Assembly: GCA_965178125.1 (NCBI GenBank)
Contig: OZ237760.1
Coordinates: 372,001 to 436,000 of the forward strand
Source of the DNA: Bilabrum cf. latius
Lineage: Eukaryota
Length of the DNA stretch: 64,000 nucleotides
Direction of reading: 5' to 3'
The notes under the pieces: model-generated
Databases searched by the model: none
Told to the model about the DNA's origin: nothing
Seen by the model: the letters and a program-made list of their open reading frames with translations, nothing else
Shown here: piece after piece, positions 1 through 64,000 of the stretch
Layout of the letters: each line of letters opens with the position of its first letter
Position numbering within the stretch: the stretch's first letter is position 1
Made by a program: the position numbers and the translations under genes

Positions 1-278
1 GCAACTGCTGTGCACTACGTGTACGTTTGCACAAAGGGAGACTGAAAGACCGATTTTTAAGTCCGAGACGTTTACTGACGGGTGCAAGAGAGCCGCGATC
101 AGGCGGTTTTCGTGCTTTTTGTTGAGAAGAGTGATGGCTGATTGTGATACATGTACGATGTTCGATGATGTACCACCTCTCCCGCGTCGCACGATGTGAT
201 GGATGCTTGGGTGATCGAATACAATTTGGCACCAGCTACACCAAGCAGCAGCGCGCGCGCACCTCATTATAGTCTTGC

Positions 279-2567
279 TCATCGACCAGAGCCGCTCGAG
301 GAGGCAGCACCCGAACCACCTTGTGGGACACGCCCAGCCCCTCCCCCTCTCCCCTCCTCCCCCCCACCCGCAAGGAGGTCAAACACGTCCCACACGATCA
401 CACACCCGTCCTCTCCAACACTCACGACCTGCCTGTCATCAGGACTAAAGTGTACCCCGAGCACTGCCTGCGAGTGCCCCTCACCCACCGCAATGCATCT
501 GGCACTCGTCAGGTCCCACAGGCGAACCGTCGAATCGGTGCCGCCCGTCACCACCCAATCGTGCTCAGAAGCACCCGCGATACAGGTGGCCTCGCCCCGC
601 TCCCCGTGCGCCGCCGGGATCATGGATACCGGCTCCGGATCCCTCAGGTCCCAGAAGGTGACCCGCCGCTCCTGCCCCACCGTGAGCACCAGGCTCTCGT
701 CCCTGGACAGCGCCAGCCCGTGCACGCCCCCCATCCTCTGCGTGTGGTTGGACACCATCCTCTCCTTCTCGAGGTCCCAGCACACGATGCTCTTGTCGCT
801 GCTGCACGTGACCGCGTGCTTCCCGTCACCGTACAGCTCGATCCCCGTCACCCTCCCCGCGTGCTCCCTCATGTCTCCGACCAAAGACCTCGATCGCACG
901 TCCCACAGCCGTAGCTCACCACGGATGCCTCCCGTGACCGCGAACCTCTGGTTGGCAGCCACCTTGGTGGCAGACACGCCGCCTTTGTGCGCGTTTGGAA
1001 TCTCCCAGAGGAAGGCCCCGTCCTCGGCCGAGTGCGACCTGACGATCCCGTCCTCCCACCCGCTGACGATCAGGTCCGGGGAACAAGCCAGGGACAGGGG
1101 GTGTCCGGCCCCCCGGCTGCTAATCACTGCCTCGGCCTCGTACGTGGTCCCGTCCCACACACGGACGGTGTTGTCGTCCCCCGCTGTGACGAACGCGTCG
1201 CTGATGCCGGGCGCGAAGGCCACGGCAACAACCGATGCTGCAGGCTTGCCGGACAGGCCCACGGAAGGATCAAGCTCTTTGCCCGCCACGGCCGAGGCAC
1301 CGCCTTTGCCCACCCCTTCTCCCGCCGCGGCAGATCGTTTCTCGTGCGCTTCCAGAATCACGTCTCTGGGCCCCAGGGCTGGAGGCTTTGTGGCGGTCCT
1401 CGGACCCGTGTCGCGACCCGCGCGAATGACGTCATCGAGCGCAACACGGCACACAACGCTGTTGCAGCAACCAAACAGAACGTCCCCAAAACCGGAACTG
1501 GGTTTCTCCTCCACTACGGGCACGATAGAACTGACACCACCGGGCGCCTCGCACCGCGCCAGCTCCCTGCACACTCCACCGCTGGATTGAACCGACCCCG
1601 AGTGCTGGCTGTGGCAGATCTCCACCGCCACGGCCACATCCACAGCGACCACCGTGCCATCACCGCACCCTGCAAGCAGCACGCCCCTCTCCCCCGCACT
1701 ACCGTGCGATGCCCCTGCAGCACCGTGCGATGCACCCACGTAGCAGAGGCTCATGACGCCTCCGGAGGAGGTAGGAAACCTTCCTATCACCTGCCTGTGC
1801 CTCACTGACACGAGAAGCACCTCCCCGCTGGCAGTGCCGCACGCCAGCAGGCTCCGATCGTCCGTGAGGCACAGCGCGGTGAAATCCCTCGCGCCGGAGT
1901 CGGTGGGCATGGGCAGCTTGCCCACGTCCACATGCCCGGTCAAGGGGTTCAAGGCGTAGACAGAGACGCCCCCGCGACCAGAGAGGCAGAACTGGTACAG
2001 CCCAGTGTCTCTTCTCTTAATGTCTTTCACGAAACCGGCGGCAACGATGGAAGAGGCGGGGGACGGTGACACACGGGACTTCGCGATCACGCACCCAGTC
2101 GCCAAGTCCCAGAAGAGCACCGTTCCGTCGGCGTGACTGCCCACCGTCGCGAGAACCCTCCCGTCATCGGAAAATGCAAGGCATGCCAAACCGTGGTCGT
2201 GCTCTTCAAACCGATAGAGCACCTCTCCTGTGGAGGACGAGGCAGCGCTGCTGCTGCTCTCTCCGGAGCGACGAGTGTCCCATACGACGACGTCTGGCTG
2301 CAACTCGCTCCCTCCAGATGCCAAGATGCCTGGTATTGGAGATGCAGATAGGCATGCGACGGGTGCGCTGTGGCCTCTGAGCATCGTCTGCTCGCCCTTC
2401 CCATCCGCAGCCTCCAGCACAACACAGCTGCCCGCCGGAAACGCCATCGTGGGTATTCTAGATTCTCTACTGGGTGCAATCGTTTGCAATCCGGTCCAAA
2501 TATCGCCGGCAAACCCAATCACATGTTGCAGCTCCAACGCAACGCCGGAATCCTCTGTTGCTGCCAT
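279..2567 (-). CDS. WD40-repeat protein, CFAP52/WDR16-like (cilia/flagella-associated)
   Basis: Single ORF from ATG 2567 to TGA 279. N-terminus LELQHVIGFAG...EQTMLRGHSAPVACL, many GH...WD repeats and C-terminal GHSQAVLGVHFSPDDRQVVSVGEDG resemble CFAP52. No in-frame TAG. Confidence 0.85.
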   Translation of the reverse strand: MAATEDSGVALELQHVIGFAGDIWTGLQTIAPSRESRIPTMAFPAGSCVVLEAADGKGEQTMLRGHSAPVACLSASPIPGILASGGSELQPDVVVWDTRRSGESSSSAASSSTGEVLYRFEEHDHGLACLAFSDDGRVLATVGSHADGTVLFWDLATGCVIAKSRVSPSPASSIVAAGFVKDIKRRDTGLYQFCLSGRGGVSVYALNPLTGHVDVGKLPMPTDSGARDFTALCLTDDRSLLACGTASGEVLLVSVRHRQVIGRFPTSSGGVMSLCYVGASHGAAGASHGSAGERGVLLAGCGDGTVVAVDVAVAVEICHSQHSGSVQSSGGVCRELARCEAPGGVSSIVPVVEEKPSSGFGDVLFGCCNSVVCRVALDDVIRAGRDTGPRTATKPPALGPRDVILEAHEKRSAAAGEGVGKGGASAVAGKELDPSVGLSGKPAASVVAVAFAPGISDAFVTAGDDNTVRVWDGTTYEAEAVISSRGAGHPLSLACSPDLIVSGWEDGIVRSHSAEDGAFLWEIPNAHKGGVSATKVAANQRFAVTGGIRGELRLWDVRSRSLVGDMREHAGRVTGIELYGDGKHAVTCSSDKSIVCWDLEKERMVSNHTQRMGGVHGLALSRDESLVLTVGQERRVTFWDLRDPEPVSMIPAAHGERGEATCIAGASEHDWVVTGGTDSTVRLWDLTSARCIAVGEGHSQAVLGVHFSPDDRQVVSVGEDGCVIVWDVFDLLAGGGEEGRGGGAGRVPQGGSGAASSSGSGR

Positions 2568-2812
2568 CAGCAATCTGAAGCTATGCTTTGCCGGCAATGT
2601 TTACAATAAACGCGGCTCTTGGTGCCCGCTACGGTTTAATTCTAGAGTGGAAACGTATATCAATGTCAATTGATCCCCTATATTGGGGCGTTCGTGCTTA
2701 AAGATTTGCTAAAAGATGCAAATATGTCGCCCAAGCCGTTGGGTGCAGTCGAACCTTCGATTGCGGTTCGCTCAAGGCAGCCGGGGCCGGCGCCGCACCC
2801 CCAGCATGATCC

Positions 2813-4189
2813 TCACGAGCTCCACTTCAAGGACGCTGACATGGTAGACACCTCTACCTCCACGGCCACGTTGGAGAACTCCCGCCGGTACACGCTCGCA
2901 AGGGGGTCAGTGGTGGCCTGATCCGCCGGACCCCCTATCTCGCCCACCGCTGTCCCATTCCTCCAGTACCGGATCGCGGGCCCGGATGGCACCCCGGGAG
3001 ACTTCGCAAACACCGGGAACCAATCGGCGGGTGCAGAGCACTGCCCCCGGGGGCATGGATACACGCCAGCGTCCTGGTTGTACCACCAGTTGTAGCTCAG
3101 GTACGTCCTCTCGGTTGCAACCACCATCCACAGGCCAGCAGCCCATTCGGAGTATTCCAACGCAGCATCGGCCTGCGCGCCGAACCCCTTGCCGTTGGGG
3201 TTGTTGGGTCCCTGCCAGCTGGGCCCATATCCGTTGATGGGCTGCAGCACTGGGCCGGGCCACCCCCTGAACAGGATGCTCTTCTTCTGCTCGCTGGCGG
3301 CGCGCCACATCTGGGTGAGCAGCCAGGACACGCGGGTGGCGTTCAGGGTGGACGTGGCCGGCGGGTACGGCGACCCCGGGGTATCGGCGCCGCGCACAGC
3401 GGAACCTGCTACAGGCTCCGAGTCGTCACCTCGCAGCACCTGCTCAAAGGCGCCCACGTGCTCCGCGCACGCGCCGTCCACGTGCGGCAGAAACTCAGTG
3501 TTTCCATGTGGAATCTGGGGGTACGTGCTCAACAGGTTACCGAAGACCTGCCTGCCCCCAGAAGCAGCTCGGAGCTGATCCAGCATGCGCATCTTGCCCT
3601 CTGCGACCTCCTCGTTTCGCTCCTCCGAGGTGCCCGCAAAGTTCGGCCAGCCGGCAGTGTCCGCAAAGTACCCGTCAGCGTGCTTAACCCCAGCTGCTAC
3701 CTTGACCCACCAGTCTCTCTCGCTTTGGACCGAGCTGTTCAGCTTGGGGCCAACTGCATTGGGCACGGGCAGACCAGAATCATTTCGAGCCCACCACTCG
3801 GGGTGCGCCTCCACGACGCTCGATTCTTTGGCGTAGCAGCCCCGGTTCACCTAGTCAGTTGACCAGTAAAATAGAACCTTTAGGTCTGGGTTCACTTGCT
3901 TCATCTTTGCGGCCCAGTACTCGAACTGGTTGATGGTATCATTTCGCGGGTTCGCTAGGCACTTTTCCAAGCTAACGATGGCGTAGTTATTCGCAACCCA
4001 TTCCAGGTTTTCATCAGTCAACGTACCAGACCCTGTTTTGTTTTCACCACCCTTGGTGAAGGTAAAATCGACCCACATGGCTTTCTGGATCGGATCGTCG
4101 CCAGACATGACCGTATGACTGAAATCTGCATGCGTCTGGCTCAAGAGTCCGAGGGTAACAATCGGTAGAAGTGCAGCACTAAGGCGCAT
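2813..4189 (-). CDS. Secreted putative glycoside hydrolase (GHL15-like)
   Basis: Signal peptide MRLSAALLPIVTLGLLSQTHA. Motifs IVSLEKC, KQVNPDLKVLFYW and DGYFAD. Two track ORFs join in frame through TAG 3851-3853. Ends TGA. Family assignment is tentative. Confidence 0.65.
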
Positions 4190-4384
4190 GTTTGTGTCTT
4201 CAGAGCAAAGTTCAAATAGATACCGCGATGCGAAGCTCGCTATGGGCCACGATCTATCGTGCGGCGCAAACATGGATTTCTGGCACGGCGCCGCGCCAAT
4301 GGGGTGCCGCTTGCGGAACCAATCGTCATGCAGCTGGATCCCTATGCAAATATATTCTCGCCAACGCAACACTCTACAATTTTT

Positions 4385-6264
4385 TCACACCCCTTGTTCC
4401 TTCGTGGAGGACACGAACGCGGCCTGCTCGTCGAGCACAGCCTGCTGCACCTACTGCTGGAAGTAGTGCTTCATACTCTGCCGAACCCGCTCAAGCTGCT
4501 GCAGCTGCTCCTCGCTTCCATCCTGCATGAGCCCATTGAGCATCACAAGAGAGACGTCCTTGGACATCGCACTCTGTGCCACTTGCATGAGATCATGCGC
4601 CGTGACGGCCTGGATGCGCTCGCACAGCTCTGCTCCTTCTATCCTCCGTCCCAGCGTGCTCGTCTGCCTCCCGATGTCTTCGCACAGCACTCCCCTTGTT
4701 TCAAGATTCATCATGATACTGGACTACAGCTAGTTCTTGGCGCGCGAGAGCTCCACCTCGCTCACCTCTGTCTGCGCGAACGAGACGAAATTCCCGGCGA
4801 GCACCTCGAGCAGGTGCTCCCAATTGGTGCTCTCGGCAGATCCGTAGCAGCCAAGCAGACCCTGGTCCGCGTACTAGAGCGAGAACGCATTCGCGGCGTC
4901 TACCCACCCATTCTAAGCCAAAATTTCCCTGTAGAATCTCGTGTACATCCCCTTGCCCGGGCCGCCTGCGGAGAAGCTGGCGCCGCCGCCGGCTAGCGTG
5001 TCGAGCAGGCACGTTGCAATCACCTCAGAGTTGGCCCAGCCGACAGCCGGGAAGGCAAACGCGACGTGCACCATGGGTGGCCCCAGCTGCACCTCTTCCA
5101 CGAACTGACCCCCCGCCACGCCCCCATGATACTCCGTGGAAGGCTCGAGCAAAGACGTGGCCAGCACCCCGGAGCTGGAGCCTCGGGCCATGTCGCCAAA
5201 CTTGTCCTTAGCTAGTCCGACCATGGCGTCGTGGTCCACTCCGGAAGCAGCAAGCACCATTCTTTCCGGGGTGTGGGTTGCCTCTAGGTACCCCAGGGCT
5301 TGTTCTCTGGTGATGGACGCGATTTCCTCCGGCTCGGCGTACTGGCTCGTGCCTAGTGGGGTGCCCGGCCCGTACGTGGCAGAGTGAAGGAGCTCCTGGA
5401 TGTACGCGCCGGCATTCTTCTTCACTTCTTCCGTGGTCACGTTCGCGTCGGCCTGCGAGGGAACAGCAGCGGCAAGAGGGTTCATGCTTTCGTTGCGAGA
5501 GGGAGACCATCGAGCGAGGATTGAGCGGAAGCCGAGTGCGCGCCTTGACGCGCATCCTTGCGAAGCTGCGCGCTCCCAGGATAAATAAATTGTTGTCTTA
5601 CCTTCGACTGGGCAAATTCATCTTCTTTGAACAGCGGATTCCGCACAGTTTCAGCAACCAAATCGACGGCCACCGGAAGGGCAGTCCGGATCGCATCGGC
5701 CCGATAGGTCAGCACTTCTCTGGAGTTAACGGACTCCACAGTGATGCCCTAGAGCTAGCCAAGTTTTTCGATTTCATCCGATGATCGGGATTTGGATGAC
5801 TTGAACGCAGCCGCCTCGAGCACGTGCGACACGCCTCGCTGCGCAGGCAACTCGTACATGCTGCCAGCTTTTGCGAATAAACCGACCGCTGCAACCTGCC
5901 TGTAGGTTTCCTATGTTGCTACAATAAGTCCATTGTCTAACGTCGTCATCTGAGTGACCGGAGTTGGCAAGTTTCGCGCTGGTTTCAGCGTCGGCAATCT
6001 GCAAGGAACGGCAACTGGTGCATGCAAGTCAGTTCAGTGAGCGCAGCCGGCCCATACTCTCGCATGGCATAGAATCTGACAAACAGAGACTGGTTAGCCC
6101 GGAAAGTTTTATTCTTGGTGGACGACTCACCCCGCTGGTTCCTTGAAATCAATACTTGTAGACAACCTCGCGACCGAGCAGCCCAGATTCTCTCTACCAA
6201 GGCACGACTGGCGGGTACCGCGCCAAGCCAAGGATCCTAATCGACTAGACCAGCGTTTCATCAT
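4385..6264 (-). CDS. PMPCA: Mitochondrial processing peptidase alpha subunit (M16)
   Basis: Arg-rich presequence, TTLDNGLIVATQ, AGSMYE, glycine-rich loop GGGASFSAGGPGKGMY, and ELSRAKNQLQSSIMMNLE. Introns 5999-6130 and 5453-5601. Eight in-frame TAG (5911, 5755, 5749, 4913, 4874, 4730, 4724, 4451). Ends TGA. Confidence 0.93.
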
Positions 6265-6532
6265 ACCTTACTGGGTACTCCCTGAGTGTCTGGACGGGTG
6301 GCGCATCCGCTGATCAGCAAATCGTGAAAGTGCACGCTACCAGCCGTCGACGTGTGGGCGAGCAAAATAGGAACAACCTATCGACAGGCATTTACACGCC
6401 TGGCTAGTACGAAATCAATCGCATTTTGTTGATAAAAACGATTTGCTGAACCTGGGATCGGCGAGGTTTACTTGTCATACCTTACGTAGGTCCGGCAGGC
6501 TGGAATTCAACAGGCGAAACGGAATCTTGGTC

Positions 6533-9082
6533 ATGCCTGGCAATGGTGGCAAGAAAAACGGACGAAAGCGCAAAGCTAAGCCAGCAAGTGCTTCCCAGGG
6601 TGTTTGTGAGTTTGTACCGATTCTTGCGTTTCCAGAAGTCGCTTGGGACTCTCGTAGATTCCGGCGATCTTTCCGTGATTGGAACGCTATGCTTGTCTGC
6701 ACATACTGGATCAACGGGTGAACCACCCGCACGCTTACTTCTGCTATTGCATACCACGTATCGCACTGGTCCACACTAGCACTGTGGCGAAGCCGTGGCT
6801 CGCGGGTATTGGTTCAGATTCATTTGGTCAAACGGCTGGATCCATACTTGGCCACTCAATGCATCGCAGCGGGACGGTGGACGCAGAAAGAACACGAGGC
6901 ATTTGTCCGAGGCCTTCGCGAGTATGGGAGAGAGTGGAAGATGGTGCAAAACTACGTGAGCAACGACTTCGTGGGGCTGCCGAGGTCACTGTGTCGCCAG
7001 CACCGCCCTCATGCAACCGACATGGATGCGTGCTTTTCCCTAGCTCTTTCGCAGGTCCCCACTCGAACCGTCGTTTAGATCCGCACACACGCACAAAAGT
7101 ATTTCCTGAAGCTGGTCAAGTAGTACGGGGACGAGACGGCAGAGCTCGCGTTCAGGGGCGGCAACGCCCCTGTCACAGACATGGGCATGCCTGGCTCAGG
7201 CGGGGGTGGGACGGCGCAAGGCACCTCGCGGGGACCCTCATCGGCTCGCAAAGGTAGCGATAGCAGTGGGGGTGGGCGGACTCGCTCTGGCTCTGTCCCG
7301 TCGGGTCACGACGAGGACGACGAGGAGGACGAGATGGGGGGGTCAGCTACGGATGGTGAGGGTGACGATGGCGGGTCTTCTTCGTCGAGGAGGAGGACTG
7401 GCCGCCGGTCGAGGAGGACACAATGGGGCCCCGGGGGAGTCCCACGCAAGCGAGGCAGGGGCAGGTCCTCGACGGGCGATGGGGAGGACGAGGGCGAGCA
7501 TGATGATGATGAGGAGGAGCAGGAGGGTGACACTGGAGAAGGCAGCGAGGACTCCTCCCCAGCAGCGGGCAGCTCCCGTCGCAGCGGCAGCAGATATCGA
7601 AGCCGGAAGAGAGCCCGGAAGGAGCTGGGGCGGGCCGGTAGAGTGCCACGGGGCGACAGCGAGGAGGGGGAGGAGGACGAGGACGAGGATGAGGAGGAGG
7701 AGGGGTCAGGCGGCGAGGGCAGGCCAACTGCCGCGAGTGGGCGGCGGGGCCGCAGGACTGGGCGCTTCTCCTCATCGTCGCGTGGCTCGCGGCGGCGGGA
7801 GGCTGCCTCCAGACTTCTGGGGCAGCACCGGGGGAACAACGGGTCGGGTGCCAGCCCCGGTTCCCTGGAGTCGTCCCCAATGGGCGCGGGCGGCCGCAGC
7901 GGCAGGGGTCGGCCCTTCCCAGCGGGTGGGGGCAGCAAGGGCGGGCCCAGGTCACGGTCTGACAGCGCCGCCTCGGTGCAGCCCCCACGGCGCTCCCCTG
8001 ACGGGCAGCCCATCCCCCACACGCCCAGGATGGTTGAGGCAGCGTTCAGCCTGGTGGCCCACAAGACCATGACCAACCTCAACAACGGGAAGAAGACGCC
8101 CCGCACCATCGAGGCGGCAAACTGGATCGCGGCTATTGGGCAAAGCCACGCGCAGGCCCAGGGAGTACGCGCCTAGCAACAGGCAGGCATGGGCAGGGGC
8201 AGGGGCAGGGGCATTGCTGTGTCGACCCACGGACAGGGCGCGCCGAGCTCCCAGGGAACAACACCGCACGGCTCGCCGGGCCAGGGTCCCATGCTAGCAG
8301 CAGGGCCGCATGGGGGCAGGCCTCCCTTGCCGCACGTGTCCGCGCAGGGCCCCGCCATCCATCCAGTGGCGAGCACGGCCCCTTCCGGCGCCCCGCCCAC
8401 GCTGCCTCCAAGGCAGCTGGGGCACCCGCCCAGAATAGCACAACAGCAGCAGCAGCGCGCTGCAGGCGGCGGGCAGCCTGGTGCGGCGGCAGGATCCCAC
8501 CCCCAAGGGTGGCGGGTGCCCCCCGGGATAGGCCAGGGAACAGACGCGACTCGCTCTCATGTCACCTTCCGGCGGTTTGCACCACCAGGCACTGCTATCG
8601 CCTCGGGGTCCTCTTCAGTGGTACCTTCGGCCGCGACATCATCGGGAGTCGCGGGGACAGCAAGGATGGGCATGCCGGGGTCTGCTTGGGGGGCGGCGGC
8701 GCAGCAGCTTGCAGCCAGACAGCAGTAGCAGCAGCAGTAGCATGCTGGTCAGTCCAGTGGACGGTCGCCAGACCGCCAGCCCCAGGCCGCGCCGACCGGT
8801 AGGTCGAGCAGCAATTCGCAGTCGTCCTCTTCTTCATCTTCTTCGTCGTCTTCGTCTTCTTCGTCGTCTTCGTCGTCTTCGTCTTCTTCTACATCCTCTT
8901 CGTCTAGTGCCACGGCTCCCACGTAGGCGGTGGTGCTTGCCAGTGCATCGGATGGCCCAAGCAGCAGCCAAGCCGCAGGGTAGGGGTAGGGGGCCGGGGA
9001 ACAGGCAGAGCATGAAGCGAAGCAGCCGGCAGCCTCTACAGGCATGATGCCGCCGCCGCCGTCATCAAGCGTAACCACGTAA
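6533..9082 (+). CDS. SHAQKYF-class single-repeat MYB transcription factor with long low-complexity tail
   Basis: GRWTQKEHEAFVRGLREYGREWKMVQNY/VPTRTVV(TAG)IRTHAQKYF. Introns 6606-6869 and 6956-7054. Eight in-frame TAG. Ends TAA 9080-9082. Confidence 0.9.
8822..8906 (+). repeat. TCT/TCG trinucleotide tract encoding poly-Ser in the MYB gene
   Basis: tcgtcctcttcttcatcttcttcgtcgtcttcg... is in frame with the MYB tail. Confidence 0.8.
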
Positions 9083-9245
9083 CTGACGGGCGCCGTGTAA
9101 GGTCACAACGCAGAAATCCAATGGGTGGTACGGGTACGGTTCGGTTCGGCGCGTTGTGATTCATGCGCGTGACCTTTTGTTGTATATCCATACCTTTGAT
9201 GAAAGGGTTGCTTTCTTGCATTCATTGACTTTTGGTAAGTAGTGT

Positions 9246-11778
9246 TCACTGCAGGCCAACTTCATCACCGCCGGTGGTTGCCCATCGCGGCACATCCTCG
9301 GAACTTCCCGAGGATCTGCCTCCCATTCCGGCCATTGATAGCCCCCCAGGGCTGGCCCCAGTCACCAGATCCCCGTCAACCCCACCTGCGCCACCGAGTA
9401 GCCCACCCGACAAGCTCACCCGACCCGCACCCGTCGCTCCCGGCGCAGCTGCACCGGCCCCTGCCGCTAGCAAAGCGTCCCCCTCCCGCGCCCCAAGCCC
9501 ACTGACGCCCCCCGACAGATCCTCCTGCTTCTTCTTCCACGCAATAACCCCCAGCTTGGAGTTATGAATGCCGTATAGGACGTACAAGGCCATGCCTAGC
9601 GCCGTCCACACGACTAGCCTGAGCCATGCGTCTGCCTGGATGCCCGCCAGCATCACCATGTTCACGAACATTCCTGCCAGGGGAACCCAGGGTACAAGCG
9701 GACAAACGAACGTCCGCGGAATGTTTTCGCCAGGCGTGGGCCAGCACGCGATCCAGCATGCCACCACGAGCGCGAGCACAGCCGGGGGCCAGATGGCCCA
9801 GATGCTCCAACCGAGCTGCAGGCCAAGCCCGCTCAGAAAAGCAAGGGCGCAAAACAGCCCGAGCTGGCCCATTACAACCCCCCCATTGGGAGCACCCGGT
9901 GCTGCGCAGCACACCACGCACCCTGCACCAAACTCGCCGAACCACCCATCCAGGTCGACCTGCACGCTCACCTGCACATGCTGCGCATCCGCGTCGGACA
10001 CGTGGGGCCCCACTGCGGCACCCTCCTGTTCCCTAGAGTACTTCCTCTCCTCTGACCCGCTGTCACCTTCGTCGCGAAGTCCCCTGCCCAGTCTCGTCCC
10101 CTGCCTCTTGCTGCGGCCACCCCCGACTTCCTCCGACAGCGACACGTGCTTGCCATCCGCATCGCCGCTTCCACTACCAGGGAGCTCCCCGCTGCCGCTG
10201 CCGCTACCCGAGGACCGACTCGGAGCCGAATAGCTTGCGCTGCGCCGCTGGTCATCGCCGAGAGCCCCGCCCCCTCCCTCCTGGTGCTCCCCTTCTCCCC
10301 CTTCGCCGAGAGCCCCCTGCGAGCGCCCCGCCCGCACCGCGGAAGCAACGGCCCGCCGCGCCTCTGCCGCCCGTCTCTTTGCCGCTGGATCCTCCACGTA
10401 CCGCAGCAGGATCACCCCCGCGTCCACCATGGAGAATGCAAGCAGAGTACCGATGGAAATCGCATCCGCGAGAGCTTCCAGCGACACACACAGGGCTATC
10501 GCCGCAGTGAATGCGCCGGTGATGAGCGTGCCCTCCAGGGGCACCCCCTTGTTGTTCAAATTCTTGAACAACGGGAACAGCAGCCCGTCACTGGCCATCC
10601 GATAGAAGATTCTGGGCTGTCCCAGCAGGCAGGTGAACGTGGCGGCCGTCAGCCCGAACAGGCTGCCAACGTTAATCACCCAGCTGGCCCACACCATCCC
10701 CACGTGGTCAAAGGCCCACGCCAGAGGGGCGGGCTGGTCAGCCAGCGAGGTGAACGGAGCCATGGCGGTAACGACCAGGGTCACGCTCACGTAAACGCCG
10801 GCGGCAATTCCCAGCGAGGAGAGGATGCCGATGGGCATGTCCCTCTGCGGGTTCTTGACCTCTTCTGCCATGGACGAGCACATCTCGAAACCCAGGAAGG
10901 AGAAAAACACGAGCCCCGCGCCCTGCACGACGCTTCCAGCCCCGTAGGGTGCATAGCTGTCCTCCTCCACCGTCCAGTTCCCAGCATCCGCCCGGAAGCT
11001 GCCGGCGACCACCACCAGTGCCAGCACCGCGATGTTGATCGCAGTCACCACGATGTTGAACGTGGAAGACTCGCTGACACCAAGCAGCATGATCAGGGAA
11101 CACGCAATGACGATGAACCCAGCCAGGGCAGAGAAGCTGAGCACCTCACCGTTGCCCGCGAGAGGCATCCCAAACAGCCACGAGGGCACCGCCGACTGGT
11201 GCACGCCGGCGATGCGAGCTGCTAGTGCGGCCATGTAGTCGGCCCACGAACGGGCGATTGCGGCAGCAGAAATTGCGTATTCTAGCGTCAGATTGGCTCC
11301 GATGAACCAAGCGGCAAGCTCTCCTGCGATGGTTGGGACAAGTAAGAGGTGGGTTTTGGAGCACGTGAGCAAGCCCTCGAGTAGGTGCGAACCGCCCCCG
11401 CCCCCAAGCCCTGCGACCGACTCGGCGGCAATGCACCTTACCAAAGGAAGTGTACGCATACGTGTAGGCACTGCCCGCCACGGGACACCTGGACGCGAAC
11501 TCTGAGTATGCCATCCCCGTGAATGCGCAAGCTAGTGTCCCGAGGGCAAACGACACCGAAAGGGCAGGGCCCGCGACTTCAACTCCCGGTCCTATCAAGG
11601 AATAAATACCGGCCCCAACAGTGCAACCCACACCGTATCCAATCAGATCCAGCACGCCCAGCTTTTTCTGCAAACCATCCGCGGCCGGCTCCGACTTGCT
11701 CTGGTCCACCGCGCTGTGAAAAGTCTGCCGCCGGGTTAGAGCATCGAATGAAAATGCATCCCAGAAAGTTCGCTGCAT
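9246..11778 (-). CDS. Cationic amino acid transporter (APC superfamily, CAT/SLC7-like)
   Basis: GVGCTVGAGIY, YSEFASRCPVAGSAYTYAYTSFG/ELAAW, FFSFLGFE, EEVKNPQRDMPIGI, QPRIFYRMASDGLL, FVCPLVPWVP and YGIHNS. Intron 11324-11441. Ends TGA. Confidence 0.93.
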
Positions 11779-11943
11779 CCTGGGGCCACAAAAGAGCCCG
11801 CTGTGTGTCCTGTTGACAACAAAATGCCTCACACCTAGCCAGATGATCCGATCGATTTGCACATTCGGGGAAACAGCGATCGCGGGTATGTCGTACTCTT
11901 CGCCACTTAAGCTACCCAATATAGCCACCTAGTGGCTCATACA

Positions 11944-14583
11944 ATGAATGCTATGGCAAGCTCTACCGTGGATACCACGCCATGGCTAGAGGACCTCCAT
12001 GACTTCCCTTTCGGTCCAAGAGAGGTTGCTTTGGACAGGGACTACGTTCGGGACCGGTTGGCACCTCTTACGACGTTTGCTGTGATTGTTACTGCACTAG
12101 CTTTTGTTGCGATCATTGTCCGGCTTATGATGGGGGTCTTTGCCCCAAAGTGGTGGCTTTGTTGGGGTTTGTTCTGCTGCTGCAAGAAGCGATCATGTGG
12201 AAAATCCTGCGGATGCTGCGGTCGGGACGCGGCATTGGACAGAGTCTCGGCACTACGATAGACGCAACAATTTGATTAGCGAGAATTAGACGCGCTGCAG
12301 GTCGAAGAGGATGTCAGGTGCGACAATTCCCAAGTTTACACCACTTTTGCGTTCCTGCCAGTCCTTGCCGCTGCAGTGTACACGTACTTTGTGTGGCAGG
12401 AGTTCAGATCAAGCGGAGTTGTTCTTGGTGATAGGCTGCTGGAGCTGGACTTTAGCAATGCGATCGGACAGGCGAGCATTGCAAGCTCCCAGGCGGATTG
12501 GGCTTCTGGCAACGCCTCTGACCTGCACGCCGCGCTGCTGCATGCACCGCCCCCGATCGCAGCGTACGCGCCCAAGGCAGCCATGCTGGAGCAAGAGCTC
12601 TCGGACGCTGCGAGCGACTCAGGGTCGGTGTCCGGAGACGGCCTGGGCCACTTCGACGACGTCGTCGACAGAGGTTCCTCCGTGCTGAGGGAACGTTCGT
12701 CAACCGTGGAGACCTGGGGTGCCGTCGGGATCGGAGCAGTCCCCCTGATTCCCGTCCTCGTCCTCCTCGCCAGCCTCAGCTGCGGCCACCCCGCCATCTA
12801 CTACGCGGCCATGTCGCTGGCTGTTATCCTGCTGGTGTCGCTCGCTGTGGGCGTGGACTCTATCCCGGCCGTCGCGCTGGCGCTCGCCGACACGTGCGCA
12901 GCGCCCAGCGGAACCTTGAGGACGTTGGGTCGCGCGGCGCTGGGCTATCCCCAGAGCGAGAGCCCTTACGACTCCGAGTCGCTGTCGCTGCTGTGGTGGT
13001 ACACGGGAGACTGTGCCGGCGCCGCGCAGAACGGAACTGGTCCGGGAAGCAACAGCTCCACAGTGCCCGGTCCGATCGCCGCCGGCCTAAACGCCCTCGC
13101 CGGAGCCACCAACGCCTCCAGGTCTGCCACGGAGCTGTACACCGCCTTGCTTGCGGGGGGGCCTGGGGTCCCCAGCTCTGTGATTGGGAACGCGTCTGCC
13201 GTGGCCAACGCCACGTCGGACCTTGTGTTTGAACTCACGTCGCTGCAAAGCGACTATCTGGCCTGTGGCGTGGTCCAGCGCAAGGTGAACGACACGATGG
13301 TGCAGCTGTGCGACGACGTCGGCCACAGCTTCGGCATGCTGGCCCTCGGCCTGGCACTGCTGTGGGTGACCCTGCTGGTGTTCATGTGGGTGGGTGGGTG
13401 CATGTGCAGCATGCATCCTGCGACAGAGAGCAAGCTCGAGTTCAGCAACCTGGGCAGGCTTCGTCGCATCGCCGACAGCGAGGAGAGGAGGTTGCACCCG
13501 CCCTGCGGGGGGCAGTGCGGGTGCTGCTGTGACGATGACCCCAATGGCGCCGGGGGGCGTCGAGCCAATGCGGGGACCCCGCTGCTGCAGCCAAGGGGTG
13601 GGGTTGTGCCCCCGGGAGGGGGCAACAACTCGGGGCCTGCACCGACATCTGGGGGCCGTAGTGGTGGTGGCGGTGGCGGTGCATCTGGAGGCAGCAGGCC
13701 GGGTATGGGATTGTCCACACCGCCGGCCCCTCAGAGGAGCCTGAGCGGCCCGGGAAGACCCAACCCTGGTCGGCATGAGCAATAGAGACCCAGTCGGGAG
13801 GACAGCATCACGAGCGGCAGCGACCTCGATCCCACCGACCGCGACTACGTGCCGCCTGCCCCCCTGGTGGTGCCACCCAAGATGGGTCATGACCCGGCAG
13901 GAATGGAAATCGGGCCAACTGCCCCGCCTGCTGGCAGCGAAGACGCCTCGGGGCGAGGCACCACCACGCCCAAGTTCTCGGATGACCTGCCCGACTGGAA
14001 CCATGACTTCGGCGCCACTCCCACTCCCACGGGTGGCAGCGGCATGGTGGGGGTGACGAATCCTTACAGCCCATACGACCCGTACTCCCAGTCCGGTGGG
14101 GGCATGGGCATGGGCACGGGGGTAGTAGGCAGAGGTGATAGCGGGGGCACGGGGGCCGGCGGGCTTGGACGGAAGCCGACCGACGGCTCCATCGGCTCCG
14201 CGATGGCGTCAGCCCCCGTGGCTGGAAACCCCTTCGACACCGATGACGCACCCGGCGCGCAGGCAGGTCAGCAGCCCGGCGGGTCATTATCGTCCGGTGG
14301 TGGCCAGTCGGGCGGGGGCATGGGATGGGCCGGTCTGTCTGGCCCTGCTCCGCAGCCGGGTGGCGGGATCGGGCTGCTTTCTGGGAACGGCAACGGAGCC
14401 GGGACGGGGACGGGGAGGCTGGGGGTAGGACCTGGGGGGGTGGGCCTGCCTGACGGTAGCTAGGCCATTGTGGTGGTCGAATCGGAGGACGAGGACGACG
14501 ACGATGACGACGATAGGCGGGGGGTTGCAGGCGCGGGGGAAGAGTCGTTCCGAGTGAGCGCGCCACCGAATTTCTAGCTGTGA
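11944..14583 (+). CDS. Multi-pass membrane protein (about 5 TM, tweety/prominin-like topology) with Gly/Pro-rich tail
   Basis: Three track ORFs join in one frame through TAG at 12259, 12277, 13783, 14461 and 14575. Hydrophobic segments, Cys clusters after TM1 and TM5, and an N-glycosylation-rich loop. Ends TGA. Family is inferred from topology only. Confidence 0.7.
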
Positions 14584-15031
14584 TACATTCGATACTGTAG
14601 TTATTTGCTTGCCACCTGCATGCATCCGGATGCGCTCGCGTCGAAAATCCCTTGTATCCTTTTGAGATTTCCTGGCCTCGCACACTGGATCAGGGCACTG
14701 TGCGGGACGTTGGGGTCGACCCAACTTCTAATTGCTACCATTCTTGGCTCTATCTGCCATAATTCAAAAGTCATGTATTACCTCCGAGATATTTTCACAT
14801 TATTATTGGCCAGTAGCATGCAGTTTAGGGTGGGGCACAGGATTATGCCTCGAAAAGGCAATCTACCCCTGGGCCCCCTGGGCCCTGTGCCAGTGGCGAC
14901 CCCACTGGCAATGAGGGGTCAACTCCGAGTCGGACCGTGTTCCGCGAGTCAACCTCGCACGCGCCAACGGAAGAAGCCACAAGTCCCGGTTCATTTCCGG
15001 GAATAGTTTGCCCTTGAACGCCATAAGGAGC

Positions 15032-17731
15032 ATGTCTTCGCCAACTGGTCAGTTTGTCTGGGGAGGAGAACAGGAAGAAGTCGAAAAGATGCAGAAATCG
15101 GCCTTCATCAACGAGATGCTCGCAGGAGTGCAGGACGGTGACAGCGAGGCCCTTCTTCAGCTGCTTAAGTCTAAAGGCTATGATGATGAACTCAGTCAGA
15201 GGTTTGCGTCACACCTGACCCCTAACCGGGAATCTGTTGTCCGCATCGGACTGTGGGCCTCGAAGGACCGCTCGAAGAATGACGGCAGGTGCTTCTTCAT
15301 CGGGGTCCCCAAAGACCTAGACGGCGAAGAAGGTGCCGTGCCCGAGCTAACTGGATTCACATGCTTTTGTGGACCACAGTACAATAGCTTGTATGGCCTG
15401 CTCGTCAACTCTGGCGACGAGGTAGACGAGGTGCAGGCGAGGCAAAAGAAGGTAAATGATGGCATCAGGGCTGCACGCAACACGAAGCTCGCGAAGCTTT
15501 CTCCAAAGGAGCATGAGCGCATGCAAAGGGAAGCCGACAGCCAGTATGTCGTCGCCGTTCGTCCCTCGGGACGCTCCAAGCTGACCTACGACTTCGAGCT
15601 GCTCAAGACCGCGGAACCTCCCTCCGAGGCAGCCAAGTACCCCTACATCGAGGTCGTGATCACCCACCCGCGTGTGTTTTTGGAGTGCGGTACGGTGAAC
15701 ACCCTCTTTGGCATCCCCAAGATCGATGCCAGCAGGGCCAGGGGAGCCGTCGTGACCAAAGGGCTCAAGCGCAAGGCGGCCGTGACGGTCCCTCGCGACC
15801 AGCACCAGAACATTAAGGCTGAGATCGACGTGGTTCCCATGGCATCGCGGGTAATCAAGAAGGGCAAAGACCTCGAGAAGGCGGCAGAGCTCGGCTGGAC
15901 CGTACCGCCTCCCGTGCCGATCACGCCCTCGCTTCGCACCAAGTACACCAACGCCGACTTCTCCTCCCACAGCGAGGCCGAGCAGGCAGCTCTCCTGCGA
16001 GAGCTCAAGACGCGGGACTTGGACAAGAAGCCGTGGGAAGGGATCATCGACTACGTGAAGCGGTGGACGGGCCGGATCATGGAGTTCATCACTTACAACG
16101 CCCCCGCGTCGTTCTAGCAGAACACCGGCAAGCCCGTCTGGAATGTCTTCAACACCAAGGTCGCGCACTGCGGAACCTACTCCTGCCTCCTTGTCGAGTC
16201 CCTGCGCGCATTTGGCATCCCGGCCCGCCTCACGGTGGGATTCGCCGAGCTGGATGGCACCAAGACTCACTGCACTGCTGAGGTATACATCGACACGAGC
16301 CAGACGTGGCTGTCCGTGGAGCCGTAGTCGAGGGGGAGCGTCGGCCAGACCACCCCATTCACCGCAACTGCGTCCATCGGCGTGCTGACGATAGACGACA
16401 TCAAAGACAACCACACCCTGCGACCGTGGGCCGCCGATGTGGAGGCGTGGGCCAACGATGTCTTCAAACGGGCGGACGCGGACGGCAACGGCTACATCTC
16501 CAAAGACGAGGTGCAGGGGCTCATGGAGATGCTGTTCCCTGCTCTGCGATCCACCAAGGCGGACGATTCCATGCAGCGCATGATGGACGACGCGATCAAG
16601 AAGCTTGACGTGGACGGGGACGGGCGCATCACTAAAGAGGAGTTCGTTAAGCAGATGGTCTCACCCAGCGGGGGAGGCATGGCCAGCGACTTCATGACCA
16701 ACGCCACCCAATTCGCCATGGGGCAGAGCTGGGTCGCGGCAGCGGTAACGGCTGCCCTGCCCGGCCCCGAGATGAGCGCGAGCGGAGTGGCTGCAGCCCA
16801 TGTCCAGGACTGCACCAGAGAGGCCCTCTGGAACAGCCTCAACCTCGACGGCAATGCAGAGAGCAAAGCGGCCATGCAGCGCAAGACAACTCCGGTCCTG
16901 TTTGGCCAGTTCAAGGAGGACAAGGCCACGGAGGGGTACAGCGACAAGGACTACAGGAACAGGGAGGGCACGGGCATCGAGGCGTGGCCAGAGGGCTTCG
17001 CTGCCTACCTGCACCCGCCGCCGAGCGCGACATACGTCAACGGCGGGAGGCGTCGAGAGCCTACGATGATTGGATGCCATGTGGGTACTTTGCGGCTGGA
17101 CTGCTGCGCACCTTGCTGCTTCGCCAGCTGCATGACTGCCCTAGAGACTGCCCCTATTCGGGACCGGACGGGTGCCGACACTGCGGGCATGATGTCCTCG
17201 TGCTGCGGCTTCAGGGTGGGCTGCTGCACGCCGCTGCTGGACAGCTGCTTTCCAACGGCTCGCTCACAGATCGACTGCTGCGAGACGCAGTGCTGCGGGA
17301 AGTACATCGGCTGCCTCGGAGACCCTCTCAAGTGCTGCTGCCAGTCTGAAAAGGACGAGCTGGAGAAGGACCAGAGGCACCCAGTGGAGGCCAGACTCGC
17401 CGACTGCAACTTGTGCTGCTAGTCGCTCTGGATGGGGTGCTGGTGCAGGGAGCTCAAGACGCTGTGGGACATGTGCTGTGGGGTAGACGATGACGAGGTG
17501 GGGGGGCCTGCGACTGCAGACTCAGGCAAGGAGGAGTACCTCTGTGGGTGCCACTGCCTATTGTCCAGGTGCGCCTGCTGCCCCGCGTGCTCCAAATGCT
17601 GCGCCGCAGACCGTGCAACGGACAGGCTCGTATCCAGCGGCAGCACGAGCAAAGCCAAGGCCGAGGTGAACCCAGCCGGCGGCTCGGCGACTGCCCAGTA
17701 CAAGCACGCCGCGAGGGCTGATATGGTTTAA
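15032..17731 (+). CDS. Transglutaminase-like core + EF-hand pair + Cys-rich C-terminal region
   Basis: Reading TAG 16115, 16325 and 17420 as sense gives HCGTYSCLLVESLRAFGIPARLTVG...HCTAEVY...WLSVEP, EF loops DADGNGYISKDE and DVDGDGRITKEE, then a CC-rich tail. Ends TAA. Confidence 0.85.
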
Positions 17732-17910
17732 GCTGGCTCTAGATCTACGTCTACTTCGACTGGCTTGGTTCACACGATCGTGGGTGCATTGCTGGGCGGA
17801 CCCAGGTGTGTGCGGGTGCACGAGCGGTTCGAATCCGGAATCCGGATGGGGTCGATCCGACTTCTGCTTTGCGTTTTCTGCTAATACCAACATGCTTTGA
17901 ATACGCATTC

Positions 17911-19362
17911 TCACTGCCTGCCGCTCCCACCCTGAGCGCTCTCTTCACCTGCATCCATCCCAACCGGTCCTGCATCTACAGCGCTCTCCCGCATGCGGAC
18001 CACCCCACCCCTGCCCCACTCCAGGGAACCGGCGTCATCGCCCCTCCGGCCTCCAGCCCCAGCTCGACCGCTTGGGCCACTGCGGCCGCCTACCGATAAG
18101 CGAAACACGTCCGGCCGGGAGTAGTGCCCGTTGGCATCGAAGTTGTGCCTCTCCTCCACCACCTTGTTCCGGTCTAGCTGCACCATCCACAAGCCCTCCT
18201 GCCCCTGGCACGTGTCCTCGGGCGGATGCACCCACTCCCCATCGGGGCCCGCCACGCAGCTGCCGCCGTTGTGCATGGGCCTGCCGTCGAGCTCCTGCTG
18301 CTTCCTCAGCCAGAAGTCTCGAGTGCTTGTTCCGCTCCAAGGCCGGCCTCTTGCCTCGCTCACCACCCCGGGCGCACCGTCCTGTGCTCCCCACTGCGAC
18401 TCCTCAAACTGCTTCTCTGCCAGCTGCTGATACTGCACCCTGGTACGCTCCAGCGAGCTCCCAACACCCGCGGTGTCACCCGAACCCCCAGAGTTCCTCG
18501 CACTGGCTTCAACCGCAGCTTCGATCCCAATCGCGCTGAACTCGCGGTCTGCTGCGCCCCTGTCAGTGGGAAGGCAGCCCAAGGTTTCGGCCAGCTCCTG
18601 CAGCAGCGGGGTGGACCGCAGCCCACCACCCTCGCCGGTTTGGCCACCGTCTGAGCCGCCGTCTGCGCCAAGGAACAGATCCCCAGGCTGGAGCACCCCG
18701 CTCACGCTCACGGTGAAGGCCCGCCCCTCCCTTGCCACGAATCGAGTGATGACGTCAGTGTTGTGCAGGCTGCCGGGCCACACCATGCAGTGGAGGTCCG
18801 TCCCCTGCCCGTAGAGAGCAGTGCGGGCCGCCGGCATCCAATTCTCCCAGCAGTTGAGAGCTGAAAGCCGCCATGGTTCACCACCCATTCCAAAGTCGGT
18901 CTCAACCACGCGCAGGTCTGCCGCATCGCCGTCCGCCCATGCGAGCCTCTCTTCATACGTTGGTTTCATCTTGCGGTGGACGCGGAGAGCACCGTCCTCC
19001 CTAGTACCGTCCGACACAATGACCGTGCAATACAAAGAGCGATTTATTTCGCTGTCTCTACAGATGCCACCTACCACTGCGCAGATACCCAGCTTGCGCG
19101 ACTCGATTCGGATTGCGTCGATGTCATCCTTCGTCATGGCTGCTTCGTAGTAGCGCCTGTACCACACCTTGTTCCTAGGATGATCGAACGAAGACCCACC
19201 GTTTTCAAGCCATACCGGGTATCCGGGGAGATGAGCCTCAGGAAAGACAACGAGCTAGGCTCCACGTTGGGCCGCGATTCGCATCGTTGCATGGATCTTT
19301 CCAAGCGTTGCATGGCGACGCAAGAATGACGGCGCTTGTTGCGCAAGTGCAACAGATAGCAT
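17911..19362 (-). CDS. Nitrilase (carbon-nitrogen hydrolase)
   Basis: Catalytic triad motifs GA(TAG)LVVFPEAHLPGYP, HRKMKPTYEER and NCWENWMP, plus C-terminal FDANGHYSRPDVF. TAG at 19255-19257. Ends TGA. Confidence 0.93.
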
Positions 19363-19535
19363 TACAAGATTATACAACAACGCAGTCCGCTGCACCTATT
19401 GGAGTGCTGTAAGGACGCACAGTTGCACTTCCGGCCGGGGCCCGTGTGTGCGCTCGTCATCACACTCCCGGAGTTGCTGGAGATGGATTCTGCCAAAGAA
19501 AACAGCCTTGTACTTGAAACTGCTTGTGACTTTCC

Positions 19536-21771
19536 ATGATAGTATCGCAAGAAGTGCTCATTCTTACTCTGTTGTTTGCAGCCTACGGATCTATTGGTGA
19601 GACTTGCCGGTGATTCGGCTGCTGTGGCCAAGTCTTAGTTTGCCCTTGAACCTTCGATTTCAGTTTTAGGAGCTTGGAACAGTGCATTCGCAGGTGTGGT
19701 CAGAAATCTGTTTGCGTCTGGCTTATCACCACTGTTGGACTCGATTGGGGAGCCAGATGGCGCGGGGGCCTTGATTGGTGCAGGAACTTCGGCATACATG
19801 ATAGGAAAGTTGGTGTTTGGCCCGGGCACAGACTGGCTTGCAGGGACAAGCGGGACTCGGGGAGCAATTGTGTTGGGGATAGCTTGCATTGCAGTAGCGT
19901 CAACGTTTGCTATGCTGTCGACCGCAAATGGTGCAGCAACCGCGTACCTGTGGTTCTGCTTGCACCGAGCGGCGCAGTCTGCCGGGTGGCCCGCGATCGC
20001 AAAAATCGTCGCAACCTCAGTCTCAAAAGGAATGAGCTCTACCGCATGGGGCGTGATATCGATTTCAAGCCAGTCGGGTCGGATGGCCGGGTCCCTGATG
20101 CTGGGCGCCCTGCTCGGGGCAGGCCTCTCGTGGAGGCAGGGCTTCCTGGTAGGGGCGGGCATCGCGGCCTTCGGGGCCGCGTGCGGGTTTGTAACGTGCT
20201 GTTTCACGCGTGGATAGGTCGCTGCATAGGTAGATTTGAAGAGAATCAAGGCGAAGAGCTCCGGTCCATGCGATATCAGGCCGAGTGCATCGAGAGGGGT
20301 AGCTGATGTTGGTGCTGTTGCTGATGTTGGTGATGGTGCTGACGCCGGTGCTTCGGTCAGTCGCAGGAACGGTGCTGTGTACTCCACGAATGCCGGCATA
20401 GCAATCAGAAAGGAAGAAGACGAAGAAGCAGAGGCTGTGCAATGCATTGCAGGCGGTCGGGACGTGCATCGCCGTGGAGCCGGCACACCTGACCAGCTGG
20501 TGTCCAGAAGCGCGCAGCATCACGGTGGAGATACGAATCGATCAGCAAACTCACCTGTACGCGTGGACAGCGAGAGCCTCTCACTGCTGCGGAACAGCCA
20601 TACAGATGATGATGACGACGATGACGATGACGATTATGATGACACGATCGACCATAGTAGATCTAGGCCGCCATCTAGGGCACGGGACCTAGGCGGGAGC
20701 AGGTCAGCTGCAACGGGCAACGAGCGCGGGCTTTGCCTGCCAGAGGACCCGGGGGCGTGCAGCAGCTGCTGCGCCTTGCTCGCTCACAACGAGCTCGCGC
20801 GCGTGCTGCTGAGGCGGCGGTTCCTCCTCATGTGCGGGATGATGGCATGCCTGACCGTCGTGTTCGAGTTCGGGTCACTGCACTCGAAGCTTCTCGTGTC
20901 TGGCCTGGGCATGGCAGAGGACCGGGCGGCATACGTGGCGGCGGCGTTTCCCATCGGCTGCGTCATAGCTTCCGTGACTGGTGGCTGGCTCCTGGACCGG
21001 GCCCAGGGAACAAGGGAGGGAAAGGTGCGGTCGCAGCGTGTCAGCGTGGGGCTGGTGGTCGGCTGCATGCTGACGTTCGTCGGGCTGGCTCTGGTGGTTG
21101 CAACCGGTGGAGGAGGGGCGAGCGGGAGCAGCGGAGGGGGTGGTATGAATACCACGGCGCTGCCGGAGCGTGAGGATGGTGGATCCAGCGGCCGCCATGC
21201 TGTGACGAGTGCGCAGGAGCAGGCAGACGAGCCACCGGTGACCTTTGCGTAGGGCCTTGCGATCGGCCTGTGCGGACTCAGCGGGCTGCTTGTCGCGTTT
21301 CCGTACTACGTGCTGGGGAATTCGTATGCCGTGCAGGCGGGCGGAGCAGGGCACAGCTCGGCTGCCATATCCGTCATGGATGCTACGGGGTACTTGCTGA
21401 CCGTCGTTGTGTCTGTGGGCGTGTTCGATCCCATTCTGCACGGGGCTGGGGATGGTGATGGGAATAGTGGTGGTGGGGAAGGGGGTCATGGCCGTGGAGA
21501 TTCCGGCAGCCTTAAATGGGGGATGGTGTGCGGCATCGTAGCAGTCGTGCTGGGGGGAGGGGTGGCGTGCTTGGTGGCGTTCTTTGCGCTTGAGGGCGAC
21601 GATGAGGAAGGCAGTGAGAGCGGGGACATCGCTGAAGGTAGTTGGCAGGACCAGGAAGATGCAAGTGTTGCAACTGGTGAGCATGCTGCCAGCCTGAGTG
21701 GTGGTGAAGGGGAGGGCGGCATCGGCCCGTCATCAGCACAGTCCGGTGGTTGGGACGAGATGCGAAGCTAA
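19536..21771 (+). CDS. MFS transporter, organophosphate/sugar-phosphate (GlpT/UhpC/SLC37)-like
   Basis: AYMIGKLVFGPGTD, AQSAGWPAIAKIV, AWGVISISSQSG and MDATGY. Intron 19597-19693. TAG at 20215, 20227 and 21250. Ends TAA. Confidence 0.85.
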
Positions 21772-21942
21772 GCAGTGCCACACTGGGCGCAAAATGAAGT
21801 AGGCAGTAGTCTCAAATACATTTTGCATGCCATCGCTCAACCTGTGTCTACGTTTCCCAACCGTTCTGCATCGAGTCGCCATAAGCAGTTGCAGTTTGTG
21901 GCACGGTCGGTGCCTCGAAGCCGCTCACCATTGGCAGCCACC

Positions 21943-22818
21943 TCACAACTTAGAAGGATCGTACGATATGGACGCGATCTCCATGCTAGCAGGACCTTCG
22001 TATGGCATATGGAGAGGGCGCAAAATGACACGAACGGTCTGGGGGAGCCATGGGATTATCGCACCGGTGGCTCCTGCAACACCACTCCCTGAGTCCGCTA
22101 CCAGGCCTGACAGCGTCGAATTACTCATCGTGTGCTTAGATTTCCCATCAACAAACCAAGTCACTGCCTCTTTGCTCCACTCGAAGGCGTATTCGTGGAA
22201 GCCCTATGAAGGATCGAAACCGAGATCTATGTTGTAGCGCCACTGCTGCCCCTTGATCCAAATCGATGCATCCAACTGGTTCGTATTTGGATGCCAGCAC
22301 ATATCAATTTCGTTCCAGGCCGGAGAATTCGTGTAGGTCGCAACGCACGCAAAAGCGTTCGACGGCGTCCCTGCGGCTGTCACGCTGCTGGAATCGGGCG
22401 CATATGGGACCCTAATGACAGTGCTTACTCGTCCAAACAGTACGGACATATTGCCCTTTAAATGCCCAGAAGCCACAGTTGCGCACTCCTGCTTGTATCC
22501 TGCATCTGAAGCCTGCAGGTCTGCCTTCCCACAGCACTTGTGCGGGTCACTATTGCAAGGGTTCTCATCCATGGTAATCAGCAATCCATGTGATGTCTCT
22601 AAACTGCCGGACAGCGAGTGGTTGTAGTGCAAATGCGAAGGTCTTGCGTCTAACGGCGGTGTTTGCATCACCCCGTTCGTCTCGATCCACAGAGACGCAT
22701 TCGGCCGGGAGAAGGTATCAACGAACGAGACCGGGACGCCAAACACGGCAGTTAGTATGCAACACAGAATCAAAGCATGCGTTGTTGGAATCATTTTGCT
22801 CGAAATTGAAGTAGACAT
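21943..22818 (-). CDS. Secreted GH16 (lichenase-like) protein with variant catalytic motif
   Basis: Signal peptide, WNEIDMC and LGFDPS(TAG)GFHEYAFEWSKEAVTWFVDG. TAG at 22204. Ends TGA. The start may be the second Met at 22794. Confidence 0.85.
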
Positions 22819-23072
22819 TGTTCATGCTCCAACTCGGAGTTGATAGGCACGCATCGTGGCCATCAAAATGAGCCGTCGGAGACAGGCTCTACGTGTCGAA
22901 TCTAAGCTATGCTATGGGAATAAACCTATTTTGTAGCGCATGATACTGCAGTTCCGCAGTACTCCACAAATGCAAACACGGCCTAGATCTAGTAAATTTC
23001 TAAGCGGAATCAATCGGCACCACCCAGCCCCCTAGAATCCCCCCACGATGGAGCTTCTCCCCCGTGCCAGAT

Positions 23073-25010
23073 TCACCACTTCCTGGAGCGGCACGCCTCA
23101 GCCCCATACGTCTGGGCACATCCTGTCCGGCCCAGCCCGTCCTCCTGCGCCCACACGAGCCACCCCGCCATGGCCAGCACCACCAGCAGCAGGCAGTTCT
23201 GTGCCACGACCAGCCAGGGCATGCCATGCTTGCCGCCCTCGCCGCCCACTCCCCGCATCCATCCGTCAAAGGCCGCGCCCTAACCGCAACCGAACCGCAA
23301 CAGCAGCCACAGGGCCAGGGAACACAGCGCGACCCCCCACGAGTACCACACCACGTCAGGGATCGGAGCATCGTTGAAATTAGTGCCGAACTTTACAGTC
23401 ACGGCCGCCTCCGCTATCACCACGGCAGTCGCCAGCCACATGTTCTGCCCGATGCGAGTGGCCTGCTCATCCACGATGTACAGGTACCATTCGTGGAGGG
23501 CGGGCTGGGCCAAAAAGAACCAGAGGAAGAGCCTAGCGGGGTTCAGGGGACATTCGGGGGGCAGCCACAGGACGTGCTTCAGCGTGAATGCGTTGATTTC
23601 CACCACCTCCATGGCCAGGAGCACCCCAAGAACCGCAAGGAACCTTCGCCAGGAAGAGAACATCTGCCACTCGTACCGCACCCACTGCAGCGGAGTCACC
23701 AGGCGAAGCGCGCCCGAGAGGGAGAAATCACCAGAAGGTGAACTCGTCACACCGGATTGACTCGCCACATCCTTTATCTTCGCGTCGGGCATTTCCCCAT
23801 TCTTGCTTTCAGTTCCATCCGCACTGGCAGCGCTGGTGCTGGTGCTGGTGCCGGTGCCGGTGCCGGTGCCGGTGCTGGTGCTGGCTGTGTCGGCGCCATG
23901 CCAGGACCAGTGGTACGCATCGATGTCCAGCGTGTGCACGACCAGCATGCCCACCGCGGCTCCCCCCATGTTGCACACCGTCATGTCAAGGATCCAGTGG
24001 TCCCACCAGCACTCGTGGAAGTTAAGCAGTTTGTCCTGAAGCGAGTACTCGATCAGCTCCCAGGCCACCGACAGGATGACCAGAAGTCTCCAGTCCCGCA
24101 GCATCATCGCTTTGCCCACCCATCCGAGAAGGTGTGCCACCGTAAATATATCGAAGAATGTGTCTTTCACTGCCTGGAATGGGTCCTCGTTCTCTGCTGC
24201 GTAGATGCGGCAGTCGTCGGCGTACGCTGTCTCCAGGTTGGCGGGCTTGACTCCCAGATCGGGGAAGAAGAAGGGAAGCACTCGTCGCCTGGCGCTGTCA
24301 GCCGAATGCATCAAGATGTAGACGAGTACCAGTAGATACAGGATACCAATGCCGTGGATGACTCTCCAGAACGAGGGGTGCGGCCGGATCAGCACAGAAT
24401 CCCTCATCTGAATCCCGCAGTAGCACAGAAATACCACAGCCATGACCAGGAGGCCGAGCTTCTCATGGTGACCCCCAGGAGATGTGCCCTCTAGAATGCC
24501 TTGCCCCTCCTATTCCTATGATGCACTGCCGTTGATCTCGTCTTCCTGTTGTGCGGAATGGCCTCCCGAGGCAGTCTTCGTGTCCGTCGGGCCAGGCAGC
24601 ATGAAGCCGCAATACAACACGATTCCGATGACTACTGCCAGCCAGGAAAGGGTATGAGGCTGATAAAGCAGCCACGCAAACGGGCCATCTTCAACAAGGA
24701 AAGACGGCGGAGCTGTTGGAGGGGCAACACCTTGCCTGCGCCTTGCCACCACAACTGCGCTTCCATACCGTCGGGGCGTGGAAGCTCCGCTCTATGGCCG
24801 CGACACATTGTCATCAGTCATGCTTAAAGCATCAGAAACGCTAAGTTCGACTGCATCCGATTCGTTTTCCTCGCGATCAGGGCGGGACAAATCCGCACCA
24901 TATATACTTGGGGGCGATTCATCATCAACACTGTCGGATACTGGACGTTCCGAGGAGTCATCACCTGAATTTGACTATTTTTTCTACAATCGCTAGCTTC
25001 GTCTGCGCAT
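23073..25010 (-). CDS. PTDSS2: Phosphatidylserine synthase (base-exchange, PTDSS1/2 family)
   Basis: LYQPHTL, DSVLIRPHPSFWRVIHG, YADDC, DIFTVAHLLGW, NFHECWWDHWILD and EINAFTLKHVLW. Seven in-frame TAG. Ends TGA. Confidence 0.92.
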
Positions 25011-25135
25011 GTACGCAGCCAACGACCGTGACTAGGCCGAAGAATCTTCTGCAAACTTCGCGCACTATTCCCGTTCGGAGCCACAAACAATCCCCAGGCT
25101 CGAGTTCATTTTTATAGCCTTTGCTGCGCTTCCCC

Positions 25136-26233
25136 ATGCGATCAGCGTGGAGTTCACCCCAAGGCTATGCTTTTGGCGGAGCTGTTCTCACAGTCGGAGG
25201 GCTAATTCATATTATCGTGTTGTTGCTGTCTCTTTGGTCCGATCCAACTGCAAGAGGCCATCAAGGCTCGACATTGCAACGTGTGGCAAGCACACTGGAC
25301 AGTATTGGGTACTTGTTTGTGCCATGGTGTTTGCATGCAGTATATCTTGTAATCTTTCATGCTGCCGAATTCGTGCTCACGGCTTGGTATCGACCGAGGC
25401 AGCTATCTTTTCGGTCGTTCCTGCTTGACCACAGCTATGCGTACGGAATTGCATAGGCCGTGGCAGCTGGGGAGTATGTAATAGAGGCCACGCTTTTCCC
25501 AGATCTTAAGCGGTATTCTCCCCTGTTTGGGGTAACATAGCCAGCTGGTTGGCTGCATCAGGCGGTGACGTGCGGGATCACCACCGGCGCGGTTTTGGCG
25601 GCGGTGGGCCTAGCTCTGCGGATCGCGGCGATTGCTCAGGCAGGCGCGTCGTTCCACCACATCGTGCAAGGTGCTCGGGCCTCGGACCATTCTCTGATCA
25701 CGACCGGGCTGTACAGTGTGCTGCGACACCCAGCCTACTTTGGTGAGCGCGGCGTGGGAGGCACCCCAACGGCGACACTGGGATTAGGACGCGTTCATGC
25801 GCCATCGTATAGTAATTATATGTGCTAGAACCGTGTCGTGCATGAAAATTGCTCTGTTACTCCCGCAGGATGGTTCTGGTACGTTGTGGGCACCCAGCTG
25901 CTGCTCATGAATCCAGTGTGCCTGATGCTGCACACTGCTGCGGCGGTGCAGTTCTTCAAGACGAGGTGCTACAATGAGGAAAACGCCTTGATCCAGCAGT
26001 ACGGCGAGGAGTACATCGCGTATGCTGCCAAGAAACCGACAGGGATTCCCTTCGTGGACGGTATGGGCGGCTTCATGCGAACGAGGCTGCAGCAGAGGGC
26101 AGCAATCGACCGTGACAGGTAGCGGGAAATGGCGGCAGTCGATCGCAATAGATAGCAGGAAAGCATCACTCGAGAAGGCAGACCGGAGGAGGACTCTGCA
26201 GATGATGATGAGAATGAATTGAAGAAAGCATGA
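25136..26233 (+). CDS. ICMT: Protein-S-isoprenylcysteine O-methyltransferase (Ste14)
   Basis: FHAAEF, SFLLDHS, HSLITTGLYSVLRHPAYFG/WFW, TQLLLMNP, EENALIQQYGEEY and TGIPF. Intron 25743-25868. TAG at 25454, 25538, 26120 and 26153. Ends TGA. Confidence 0.93.
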
Positions 26234-26563
26234 TCGTCAGGGCCGTTGCATTCCCTTGTTTTTCCTGATCACACTATCTAGGCTCCGCAGCATGAATTCC
26301 ATAGACTGCCACCGTTTGTCGCTGTCCATTGATGCATTGCTCCAGGAAACCAGCATGGCAGCGCTGGAGACCTCGGGCACACCCGAGAATTCGCTCAGGC
26401 ATTCACTAGGCGCGTTCGACCAGTTACAGCCGGCGGGCACAGCTGGCAGCGGGGCCACCTGGGCCGCGGCCCACCGGCGCCGCCGGCGGTCGCAACAACT
26501 TGAAAACAACAGCAACTGCTGGTAGACTAGTAACATCCGAAGAAGTTCTTATCACAATCTCCC

Positions 26564-29500
26564 ATGATGGAATTCCCGTGCATTTCCGTTCAGACACCGG
26601 GTAGCTAGGCGAAACGACTCGTATTGTACATTCGAACAGAGGCTACGAGGCTGCTGCGGCAAGCTTGCGCGGCGTCCGCAAGTGCCGAGCCGATCTCCTT
26701 GGTCCCAACCGCAGTAGTGCAAAACATCCAACCGCCTTCAACTAAAGCGAAGTCTGCATCAGATAAGCGTATCGGTGTCAAGTTCCCAAGCATATCGCAC
26801 AGTTGGGAGGGCTTCGAGCAACTGAGCGATGCGGTTCGAGGGCGCATGCTCGACGTCTTGCTGCTGTTCAAAATCAAGGCGAGCTCAGACCAGTGGAAGC
26901 ATCTGCATAGTAATTTGGAATGTGATGAAGGGCAGCCTGAACACCTTCACAGGTTCAGTGTCGCGCAAAGGGTTTGTTCGTGGGTGCTTCGAGACCCGAT
27001 TGCATCCCTGTTCACTTCACGGGCAATGTGTTTTTACGGATCTGCACCCACTGTACAGGATGCCATCGATAGATGCGGCCAGCTTGCGTTCGAACAGCTT
27101 GAGATCCGCGGCTCTGCTCGCGCACCCGGCCTTCCTGACCCGAAGCAGGGCACATCCGCGACCTCGCTCGAGCCGCCGGGCCGTGCTGTCACGAAAACTC
27201 CGTCCGGCGCACCTGTTGTGTACGAACAGCGGGAAGACATGGATCCCTACGAAGGCGACGACCGGCCGGTCGTCGTGGTGAGGGCGTGGTGCTACCCCCG
27301 AGTGATGGAGAACGCCGTGCTCGGTTGCATGCTCAGGCAGCTGCCCTCCCCTTGGAGGGCCGGAATGCTCGAGTCGGGGCAGCCGGCCGACGAGACGGTC
27401 ATGCCGGAGAGGTCGTTCCTTGAGCTGGACACGGTCAAGCACCCTCGCTACCTGTTCACCCTGGGCGAGAGAAAGTACGGCAAGGACATCCTGATGGCAG
27501 GAGCATCCTCCTCCTCGTCTTCCTAGTCCTCTTCAGTGCCAGCCTCTGCCTCGGCCGCTGGGGAGACACCCGATGCGGGGCATGCAGGCGCTTAGGAAGC
27601 CACAGGTACTTTTGCATTGGACGCAGCACCAGCACCATCGGCAGCAGCCGGGTCATCACCTGGCAAGGCGGCCTCCAAGTCACCGATCCTGCCTTACGTG
27701 TGCAGGCACGGCGCGCGGGCGTCTTACTGCCTCGCCGAATGGGTTGTTCCCCAGAAAACTAGTGATATAGGATCCGACAAGCCCACTGGAAGGGTCGTGG
27801 ACCCCGGCCGCTTGCTCGGAGCCAAAGCAGACAGGCGCAGGGAGACCGGGCCCCGCGTGGGATGGCAGTCTTTCGGGCAATCGGCCGCGTGTGGGGCAGG
27901 CGATGGCAAGGAGAGCGAGGTGCAATTCCTGTACGGGGCAGGGCAGCCCGAGGACCATGATTCTGCCAAGTGGGGAGAGAATTTATCCGTTGAGATTGGG
28001 GCTGCTTCACTAGCTGCCGCAGCAGGAGCAGGAACCGGAGCAGCCAGCTCAGCTGCCAAGCCACGAGCCGCAGATTCCAGCGTGCCATCATCCGACGCTA
28101 CCAGCGATCGCTAGCTGAAAGGTGCAAATACCGAGAAGTCCGTCAAACGTGGTGTAAGCCGGGCGCACTACAAGCTATCCGAGGCGTTGCTCCGGTTCGG
28201 CCTTCTGCCATCCACTGGCCGGGCCATGCTGCTGCCAGCCAACAAAGTGGGCAACGCCGCTGGCGGAGTGGGGAGCATGGACTCGGAATGCAAATTCGAC
28301 CCCTCATCCCCTGTTCCACCGATCCTGCAGCTGGCCGACAGGCTGCCGGTCGTGTCCGAGGACGGCATCTCCAACGGCCCGCTGTGGGATGTGGTCGCGA
28401 AGGCTACCGGCGTGGCTGTTCCAAAGGCCAGACCCGCCCCACGCCGGGGTCCCTACATTGCAATGGACCTGGGCGCCTCCCCCGGGGGTTGGTCAGAGCT
28501 GCTCGCGGACCAGGGCACAGCAGCGGGGCGGTTCCACGCGGTGCACGGTGTAGACCCAGGCGACTTGGCCGTGCCATTGCTGGGCGCCGTCGGTGGGGCC
28601 AGCGCTGCTTGCGCGGCCGGGGTGAGTGTAGCAGGGGGTGCTGGCGCAGTTGATGCCAGGGGTGTGATCCACTGGAAGGCCAGGGCAGAGTCGGCCATCG
28701 CGCACATGCTGTGCAGGGCTGGCATCGCATCGGACGGCGGTTGCGCTGCCCCGGCGGGCGGGCTGCCGATCCCTCTGCCCGCGATCGTTGGAGCTTCTTC
28801 GGCTGTAGGGAACAGCTTCGAGCTGGTGAGGCATTCGATCGGAGAGGTGCTCCGGCTAGCATTTACGGGGCAAGCCATCGAGCAGTCCAAGGCGGAGGCT
28901 CTGGCCAGGCAAAGGGCTGTGATCGCCAAAGAGGAGAGGGTGGATGCCGCACGGGCTCTCAAGGGCAAGCCGCCCGCGAAAAAGCCGCGCTTTGAGACCG
29001 CAGAAGAGAAAGCAAAGAAGCCAAATGCAGGCCGGAGGGCTAAGGCATAGGGCAAGAGCAAGGGCAAACACGCAGACAAGGAAGCCGGAGCAGGTGATGT
29101 AGCAGCAGGTGGGGCCGCGTCATCCGAGCCCCCGCAACTACTAGAGATAGAGGGTGTGCAGCTGCCGGAGCGCGTCTCCAAGCGAATCCAGAGGATGGTG
29201 GACTCGATGCACGTCAAACCCCTGTCCAAGCACCTCATGGACAAGCCCATGCTTGACGGCAAGCTGTAGTTTGCAGATGTGCCGCCAGCAGCGACTGACA
29301 GGCCGCAGTACTGGCCCTGCCTGGCAGCATAGTCAGCGCAGCCATCGTCTGGATCTTCTTCCTCGGCACCATCGTCAGAAGCATCAGGTGCGACCTCCAG
29401 TGCATCGCCCGTGGCACCGCTGAGCTGCCTAGTGAGCGACATGAACGTGCCCGGGGCCCAGGTCATCACATGCCTGGAGCTCCTCGCCCCGCTGCTGGCA

Positions 29501-29884
29501 GACGGTGCCGTGGTTGTCCTGACCCTGAAGAACATGGTGTCCCAGCGGTCCGCCAGGCAGCTCACCGTGCCTAGTGCAGTAGAGAGAGCCGAGAGGGTGC
29601 TGGGAGGCCGGGGAACAGTGGGTGTTCGGTCCCTTATGATGAACGGGAACGAGTGCACGCTGCTGGGCGTGAAGAATCGGCGCGTCATGGACGCAGACAG
29701 GCTGATCGGCGACGACGGTTCTGGCATTTTCGAGGAGTTTGTCAGGCATACAGAGGACAGAATTGCCGAGGTGGACCAGAAGCTGGCTGAGGCTGCAGAG
29801 GCACTGCGGGCGGAGCTGCGAGCCAGCGGCGATGGGAAAGCAGAAGTGTCGCTTGATGGTGGCAGCGCAGCGATGGAATCGTGA
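26564..29884 (+). CDS. FtsJ/RrmJ-superfamily (RlmM-like) RNA 2'-O-methyltransferase with long insertions
   Basis: VSRAHYKLSEA, AMDLGASPGGWS, GVDPG, LVSDMN, VLTLK and NEC give a K-D-K-E tetrad. Four track ORFs join through seven TAG. Ends TGA. Start is tentative. Confidence 0.82.
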
Positions 29885-29917
29885 ATTTAGTTATTTACCG
29901 GTATCTACGTGCAACAG

Positions 29918-30859
29918 TCAGAACCCAAAGCTGAAAGCAGACCCCCCTTCGGCCGTCTGGTCCACCACACCCGCCGGCCCCGAACCAGCCATTGCTTGCT
30001 GCCCTCTTCGCGCGCTCCGTCCGCCCGCCGCTGCCCCTCTCGATCTTGTTGCCGCAGCCCCCTTGCCCTTGCCTGTGCCATCGCGCTCCGCCTCTGCCCG
30101 CTATCTCTTCTGCTGCTCCGCCTCCAACTCGGCTGCCAGGGCCACCGCGGTGCTTGACTTGGCCCCCGCCTTGGCAGCCTCCGCCCTCATCTTCCTCTCC
30201 ACTCTATCCAGCAAGGCGGCGGTCCCCTCGGCCCCCATGCCGATCTCATCGTCCAGCGCGCTGGCCGGGAGCAGCCCGGCACCAGGGCTGGCTACCCCCT
30301 TCGGCTTCGCTCCGGATTCAAGGACCTTGTCGAGCTCATCCATCGCGCTCTGGCCCAGCAAGGCAGTCTGGCCCTCGTTGCCCATCTCGCCGGCCGCAGC
30401 ACCCCTCCGCTGCGCGCGCTTCTTGGCTCGAATTGCTTCCATCTCCGGGTCGCGGACCACACCCATGCTCTTGAACACGAAATCAACTTCTTCATCATCA
30501 ATATCATCACGACGCGTCGTACCACGCTTGTGGTTTGAATTCTTGTACACAATTTCCTTCTGCTTTGCGGCGTGCCTCAAAAGCCTCATTTGCTCTTTCG
30601 CGGTATTCTGCATCCCTTTCAGCCTAAATCTGCCTCCCGTCATAGCCAATTTACCAGCAGCTATACTCTCCGTGTCTCTGGTGATTTTGGGAATAGCCTT
30701 GAGGAATCCTACGTGCGCTTTCCGCTTGCCTTGCTCAGACTTGGGGTTGATCCATCCGCTACCGCCTTTTCGAGTCTTTCCAGCGTTCCTTTTCAAAGCA
30801 TGACCTGGATTTCTAGTTCGGAGCCGATCTGAATGCTACTTTTGTTTGTGTTGCGGCAT
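29918..30859 (-). CDS. Hypothetical Lys/Arg-rich protein
   Basis: Open from ATG 30859 to TGA 29918 when TAG at 30836 and 30101 is read as sense. Basic composition with an acidic DDIDDEEVDF patch. No recognised domain. Confidence 0.65.
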
Positions 30860-31060
30860 TGTACCTATATAAGTAGGCCAGAACGGATTGAGTACCTTGC
30901 CGAAGTGCAAGCGGAACCACGTACGGCGCCGCGCACGTCAACGATGGCGCGAATGATGGAACTAATGCACCATTTTAACAGCTGTAGTGCGGTACGATCG
31001 TTCGTCGCCCCAGCTGTAGGATCTATCTTTATATTGAAGAGGCAACTGCAGGCAAAATTG

Positions 31061-33835
31061 ATGGAAAGCAATGGAAGAGCAGCGCTAGGCGACGCCACAC
31101 TCGTCGACCAAGACTAGAAAACGGACCAGAAACATGCATCTGGCCCGGTAAGTGATGACTCGAAGCCAACTAGAAACAATAGAAAGCTGGAATTACCCCG
31201 ATCCAGAGCACCGAGCTCCGTCAGTGACGCGGGGTCTGAGTCGTTGGAGGAGTCGACGCACCGAGCTGGTGACAAGGTCGAGCCGCAGGCACAGGCTGAA
31301 GGAGAGGGGCAAAGCGCTGCCTAGCACGAGCCGAACCACATACATCAGGACTCATCTTCACCGCATATGAAACCCTCTGCCTCAGAATCAGAGATGAGTC
31401 CGCAGGCCGCAGCAACTGCAATTCCGTCCCTTGCACAGCATCCAGCCCGTGCGAGCTCGACGACTGTGATGGGTCTTCCTGCAGCTAGTTCAGGAGACAT
31501 CGATCCTTCTAGGCCGTTAGGACCAGCTGCATCGGCTCTTCTAGCGGCAGCTGGCTACGCGATCGACGGGTCCAAGCTGCCGGGCGACGACGCGAGCAGC
31601 GAGCATCTGCTCAGCGACGGCCCCTTCAGCCACGACATCGTGGTGGCCGTCGCGCTCGCCCACTCTGGTCAGATCGAGCGCCTCTGCGCCCAGACCCTGG
31701 CCATGGGGCGGCAATCGGGCCAGCTGCAGGGCGAGAACAAGATGCTCGCTTCCATCGTGGAGCAGCTGCGCGAGGCGTCCCGCAAGCGGCAGGAGGCGGC
31801 GGCGAGCAGGCTCCGAAGCGTGAAAGAAGAGCTAAAGCGGGTCAAGCAGGAATGTGCCTCACTTCGATCGGAGCTGAACGCGTCCAGGGAACAAGAGAAG
31901 CGAGCCTCCGAGGAGGCCAACACGGCGAGCGAGTCGTTGCAGGAGGCCAAGGACGAGACCAGGGCCGCGCGAGCGGCGGCCATCTCAGCAATCGAAAGGG
32001 CGAACGCCGTCAGCGCTCAGCTGAGGAAGGGGACCGGCCTGCTCGGGCGCGGGAGCGCGGGTGCCGGCGCTGGTGGTGTGACGAGTGCGATGGGCGTGGA
32101 CTTGGGGGGCAGCCTGGAGGACATCACCGCCAAGCTGGCGCAGTACTCGCTGGGCCACCAGCTGCCGGACCGTGCTGGGGCCGAGACAAGACCCAGGTCT
32201 GAGGCAGGGCCAGGGCTATGGTCCGAAGCAGCTGCCGAAACCGGAAGTGGACGATCTTCGGGGAGCGCCGGCGATGGGCTGCGCGGGAGCAGCGAGCAAG
32301 ACACGAGTCGCGGCGGGGCCCACCTGCGATTGCCCCGAGCAGGTGCTCCACAGTCCCCTGAAACGGTGGCCTCTCCTTCCAGGGAACAGCAATCGCACTC
32401 GTCACAGGGGGGCGAATCCAGCGCTGGAGCGTCGTAGCGAACAGGCAGGGCAAGCGAGACCCTTTCGCCTGCCGCAGCCCACCTGGTCAAACTCGGCTTG
32501 CGGCCGTCATAGGCGTCTCCGGACGGCGGCCCTGGGCTCGTCACACCCTCCCTGCAGGAGGACGTGGAACGTTTCAAGAATTCCGGTTTTGGAATCGATG
32601 ACGCGCTCCGAGTGTCGCGGGAGATGGACCGAGAATTGCAGGAGCAGAGGCGGCAGCGCCAGCAGCAGCACTCGTCACACTCTCGTCACCCGTCACACCG
32701 CGTGGCACCCCCGCAGCTGCCGGGCTCCGCCTCACCCGATAGGGAGGGCGGAGACGGCCGGCGGCAGGGCGGCATGCAGGGTGCGCCCAGCCGAGGGACT
32801 GCCCCTTCCGCGCGTGTTCAATCCTAGGGACAGGGACAGGGACAAGGACAAGGACAAGGACGAGGACAGCGACAGGGACAAGGACAGGGACCAGGGACAG
32901 GGCCACGGTAGCAGCACGGCACTCCGTCATCGTATGGAGCCGAGGCATCAGCAGCCCCTGCAGCAGCCAGTGTCCCTGACGACCTACTGAAGCAGTTCCC
33001 TGCAGCCGCAGCCATGATCGCGAGGGCAGACCTCGAGGCGGCGCGCGCGCAGGAGCAGGAGCAGGAGGAGGAGGGGGGCGCTCGTGGCACGGGACTGGGT
33101 GCATCGTACGGCAGTGCAGCGGTAATAGGTGTCGTGGGGACACCAGGCCGTGCACCCCCGGAGATCCCCCCCACTGCGGGGTCAGGACCACCCTCCCAGG
33201 CCATGGCCGACCTCCCATTTGCCAGGGGTAGCGGGTACCGGGGTGCCAGGCTCACCGGTCTGGGCAAGACAGGCCCTCCTGCCCTATACGAGGGCCAGAG
33301 GAGGAGGCAGGGATACACGCCGTACAAGGGAAGGGTACAGCTGGGGGCATCCTCGTCCCAGGCGCGATCGGGTTCCAAGGGAGGGGGAGGGGGCGCCCAG
33401 CAGCTGCTCAAGAAGAGGCTGCTGGGGAGGCAGTCAGGGAACAAGTCAGGGAGCAAAGGAGTGGGGAAGGGAGCGACTCCCAGTCGCAGCCTCGGGAGAA
33501 CAACACCGGGCAGGTCGTCGAGGGCGCCGCGCAGCGGAACTACTCCCGGCCGGTCCGGTGCTGGCCGCTCCGTGAATGCCCGGCTGCAAGGCAGATTCGG
33601 AAGTGCAAGGCCAGGGTCTGGGGCTGGGGCTGGGGCTGGGGCTGGGGCTGGGGCAGATATTCGGGGTAGTAACGGGTTGGCGAATGCTGGTACGGGTAGC
33701 GGCATTCCAGGGATGCCAGCGCCTCCTTCGTTGTCTGATTTCGGGGGCCCAGAGAGCAAAGCTCTTGCGAGGCTGTCTGGGATGAGGAGTGGCGGGGCTG
33801 GGATGCGGCCAGCGAGAATGATGACGAGGCAGTGA
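31061..33835 (+). CDS. Hypothetical coiled-coil protein with low-complexity G/S/R/Q tail
   Basis: One frame through TAG at 31115, 31322, 32435, 32510, 32825 and 32909. Heptad region near 31670-32030 and a (QG)n tract. Ends TGA. Start is uncertain. Confidence 0.65.
32825..32900 (+). repeat. Hexanucleotide tract (CAG/CAA/TAG-GGA)n encoding (QG)n
   Basis: tag gga cag gga cag gga caa gga caa gga caa gga... Confidence 0.8.
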
Positions 33836-34019
33836 ATCAGCATGCGTTGCATCGTTTGCCTCAAGAAGGTTGCTTGGCGCTTGTTTTTTTGGCATGTTGG
33901 GTGGTTTCCTAGCATGTATTGCACTGTGCGCCAGTTGTCGAGGGGCCGTCACGCGCCAGTCAAGCTCCGGGCAGCATTTATCCACCACTAAACTCGAAAA
34001 CCTTTAATATTATTGCGCA

Positions 34020-35352
34020 ATGGCTAGTGTTGCCGGGTCTAGTTCAGCGTCAGAAGGGTATGAAGTTGACCGCGAAAGCTGGAAGAGCTCGGACGGGATA
34101 TGGAAACCAGAGAAGTTTGGCCTGAAGGAAGGGTTCATCCTTACCGACTTTAGCGATGTGAGAGATTTCTACCATGCTAGATCAATTCTATCTGATGCTG
34201 TATGGCATTCGTTTTCTTGGTTCCAGGTAGCTTGCTTGACATGATTCGCAGCTGAAAGGATGAGGCTGCAAAGTCCCCCAAGAAAAGCTGCTATCTTACC
34301 TTGACCATATCGGGATGGGTGAAAAACCAAATGAGACACCGGGGATGGATTCGTCGGTCGTGAGATTGCCTGCGATTCCCGGATGTCCGAAACAGCTGTA
34401 CCTGCTGTCTACCACTGATTTCTTTTATCCGCTCGTGGACGATCCGTACATCCAGGGAAGGATTGCTTGCGCCAATGTGCTTTCAGACTTGTACGCGATG
34501 GGCTGCAGCGAAGTCGCCACTGTCCTCATGATGCTAGGCGTCGCTATTCCGATGTCCGCCAAGGAGCGAGACGTCGTTACGACGCTACTCATCAAGGGGT
34601 TTTCGGATGCTGCAGAAGAAGCCGGCACCAGCGTCACTGGGGGACAGACCGTTTTGAATCCCTGGGTCATTGTTGGTGGCGTAGCAAAGGCTGTGTGCTC
34701 AGAGGAGCAGTTCGTCAGGCCGGATGCTGCCGTCCCGGGAGACGTGCTCGTCCTCACGAAACCGCTCGGCACGCAGGTGGCTGTGAACCTCCTGCAGTGG
34801 GCCAGAGGGGACAAGTGGAGTAGGGTGGAAGGCACCATCACTCGGGAGCAGCTTGCTGGCGCCATGTGCACGGCCACAGAATCCATGGCACGGCTGAATC
34901 GGCACGCAGCCGAGGCCATGACCGAGCACGGAGCTCACGCCGCCACTGACGTCACCGGGTTCGGGTTGCTGGGCCACGCGACCAACCTTGCGAAATCGCA
35001 GAAAGCCCCCGTGCACCTCCGAATCCACACGCTGCCCATCATCCGACACATGGCCGAAGCCGACGCCGCCTACAAGCAAGCGACTGCTTCGGGTTCTTCT
35101 CCCGGTCGCAACTTCAGGCTGGTGGAGGGTTACAGCGCCGAGACATCCGGTGGTCTGCTCGTGTGCATGCCCAAAGACAGGGCAGATGCTTTCGTGAAGG
35201 CAGTCAGCGAGGCAGACGGGCAGCCCGCCTGGATCGTCGGGGAAGTACTTGGGGCAGCAGGTGCTGGTGCAGGCGCTGCTGGGGCTGGCGAGTCAGAGGT
35301 TCTCTCCGTGGGTGCATCCATCGCGGACGGAGTGAAAGTGGTGGACGTGTAA
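34020..35352 (+). CDS. SEPHS2: Selenophosphate synthetase (SPS2/SelD), selenoprotein with in-frame TGA at 34261-34263
   Basis: After removing intron 34158-34251 it reads LTDFSD/LKG(TGA)GCKVPQ. Also TTDFFYPLVDDPY, ANVLSDLYAMG, VTGGQT, LTKPLG, ATDVTGFGLLGH and AETSGGLL. Ends TAA. Confidence 0.95.
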
Positions 35353-35472
35353 TCCGGGTGTTCTTTTCCTAGACGTGCAGTGGTGACGTGTGTTCGTGAG
35401 CGATCGCGACGGTACCTGTTAAGGTGGTGCTGCTTTAGGCGAATTGGTGTGTCGTAGTAATGGGTGCTGGGA

Positions 35473-35839
35473 GGCAGCTGGGTGATGAAACTGGACAAAG
35501 TGCGTGGGAGTGGGAACGGAGTTAAAATGCGGTTCTTTGCGTAGCAGCTTCTAGTCCGCTTGGGGGGCTCCTGTTTCCCCCGCGCACTTGCTCCAGTTTG
35601 GTATGTGCCCGGCTGCCGTTGGCATGTTGGTGGTATGCTCGGCGGGTGAGAGCACCGGAGTCAGCGCTTCGCGTGCACGATCGCCCGCCGTGTCCCCCTT
35701 CTTGCTTGGATTCCGGGGCGATTTTTTCTGTGAGTGACGCTTCCTCTCCCGCGCGACCGCCGCTGGCCCAACCGCTCGGTTCGTTCTATTCTGAACGGCT
35801 GCATGAATGCGGAGCTAGCGGTGCGATGGATCTGGTGGG
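35473..35839 (+). promoter_or_regulatory. Structured 3' UTR of the selenoprotein gene; candidate non-canonical SECIS
   Basis: Three hairpins are visible by eye at 35473-35617, 35640-35690 and 35748-35839. The last has CGAC, a 10-bp helix, CCAA, then the complementary strand and CGAT. No perfect AUGA-N11/12-AA...GA was seen. Confidence 0.4.
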
Positions 35840-36071
35840 TTTGGCTGGTGCTCCTGTTCCTCGTTTCAAACGAGGCCCTGAGTGGCAGTCAACCCGCCAT
35901 GAGGCAAGTAGTCACTGCCCCGGGCAGCACCCGTGTTGCTTAACCGCCTTACATGCCTATTGTGCGCTAGCCACCCCATGAAGTCGTGGGATGCTGTAAA
36001 GTTTCAATTTGAGAGGTTTAGCCGAACATCTATGCAGCACCAGCTGTACAGGCAAGTCAAGCAAACACGCA

Positions 36072-36660
36072 TCACTAGCGTCTGCTGCCAGCTTCCTCGC
36101 CCTCGTTTTGCTCCTCTTGCTATCTTCTCTCGACTTCCTCGCGCCACGCCTTATCGTCTTTATACTGCTATACAACCATTCGGAGCTCTTTCTCGTTTTG
36201 TTCCATGCCCTGCTTCGCCAGATAATCCATTCTTTCCTGCACAGTCATTTCCTTGATCTTCGAGAGATCCTACTTTCGGCGCTACCGATGTGCAGCTCGT
36301 TCTGCCTCGTAGAATGGGTCTTGAACTTTGTCTGGCGTGAGAACGATGTACCTAAACTGCGTCTTTTCGTGTACGGAGAGTGATTGGGCAGTGATGTCCG
36401 CAACAAGCAACATAATGTGTAGATGTCGCACGCAAGAACGGAACACTGATCCCACCTTTGTAAATAGGGTTTCATAGACGGTTGGATAACTAAAAATAAC
36501 GAGGGACAGCACCGGGACTGCGTAGTAGAATCTGTTTCATGACGATGACGTGGACCTCTTGCAGCCATCGAAGGCAAAACCGTCATAGAACCGGCCGAAA
36601 CTAGCAGTTCTTACCAACCAAATAGACACCGAACTTCCATGCTTCTAGCTTGAAGTTCAT
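36072..36660 (-). CDS. PET100: PET100-like cytochrome c oxidase assembly factor
   Basis: Three exons (introns 36518-36614 and 36357-36455) give MNFKLEAWKFGVYLVVPVLSLVIFSYPTVYETLFTKFRYIV followed by a charged helical tail. Five in-frame TAG. Ends TAG-TGA. Largely absent from the ORF track. Confidence 0.75.
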
Positions 36661-36849
36661 GGCGCAGAGAATGTCATTCAGTTGCAGCTGGTCGTTAATG
36701 CAGATGAAGCTGCAGAACAGCACGCTACCGTTACACACCGTGCCGGCCTGGCCGGTGGCCCGGCAGCTGGACTGGCAGAGATGGCACCCTGGCGCGGGTT
36801 ACAGCAAATCATATCACAGTGCGAGGTGCCCCGGCCTGGCCAGTGCACC

Positions 36850-39031
36850 TCAGCCGCTCGTCATTGTGGAAGCCATGAGCTCGGCCCTCCTCTGAAGCAC
36901 CTGCTCGTTGCTCACCCAAATACCCTCCATCTTGAAGGCCTCCGCGTGCTTGATAGTCACTGGATCCTGGCCCGTGGAAGACACCGCAAAACCCCAATCC
37001 TTGGAGATCCCCTGCAGAGTCTTCGTGGTTGCGACCCGCCCACCCTGCCAGAACACCTCGACGAACGTGTTGTCGATGTATACCTGAATCTGCACCGTAC
37101 TTTCCCCCTGCTTCAGCCGAAGGTTCGAGGAGCCCGACGTCGGCGCCGGTTGGGGCACACGCACACCCGACGTGCACTTGTCGTTCGAGGGGTTGTACCC
37201 CCAACCGGACTGCTGCTTCTGGCAGCATGACCCAACCAGAGGCGGCCGCGTCACGTATGTGTATGCGAAACAGTCCGGGTTGCTGAAGCACACCTGCTCG
37301 CAGATCTTGGGGTCACTGTAGTTGACGTTGGTCACATTCTGCGCCGGGAGAGGCAGACAACCGAGACTAGTAGGGGGCACGGATGGGGCAACAAGGCAAA
37401 TGCTGGAGGGGCACCCAAAAGCAGAAATGGACAAGAGAGCTGCACCAACACCAACGCCAAAAACAAAAATGAATAAATAAAAGACTCACGAAGTCAGCGC
37501 CGGGTAGGTCGGTGTGCGGCATGTACTGCGACAGCTCGGCACGCTCTCCCACGGTGACGGTGACGTTCTGCTCTCCAGGCGTGTAGACAAATGAGACCTC
37601 GGTCGAGACGTTACCAGCCCCAAGCGCAGTCCCAGCTCCATTGATCTCACTGGACCGCCCCGCAGCCACGTGCAGAGTGACGGTCGCGGCATGGGGAGGC
37701 AGCTGGACCTCGAGATTCACCACGCTCTGGTTGCCGGCCTGGTCGGGCCCGCCGTCAGACAGCCACAGAGAGCCGCCAGCGGGGACGGTCCCCTCGTCTA
37801 GAGAGAAAATAGAGTCGCCCTGCAGCTGCTGCAGCTCTTCCGCCGGGGCGAACACCAGCTGCTTGATCTCCTCGTCCCACGTGACCACCCGGGGCAGGGA
37901 CTGCGTGCTGGCAGGCGGGACCTTTGCCCAGCCCCAGTTGATGCGCCTTTCTTTCCTCGGGTCGTAGAAATCCTTGCTCGCGTAGTAGTCGCCTGCATCG
38001 ATACGCACGGGCGGCAACACCCCCGTCCAATTACCCGAGGAGCCTGGCTCGCCCTCCCTGTAGATGCCCACCTGCATCCAGTCCTTGCCCCCGTAGCTCG
38101 CCTTGTGCACGTGAGTGGCTCCTGTGGACGGCGAGGGGCCCCCGGGGAGCGGGAAGAAGGAGGGGCATTCGCCTTTTGCGAAGCCTGCGTTGCCGCTGGC
38201 CACCCGCCAGTGGATGAAATCAGACGAGGTGTACACGGTCGTGTCGTAGCCAGTCATGCGCCACTCCCCTGTGCTCGTCTGCCAGGCAGTCGTGGGATCC
38301 CGCTGGGTGTTATTCACGATCGGGTTGTAGGATGGCTTCGTCCAGTTCACCAGGAGAGGATCGCTCAGGTCTGCGGGAAGCGCCACCGCAAAGTCCGTGC
38401 CGGTCTGGCAGTTGGTCCAAGATGACTTGCTACACAGGCCTGGGTACACGATGACGGGCTTGCCATCTACGATCGTGGCACTTCCGGTGAAAATCGCTTC
38501 AATGTCGTACGGCCGATCACTGCGATGCAAACAAAAAGATTACTGCACCACTGGCGGGTACCCACCACGAACGCTGGGGGAAAAAGTAGCTGCAACTGCA
38601 ACGTACACTCTCACTTCCAGATTGCCACCGGAAGGTGGCTCCAGTGCACCAAGTCAGCCGAAACAGCATGACCCCAATCAGGGCCATGACCAGGTGGGAT
38701 TGCAAGATGATCTTGATACATGAGATCTGCGACGACGGGTCTGGAATCAAGATTCGTTCGTTCGTTCGTCTGAAATTGGATCTGCAACTTATCTATGGAA
38801 TTATGCAACGCACGAACCGCTGGCAGAAATGCGCTCACGGTACATTCCGTTAAAGTAAAAGGGGCCATTTGGATCATTCTCCGCGCAGCTCTTATCGCGA
38901 ACGTGATATTGTGGTGCCGTCGAGTCAAACTCTGGTCCACATTGGTCGTTGCCTGGCCCGCATGGACCCTTGGTGCATTGTGTCGTTGCAAAGACATGTG
39001 TAAGACTTAGTATGCTAATAACCACCAACAT
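36850..39031 (-). CDS. Secreted GH32 beta-fructofuranosidase/inulinase with inserted PAN/apple domain
   Basis: Signal peptide, ENDPNGP, WGHAVSADLVHW, FTGSA, QRDP, GECP and YYASKDF. Introns 38727-38838, 38520-38614 and 37339-37489. Ends TGA. Confidence 0.92.
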
Positions 39032-39513
39032 TGGGCGCTATTGTTCAACTTTGCGCTGCTTTATGAAATCCGTAATTTGATGCATCTTCTTCATATATTG
39101 CTACACCTTCGGCTTGGCGTGGGTGAACCGGCATCCAGCGCAAGGAAAGGCGCAAAGTTGAGGTCAGTGGTTGTTCGCGGCTCTATCCAGGTTGCCTCGA
39201 TCTGTTGCTGCTGCCAGTTTGAAGGGTCGGAAAGAGCCATTCCAGAATCCCAGAATGCCCGACGAGACTACCAACCCGAGAGTGGCACCGTGGCGGCACA
39301 AGCAGGTCAGATCTGGACAACATGATACTATGGCAATTCGCCTCGGCATAAGTCTTACGTATGTGCCGCTTGGCCAAATAGTGCTGTTGTAGGGTCAAGT
39401 CATCATTCATTTGTGGGGTTTGCGACCGTCCGTCGTGCAGGCGAGGCGTGCCAGTGGTTGCGACCGCAACTTGTGAATTCGGGGTTTCGACCGCATCCTT
39501 GTGCTTAATAGGC

Positions 39514-40273
39514 ATGGCTAGAGAGCGAATCGGTGCGATCTCGGTATTTTTATTGAGCTTATGCTCGCATGTCCGTGTGGTACTGAGCTAGGTCACGTGT
39601 ACGAATGGAATTTTCGATGCAAACGAGGTAAGCGATAACAACCGTTACGCGCTTCACAAGGCCAGCGCAAGTACAATTGTGGCGACTAGACACCCTCGAC
39701 GGATCTTATTTATTACAGACTGGAATCGACTGCGGCGGAGTGTGCCCTGTTGCGTGCCCTTCGCCGAGTCCTGACCCGAGAAGTGTTGCCACGCCAAGTG
39801 CAACACCTGCCGCGTTCTCTCGAAGCACTGTTTGGGATGATTCAGCTATTGTGTGGGGCATTGTGGCGGGATCTGTAGTATTTGCGCTGATGGTTGCCGC
39901 TTGTCTAGTTTTTGCTGCGAAGCCAGTGCAGGAGCATTCGCTAACGCTCCGTGGTGGCAACCACAGCAGGAATCGCAGCCGAAAAAGGCACAGCACCCAC
40001 AAACATACAATTAGTAGTGGCAGTACGAGAGTACATCCAGAGGGGATCCATAACAATGGACCGTTGGATCAGTAGGCAAAAACAGGAGGTGAGGTATCTG
40101 CCGCCGAAACAACTTCTGGAGCCGCGGCAGGCGCACCCACGGCCGGACTGCATCGATCACGCTCCAAGGACGCCAAACACATGAACGGCCCAGTAGCTGC
40201 CTAGGGAGCCTCAGCTGCACAAGGCTCCCGCCATGAAGAGTTTGACATCACGGGCGGCACGGAATTGTTCTGA
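39514..40273 (+). CDS. Small type-I membrane protein with Cys-rich CxNGxxDxNETGIDCGG module
   Basis: Signal peptide, then (TAG)VTCTNGIFDANE/TGIDCGGVCPVAC, a P/S/T stalk, one TM and a basic tail. Intron 39628-39718. TAG at 39589, 40073 and 40202. Ends TGA. Confidence 0.72.
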
Positions 40274-40468
40274 TGTGAGCCGCGGCCTGGGTGCGCAGTC
40301 TTCGACCGCTAGCCAGCATGTGCTAATAGCGGCGGGCGTTTCGTCTATTTGAACTTATTATTGTTGCATGTATCACGGATAAGGAAGCTGTGTTCCAGTA
40401 CATCTGCGGTCTGAGCAGCAGAGGCGATCCACACCACACCAGCCGGTTTGCTCTGTACCGGTACCTCG

Positions 40469-43400
40469 TCACACGGACGTCGAAGCCCCAGAGGAATTGC
40501 GGCTCAGGTCCGACAGCCGCACCTGCCTCGAATCCACGGGCGGGAGAGCCCTCTTCTCCCCGTCGGAAGACAGCTCGGCCGCGTGCAGCAACTCTCCCAG
40601 GGGAGCCACCACGCTCCCGCGCCTGCCCACCCGCTTGCCCACCGAGTTCATGGAAGAGCCCGCCAGCAGCACAGAACCACGCCGCTTGGAACCGCGGGAT
40701 ACAGCAAGAGTGGAACGCATTCCGGACCCGGGGCTGCCCACGCTTCCGCTGCTGCCTCCCTCTATCGCACCCTCAACCTCGCCCTCGCCCTCGGGTGCCC
40801 CGTCCTCCACCAGCACGCTGTGCGCATCCTCCCCGTCCACACCCACCCTCGCCCAGCTGTGCCCGCTGTTAGAATCCGCCTGTACCTGTGACAGCGCTCC
40901 CCTGACCCCAAGCGCCCACGGCCTCTCTCCCACCCGGGCAGCCACAAGCACAGCCACAGCATCGTGCAGCAGCACCAGAGCCAGTGGGCCGGAGCTCTCC
41001 CTATCATACAGGACCTGCCTCCGAGCAATAGCCACGAGATCAGCGCCTCTATCCGCGATGGAAGATCGCCGCCTCCGGGCCCGCTTGCCCCTCGCCTAGA
41101 CTCCGCGGGACCGCGATCGCCAGTCGTCGACGGTGCTCGACACACCACTACCGCCACCAGCACTGGCTTCTCGGCTGTCATCACCCCCAGCACCTGTCTG
41201 CGGATCCGAGCCCTGGATGCTGCCACTAGCGCCTTGCCCCAGCACTGCCACATCATCTGGCTGCACCGCCTCGAAGAAACCGCTGTGCTGCTCCCCTTGC
41301 AGCACCAGGCCGCAGCCCGGCGCCCAGTAGACCGACCCACTTGCCCCTGCTCTATCTGGAAGAGCCGAGTCGTCAATACCAGTCGCTGAATCGATCCCTG
41401 GCCGCTTTGGGTCATTACTTGATGAGGTCGAAGCCGTGTAGTCTCTTCGTGAGGTGACGGCATTGCGTCCTCGTCTGCTCCTCATCGGTGACAGTACCAC
41501 GCTGCCACCACCCGACCCAGCCCTGTGGATCGGCACGTCGTCGTCGCCTGACTCGTCCCCGTCCGTTCCCGCAGCCGATGAGAGGAGCGAGGCAGACGCG
41601 TTGGCGGTCGATCCTCCCGCCGATGCGCTGTCAAGCTGTCTCCTGATCCGCACCTCGCCTCTGGTCTTGGCATCGATGCAGCACCGAGAGAAATGCACCA
41701 GCCAGCGGCGCCAGGTGGACCCAGAGCTCGCGGGCGGCCGCAGCCAGGGAACAGGGGGCGCGTCCCCGATGCTAAGACTGCCAAGGTGGACAAAAGCGAC
41801 ACCCCCCTTGATCTCCACGGGCGGAGGACAGAGTTCCGCGTGACCCTCACCCTGGTGCTCTCTTGGCAGCTTCCGTGAGCCAGCAAGCTGCAGCCCCTGT
41901 GCTTCCCTGTACTGGTTCTGCTGCTCCATCGCCTGCCACCGCTGCGCCCACATGGCGCGCATCTGTGCTACGGCGGGATGTCCTCTGGCCTCCTCTAGAG
42001 CAAGGTCCTCGATACGGGTGGCTCTCCACCTCTCCCTACTAGAATGGGACAGAGCCGCCTGCCACAGCTGCTCCAGCTGCTGTGCGGACACTGAGCTGTC
42101 GACGGCAGAGGCAAATCGCATGAAGGCTTGCTTGGAGAGGGCGGGGTGTGCGTTACCATCCAGGGCGGACGCAGATTCGTCTGCCCTGGGGCCTTCCAGC
42201 CTCAGTCGCACGCTGGCGCGATCCCAGCGCCCCGCCGGAATCGCCCCCGGACCTGCGGGCAGCCGGTAGTCGGCGAGCACTCCCGCGGCGTGCAGCATGC
42301 CTTCTCTCCTCCTGGCGTGCCTCTGGCCGAAAGCATCCGCAGACATGCCGAGCAGGTCGTCCAGCCGCACTTCGTACTGGCCGTCGACGCGATCCGACAC
42401 GAACTCAAACTGGGGCTCGTCGCCTAAGGATTCCTGCCTCCGCCGGGCAACGCGGGAGCCTGCGCCAAAGGGGACGTGCGTACGGCCACCGGCACCACCG
42501 TCGCCGCTTCCGCTGATCGGCAGTGCCCCGATCAGCGCCGCCCGTCGCTTTTCGTCCTATTTCAGCGCGTACTCGAGCCCCATGGGGTCCATGAGCAGCT
42601 CGTCAGGCCTCGTTGAGGGCCGGCATGCCAGCCCGCGCATGGCCTGAGCGAATCGACCGCACTCGGCGGTGGACGCACCCGTCTTGTTGCGGAGGAGCGT
42701 GCTGGTTGCGTCGATGCCCGCCTGCCGACTGATCCACACGCAGGCCCCCGGAGCGGCATACACAACGGCTAGTGAAGCCTCAGCGAACCTTCGGTCCAGA
42801 GCCAGGGCGAGGAGACACACATCGAGGGCAAACGCCACGGCACGGTCTGACTGGGCGGTCTGCAGCCCGAGCTGGCTTACCATCTATCTAGCGTTCCTGG
42901 CTATCGTCTCGGTTGGGTGAAGCTCGCGCTTGCGTTGCTTCTGTCGCTGGCGCCAGGCGGCTGTCCCAGGCACCTCCGCGGTACCGCGATTGCTCGTCTC
43001 GCTGCCTTGCGCATCGCTCGGGCCTGGATCGGCTGTGATTTCAGGTCTCCTGCTGCTCACCACGTGTCCACTGGCACTCTCAACCATGGGTGCTGCGCCC
43101 GCATCTGCACCTGCCGCAATGTGAGGTGGGAACTCTTGGCCGGGCAACAGCGCGTCGCTGGAAATGAGCCGCATCCTGTCGTAGCGGGCGATAAGCGCGG
43201 TGATTTGATTGGCATGAAGGCTCCCTGTGGGCAGGTCCATCCCCGTCGTGCTTGAGGTAGAGGAAACCCCGGTGCTTGCCGCAGGCGGCTGCACCGCCCC
43301 CACTACTTCTGGCTGCGTGAGCTCGAGCCACTTGGGCGCGGCGCGCAGCACGCTGGCGGCATCCTCCGCCGCATTGTCCACCCCTGACAGGCACCTGTCC

Positions 43401-46400
43401 ATGCTCAGGCCACGCATCGCCGCGAGCGACATGCGAAACCTGCTGTATTCCCAGGACGGTAAGAACCCAGACGCCACCTCGTCCCCTCCGCCCATCGAGC
43501 CGATCAGTTCCAGCGCGCGGATGGTCGCGTGGCGAGCGTCCAGTCGCTCCAACTGCTCCTCTGAACCAGCCGCACTCGGGCCACTCGCCGGGGCGGCGCC
43601 TCCGGGCGGGTCACCACGCCCCGCAATCAGGCCGGCCCAGCGTGTCATGCGCATGTCACTTGCAACGCGGCGCGGCCCGCTGCTGGCCGGGACTGGAACC
43701 TGCGCGCAGTACAGGCACATGGTCTTCCAAAGGACGTGTGCCTCAAGGTACACCTGTGCCGGATCAGCCAAATCGATAAGATCGTCCCCTCGGATGGCCT
43801 GCCGCTCGCCTCCCGAAGCCACCTACTGCGGCGTCTGCTCCTTGGCTGCCTGCAGCGAGGTCAGCCTGGGATCATTCCTGTGCTGTGCCGTCGCGCTGGC
43901 TATCTCCAGTGGCAGAAACACCTGAACCAGCCATGTCCCAAACTTGGGCCTGGGCATGCCCTTCTCAGTCGCGCGTGCGCTCTCGGAGGCGTACTCCAGC
44001 AGCATTCGCAGCGTGAGCCGCAGGGCGTGCGATTGCAGCCCCTGCAGCGTGACACCCTTCCTCTCCCTACCCCTTTCTTGCTCTTTCCTAGCCGCGTCGC
44101 GAGCGCTCTGATCCGATGGTGCCCACACGACCTGCACGCCATGCGGGCCTGCTGCTGCTGCACTGCCGCCAGACCCTGGAACCCCCGCGCGTCTGGAGCG
44201 TCCCGGTGGTGATGAGGAGGAGGAGGCGCCCGCACCCGGTGTGCCCTCCTGGTCCAGCGGCATGCGCGGTGCCGCCACGCTGCGGGCTAGAGCCTCCACC
44301 AGCGGCCACATGGATCTCTCGTGCCTTCGGATCAGCGAGGACGCGCCCGGCAGCAGGATACTCTCCGTGGGTCCTCGGCTGTTAGCGGCCTCTTTGGCAT
44401 CCTACAGCCGTCTATCTGCCGCGGCGCTCCAACCGGACCGCGCAGCCTCGGCCTCTTCCTCCATTTCATCGGCAGCTTTCTTCCTGCCTTGCTCTATGCG
44501 CTTCTCCAGCCGCCGGATCTCCTTGGCTAAGTCCTTCCCCATAGGCGGCCAGCACAGCGCGGCGTGGGCACCCGGCCGCAGGCACACCGCCCTTTTTGTC
44601 GATGTGGTTGACCTGGTGATCTTTCGCATGAGCCTTTCCATTTCGCTCTCCTCCTGCACCCCACCCGCTGGATGCCCCGCCGCGTTGTGGTCGATCAACA
44701 CGTCGTGAAGGGCAGCGTGAGCCGGGGATCCAGACCTGGCTTGCCGCGCGATCATCACCGCAGCTGACAGAGGACAGGCGCTTGACCGCAGCAAGCGCTT
44801 CAATGCAATGCAGCGGGCCGTGTGATCGGCCGCCGCACGAACGTGCTTGAACCAGGAAGGCAGCTCCTGCGGCCGTTTGAGCTTCACAAGAGACACCAGG
44901 GACCCAGCAGTGCCGCCTTCGACGCCGCCGCTCGCTTCTGTGGAAAAGCTCTGAGGGCCTGGCCACCGGACTTCCACAGGCCGGCCCGCGCGGCCACTCC
45001 AGGTCACGGCGCGGTCGAAGTTCCACGCCGACTGGCGCACGCCCATCAACCGAAGCATGCGGTCCGGGGCGGGAGCGCTTGACCCCGCTCCTATACTAGC
45101 AGGGACGATTGCCGATGAATGCATTCCAGAGGCATCTCGGCCTTGTAGCGCAGCTCCCTGTCCACTATCCTCGAATCGATACCCCAGAGCGTCTGCGTCA
45201 GACGTCTACGTGCCCATATCGGCCGTGTCCACCCTCACGCGCAGATCAGCCAGGCTCAGCCGTCGCTTGCGACGATCCCGTCGGGCGGGAGATACGCGAG
45301 TCTGGGTGGGTTCAGGCCCCGCCGGCATTCCCATGGCTGTTCGAGCCCTTGCCGCGGCGGATCCGGGCGAAATCGACTGCGGCGATGCCTGCGCAGAGGT
45401 AGTGATGGAGCCTGCGCTCGGCTTGCCTCTGCTCCTGAAGCGATCCAGAGCAGAGGAGGGGGCTCCCTGCGACGGCGATCCTGCGTCTCGGACCCCCACC
45501 CCGCGCGTGCTGCTGATCCTACTGCCGCGCCCGGACGCGGCCACTCGGCCCGCCTCCCAGTCCTCCCCCCTCAGCTCATCAAGGAACCCACGCACCTCTG
45601 CAGCTAGCCTGAAAGCGCCGTCATCCGCGACGAGAAGCGCGTTCCTTGCGATGCGCTGCTCCTCCTCCGCCTTGTCCAGCAACAGGTACATGCCAGCTTC
45701 CACCGACGCCAGAGTTGGACGGACCACCACGTCGGCGCGGGGTGGCGGGTACTTTCTCCGGAGGGTGGCGGACTGGGTGGGTACCGTGTGTCCTGCTGCC
45801 TGCGGCCCGCCCGTGTTCAGCCTCTTCAGTGAGTGTCTGCGCCGCATGGAGGTACCGACGCTTCCGCTGCCACGCCTTGCGTGCGATGATGTGGCTGCCT
45901 ACTGCACCTCTTCGTCGTCCTCGTCCAGTGTGACCTGCCAGGGGTCGGACAGCAGCCGTGGCACGCGGTACGGCCCATTGTCGAGCTCACTGTCGCCTCC
46001 TTCGGCCTTTGGACCTTTCTCCTGCCCCTCTCTGAGGCCACTGCCTGCCTGACCGTCACTCTCTCCAGCACCAGCACCAGCCCCAGCCCCAGCCCCAGCC
46101 CCAGCGCTCCTGGTCCCACCGGCGCGCCCCAGCGCCACGTCCAGAAGGGATGCCTCCCCTGGTGACACGATGGCCACCGTGGCACCAGACCCAGAGGGTC
46201 CCCGCATGACCTGCCGCTCGTACCCCCCGGGGACCTGTCCCGTCCCCCCGATGCCGCCCACGGACCCCTCAGACACGCCCGACCCAGCGCCCCCAACGAG
46301 CAGCCTGCCGTGCATCCGGTCCAGTCGAGACTCGAGGGCCCCTGGCTGCCGCCCGGATTTGGCGCGCAGAACGGCTCTTCGAGCTGCCCTATCTTCATCT

Positions 46401-47269
46401 TCACCTTCATGCACGGCCTTGACCGCGGCCTTGGAGGCAACTCCAAGCTCTGCATCCCTGTGCACGCCTGACCGAGAGAGCCCGGCAAGGAGGTCTTCGG
46501 GCGATACCACAGCCTTTCGAAGACTTTCCTGTTCTTCGCCCGCCAGTTTGAGCTGTTCTGCTAGCGCTGCAGTGTCTCCCTGCGCCTTGACCCACTGCTC
46601 CATCGCCCTGTCCCTGTCTGCCTCAGCCTCCAGCCGAGCACGGTTCGCTTCGGCGGCCCGTTGCAGCGCGAAAGTCACCGCGCCTCGCTGCTTTCTCCTT
46701 ACATCGGCGGAAGTACTCACCAAAGCACCAAGTCGGCCATGATCCTTTGATATGGCGCCCCAAGTCATCCTCAGAGTGCGAGCAAGACGGGGATTCACGA
46801 CCTCGACGCGTTCGACCAGCTGCTGCATCACTTCGGCGTGTACATCGTGAGCATTTTCGAGGGCCTTATGCAGCTATTCAGAATCATCTTGATCCTAAGG
46901 AAGCGCAGCAGCCCCGTCGTTGCCTGTGATGGCTAGTTTGACTGCGTTGCTAGCTTCTTTCGCCCAATCCGTCTCTCTCTGCGACTGCAGTCTTCGCTTG
47001 GACTCTGATGCATCACTGTCTCTGTCTTGCTGGGCAGCCCTATGCACGGTATTAAATTTGGACATGCCAGCGTGCCCAGTCTTTACGCGCGGGCTTCGGA
47101 AAGCAAGCTTAAGTAGCTGCTCGTCCGTTGGAGTGGACTGACCCGAGCTGTGTTGCGGTCTGTTGCTCTTTCCTAAGACTAGCGAAGTCATGGTGTCTGC
47201 CTCATCAATCTTGTACTTGGATGCGCCATGCATTCTCTGCATGTCATGCGACAGGCGAGAGAAAGACAT
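40469..47269 (-). CDS. Very large hypothetical protein (about 2260 aa) with coiled-coil segments
   Basis: Nine track ORFs lie in one frame separated only by TAG (46895, 46874, 45899, 45206, 44402, 43823, 42884, 42557, 41096). There is no TAA or TGA until 40469. Start is tentative. Confidence 0.75.
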
Positions 47270-47499
47270 GGTTCTGCGATCAGCGTCAACTCGAGAGATT
47301 TCGGGCAATTCGGCTCCGAGCTGCCAGTGAGGAGTCGTGCGTCGCTCACTTGCATCTCTGAGGATCCACGGTCGCACGCTACGTGACTGTTAGTTTGAAT
47401 GCCCCTGTAGCTAAAGTAACTTCATTAAGTACGGTTTAGTTATCTAGGTGCTTTACATTGGGGATCACAGTTGTGTGCCTAGCACCGCTAGGATCTCTC

Positions 47500-50400
47500 T
47501 CACTCCTTAATGCGGTGCAGCTGCAGCTTCAGGCCGAACAGCCGAGTCAGCTGCTAGCTGAGCGCGCTTAGAATCACCAGCCGCACCGCGTTGTACGCCG
47601 ACGAATCCAGCCCAATCCCACCATCCTTCGCGGGCTTGTCCATGTCCTTCAGGAGCGATGTCGCCAGCTTGAGCACCGCATTCGCCGACGCGAGCTCCTC
47701 CTTCTTCTCGGGCCTGCGCAGCATGCGAAGGTACAGGTTAATCTGCTCTATCTGAAGCTGCGCCGTGGCTTGGTTCTTGCTGGCCACAGACTTGCCTATC
47801 CCCATGAACCGCAATGAGAAATAAAACGACACGACGGCCCAGAGAAGCATGATCAGCTGCGCGGGGCCGAGGCTCTCTCCCTCAGCGCCAGCACCAACAG
47901 AGACCGAGGAGCTGCCTGAGGAGGCACCCTGCATGTCGGCCACAAGCATGGCAACCACGAGCACCATCGTCAGCACGAAGAGGGTCTGCGCCACGAGATC
48001 CACGTCCCGCCGGGTGCCCCGCTTCCTCAAGAGGCCCCTGAGGTTGAGCCACATGAGGACGTGGGGCATCTTGTGCAGCCGGAAGTGCGGAACGCCTTCC
48101 TGCTTTGCCCTGCGGAATGACGTCAGGGAAGCGAAGCTCTCGGCGGTCAGCAGCCTGATCTGATACGCGCTCTCCACCTGTAGGAGCAGCACCATCACCG
48201 CAGAGTTCACGATGAGAGTGGCCAGAGTCCCGCTGGTGATGCACAGGGCGAGCCAGGGCTCCGCCCAGGCGAACTCCCACGCAGAAAGCGCGGCGCACCA
48301 GAGACTACCAGTGGCGAGGAAGAACAGCCGACTGGCCATCATGATCTCCAAGCCGTCAAGACCCGCGGGCTGCCTCCCCTGGCCCCCCAGCCCCTGGTGA
48401 TGTGCCCCTGCTCCACCGGCGTGGGTCGCGCTGTTCAAACTGCTAGAGGTGGAGGCGTTGGGTACGGGGCTGCCTGCCCGTGGGGAGGGCGTGGCGACGA
48501 TCCACTGAGGCGCCCGTTCCGCGATGCTCATTCCGTATGAGCTGGCGACCGCGTTCCTGGGGCACGCATGGGCGTACATGGTGGCGAGAGGCACGCAGGC
48601 GATTCCGACCACCACAAACAGGAACGTGGAGACGCTCCAGAGCGACGACGTCTGCGCCCGCTGCTTTTTGAGGACTCGCTTGTTGACGGCGCGGGCAGCC
48701 TGGGCTAGGCTGAACCTCCGCTTGACTCTCATCCCGTGCGATCGGCTCCACACCGACATGAAGATCGTGTCGCTCGAAGAGAAGTGCCGCGCCTCGGCGG
48801 CCGTCACGGCCATGCTGTTGGCTCGGATCCCACCGCCGTGGCTTGGCGTGGCGCGCAGCGACTCCCTGGCTCCAGCAGCATGAACACCGGGAGTCAGTGC
48901 AAGTGCCCTGTTGGAGCAATTCCTCTGCAACTGCGACTGGTTGTGGTGGTGCTCTCCCTGCATGGCAGACCGTGCCAGAGCCGCCATTCGCACCTCTTCC
49001 TGTGCCCTGAGTGGGAGCTCCGCCTCGAGCGGGTCCTTGAGCCCGTCCTTTATGGGGCCCCCTATGGGGTTGTTGAGCTTGAAGGGGGCCTTCGCAGACC
49101 CCGCGCCCGCGCCCGACGACTCTCGCCTGCTAGTATGGCCCAGCGTCGGGGGCAGCTTGAGGATGCCTTTGGAGGGCTCATCTGCAGAGTCACTTGTCCT
49201 GCTTTGAGCCTTCACTGCCCTGCCTCGACTAGGCGCCCGTCTAGCCCGCCGGCTTTGAGGCGGCTCGGCGGTGTCCTCTGCGGCATCCCCGTGATTGTGG
49301 GACCGACTGGAAGCGGCTGCACTCTTGGCCCCATCACCGACGTCGACGTCACGGAACCTCGTCGATCGACGGAGGGATCGCCTAGTGCCACGACGCTATG
49401 GGCTTGTCCCCTGAGATCTAGAATCAGCGCCGGTACCGCCAGCGTCACCACCAGCTCCCGATTGGCTCTCGTGACTCCTACTGCTGGCTTGGCGCCGAGT
49501 CCTTGCCATGCTGGCCCGGCCCTGCCTTGGTCTGCTTCCCGCCCTCCCTGTGTCAGACCTGCGCACGTCTCCCTCTGGTGGGTGCTCCCTCTGGTGCTGT
49601 GCGTGTCCCGCTGACCGCCGCCTGACCGACGCAGCAACAGGGGAGAGTTCCGCGGAGATATCCTCGGGATACTTCCCGGACATTTCCTCACCACGCTCTC
49701 CCAGAACGCCCTCCACCCCCAGCGACCGTCGCTTGGCCCGTTCTCTCGCCTCGATGATCGCGGCAGCCTCTCTCTCGAGCCTCTCGGCCACTGCCACTTC
49801 CTCCTCCTCGTCGTCATCGTCGTCGAATGCAATGGCGCTGTCCTCGTCCACGTCTGCGAGGGCCTCGCTGCTGCCGGCTTCCGTTGTATCATCGTCATCA
49901 TCGCCAATACCACTGAACGCTGAAGCCCTGGTAGTGGGCAAGCCGATCACGCCGGTGTCCTCCAAGCTCAGGTCGACCTCTCCCTCGCCGCCCTGACTGC
50001 CCCCTCCAGCGCCCCCGCGCCCGTCACCGCCAGGCCCCATCTCGCCGGATTCGGAGCCAGTATCACTGTCCCCAACATCTGAAGAGGGTCCCTCGCTGGT
50101 GACCGCCCGCGAGCCCGCACCTGCCCCCCCCTCGATTTCCTCCTCCTCGCCCAGCTCCTCCTCCCCGTCTGCGTCCAGGTCGGACGCAGTGCTCGCCCTC
50201 GCCCCGCGGCCACCGCCCAGCATAGATCGACCGCCGCTCATTTCGCCGGATTCGGATCGGTGCTGCTGCGCCACGATCTTTGCAATGGCCTCTCTCTGCT
50301 GGGCGGCCATGCTACCAATCATGCTCGCCCGAGCACCTGCCTGGCCGGCCGTCTGTACGAGGAGGCGCTGGCTCTCCATGCTGCTCTGCCGAAGCAGCTC

Positions 50401-51118
50401 ACCGTCCGGGAAAATGCTCTCGTTGTCTGAATCAGAGTCCAGCAACTCGTCCATTGCGGCGGGCTGAAACGCGCCGGCGGGCTGCTCTGCGAGGTCAGAG
50501 GCGGGCACTCGCGACTCGAGCAGCGGCCGCAGCGCTCCTCCCGCATCTTTCCTCGCCGCGCGTCGAATGTGCACGAGCCGCAGCCTAGTCTTCCCGTGCT
50601 TCGTGTGGAAGTAATACCTTGGGGCGTTTCCTCTCGACCACAGCGTCGCTAGTAGCAGTAGACCCACCCATGGAGCCATGACAACAACCACCGGCAGCTC
50701 CTGGGCCTCGTCCGGCTGCGCTGCCAGGAACTGGCTGAGAAATGACAGCGTCACGCCAAAATGAACCGAGATGATAATGGTTGCGGCAATGTGGGCTGGC
50801 ACAGATCCTATTTCACGCGCCCAAAACCGGACATAGAGGGGGAAAAGGAGACACCGAATGCATAGTGCGGTTTGAACGGTCTCTGAGCCTTCCACTGTCG
50901 GCTGGAACGAACTTCCGGACAGGTCATCCAGATCAACAGGCCTGCGGAATAATTGGGAAGAGGAAGTCTAGTCATTTTTGAATTCGGGCCTGCGTAAGTA
51001 TGCCGATATGGGCTACCGCTGCTTCGCACCTTGGAGCAGTATAGAGGCGCGCTCCATCGAAGCGTGCATGCCTCATATCTACAGGACCAAAATCCGGTGA
51101 CATCATAGGGTCGCCCAT
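47500..51118 (-). CDS. PHTF: PHTF-family membrane protein
   Basis: PVDLDDLSGSSF, VPHFRLHKMPHVLMWLNLRGLLRKRGTRRDVD, EQINLYLRMLRRPEKKEEL...VLKLATSLLKDMD and VILSALS(TAG)QLTRLFGLKLQLHRIK. Intron 50942-51029. TAG at 49396 and 47554. Alternative ATGs at 51226 and 51304. Confidence 0.88.
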
Positions 51119-51224
51119 TGTAGAACGTCCTTTAAGGATGCGCCTTTGAAGGCCCCCTGGTCGGAGTAGCGTGCGAAGATCGACCAACGAATACAATTTA
51201 GATATATTTGCGCATACTGTCTCC

Positions 51225-54200
51225 ATGATTGGCCCGGTTGTTGCTTTGGCGCTGCTCCGGCCTTTAAATATATCTATAAACCATCTCGATCCCGTCCATT
51301 TCATCTCTGGATCGTAGACTGACGGCGCGCGAGGCTTGCGTGTTGCGTATGGCTTCGGCAGTGCAAGTGCACACGTACAGCCCTGTGGGGCGCAAGTGAA
51401 ATTGCGTCATGGTGATTCTGTGATTACATGCGAGGCTATGACTGCCTCGTATTGGGCAGACGTCGATTGTGGAGCGAATGAGTTCCCGGGCTCCGCGCTG
51501 GAAGTGCAACTGCGAGCTCTCGTCGTGCATCGCGCTGCTGGAAAGGCCAGCCGGGCTGATCTGAACAAACTGTGCTCAATTTCAGAAGGAGCAGTTTGGA
51601 CTGGGTGGTCTTCTCCGTACTCCGTCGTCCTGGCAGCCCCGGCTGCACGCGAGGAGGCAAGCGTTGCTTGGATTGCCGGAACCTCCCAGCAAGGAAACAC
51701 GGACCACACAGCTGGCGGCTTGCTGCGTATTCCCATTCATCTCCCTAGCCTTCTGCAGCATGCCAAGCACGCGGCAATTCAGGCAGCCAGCCTCCGCAAC
51801 TGGTCCGCGGGTGCAGCAGCGACGACCGCCGCGCCAGCTTCAGCCGTCCTGCGGGTCACCACCCCAGCCTACGCAGAGATCCACCTCGGAATGCCCTCAC
51901 TGCTATCACCAAATGAAAGGGTTCATCACTCTGGCACCAGTACGTGTTAGCAAGCCATGGACAGGGGCAGCTCCAAGCTCGGTCTGCAGTCCGCCCTGTG
52001 GAGCCCTTCGCAGTTCGAGATATCCGTGTATCAGAAAGCATTCGACCTCTCTCCATGCGTGATGAGTGCGCGTACCGAGATGAGCGGCGGTTCCGTTGGC
52101 CTGAATGCGTCTTCGAATGTCACTGCTGTGGTTGGCGTGGCTATGGGACGCGGCTACTGGTCACACTTTGAATACGGCGAGCCGCGAGTGGCTGTTTCCA
52201 TGAGCGTGGGTGTCAACCTCGTTGCCCAGAGGGCGTCAAAACCAGGGGACAGGGATGCAGGTCAGGTCAATGGCAGCTTGGGTGACGCCCAGTCAGCAGT
52301 CGCGACCGTTAGCTTTGACCTCGGGGCGCTCGGCCTCGCCGGCACTTCCGGTGGATCGGCCGTGGTATCGCTGCACTCCATAGACAGCGATGGGAGATTG
52401 ACAACCGACCCCCGTGCGCCGCACAATCCCGTCCTAGTTGACTTGCCGTCGCCGTCGCCCGAGTGGCCCGCCATCGTAGCCAGCCACGACATGACAGACC
52501 AAGGCCAGGACCAGGACACGAGGAGTAATGGCATGCAGTTTCACGCCGGTTGGATCACTTCCAACGACATGTACTGGGGAGAAGAGGCGGACGGGCGGCT
52601 GCTCGTGTCCAAGGGAATCGCGAATTGGACCAGTCCCGAGTACTTGCCCAGCCCAGCAGACGGGTGGCAGCCGGCACGCGAGGCGCAGGACGGGGCGGGC
52701 GGGCCGCCTGGTGCTCCAATGCCTCTGGACATGCCTTCGATCGCCTCAGGCGTTGACGGTACCGTCGAGCCCATCGCGAACTGGAGTGCCCAATCACCGG
52801 ATGGCTAGCGCTCATCGACAGTTTTCGATTTCGGAGCGAACCTGGGCGGGTGGACGAGGCTGGTGGTATCTGGGCCAGCAGGGGCGTGGGTGCGCGTGGG
52901 TCATGCAGAGCGAGTGCACGGAGGCGGTTTCCGGTCTGATGATGCCAGGGGGTCGTCGTCATCTACTGCTGCGGCTCGGGGTGGTCTTGCAAATCAGTAC
53001 GATTGCTTCAGACCGTACTCCAGGGTGTGCGTGAACCAGACCAACACCTACACCCTAGCAGGAACTGCTGTGTGTGCCGCCGGGGACCCGCTGGCCTGCG
53101 ATGAGGCGTCGGTCTACCCATTCCCCGTTGAAATTTACGAGCCTCGATTCGCCTTTGCGGGGTTCCAGTTTGCTCAGGTGGAGCTCGGGGGCGGGGCACG
53201 GCTACATGCCATCCACGGAATCCGAGTCCGCACCCAGATGCATCACGCCGTGCTGCCGCACACGTCAGACCCCAACTCGCAGGCAATCATCGACATGGTA
53301 GTGCGCACGTATGACGCCAATATGGTCGGGCTGCAGCTGAGCTGTCCGCAGCGCGAAAAGTTCGGCTGGACTGCGTGAGACGAGGAAATGATGTGTCGTG
53401 AAGCTTCCGATTGCCACCGTGTCTGCGCCGTAGTCGTTGAGCTCCAACCGCTTTGGCTTAATTCATTTGGTGCCACGTTGCTCCCGCTGAGTTGGCTTTG
53501 CTCTTTACTCGCGTGCCTCGCAGAGAGTGAGTTGACCGTCCCGAGCCCTCCGAGCATGCCACAGTGTGCAGCATCGCGATCGGATCAAGATGGCCAGTTT
53601 CAGTTGCTCTTGCTGCCGCTCGTCAAGCTACTTCCTACACGATCTCTTGCCTTTCCCCTCCTAGTTCGCAGCACCTTCCTGGTGATGCCATCCGTGATGC
53701 AGGTGTACGGCGACTCCTCTGTCCCTTTCTTCCAGAACTACTACAAGAGGATCCTCGACACGCGCACCATGGCCAAGAGAGGCATCGTGCCTGTGGGCAC
53801 GCAGTACGAATCGAGCACGATCACGCCGGTTGTTCACGGCAGCATCGCCAACGGATCAATCCCGGAGACCATACCACACATCCAGTTCCAGATCGATCCT
53901 TCCCCCAAGTGGCCCTCTCACAACGGCAGCTGGCCCGGCGACCCCGGCGGCTGGACTCCCGTGTTGCCCATCACTGCCAGGCACGTCGTGAGGCAGGACC
54001 CGGTTCTGGGACCCAAACTGGTTTGCGAGCCAGATTCGATCCAGGCTATCCTAGGCTACCTGGACTTTATCTACGTCACGTACGTCAACAGGACGGCTGG
54101 AGTCAGCATCGCAGCGAACCGAGGGGACTGGTCGTCACCCGTGCACCCAGGCATCACCAAAGCATTCACGGGGCCGGTCATCGGTGCCACGTACTACGTC

Positions 54201-55463
54201 CGCTCTCTCCGCAGCGGGGCAGTAGTGGCCGAGGCATGCGGCATGAATACCCTCGCCGAGCAGTTGCGTCGCAACGCGAGCGCAGCCAGGGCGGGCATGG
54301 ACGAGCTTACCTTCAACCAGAGCAGGCAGGCGTACTGGAACTACCCGGAGTACGACCAAACCAACAACGCGCTGCCCCTGTGGCTAGACTTCATTGACCC
54401 GGACAGGCCATCGGCGCGAGAGAAAGGTGCCAGCCCATCCCACCACGCTCGCGAGCTGGTGACACCGACAGATGGGGCCCACGCCAGTGCGGCCGCCGCG
54501 GCACTCCGCTAGGCAATCGGTGAGGCAGGGGAGCACCTGAGCACTGGCCTCTTTGGCTCTGCTGCCCTCTTGCCTGTTGTAGGGAGTGTGCTGGGAAACA
54601 CGTCCCTGGCTCACACCATGCTGACGTAGGAGTCGAAGCCGTCGTGGTACGCGTTCCTGGCAGCTGACCCGGGGTCTACCCTATGGGAGACGTGGGACGG
54701 TGCGGGCAACGGCACTGGCCCCACCCTGACCAACAGCCTCAACCACCCGATGTTCGGCGTGGTGCTCGATTACCTCCTGCCCCAGTATGCGGGTGCAGTG
54801 CACGACAGAGACCCTGTATCCGGAGCACCTAGGATACTGCTGCGCCCGCGCCGAGGCATGAAGGCCTTGGCTGCTGCAAGGGGGACCCGGGAGGATAAAG
54901 CAAGCATCGGGCGTGAAGTGGGCAGCGCTTCGTCCAGCTCACACGCAGCCAAGGGCGCGCTACGGTGCTCCAGTGCAGCCTGCAGGGCGTGCTCAAGGGT
55001 GACGAGTGCGCTGCCCGCCGCGGACCGTGGCTCAGTTGAGTGTTTCGGCTCCGAGTTCCTCCACGAGGGCGGGCACACATCAACGGCGGTAGTCGTGGCT
55101 CTTGTAGAGGAGGAAACAGGGGAAGAATAGACGAGGGGGCCTGGTACCGATGCCGTGCCGCTCGGCCTTGACTGCCAACTCATGGAAGGTCCCAGTAGTG
55201 AGGAAGAGGGCGGTGTTTCACAATCGCCTCCGTGGAGCCTCCGTGTTGTGCGTGGCAGCAGTGCGCACCATCAGGCGGGTAGTGGGGGGGGTCCCTCTGA
55301 TGTGGTTGCGTGTGCGTTCGTCACCACGCCGGCTGGCGTACAAGTTGAAGTTGATGATCGCACGCTTGGCCAAGGAAGAGAGCTGCAGTCTGTGGGTGCC
55401 GAGTGGGGCACATACAGTGGCGTGCTTCGTTTTGGCGAGCAGACGGCGTCTATTTCTGAATGA
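51225..55463 (+). CDS. GH78 alpha-L-rhamnosidase-like glycoside hydrolase
   Basis: VFDFGANLGGW, YEPRFAFAGFQF, CPQREKFGWTAD, RGDW, HLSTGLFG, MLT(TAG)ESKPSW, TLWETWD and NSLNHPMFG. Introns 53375-53523 and 53527-53671 flank a 3-nt exon. Six TAG. Ends TGA. Confidence 0.88.
53524..53526 (+). other. Putative 3-nt micro-exon (AGA) of the GH78 gene
   Basis: The context is ...CCTCGCAG|AGA|GTGAGT.... Inclusion converts GWTA-TF into GWTADTF. Confidence 0.7.
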
Positions 55464-56116
55464 ACTTCGGGAAATTATTCTGTTTTGCCAGGTTTGCCAG
55501 CCTGGTTGGTACAGAAATACAGAAATACATTGTTGGGTAAGATTCCGTAAGCACCCAGATGCACCGTCGCCCCCGAAGGGGTTTGGGTGATCACCTAGAT
55601 CCAGAGGAGCCCTAAAACAAGGACTACAAGACCCTCGACCCTTTCAGGCCAAAGGCCCCCCGTTCTCAGCCTATGCCGCCGAGTTCCCATTCTTCGCCAT
55701 CAGTGTGGTCCCACACAGGCCCCAGCCTGTTGCCTTCACAAGGAGAAAGCATACAGGTGCGGAGCGTGTGCCCGGCACAAGGCGCGGTCCAGTCCCACAT
55801 CGGGGTCCCCAGTCGAGACCCACCATGTCCTCCTCCATGACCGTCTCTGCGTCTCACGATCCTTCAGAGAGGCGAGCATGCACGCGCTCATGCCTTTGGC
55901 CCATTGCCTCTCTATATCCTTTAGCAAGCCATGGGGCTTGAAAATCCGCCGCTGTAGTCGGGCGTTCGCATTGGTTGCCGCTATCAGCTCCTGCGTGGCC
56001 GTGGCGGCTAGGGCAGCCGCCGCATCACCACGGTTGGTTGCGATCGCATTGTTGCGTTCACATTTAATCGCTTTTCGCCAGTATCGAGAATGGACCCATA
56101 GAATCACAATTGCAAG

Positions 56117-59100
56117 ATGGAGAGAGTATCTAAACTGCAGGTAAATCCACCTACGATTGTGGTCGACAAAATTCAGCGATGCGCTACGCTCGCTGAGGTC
56201 GTCGTGCTACCGAATCCAAAAGACAAGGACATCGTATCGGGATTGAAGCAAGGCCGCTACGAAATGGAGGCTCGCGTGCAAATTGCCATTGCTGGTGCCA
56301 AAGGATGGGTATGGAGCGATGCTGACAAATAGGTGTTCGCGAAGCTGCATGACTGTGATCGAAAGCTTCTCGCAACGACGGACACAGCGGCACGGGCCCG
56401 AGAAATCATCCTGCAACGAGCTGTCGGCGTGCATGCAACCAAGACGGACCAGGCCATATATGCTGCTATATCACCATCCATCCACCGCGGCGAGATGCAC
56501 ACTTCGTCGTCGTCGGGCTCGCCAGCGGCGGCGCAAGGCGGAGCTGCGGGAGCCGAACCAGGTGCAAGCACCCCCTCGCCTGAAGGCGCCACCGAAGACG
56601 AATGGTGGCCGGCTGAGTGTAAGTTTGCAGTTTAATGTGTCTGCACGCCATGATGTATCAGCACGGGCATCTGAAATCGATTGGCTTGCCTTTGTCCAGT
56701 TTGCGAAAACACGTTTCACCAGCTTCACATTCTTTCCCTTGCCCGAGTAGTCAACCCCGACAACCCGAAGGAGTCCCCGCTGGAATGTAGAGTCGTGTTC
56801 CGTAACCTAGATGACTCCAGGGGCGCCCCTGAGACGTGCCGCGCGTGGATCCGCGTCCGCAAGGCCTCGCTCGGCTCGAGGCCGTGCTCGCCCTGGGCCT
56901 ACAGCGAGCCCTGCGAGCCTGTCCCGATCAAGGTGTCAGACGCGAGCGAAGACGTAAATCTCCTGCTTGACCGAGACAGAAAGGCCAGAAACCGCTACGC
57001 GAAGCGCCTGCGGATCGCCCGCAGCGCGTGCATCGTCGAGCTGGAGCGCTCCGCTAGCAGCAAGTGTGAAGTCCTGTTGAGGAGGATCAAGCGGCTTGAG
57101 GGTGACTTGGAGGACGCGCTTGCTGCCAGCAATGGCGCGGGCGGCGGGTCTGCTCCTGTATCATTGGAAGCCTCTGGGTCCACAAAGCCTTCCCAGCCTG
57201 CCGGCTCGGGTGCGAGTGCTGGCACCGATGCCCCCCCTGCGGTGGAACGGCAGACTTCCCACGAGAGGGCCTCGGACCACACCGACAAGCTGACGGCCGA
57301 GCTCAGCTCCACCAAGAGGGCGCTGGAGGACGCCGAGGCAACTAGGGCGAGAGAGAGGGACGAGAGGGCCAGGATGGAGGAGGACATCCGGAAGCTGGAG
57401 GCGAAGCTTAAGGAGCAGCAGGAGCAGGCCGCCCAGGGGGCGAGCGAGGCCTCAGAGGCAACGATCGCCGACCTCACCACCCAACGGGATGAATTCAAGC
57501 AGCGACTGGATGAGGAGAAAGCAAAGACAGACGACCTGCAGTCGAAGCTAGAAGCGAGCAGCGCTGAAGTGTCGGGTCTGCAGGAGGCCAAGGGTGCGGC
57601 GGAGGAAGAGATCCGCAGTCTCAAGACGGACAGAGGCACTCTGCAATCCAGCCTGGACGGTGCCGAGGCCGAAAATACCCGCCTCACTCGTGCGATGCAG
57701 CAGGCCAAAGAGCAAGCTGCCAACGACCTCCACAAAGCCCAGGCCGATGCCCAAGCAAAGCAGGTAGCTGCTGAGGACCTGCAAAAGCAGATGGACAGTA
57801 TCAAGGCTGAGCTAGACAAGGCATTAATCGATGCCAGTGCCGCCATCTCTAGCTCCACCAAGACCAAAGAGTAGCTGCAGGCTGCAGAGAAGGCAGCAGA
57901 CGAGGCTCGTAGCAGCCTGGCCCAGGCACAAGCGGACCTGCAGGCGATTACTAGGCGTGCAACCCACGCTGAGAGTTCGCTTGACGCGGAAAAGAGCGCC
58001 AAACAGAAGGTAAAAAGCGATTTGGAAGAGCTGCGCTCCCTCCACGAGCGGGTGGGCGCGGAGCTGGCTGACATGCAGCGGCAGGCCAGCGGTGGGGATG
58101 AGGTCGTGAGAAAGCTGCAAGAGGAGAAAGAAGCAGCATCGAAGCAGCGGAACGATGAGCGCGCTGCCGTGCAAGCCGCCTAGGAAACCATCCGCAAGCT
58201 GTCCGACGAACTAGATGCGACCAAGGCCGAGCTTACCCAGGCCAACACAAGGGCCGAGGCGAACGCCCGCGAAACCGAAGAGCAAGCCAGCCAGCTCCAG
58301 GCTATGGTTGCTGAGCTGGACCAGCAGAAGCAGTCATGCACTGGTCTCACAGCGTCCCTTGCGCGTGCGCAGTCTGAGCACAAGGCTGCGACCAAGCGAC
58401 ACAACGAGAGGGTCGCTGCGATTCGCTAGACTCATGATGTCGAGCTTGAGGCAGCGAGGAAGCGGCTCCATGACCTCATGCAGGAGAAGAACGACGCGGA
58501 AGACGCGCATGCTGTCGAGGTGCGCAGCCTCAAGTCCCAGCTGGACCAAGGCACCGAGGCTGTGGCCCAGCTCGAAATTTAGAGGTCGGACCTGATCGCT
58601 GCCAAGGCAGAGATCGAGACGCTCACGACCCAGCTGAATGCCGCCCGGCAGGCGCACAGAGACGCGGGGCAATCGGAGCGTGATCTGGCTGAGGAGGTGG
58701 CTCGGCTGCGGGAGGCCAAGAGAGCGGTCGATGCCAGGGCAGCTCTTCTGGAGCAGCAGCTCAATGGTGCTGTTACCAAGCAGCACCAGGCCGAGGATGA
58801 GCTGAGATCCACCATGGCAGCATACAAGCGCGATCAAGACCGGGTGTTGGGAGATGTGGCTGCCTGCGAGCAGGCCATCCGAGGCAACCAGTATGACCTG
58901 GGCAAGTGCGTGGACACTCTCTTTGCTGCTGTGCTGTAGGCGGAAGGCGACGCGGCATCTGGTCCCGAGGTGCCTCGTCTGGCCAAGGGAGCACTGCCTC
59001 ACGGCAAGTCGCCAGTGGTTGCGTTGCGCGAGCTGGTTGGCGCCATGCAGGACACTACCTCGGTGCTCTCGAACAGGTGCGATGAGGTGGCCGCGCTGGT

Positions 59101-59239
59101 CCAGGAGAAGGCATCGGGAGTCAACCAGAGGGATGAGGCGATTAGGCAGCTTCGAGAGCAGCTGAATGCCCGCATCGCGACGGAGACGGGGTATCGGTTG
59201 GAGTTGGATCGGCTGAGGGGTGAAATGGGTGGGCGATGA
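56117..59239 (+). CDS. Long coiled-coil protein of unknown function
   Basis: Intron 56619-56750. TAG at 56330, 57872, 58181, 58427, 58580 and 58937 lie within continuous E/A/Q/K/L heptad-like sequence. Ends TGA. Confidence 0.75.
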
Positions 59240-59371
59240 TGCCGATCGCCAGGAATCCCTGTCTAGCCTTGCAAATTACAAGCTCTACGGTGTTTATTGT
59301 TCCGATTTTACGCATTTGGATCGCAACGGCAAGAGACCCCAACTCTACTGGGCCACCGTTTCCCCTCGTGG

Positions 59372-62300
59372 TCACCAGCCAGGATCCGAGTAATCGCCAT
59401 ACTCGTCCTCCTCGTCAAACCCAAAGCCGCAATCGTCAGGATCGAAACCAAACCCTGCCCGGAACCAGCGTGACCCGCTGCCGGCACCGCCCCGTGCAGA
59501 CCCACCACCAGCCCTGCTGCGGGATGCCTTCTTCCTCTGCATCGCACGCAGCTCCCGCTCGTACTCTGACCGCAGTGAGGGCGTGGTGAGCACAGAATAT
59601 GCCGTCTGTAGCCGCTGGAATGCCTCCTTGGTGCCGCCCTTGTCCGGGTGCAGCCGCAGCGCCAGCTTGTGGTAGGACTTTCGGATCTCGGAGGCGGTCG
59701 ACGCACTCGTCACACCAATCACCTCAAAGTGGTTCACGAAGGCAGCTTCCTCTGCGGCTGCCTCTGCCTCCCTGCGCTATCGCTCCTGCTCTCTCCTCCG
59801 CGCCTCCGCCTCTTTCCTCCTCCTCGCCTCCTCTGCCCTGCGCCTCCGCGCCTCTTCCTGCCGCTTGGCCTCCTGCCTGGCTCTCTCTCGCCGCATCTTG
59901 CGCTCTCTCTCCTCTTCCGCCGCCTTTTCCTACCTGGTCCTGCGTATGTCGTCCCGCAGCGCCCGAATCGAGGACTGGCTCCAGGACCCAGCAATCGTGG
60001 GTATCAAATCGGTGCACGACACCTGCACCTCATCGTTGGATTCTGCAAAGGAGCTCGCAGCTACCGCGTGCAGGTGGATAGGCACTCCGAACACGAGGGT
60101 GTCGCCGGGCACGCCGTACCTCCGCAGCACCGTGCCGTCCAGATCGAGGGCGCTGCGGATGTCGCCCATCGTCTCCAGCTCCCTGCACTCGATCACGGCT
60201 CGCATCAATTTCATCGCTCTCTCAAGACTATCTATCGCCTGGTCGTACCTGTTGAGGCCGCATAACGCCTTGCCTTCCAGCAAATATTGCTTGGCCCAAC
60301 CAAACCCGTGCTCAACTTCGTCCAAATCGTCCCGGGCCTTAGTATACTGCTTCAGCTTCAGGTGCACAGCGGCTCGGTCCAGATACAACCTGCTCTGGGT
60401 GTGGCTCCAAGCGTTCTCACGAAGAGCGAGCCTCATTCTCACATGCCGGGCGCGATCGATTTGTTCCGTGCACGTTGCCAGGGCGGCATTGAACTAGTTC
60501 ACAGCCGTCTTCTCGCGCACTGAGCGCTGCATACTCCTGTGCTCCTCGATCCACGCGGAGATCACTCTTGCTTCGTGGTACGGAGACTCGTACCCCAGCT
60601 AGGCTGGCCAGAACTAGGCTGCACACCCGCAGAAATCGCACGCCCTATGCTTCCTCTTGGACCGATGATCCCTCCGCAGCTCCTCGTCCCTGGGTGCTTC
60701 GTTTTCCGTGGCTCGGTAGGCCCTGCTCGCCCGGGACCGGCTGAGCCTGCTCTGCAGCAGCGACCGCAGGCCAATTTCCATCACCCTCAAGTTGACGTCG
60801 TCGCCAACCCACGAGCGGGCAGCATCAATCGAGGGAATCACAGACAGGCCATCAGACTGCCTTGACGAGGGGCTTACCCCGAAGCCACCCGAAACACCAA
60901 ACGCAGCAGATGCAGCAGCAGGATCAGCAGTGGAGGCTCCGCCCTGCGCAGCTCCGCTGCCTGACCGCAGCACTTCTTCTCGCAGCTTGCCCAGCTCCTT
61001 GATGGGCTCTCTGGGGCCTGCCCACGTTGCGTTATCCACGAGATGCGCAGAATCGATGGCATTCTTGAGCCGAGCAGGCTGCGTGAAATCTGCCGCTAGC
61101 CGGCTGTCAACCATAATTGACCACTTGGATGTGTTCTTTGCCTTGGCCACTGCGTGGCAGAAGAACCCGTCACAAGCGCAAGGCCAGCAGGAATCGACAG
61201 CCAGCCGGTCGCCTTTGCTGGCGACAGCAGCGAGCACCCTGCCAGCACCTTCGCTCATGTTGGCCTCCTGCAGCGCAATGGCTGCCTCTACGCCGAGCAC
61301 ACACTGCTCGTGGGTCTACCTTCCATCCGCGAGCGACACGTTGGTGCCTGCCCCAAGCAGCTGCGGCGGAAGCGAGCCCCACGCAGCCGCCAGCGCATGC
61401 GCTGGAGCAGTGCTTACTCGCAGTCCCCTGCACTGCAGCACTCGGTGCACCGTGCTCTGCTTCAGGAAATGCGTGGCTCTTTTGTTCCGCTTGCATCTCA
61501 CGTCCAGGAGCTCATCTGGACTAGTAATCGTCAATCTGGGACTGGTCACATCCCACAGCCCGTGTAGCCTGCGGGCAGCCACTACATTCGCAAGGTTGAA
61601 GGAGTCTTTCTGCCGCTTGTGAGACTCGGGCGGCAAGCTGCATTCCATGATCGCAGACTGAGCTACTCGAAGGTCGTTGACGTGGCTGGCTATCCCTGGG
61701 AGCGCTTGCTTCGCCTATATCTTTCGCTTCGAAGGAGCACCCCACGAGTCAGTGAGGTGCTACGAGGTCAGCATCAGAGAGGGGCAGGACACGCACCTTA
61801 GCTACTCCTTGGAAACGACGGCCTGCTCCCTCATTGCTTTGTTCTTGGCCGCAAGAGTGACGGATGGATACGGACTGTCAGCAAGCACGAGCGCCACCGC
61901 CAGCGCCGCCTCAGCATACGACCTTGCCCGATTCAACTGACCGACTTCTGCCAAGGCAAATGACATCGCGAACCATGCTTGAAATGCCCATGGGCTCACG
62001 CTCAAGGCCCGCCTGCCGACGTCTATGCACCGGGTGTACTGCTTGAGCTCCCAATGAAGCAGGCACTCGTTGACTGCCAGTTCCTGGCCAGAGATGCCCT
62101 GTTCCACAGCGCCCTGTATGCGAAGAAGGGCACTCTGAGGGGATCCTTCCTGCAGCCTGTCCTGTGCCTTGTCCAATAGCTGGCCGAGCGGGCTGCCTTG
62201 TGGGCCAGCGGCAGCTTTAAAGTCAGAGCTACTATCTGCTGCTGCACTACCGGACTTGCCAAATGGAGAGCTCCGCGGCTTCTCCCCAAACACACTAGCG

Positions 62301-64000
62301 GTCTTTTTTGACTTTTTTCTGAAAACTCGCTTCGGCTTCGGCTTGCCCTAAGCAGAGCCATTAGGAGCATCAGGAAATGGAGTGCCAACACCCGTCGACT
62401 GCCCGCCAGAGCTGCCCCAAACGTCCTGCGCTGCTGAGCTCCCTGATGCATCCCCAAAGCCAGCTGCCATAGGCGCCCCAAACGCATCCACACCTCCACC
62501 ACTGACACTGCCAGTCCCCGCACCCACACCCGCACCCGTCGACGGCTGCCCGCCCGAGCTGCCCCAAACGTCCTGCGCTGCCGAGCTGCCTGATGCATCC
62601 CCAAAGCCAGCTGCCATAGGCGCCCCAAACGCATCCACACCTCCACCACTGACACTGCCAGTCCCCGCGCCCGTCGACGGCTGCCCGCCCGAGCTGCCCC
62701 AAACGTTCTGCGCTGCCGAGCTGCCTGACGCATCCCCAAAGCCAGCTGCCATAGGCGCCCCAAACGCATCCACACCTCCACCACTGACACTGCCAGTCCC
62801 CGCACCCACACCCGCACCCGTCGACTGCTGCCCGCCCGAGCTGCCCCAAACGTCCTGCGCTGCCGAGCTGCCTGACGCATCCCCAAAGCCAGCTGCCATA
62901 GGCGCCCCAAACGCATCCACACCTCCACCACTGACACTGCCAGTCCCCGCGCCCGTCGACTGCCCGCCCGAGCTGCCCCAAACGTCCTGCGCTGCCGAGC
63001 TGCCTGACGCATCCCCAAAGCCAGCTGCCATAGGCGCCCCAAACGCATCCACACCTCCACCACTGACACTGCCAGTCCCCGCACCCGCACCGGCACTCAC
63101 ACCCGCACCCGTCGACGGCTGCCCGCCAGAGCTGCCCCAAACGTCCTGCGCTGCCGAGCTGCCTGACGCATCCCCGAAGCCAGCTGCCATAGACGCCCCA
63201 AACGCATCCACACCTCCACCACTGACACTGCCAGTCCCCGCGCCCGCACCCGCGCCCGTCGACTGCTGCCCGCCAGAGCTGCCCCAAACGTCCTGCGCTG
63301 CCGAGCTGCCTGACGCATCCCCGAAGCCAGCTGCCATAGACGCCCCAAACCCATCCGCACCCCCACCACTGACACTGCCAGTCCCCGCACCCGCACCCGC
63401 ACCCGTCGACTGCTGCCCGCCCGAGCTGCCCCAAACGTCCTGCGCTGCCGAGCTGCCTGACGCATCCCCAAAGCCAGCTGCCATAGGCGCCCCAAACGCA
63501 TCCACACCTCCACCACTGACACTGCCAGTCCCCGCACCCACACCCGCACCCGTCGACGGCTGCCCGCCCGAGCTGCCCCAAACGTCCTGCGCTGCCGAGC
63601 TGCCTGACGCATCCCCAAAGCCAGCTGCCATAGGCGCCCCAAACGCATCCACACCTCCACCACTGACACTGCCAGTCCCCGCACCCACACCTGCACCCGT
63701 CGACTGCTGCCCGCCCGAGCTGCCCCAAACGTCCTGCGCTGCCGAGCTGCCTGACGCATCCCCAAAGCCAGCTGCCATAGACGCCCCAAACGCATCCACA
63801 CCTCCACCACTGACACTGCCAGTCCCCGCACCCGCACCGGCACTCACACCCGCACCCGTCGACGGCTGCCCGCCCGAGCTGCCCCAAACGTCCTGCGCTG
63901 CCGAGCTGCCTGACGCATCCCCGAAGCCAGCTGCCATAGACGCCCCAAACGCATCCACACCTCCACCACTGACACTGCCAGTCCCCGCGCCCGCACCCGC
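59372..64000 (-). CDS. Large TPR + C-terminal J-domain (DnaJ class C) protein with N-terminal tandem repeat; 5' end lies beyond the window
   Basis: J domain NHFEVIGV...IRKSYHKLALRLHPDKGG...FQRLQTAYSVL. TPR-like segments near 60200-60400 and 61870-62150. A single frame through ten TAG runs into the repeat array. Ends TGA 59372. Confidence 0.85.
62390..64000 (-). repeat. Coding tandem repeat, at least 11 units of 132-159 nt (44-53 aa)
   Basis: Unit DAFGA(S/P)MAAGFGDASGSSAAQDVWGSSGGQ(Q/P)STGAG(VGA)GTGSVSGGGV. Copies are near-identical and length variants are multiples of 3. The array runs off the window end. Confidence 0.95.

Follow-up and report, generated by a model that had tools for sequence, protein, structure and literature searches.

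An expressed MPP-alpha gene with eight in-frame TAG codons points to a nuclear code in which UAG, alone among the stop codons, encodes glutamine

The window analysed here, meaning the whole 64-kb stretch of DNA, has a GC content of 55-67% and carries on its minus strand a three-exon gene for MPP-alpha, the alpha subunit of the mitochondrial processing peptidase, at 4385-6264 (Table 1). The spliced coding sequence runs from the first in-frame ATG at 6262-6264, with an in-frame TAA two codons upstream of it, to the TGA at 4385-4387 and comprises 1599 nt, or 532 codons and a stop. It contains eight TAG, 24 CAG and three CAA codons, and the two minus-strand frames with the M16 and M16_C domains are open only when TAG is read through. 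The Arg/Ser-rich N-terminus of about 45 residues encoded in exon 1 looks like a mitochondrial presequence, which we infer from its composition. The original prediction had described eight TAGs and no other lesion in this gene. The spliced coding sequence indeed has exactly eight, and no in-frame TAA or TGA precedes the terminal TGA; the range given for them, 4724-5913, spans seven and the eighth lies further downstream at 4451-4453. The three TAGs that had been singled out (4730-4732, 5911-5913 and 4913-4915) are all present and in frame on the minus strand as codons 418, 74 and 357.

Table 1. Features of the MPP-alpha gene and of the neighbouring Myb gene, with the matching codon of the relative on metagenome contig L001 and the residues found in the family alignment.
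Feature	Positions	Strand	L001 counterpart	Evidence or family residues
MPP-alpha exon 1	6131..6291	-		spliced contigs and CDS; transcript contigs begin at 6264-6291
Intron 1	5999..6130	-		132 nt, GT..AG; absent from one contig each of X5, X6 and X7; present in DNA run X1
Exon 2, Peptidase_M16 N-terminal domain	5602..5998	-		PF00675 E 1.7e-24; PDB alpha-MPP matches; contigs
Intron 2	5453..5601	-		149 nt, GT..AG; absent from contigs of X5, X6 and X7
Exon 3: Peptidase_M16_C, C-terminal tail, stop, about 45 nt of 3' UTR	4340..5452	-		PF05193 E 1.4e-24; PDB alpha-MPP E 8.7e-43; contig ends 4339-4390
Glycine-rich loop G-G-G-x-S-F-S-A-G-G-P-G-K-G-M-Y, typical of alpha subunits	4943..4990	-		aligned to solved alpha-MPPs
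TAG codon 74 (after ...GLIVAT)	5911..5913	-	CAA (Gln)	S 32, E 16, Q 16 of 73
TAG codon 126	5755..5757	-	CAG (Gln)	E 69, Q 6 of 89
TAG codon 128	5749..5751	-	GAA (Glu)	hydrophobic/His, Q 0 of 88
TAG codon 357 (after ...EILA)	4913..4915	-	AGG (Arg)	R 73, Q 12 of 120
TAG codon 370	4874..4876	-	CAA (Gln)	F 49, Q 33 of 120; Q in 7 of the 9 closest matches listed
TAG codon 418 (after ...RAKN)	4730..4732	-	CAG (Gln)	Q 106, M 14 of 120
TAG codon 420	4724..4726	-	CAG (Gln)	K 59, Q 2 of 120
TAG codon 511, variable C-terminal tail	4451..4453	-	GAA (Glu)	
TGA, true stop of MPP-alpha	4385..4387	-	also ends TGA, then second TGA	
Myb in-frame TAG	7076..7078	+	CAA (Gln)	
Myb second in-frame TAG, conserved part	7121..7123	+	CAG (Gln)	

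The identity of the gene was assessed using searches of the PDB and alignment to the family. With exon 3 the top five matches were alpha-MPP chains (best E 8.7e-43) and the best MPP-beta followed at about E 1e-30, and with exon 2 the top four were alpha-MPP chains (best E 1.8e-19) with the best MPP-beta at about E 1e-15; in both searches the beta subunits and bc1 core proteins ranked below alpha-MPP. MPP-alpha is the non-catalytic, substrate-binding M16 subunit and doubles in many lineages as a core subunit of respiratory complex III. The zinc-binding motif of catalytic M16 subunits is HxxEH, and at the site aligned to it exon 2 reads H-V-L-E-A. The columns of the glycine-rich loop, G155 to Y170, were invariant or nearly so in an alignment of 121 sequences. 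The M16 and M16_C domains, the matches to alpha-MPP structures, the loop and the H-V-L-E-A site together argue that the gene is a normal MPP-alpha, a non-catalytic M16B subunit. The solved alpha-MPPs (9g9t_E, 8bep_A, 7jrg_B and 1hr6_A, matching exon 3 with E-values of 8.7e-43 to 2.7e-36) likewise have two M16 domains, a glycine-rich loop and a degenerate zinc motif; the window gene differs in being only about 40% identical to any named homologue and in a tail of about 50 residues at its C-terminus, found otherwise only in the L001 relative described below. Within the 64-kb window tblastn found no second copy of MPP-alpha, TAG-free or otherwise, its sole match being the gene itself, and this check matters little since the whole window uses TAG as sense.

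Expression was assessed by comparing positions 2600-9200 of the window with public sequencing runs X5 and X6 (study P2), X7 (study P3) and the DNA run X1. One contig from each of X5, X6 and X7, and so from two studies, joined the three MPP-alpha exons with 0 differences from the window and with all TAGs kept. The joined blocks were 4339/4390-5451, 5601-5998 and 6131-6264/6291, and the contigs skipped 5453-5601 and 5999-6130, both GT..AG, which confirms splice sites that had been called intact from the sequence. In the DNA run X1 the MPP-alpha stretch was unspliced, and one long contig of this run contains the window. The run type of X5-X7 was guessed ('RNA?'), and RNA-derived sequence is evident from the spliced contigs alone. 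MPP-alpha is expressed and spliced, and its TAGs are not RNA-edited, as the spliced contigs are identical to the DNA with the TAGs unchanged. X5-X7 carry two organism codes other than that of X1, and their transcripts match the window with 0 differences. One contig of X5 connects the WD40 gene with the neighbouring GHL15-like gene.

To evaluate the residues at the TAG codons, 120 homologues were aligned with TAG masked as X and Q was counted in each TAG column. The mean Q fraction was 0.198 in the TAG columns, compared to 0.136 in the columns of the gene's own CAG and CAA codons and 0.036 in all columns, and when eight columns were drawn at random 100000 times, only 128 draws reached 0.198. 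When log-odds were summed over the eight TAG columns for the 120 homologues, Q was the sole residue with a positive value (+4.29), the next being M at -5.2, with E at -9.69. The original prediction that the TAGs sit at conserved Gln positions therefore holds as an enrichment over the TAG columns and, as strong conservation, at one of the eight only. This is codon 418 (Q in 106 of 120), where the family pattern that had been quoted fits exactly, and it does so only there; codon 357 is mostly Arg in the family (73/120) and codon 128 has Q in 0 of 88. The last TAG, codon 511, precedes the TGA by 21 codons and the transcript end by about 110 nt. Similarity to the L001 relative runs about 12 residues past this TAG into the shared tail, and both genes end in TGA, indicating that codon 511 is read through and is not a stop.

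The closest MPP-alpha homologue among the matches listed, P0003, was 59% identical and comes from the 3549-nt metagenome contig L001, which represents a relative with about 57-67% protein identity to the window genes. L001 is syntenic with the window: the same SHAQKYF-class Myb gene, at 6385-9082 (+) in the window and 1-715 (-) in L001, lies head to head with MPP-alpha in both. The class was assigned by a TIGR01557 match exceeding its cut-off, and the window Myb has introns at 6606-6869 and 6956-7054 (from spliced contigs). Of its eight in-frame TAGs, two fall in the conserved part that binds DNA, and TAGs of this gene are present in the spliced contigs. L001 has in-frame TAGs of its own in the same two genes, at other positions, and one of them stands at the Q of the H-A-Q-K-Y-F motif. 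A codon-by-codon alignment of MPP-alpha and Myb gave 17 TAG sites, 11 of which faced Gln codons (7 CAG, 4 CAA), the remaining partners being three Glu, one Arg, one Thr and one Gly. The ten window TAG sites faced seven Q, two E and one R in L001, and the seven L001 TAG sites faced four Q, one E, one T and one G in the window. With Gln codons at about 4.5% of aligned L001 positions, the binomial chance of 11 in 17 is, by our own estimate and not as a tool output, about 1e-10. L001 has a GC content of 0.49-0.57, below that of the window, and in its two genes there were seven aligned TAGs and 0 in-frame TAAs. MPP-alpha terminates with TGA in both organisms. As a relative at about 57-67% protein identity has it too, the reassignment appears to belong to the lineage and not to one strain.

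The publicly available gene models of relatives looked truncated, and the window's own MPP-alpha was absent among the protein matches listed. The P0003 model begins at an internal Met six codons past an in-frame TAG of L001. Another predicted protein of a relative, P0133, ends exactly at a Gln of the window PSS, which may fit a TAG called as a stop.

The use of the three stop codons was then quantified over the whole window. With all three read as stops the longest ORFs were 773, 761 and 613 codons, and with TAG read as sense they were 2306, 1542 and 1190 codons; reading TAA as sense in addition resulted in almost no ORF gain. Among 23 long TAG-read ORFs, 18 matched Pfam families, including WD40, amino-acid permease, PSS, ICMT, nitrilase, GH32, rhamnosidase, SelD and DnaJ. 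We counted 97 in-frame TAGs in the 17850 codons of 22 long ORFs, and they occurred in 20 of these ORFs; the WD40 and SelD frames had none. The other two frames contained 109-133 TAG, a density similar to that in frame, together with 306-330 TGA and 40-47 TAA. Frames of this length exist only if TAG is read through, which argues that TAG is not a stop. Zero in-frame TAA and TGA in these ORFs follows from definition, as they were delimited by TAA and TGA. Outside MPP-alpha, seven TAG sites across 14 ORFs fell inside Pfam domain envelopes, so most of the window-wide TAGs rest on ORF continuity and not on homology. At least six homologues matched PSS, a low-complexity query, and its TAG residues 224 and 226, where the alignment is ambiguous, were left out of the counts. 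A very long frame, at 59372-64000 (-), contains ten in-frame TAGs and runs off the window end; it encodes about a dozen near-identical Gly/Ser/Ala-rich repeats, each of about 45 residues, then TPR repeats and, at the C-terminus, a DnaJ domain.

The terminal stops of the 22 ORFs were TGA in 18 and TAA in four, a crude count in which some ORF ends may fall in introns. When ORFs were delimited by TGA only, TAA occurred in the coding ORFs solely in the first ~100 or last ~70 codons and TAGs were spread throughout; internal TAAs were found only in antisense frames. This position of TAA at the ORF edges and the TGA stop of MPP-alpha in both organisms suggest, for the 64 kb sampled, that UAA and UGA still terminate. 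No ORF in the 64-kb sample needs a TAG stop, and the true 3' end was mapped for one gene. Two internal TGAs deserve description. The GH78-type alpha-L-rhamnosidase at 51150-55463 (+) consists of two same-frame ORFs split by a single TGA at 53376-53378 after G-W-T, and this TGA probably lies at an intron start, in sequence readable as a GTGAG donor. The SelD/SPS2 gene at 34252-35352 (+), whose family was confirmed by the Protein Atlas, ends in TAA and carries, immediately 3' of a likely splice acceptor, an in-frame TGA at 34261-34263. This TGA aligns with the catalytic Cys of the Pythium homologue (L-K-G-C-G-C-K) and therefore probably encodes selenocysteine; UGA would then serve both as stop and as Sec.

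Together these data support a functional, expressed MPP-alpha whose eight TAGs are very probably glutamine codons, in a nuclear code where UAG encodes Gln and UAA and UGA are stops, the pattern of NCBI table 15. The assignment to Gln draws on the 11 of 17 ortholog pairs that are Gln and on Q alone having positive log-odds. Under the standard code the gene would instead have eight premature, inactivating stops, as would be expected of a pseudogene or silent copy, or of a gene whose TAGs are repaired by RNA editing. We regard either as barely credible: apart from the TAGs the gene has no 'lesions', neither a frameshift nor an in-frame TAA or TGA, its spliced transcripts show 0 differences from the DNA, and the same TAG pattern is found in 20 of the 22 long ORFs and in the relative. 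The original prediction of a functional gene with TAG as Gln, and not a pseudogene, has thus gained from the expression, the window-wide TAGs, the 11 of 17 swaps, the homology past the last TAG and the Q-only log-odds. TAG might also stand for a residue other than Gln, be it Glu or, following other variant codes, Lys, Tyr or Leu, and Glu does face TAG in three of the 17 ortholog pairs and fills the family column of codon 126 in 69 of 89. With Gln in 11 of those 17 pairs, a summed log-odds for E of -9.69 against +4.29 for Q, and Q or M at codon 418 in 120 of 120 homologues, such a meaning is extremely unlikely.

Two further readings keep Gln and differ in how the stops are used. TAA could also encode Gln (UAR=Gln, the NCBI table 6 pattern) and be nearly absent through high GC. 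TAA is indeed rare in the window, with 357 occurrences on both strands versus 862 TAG and 1549 TGA, and UAA and UAG usually switch meaning jointly, according to the excerpted text of PMC5304391. The CAA:CAG ratio of 137:576 in the 22 ORFs, however, predicts about 20 in-frame TAAs beside the 97 TAGs, all TAAs of the TGA-delimited coding ORFs lie near the edges, four ORFs end at TAA and reading TAA through hardly lengthens ORFs. The less GC-rich L001 (0.49-0.57) still has no in-frame TAA in two genes versus seven TAGs, and we consider this reading very unlikely. Dual use of TAG, as sense and as stop, would fit the late TAGs in poorly conserved tails, for example at residues 426 and 437 of the ICMT ORF and residue 636 of the PSS ORF. 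Each long ORF is nevertheless closed by a dedicated stop, TGA or TAA, and the last MPP-alpha TAG, 21 codons before the TGA, is read through by homology to L001, leaving dual use only a slim chance of being correct.

If UAG is the only stop codon reassigned to Gln, it would be decoded by a tRNA-Gln whose anticodon, CUA, differs by one mutation from that of the dominant CUG isoacceptor, and an eRF1 weaker at recognising G in the third stop position would let this tRNA-Gln(CUA) win. Both steps are modelled on other UAG=Gln lineages; the excerpted text of PMC5304391 describes for other lineages a tRNA-Gln(CUA) that recognises UAG and no other codon, along with an eRF1 that reads a third-position G less well. 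ARAGORN detected 0 tRNA genes in the 64-kb window, and Rfam was also without matches there. Capture of UAG alone would be favoured where a genome is rich in GC, encodes Gln mainly by CAG, terminates mainly at TGA and has few TAAs. The window fits such a capture, as its 22 ORFs contain 576 CAG and 137 CAA, most of them end in TGA and TAA is scarce.

By sequence similarity, the nearest named homologues are those of oomycetes and other stramenopiles. For MPP-alpha, among the matches listed, they were Aplanochytrium, Aphanomyces, Albugo and Saprolegnia at about 38-41% identity, and for SelD they were Pythium, Phytophthora and Aphanomyces at 57-61% identity. In a FastTree of SelD, a quick single-gene tree of the top 120 matches only, the window grouped with a 96-97% identical protein, and both belonged to a clade of 31 rows (SH-like support 84) in which every named member is an oomycete; we take the oomycete affinity in this tree as a hint and not as a placement. 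We also considered an aphelid, an algal parasite group with UAR=Gln, as the source of the DNA and rejected it, as the named best matches are stramenopiles and not fungi or opisthokonts and TAA is a stop.

UAG is rarely reassigned by itself; its meaning nearly always changes jointly with that of UAA. The fornicate Iotanema spirale, likewise not a ciliate, reads UAG alone as Gln and still uses UAA as a stop, and an eRF1 T32G change has been proposed there. It is an anaerobic metamonad from an unrelated supergroup, whereas the window organism has a classical MPP-alpha and homologues nearest those of oomycetes and other stramenopiles. Besides Iotanema spirale, UAG-only reassignment to Gln is known for the ciliates Protocruzia tuzeti, Hartmannula sinica and Trochilia petrani, which fall in two lineages and use the same translation table 15 with UAA and UGA as stops (the excerpted text of PMC11687900). 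UAA is the main stop in these three ciliates, according to the same excerpt, whereas TGA closes 18 of 22 ORFs in the window, which also differs from them in its 55-67% GC and its ordinary spliceosomal introns. Users of table 6 (Amoeboaphelidium protococcarum, ulvophyte green algae, oxymonads and many ciliates) likewise changed a stop to Gln. They reassign TAA too, according to the excerpted text of PMC5304391, whereas TAA in the window behaves as a stop. Full-text searches, limited to the main text of openly available papers, brought up no description of UAG=Gln in any stramenopile or, besides Iotanema, in a GC-rich non-ciliate. The code type is known and rare, and the window organism apparently adds a new lineage to it. 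A bolder reading, which we put forward tentatively and at somewhat less than an even chance, is that this would be the first nuclear code change in a stramenopile: a lineage-wide reassignment of UAG only to Gln in a GC-rich, intron-poor oomycete relative, with an independent uncoupling of UAG from UAA and with UGA as the main stop and, in SelD, Sec.

With UAG read as Gln, standard-code gene callers truncate the proteins of this organism, and its genome and related metagenome contigs need table 15. A further unrelated GC-rich lineage would represent another independent origin of the UAG=Gln code and would show recurring eRF1 changes. It would also allow a test of whether GC pressure, through CAG-rich Gln and TGA as the main stop, drives the capture of UAG by tRNA-Gln(CUA).
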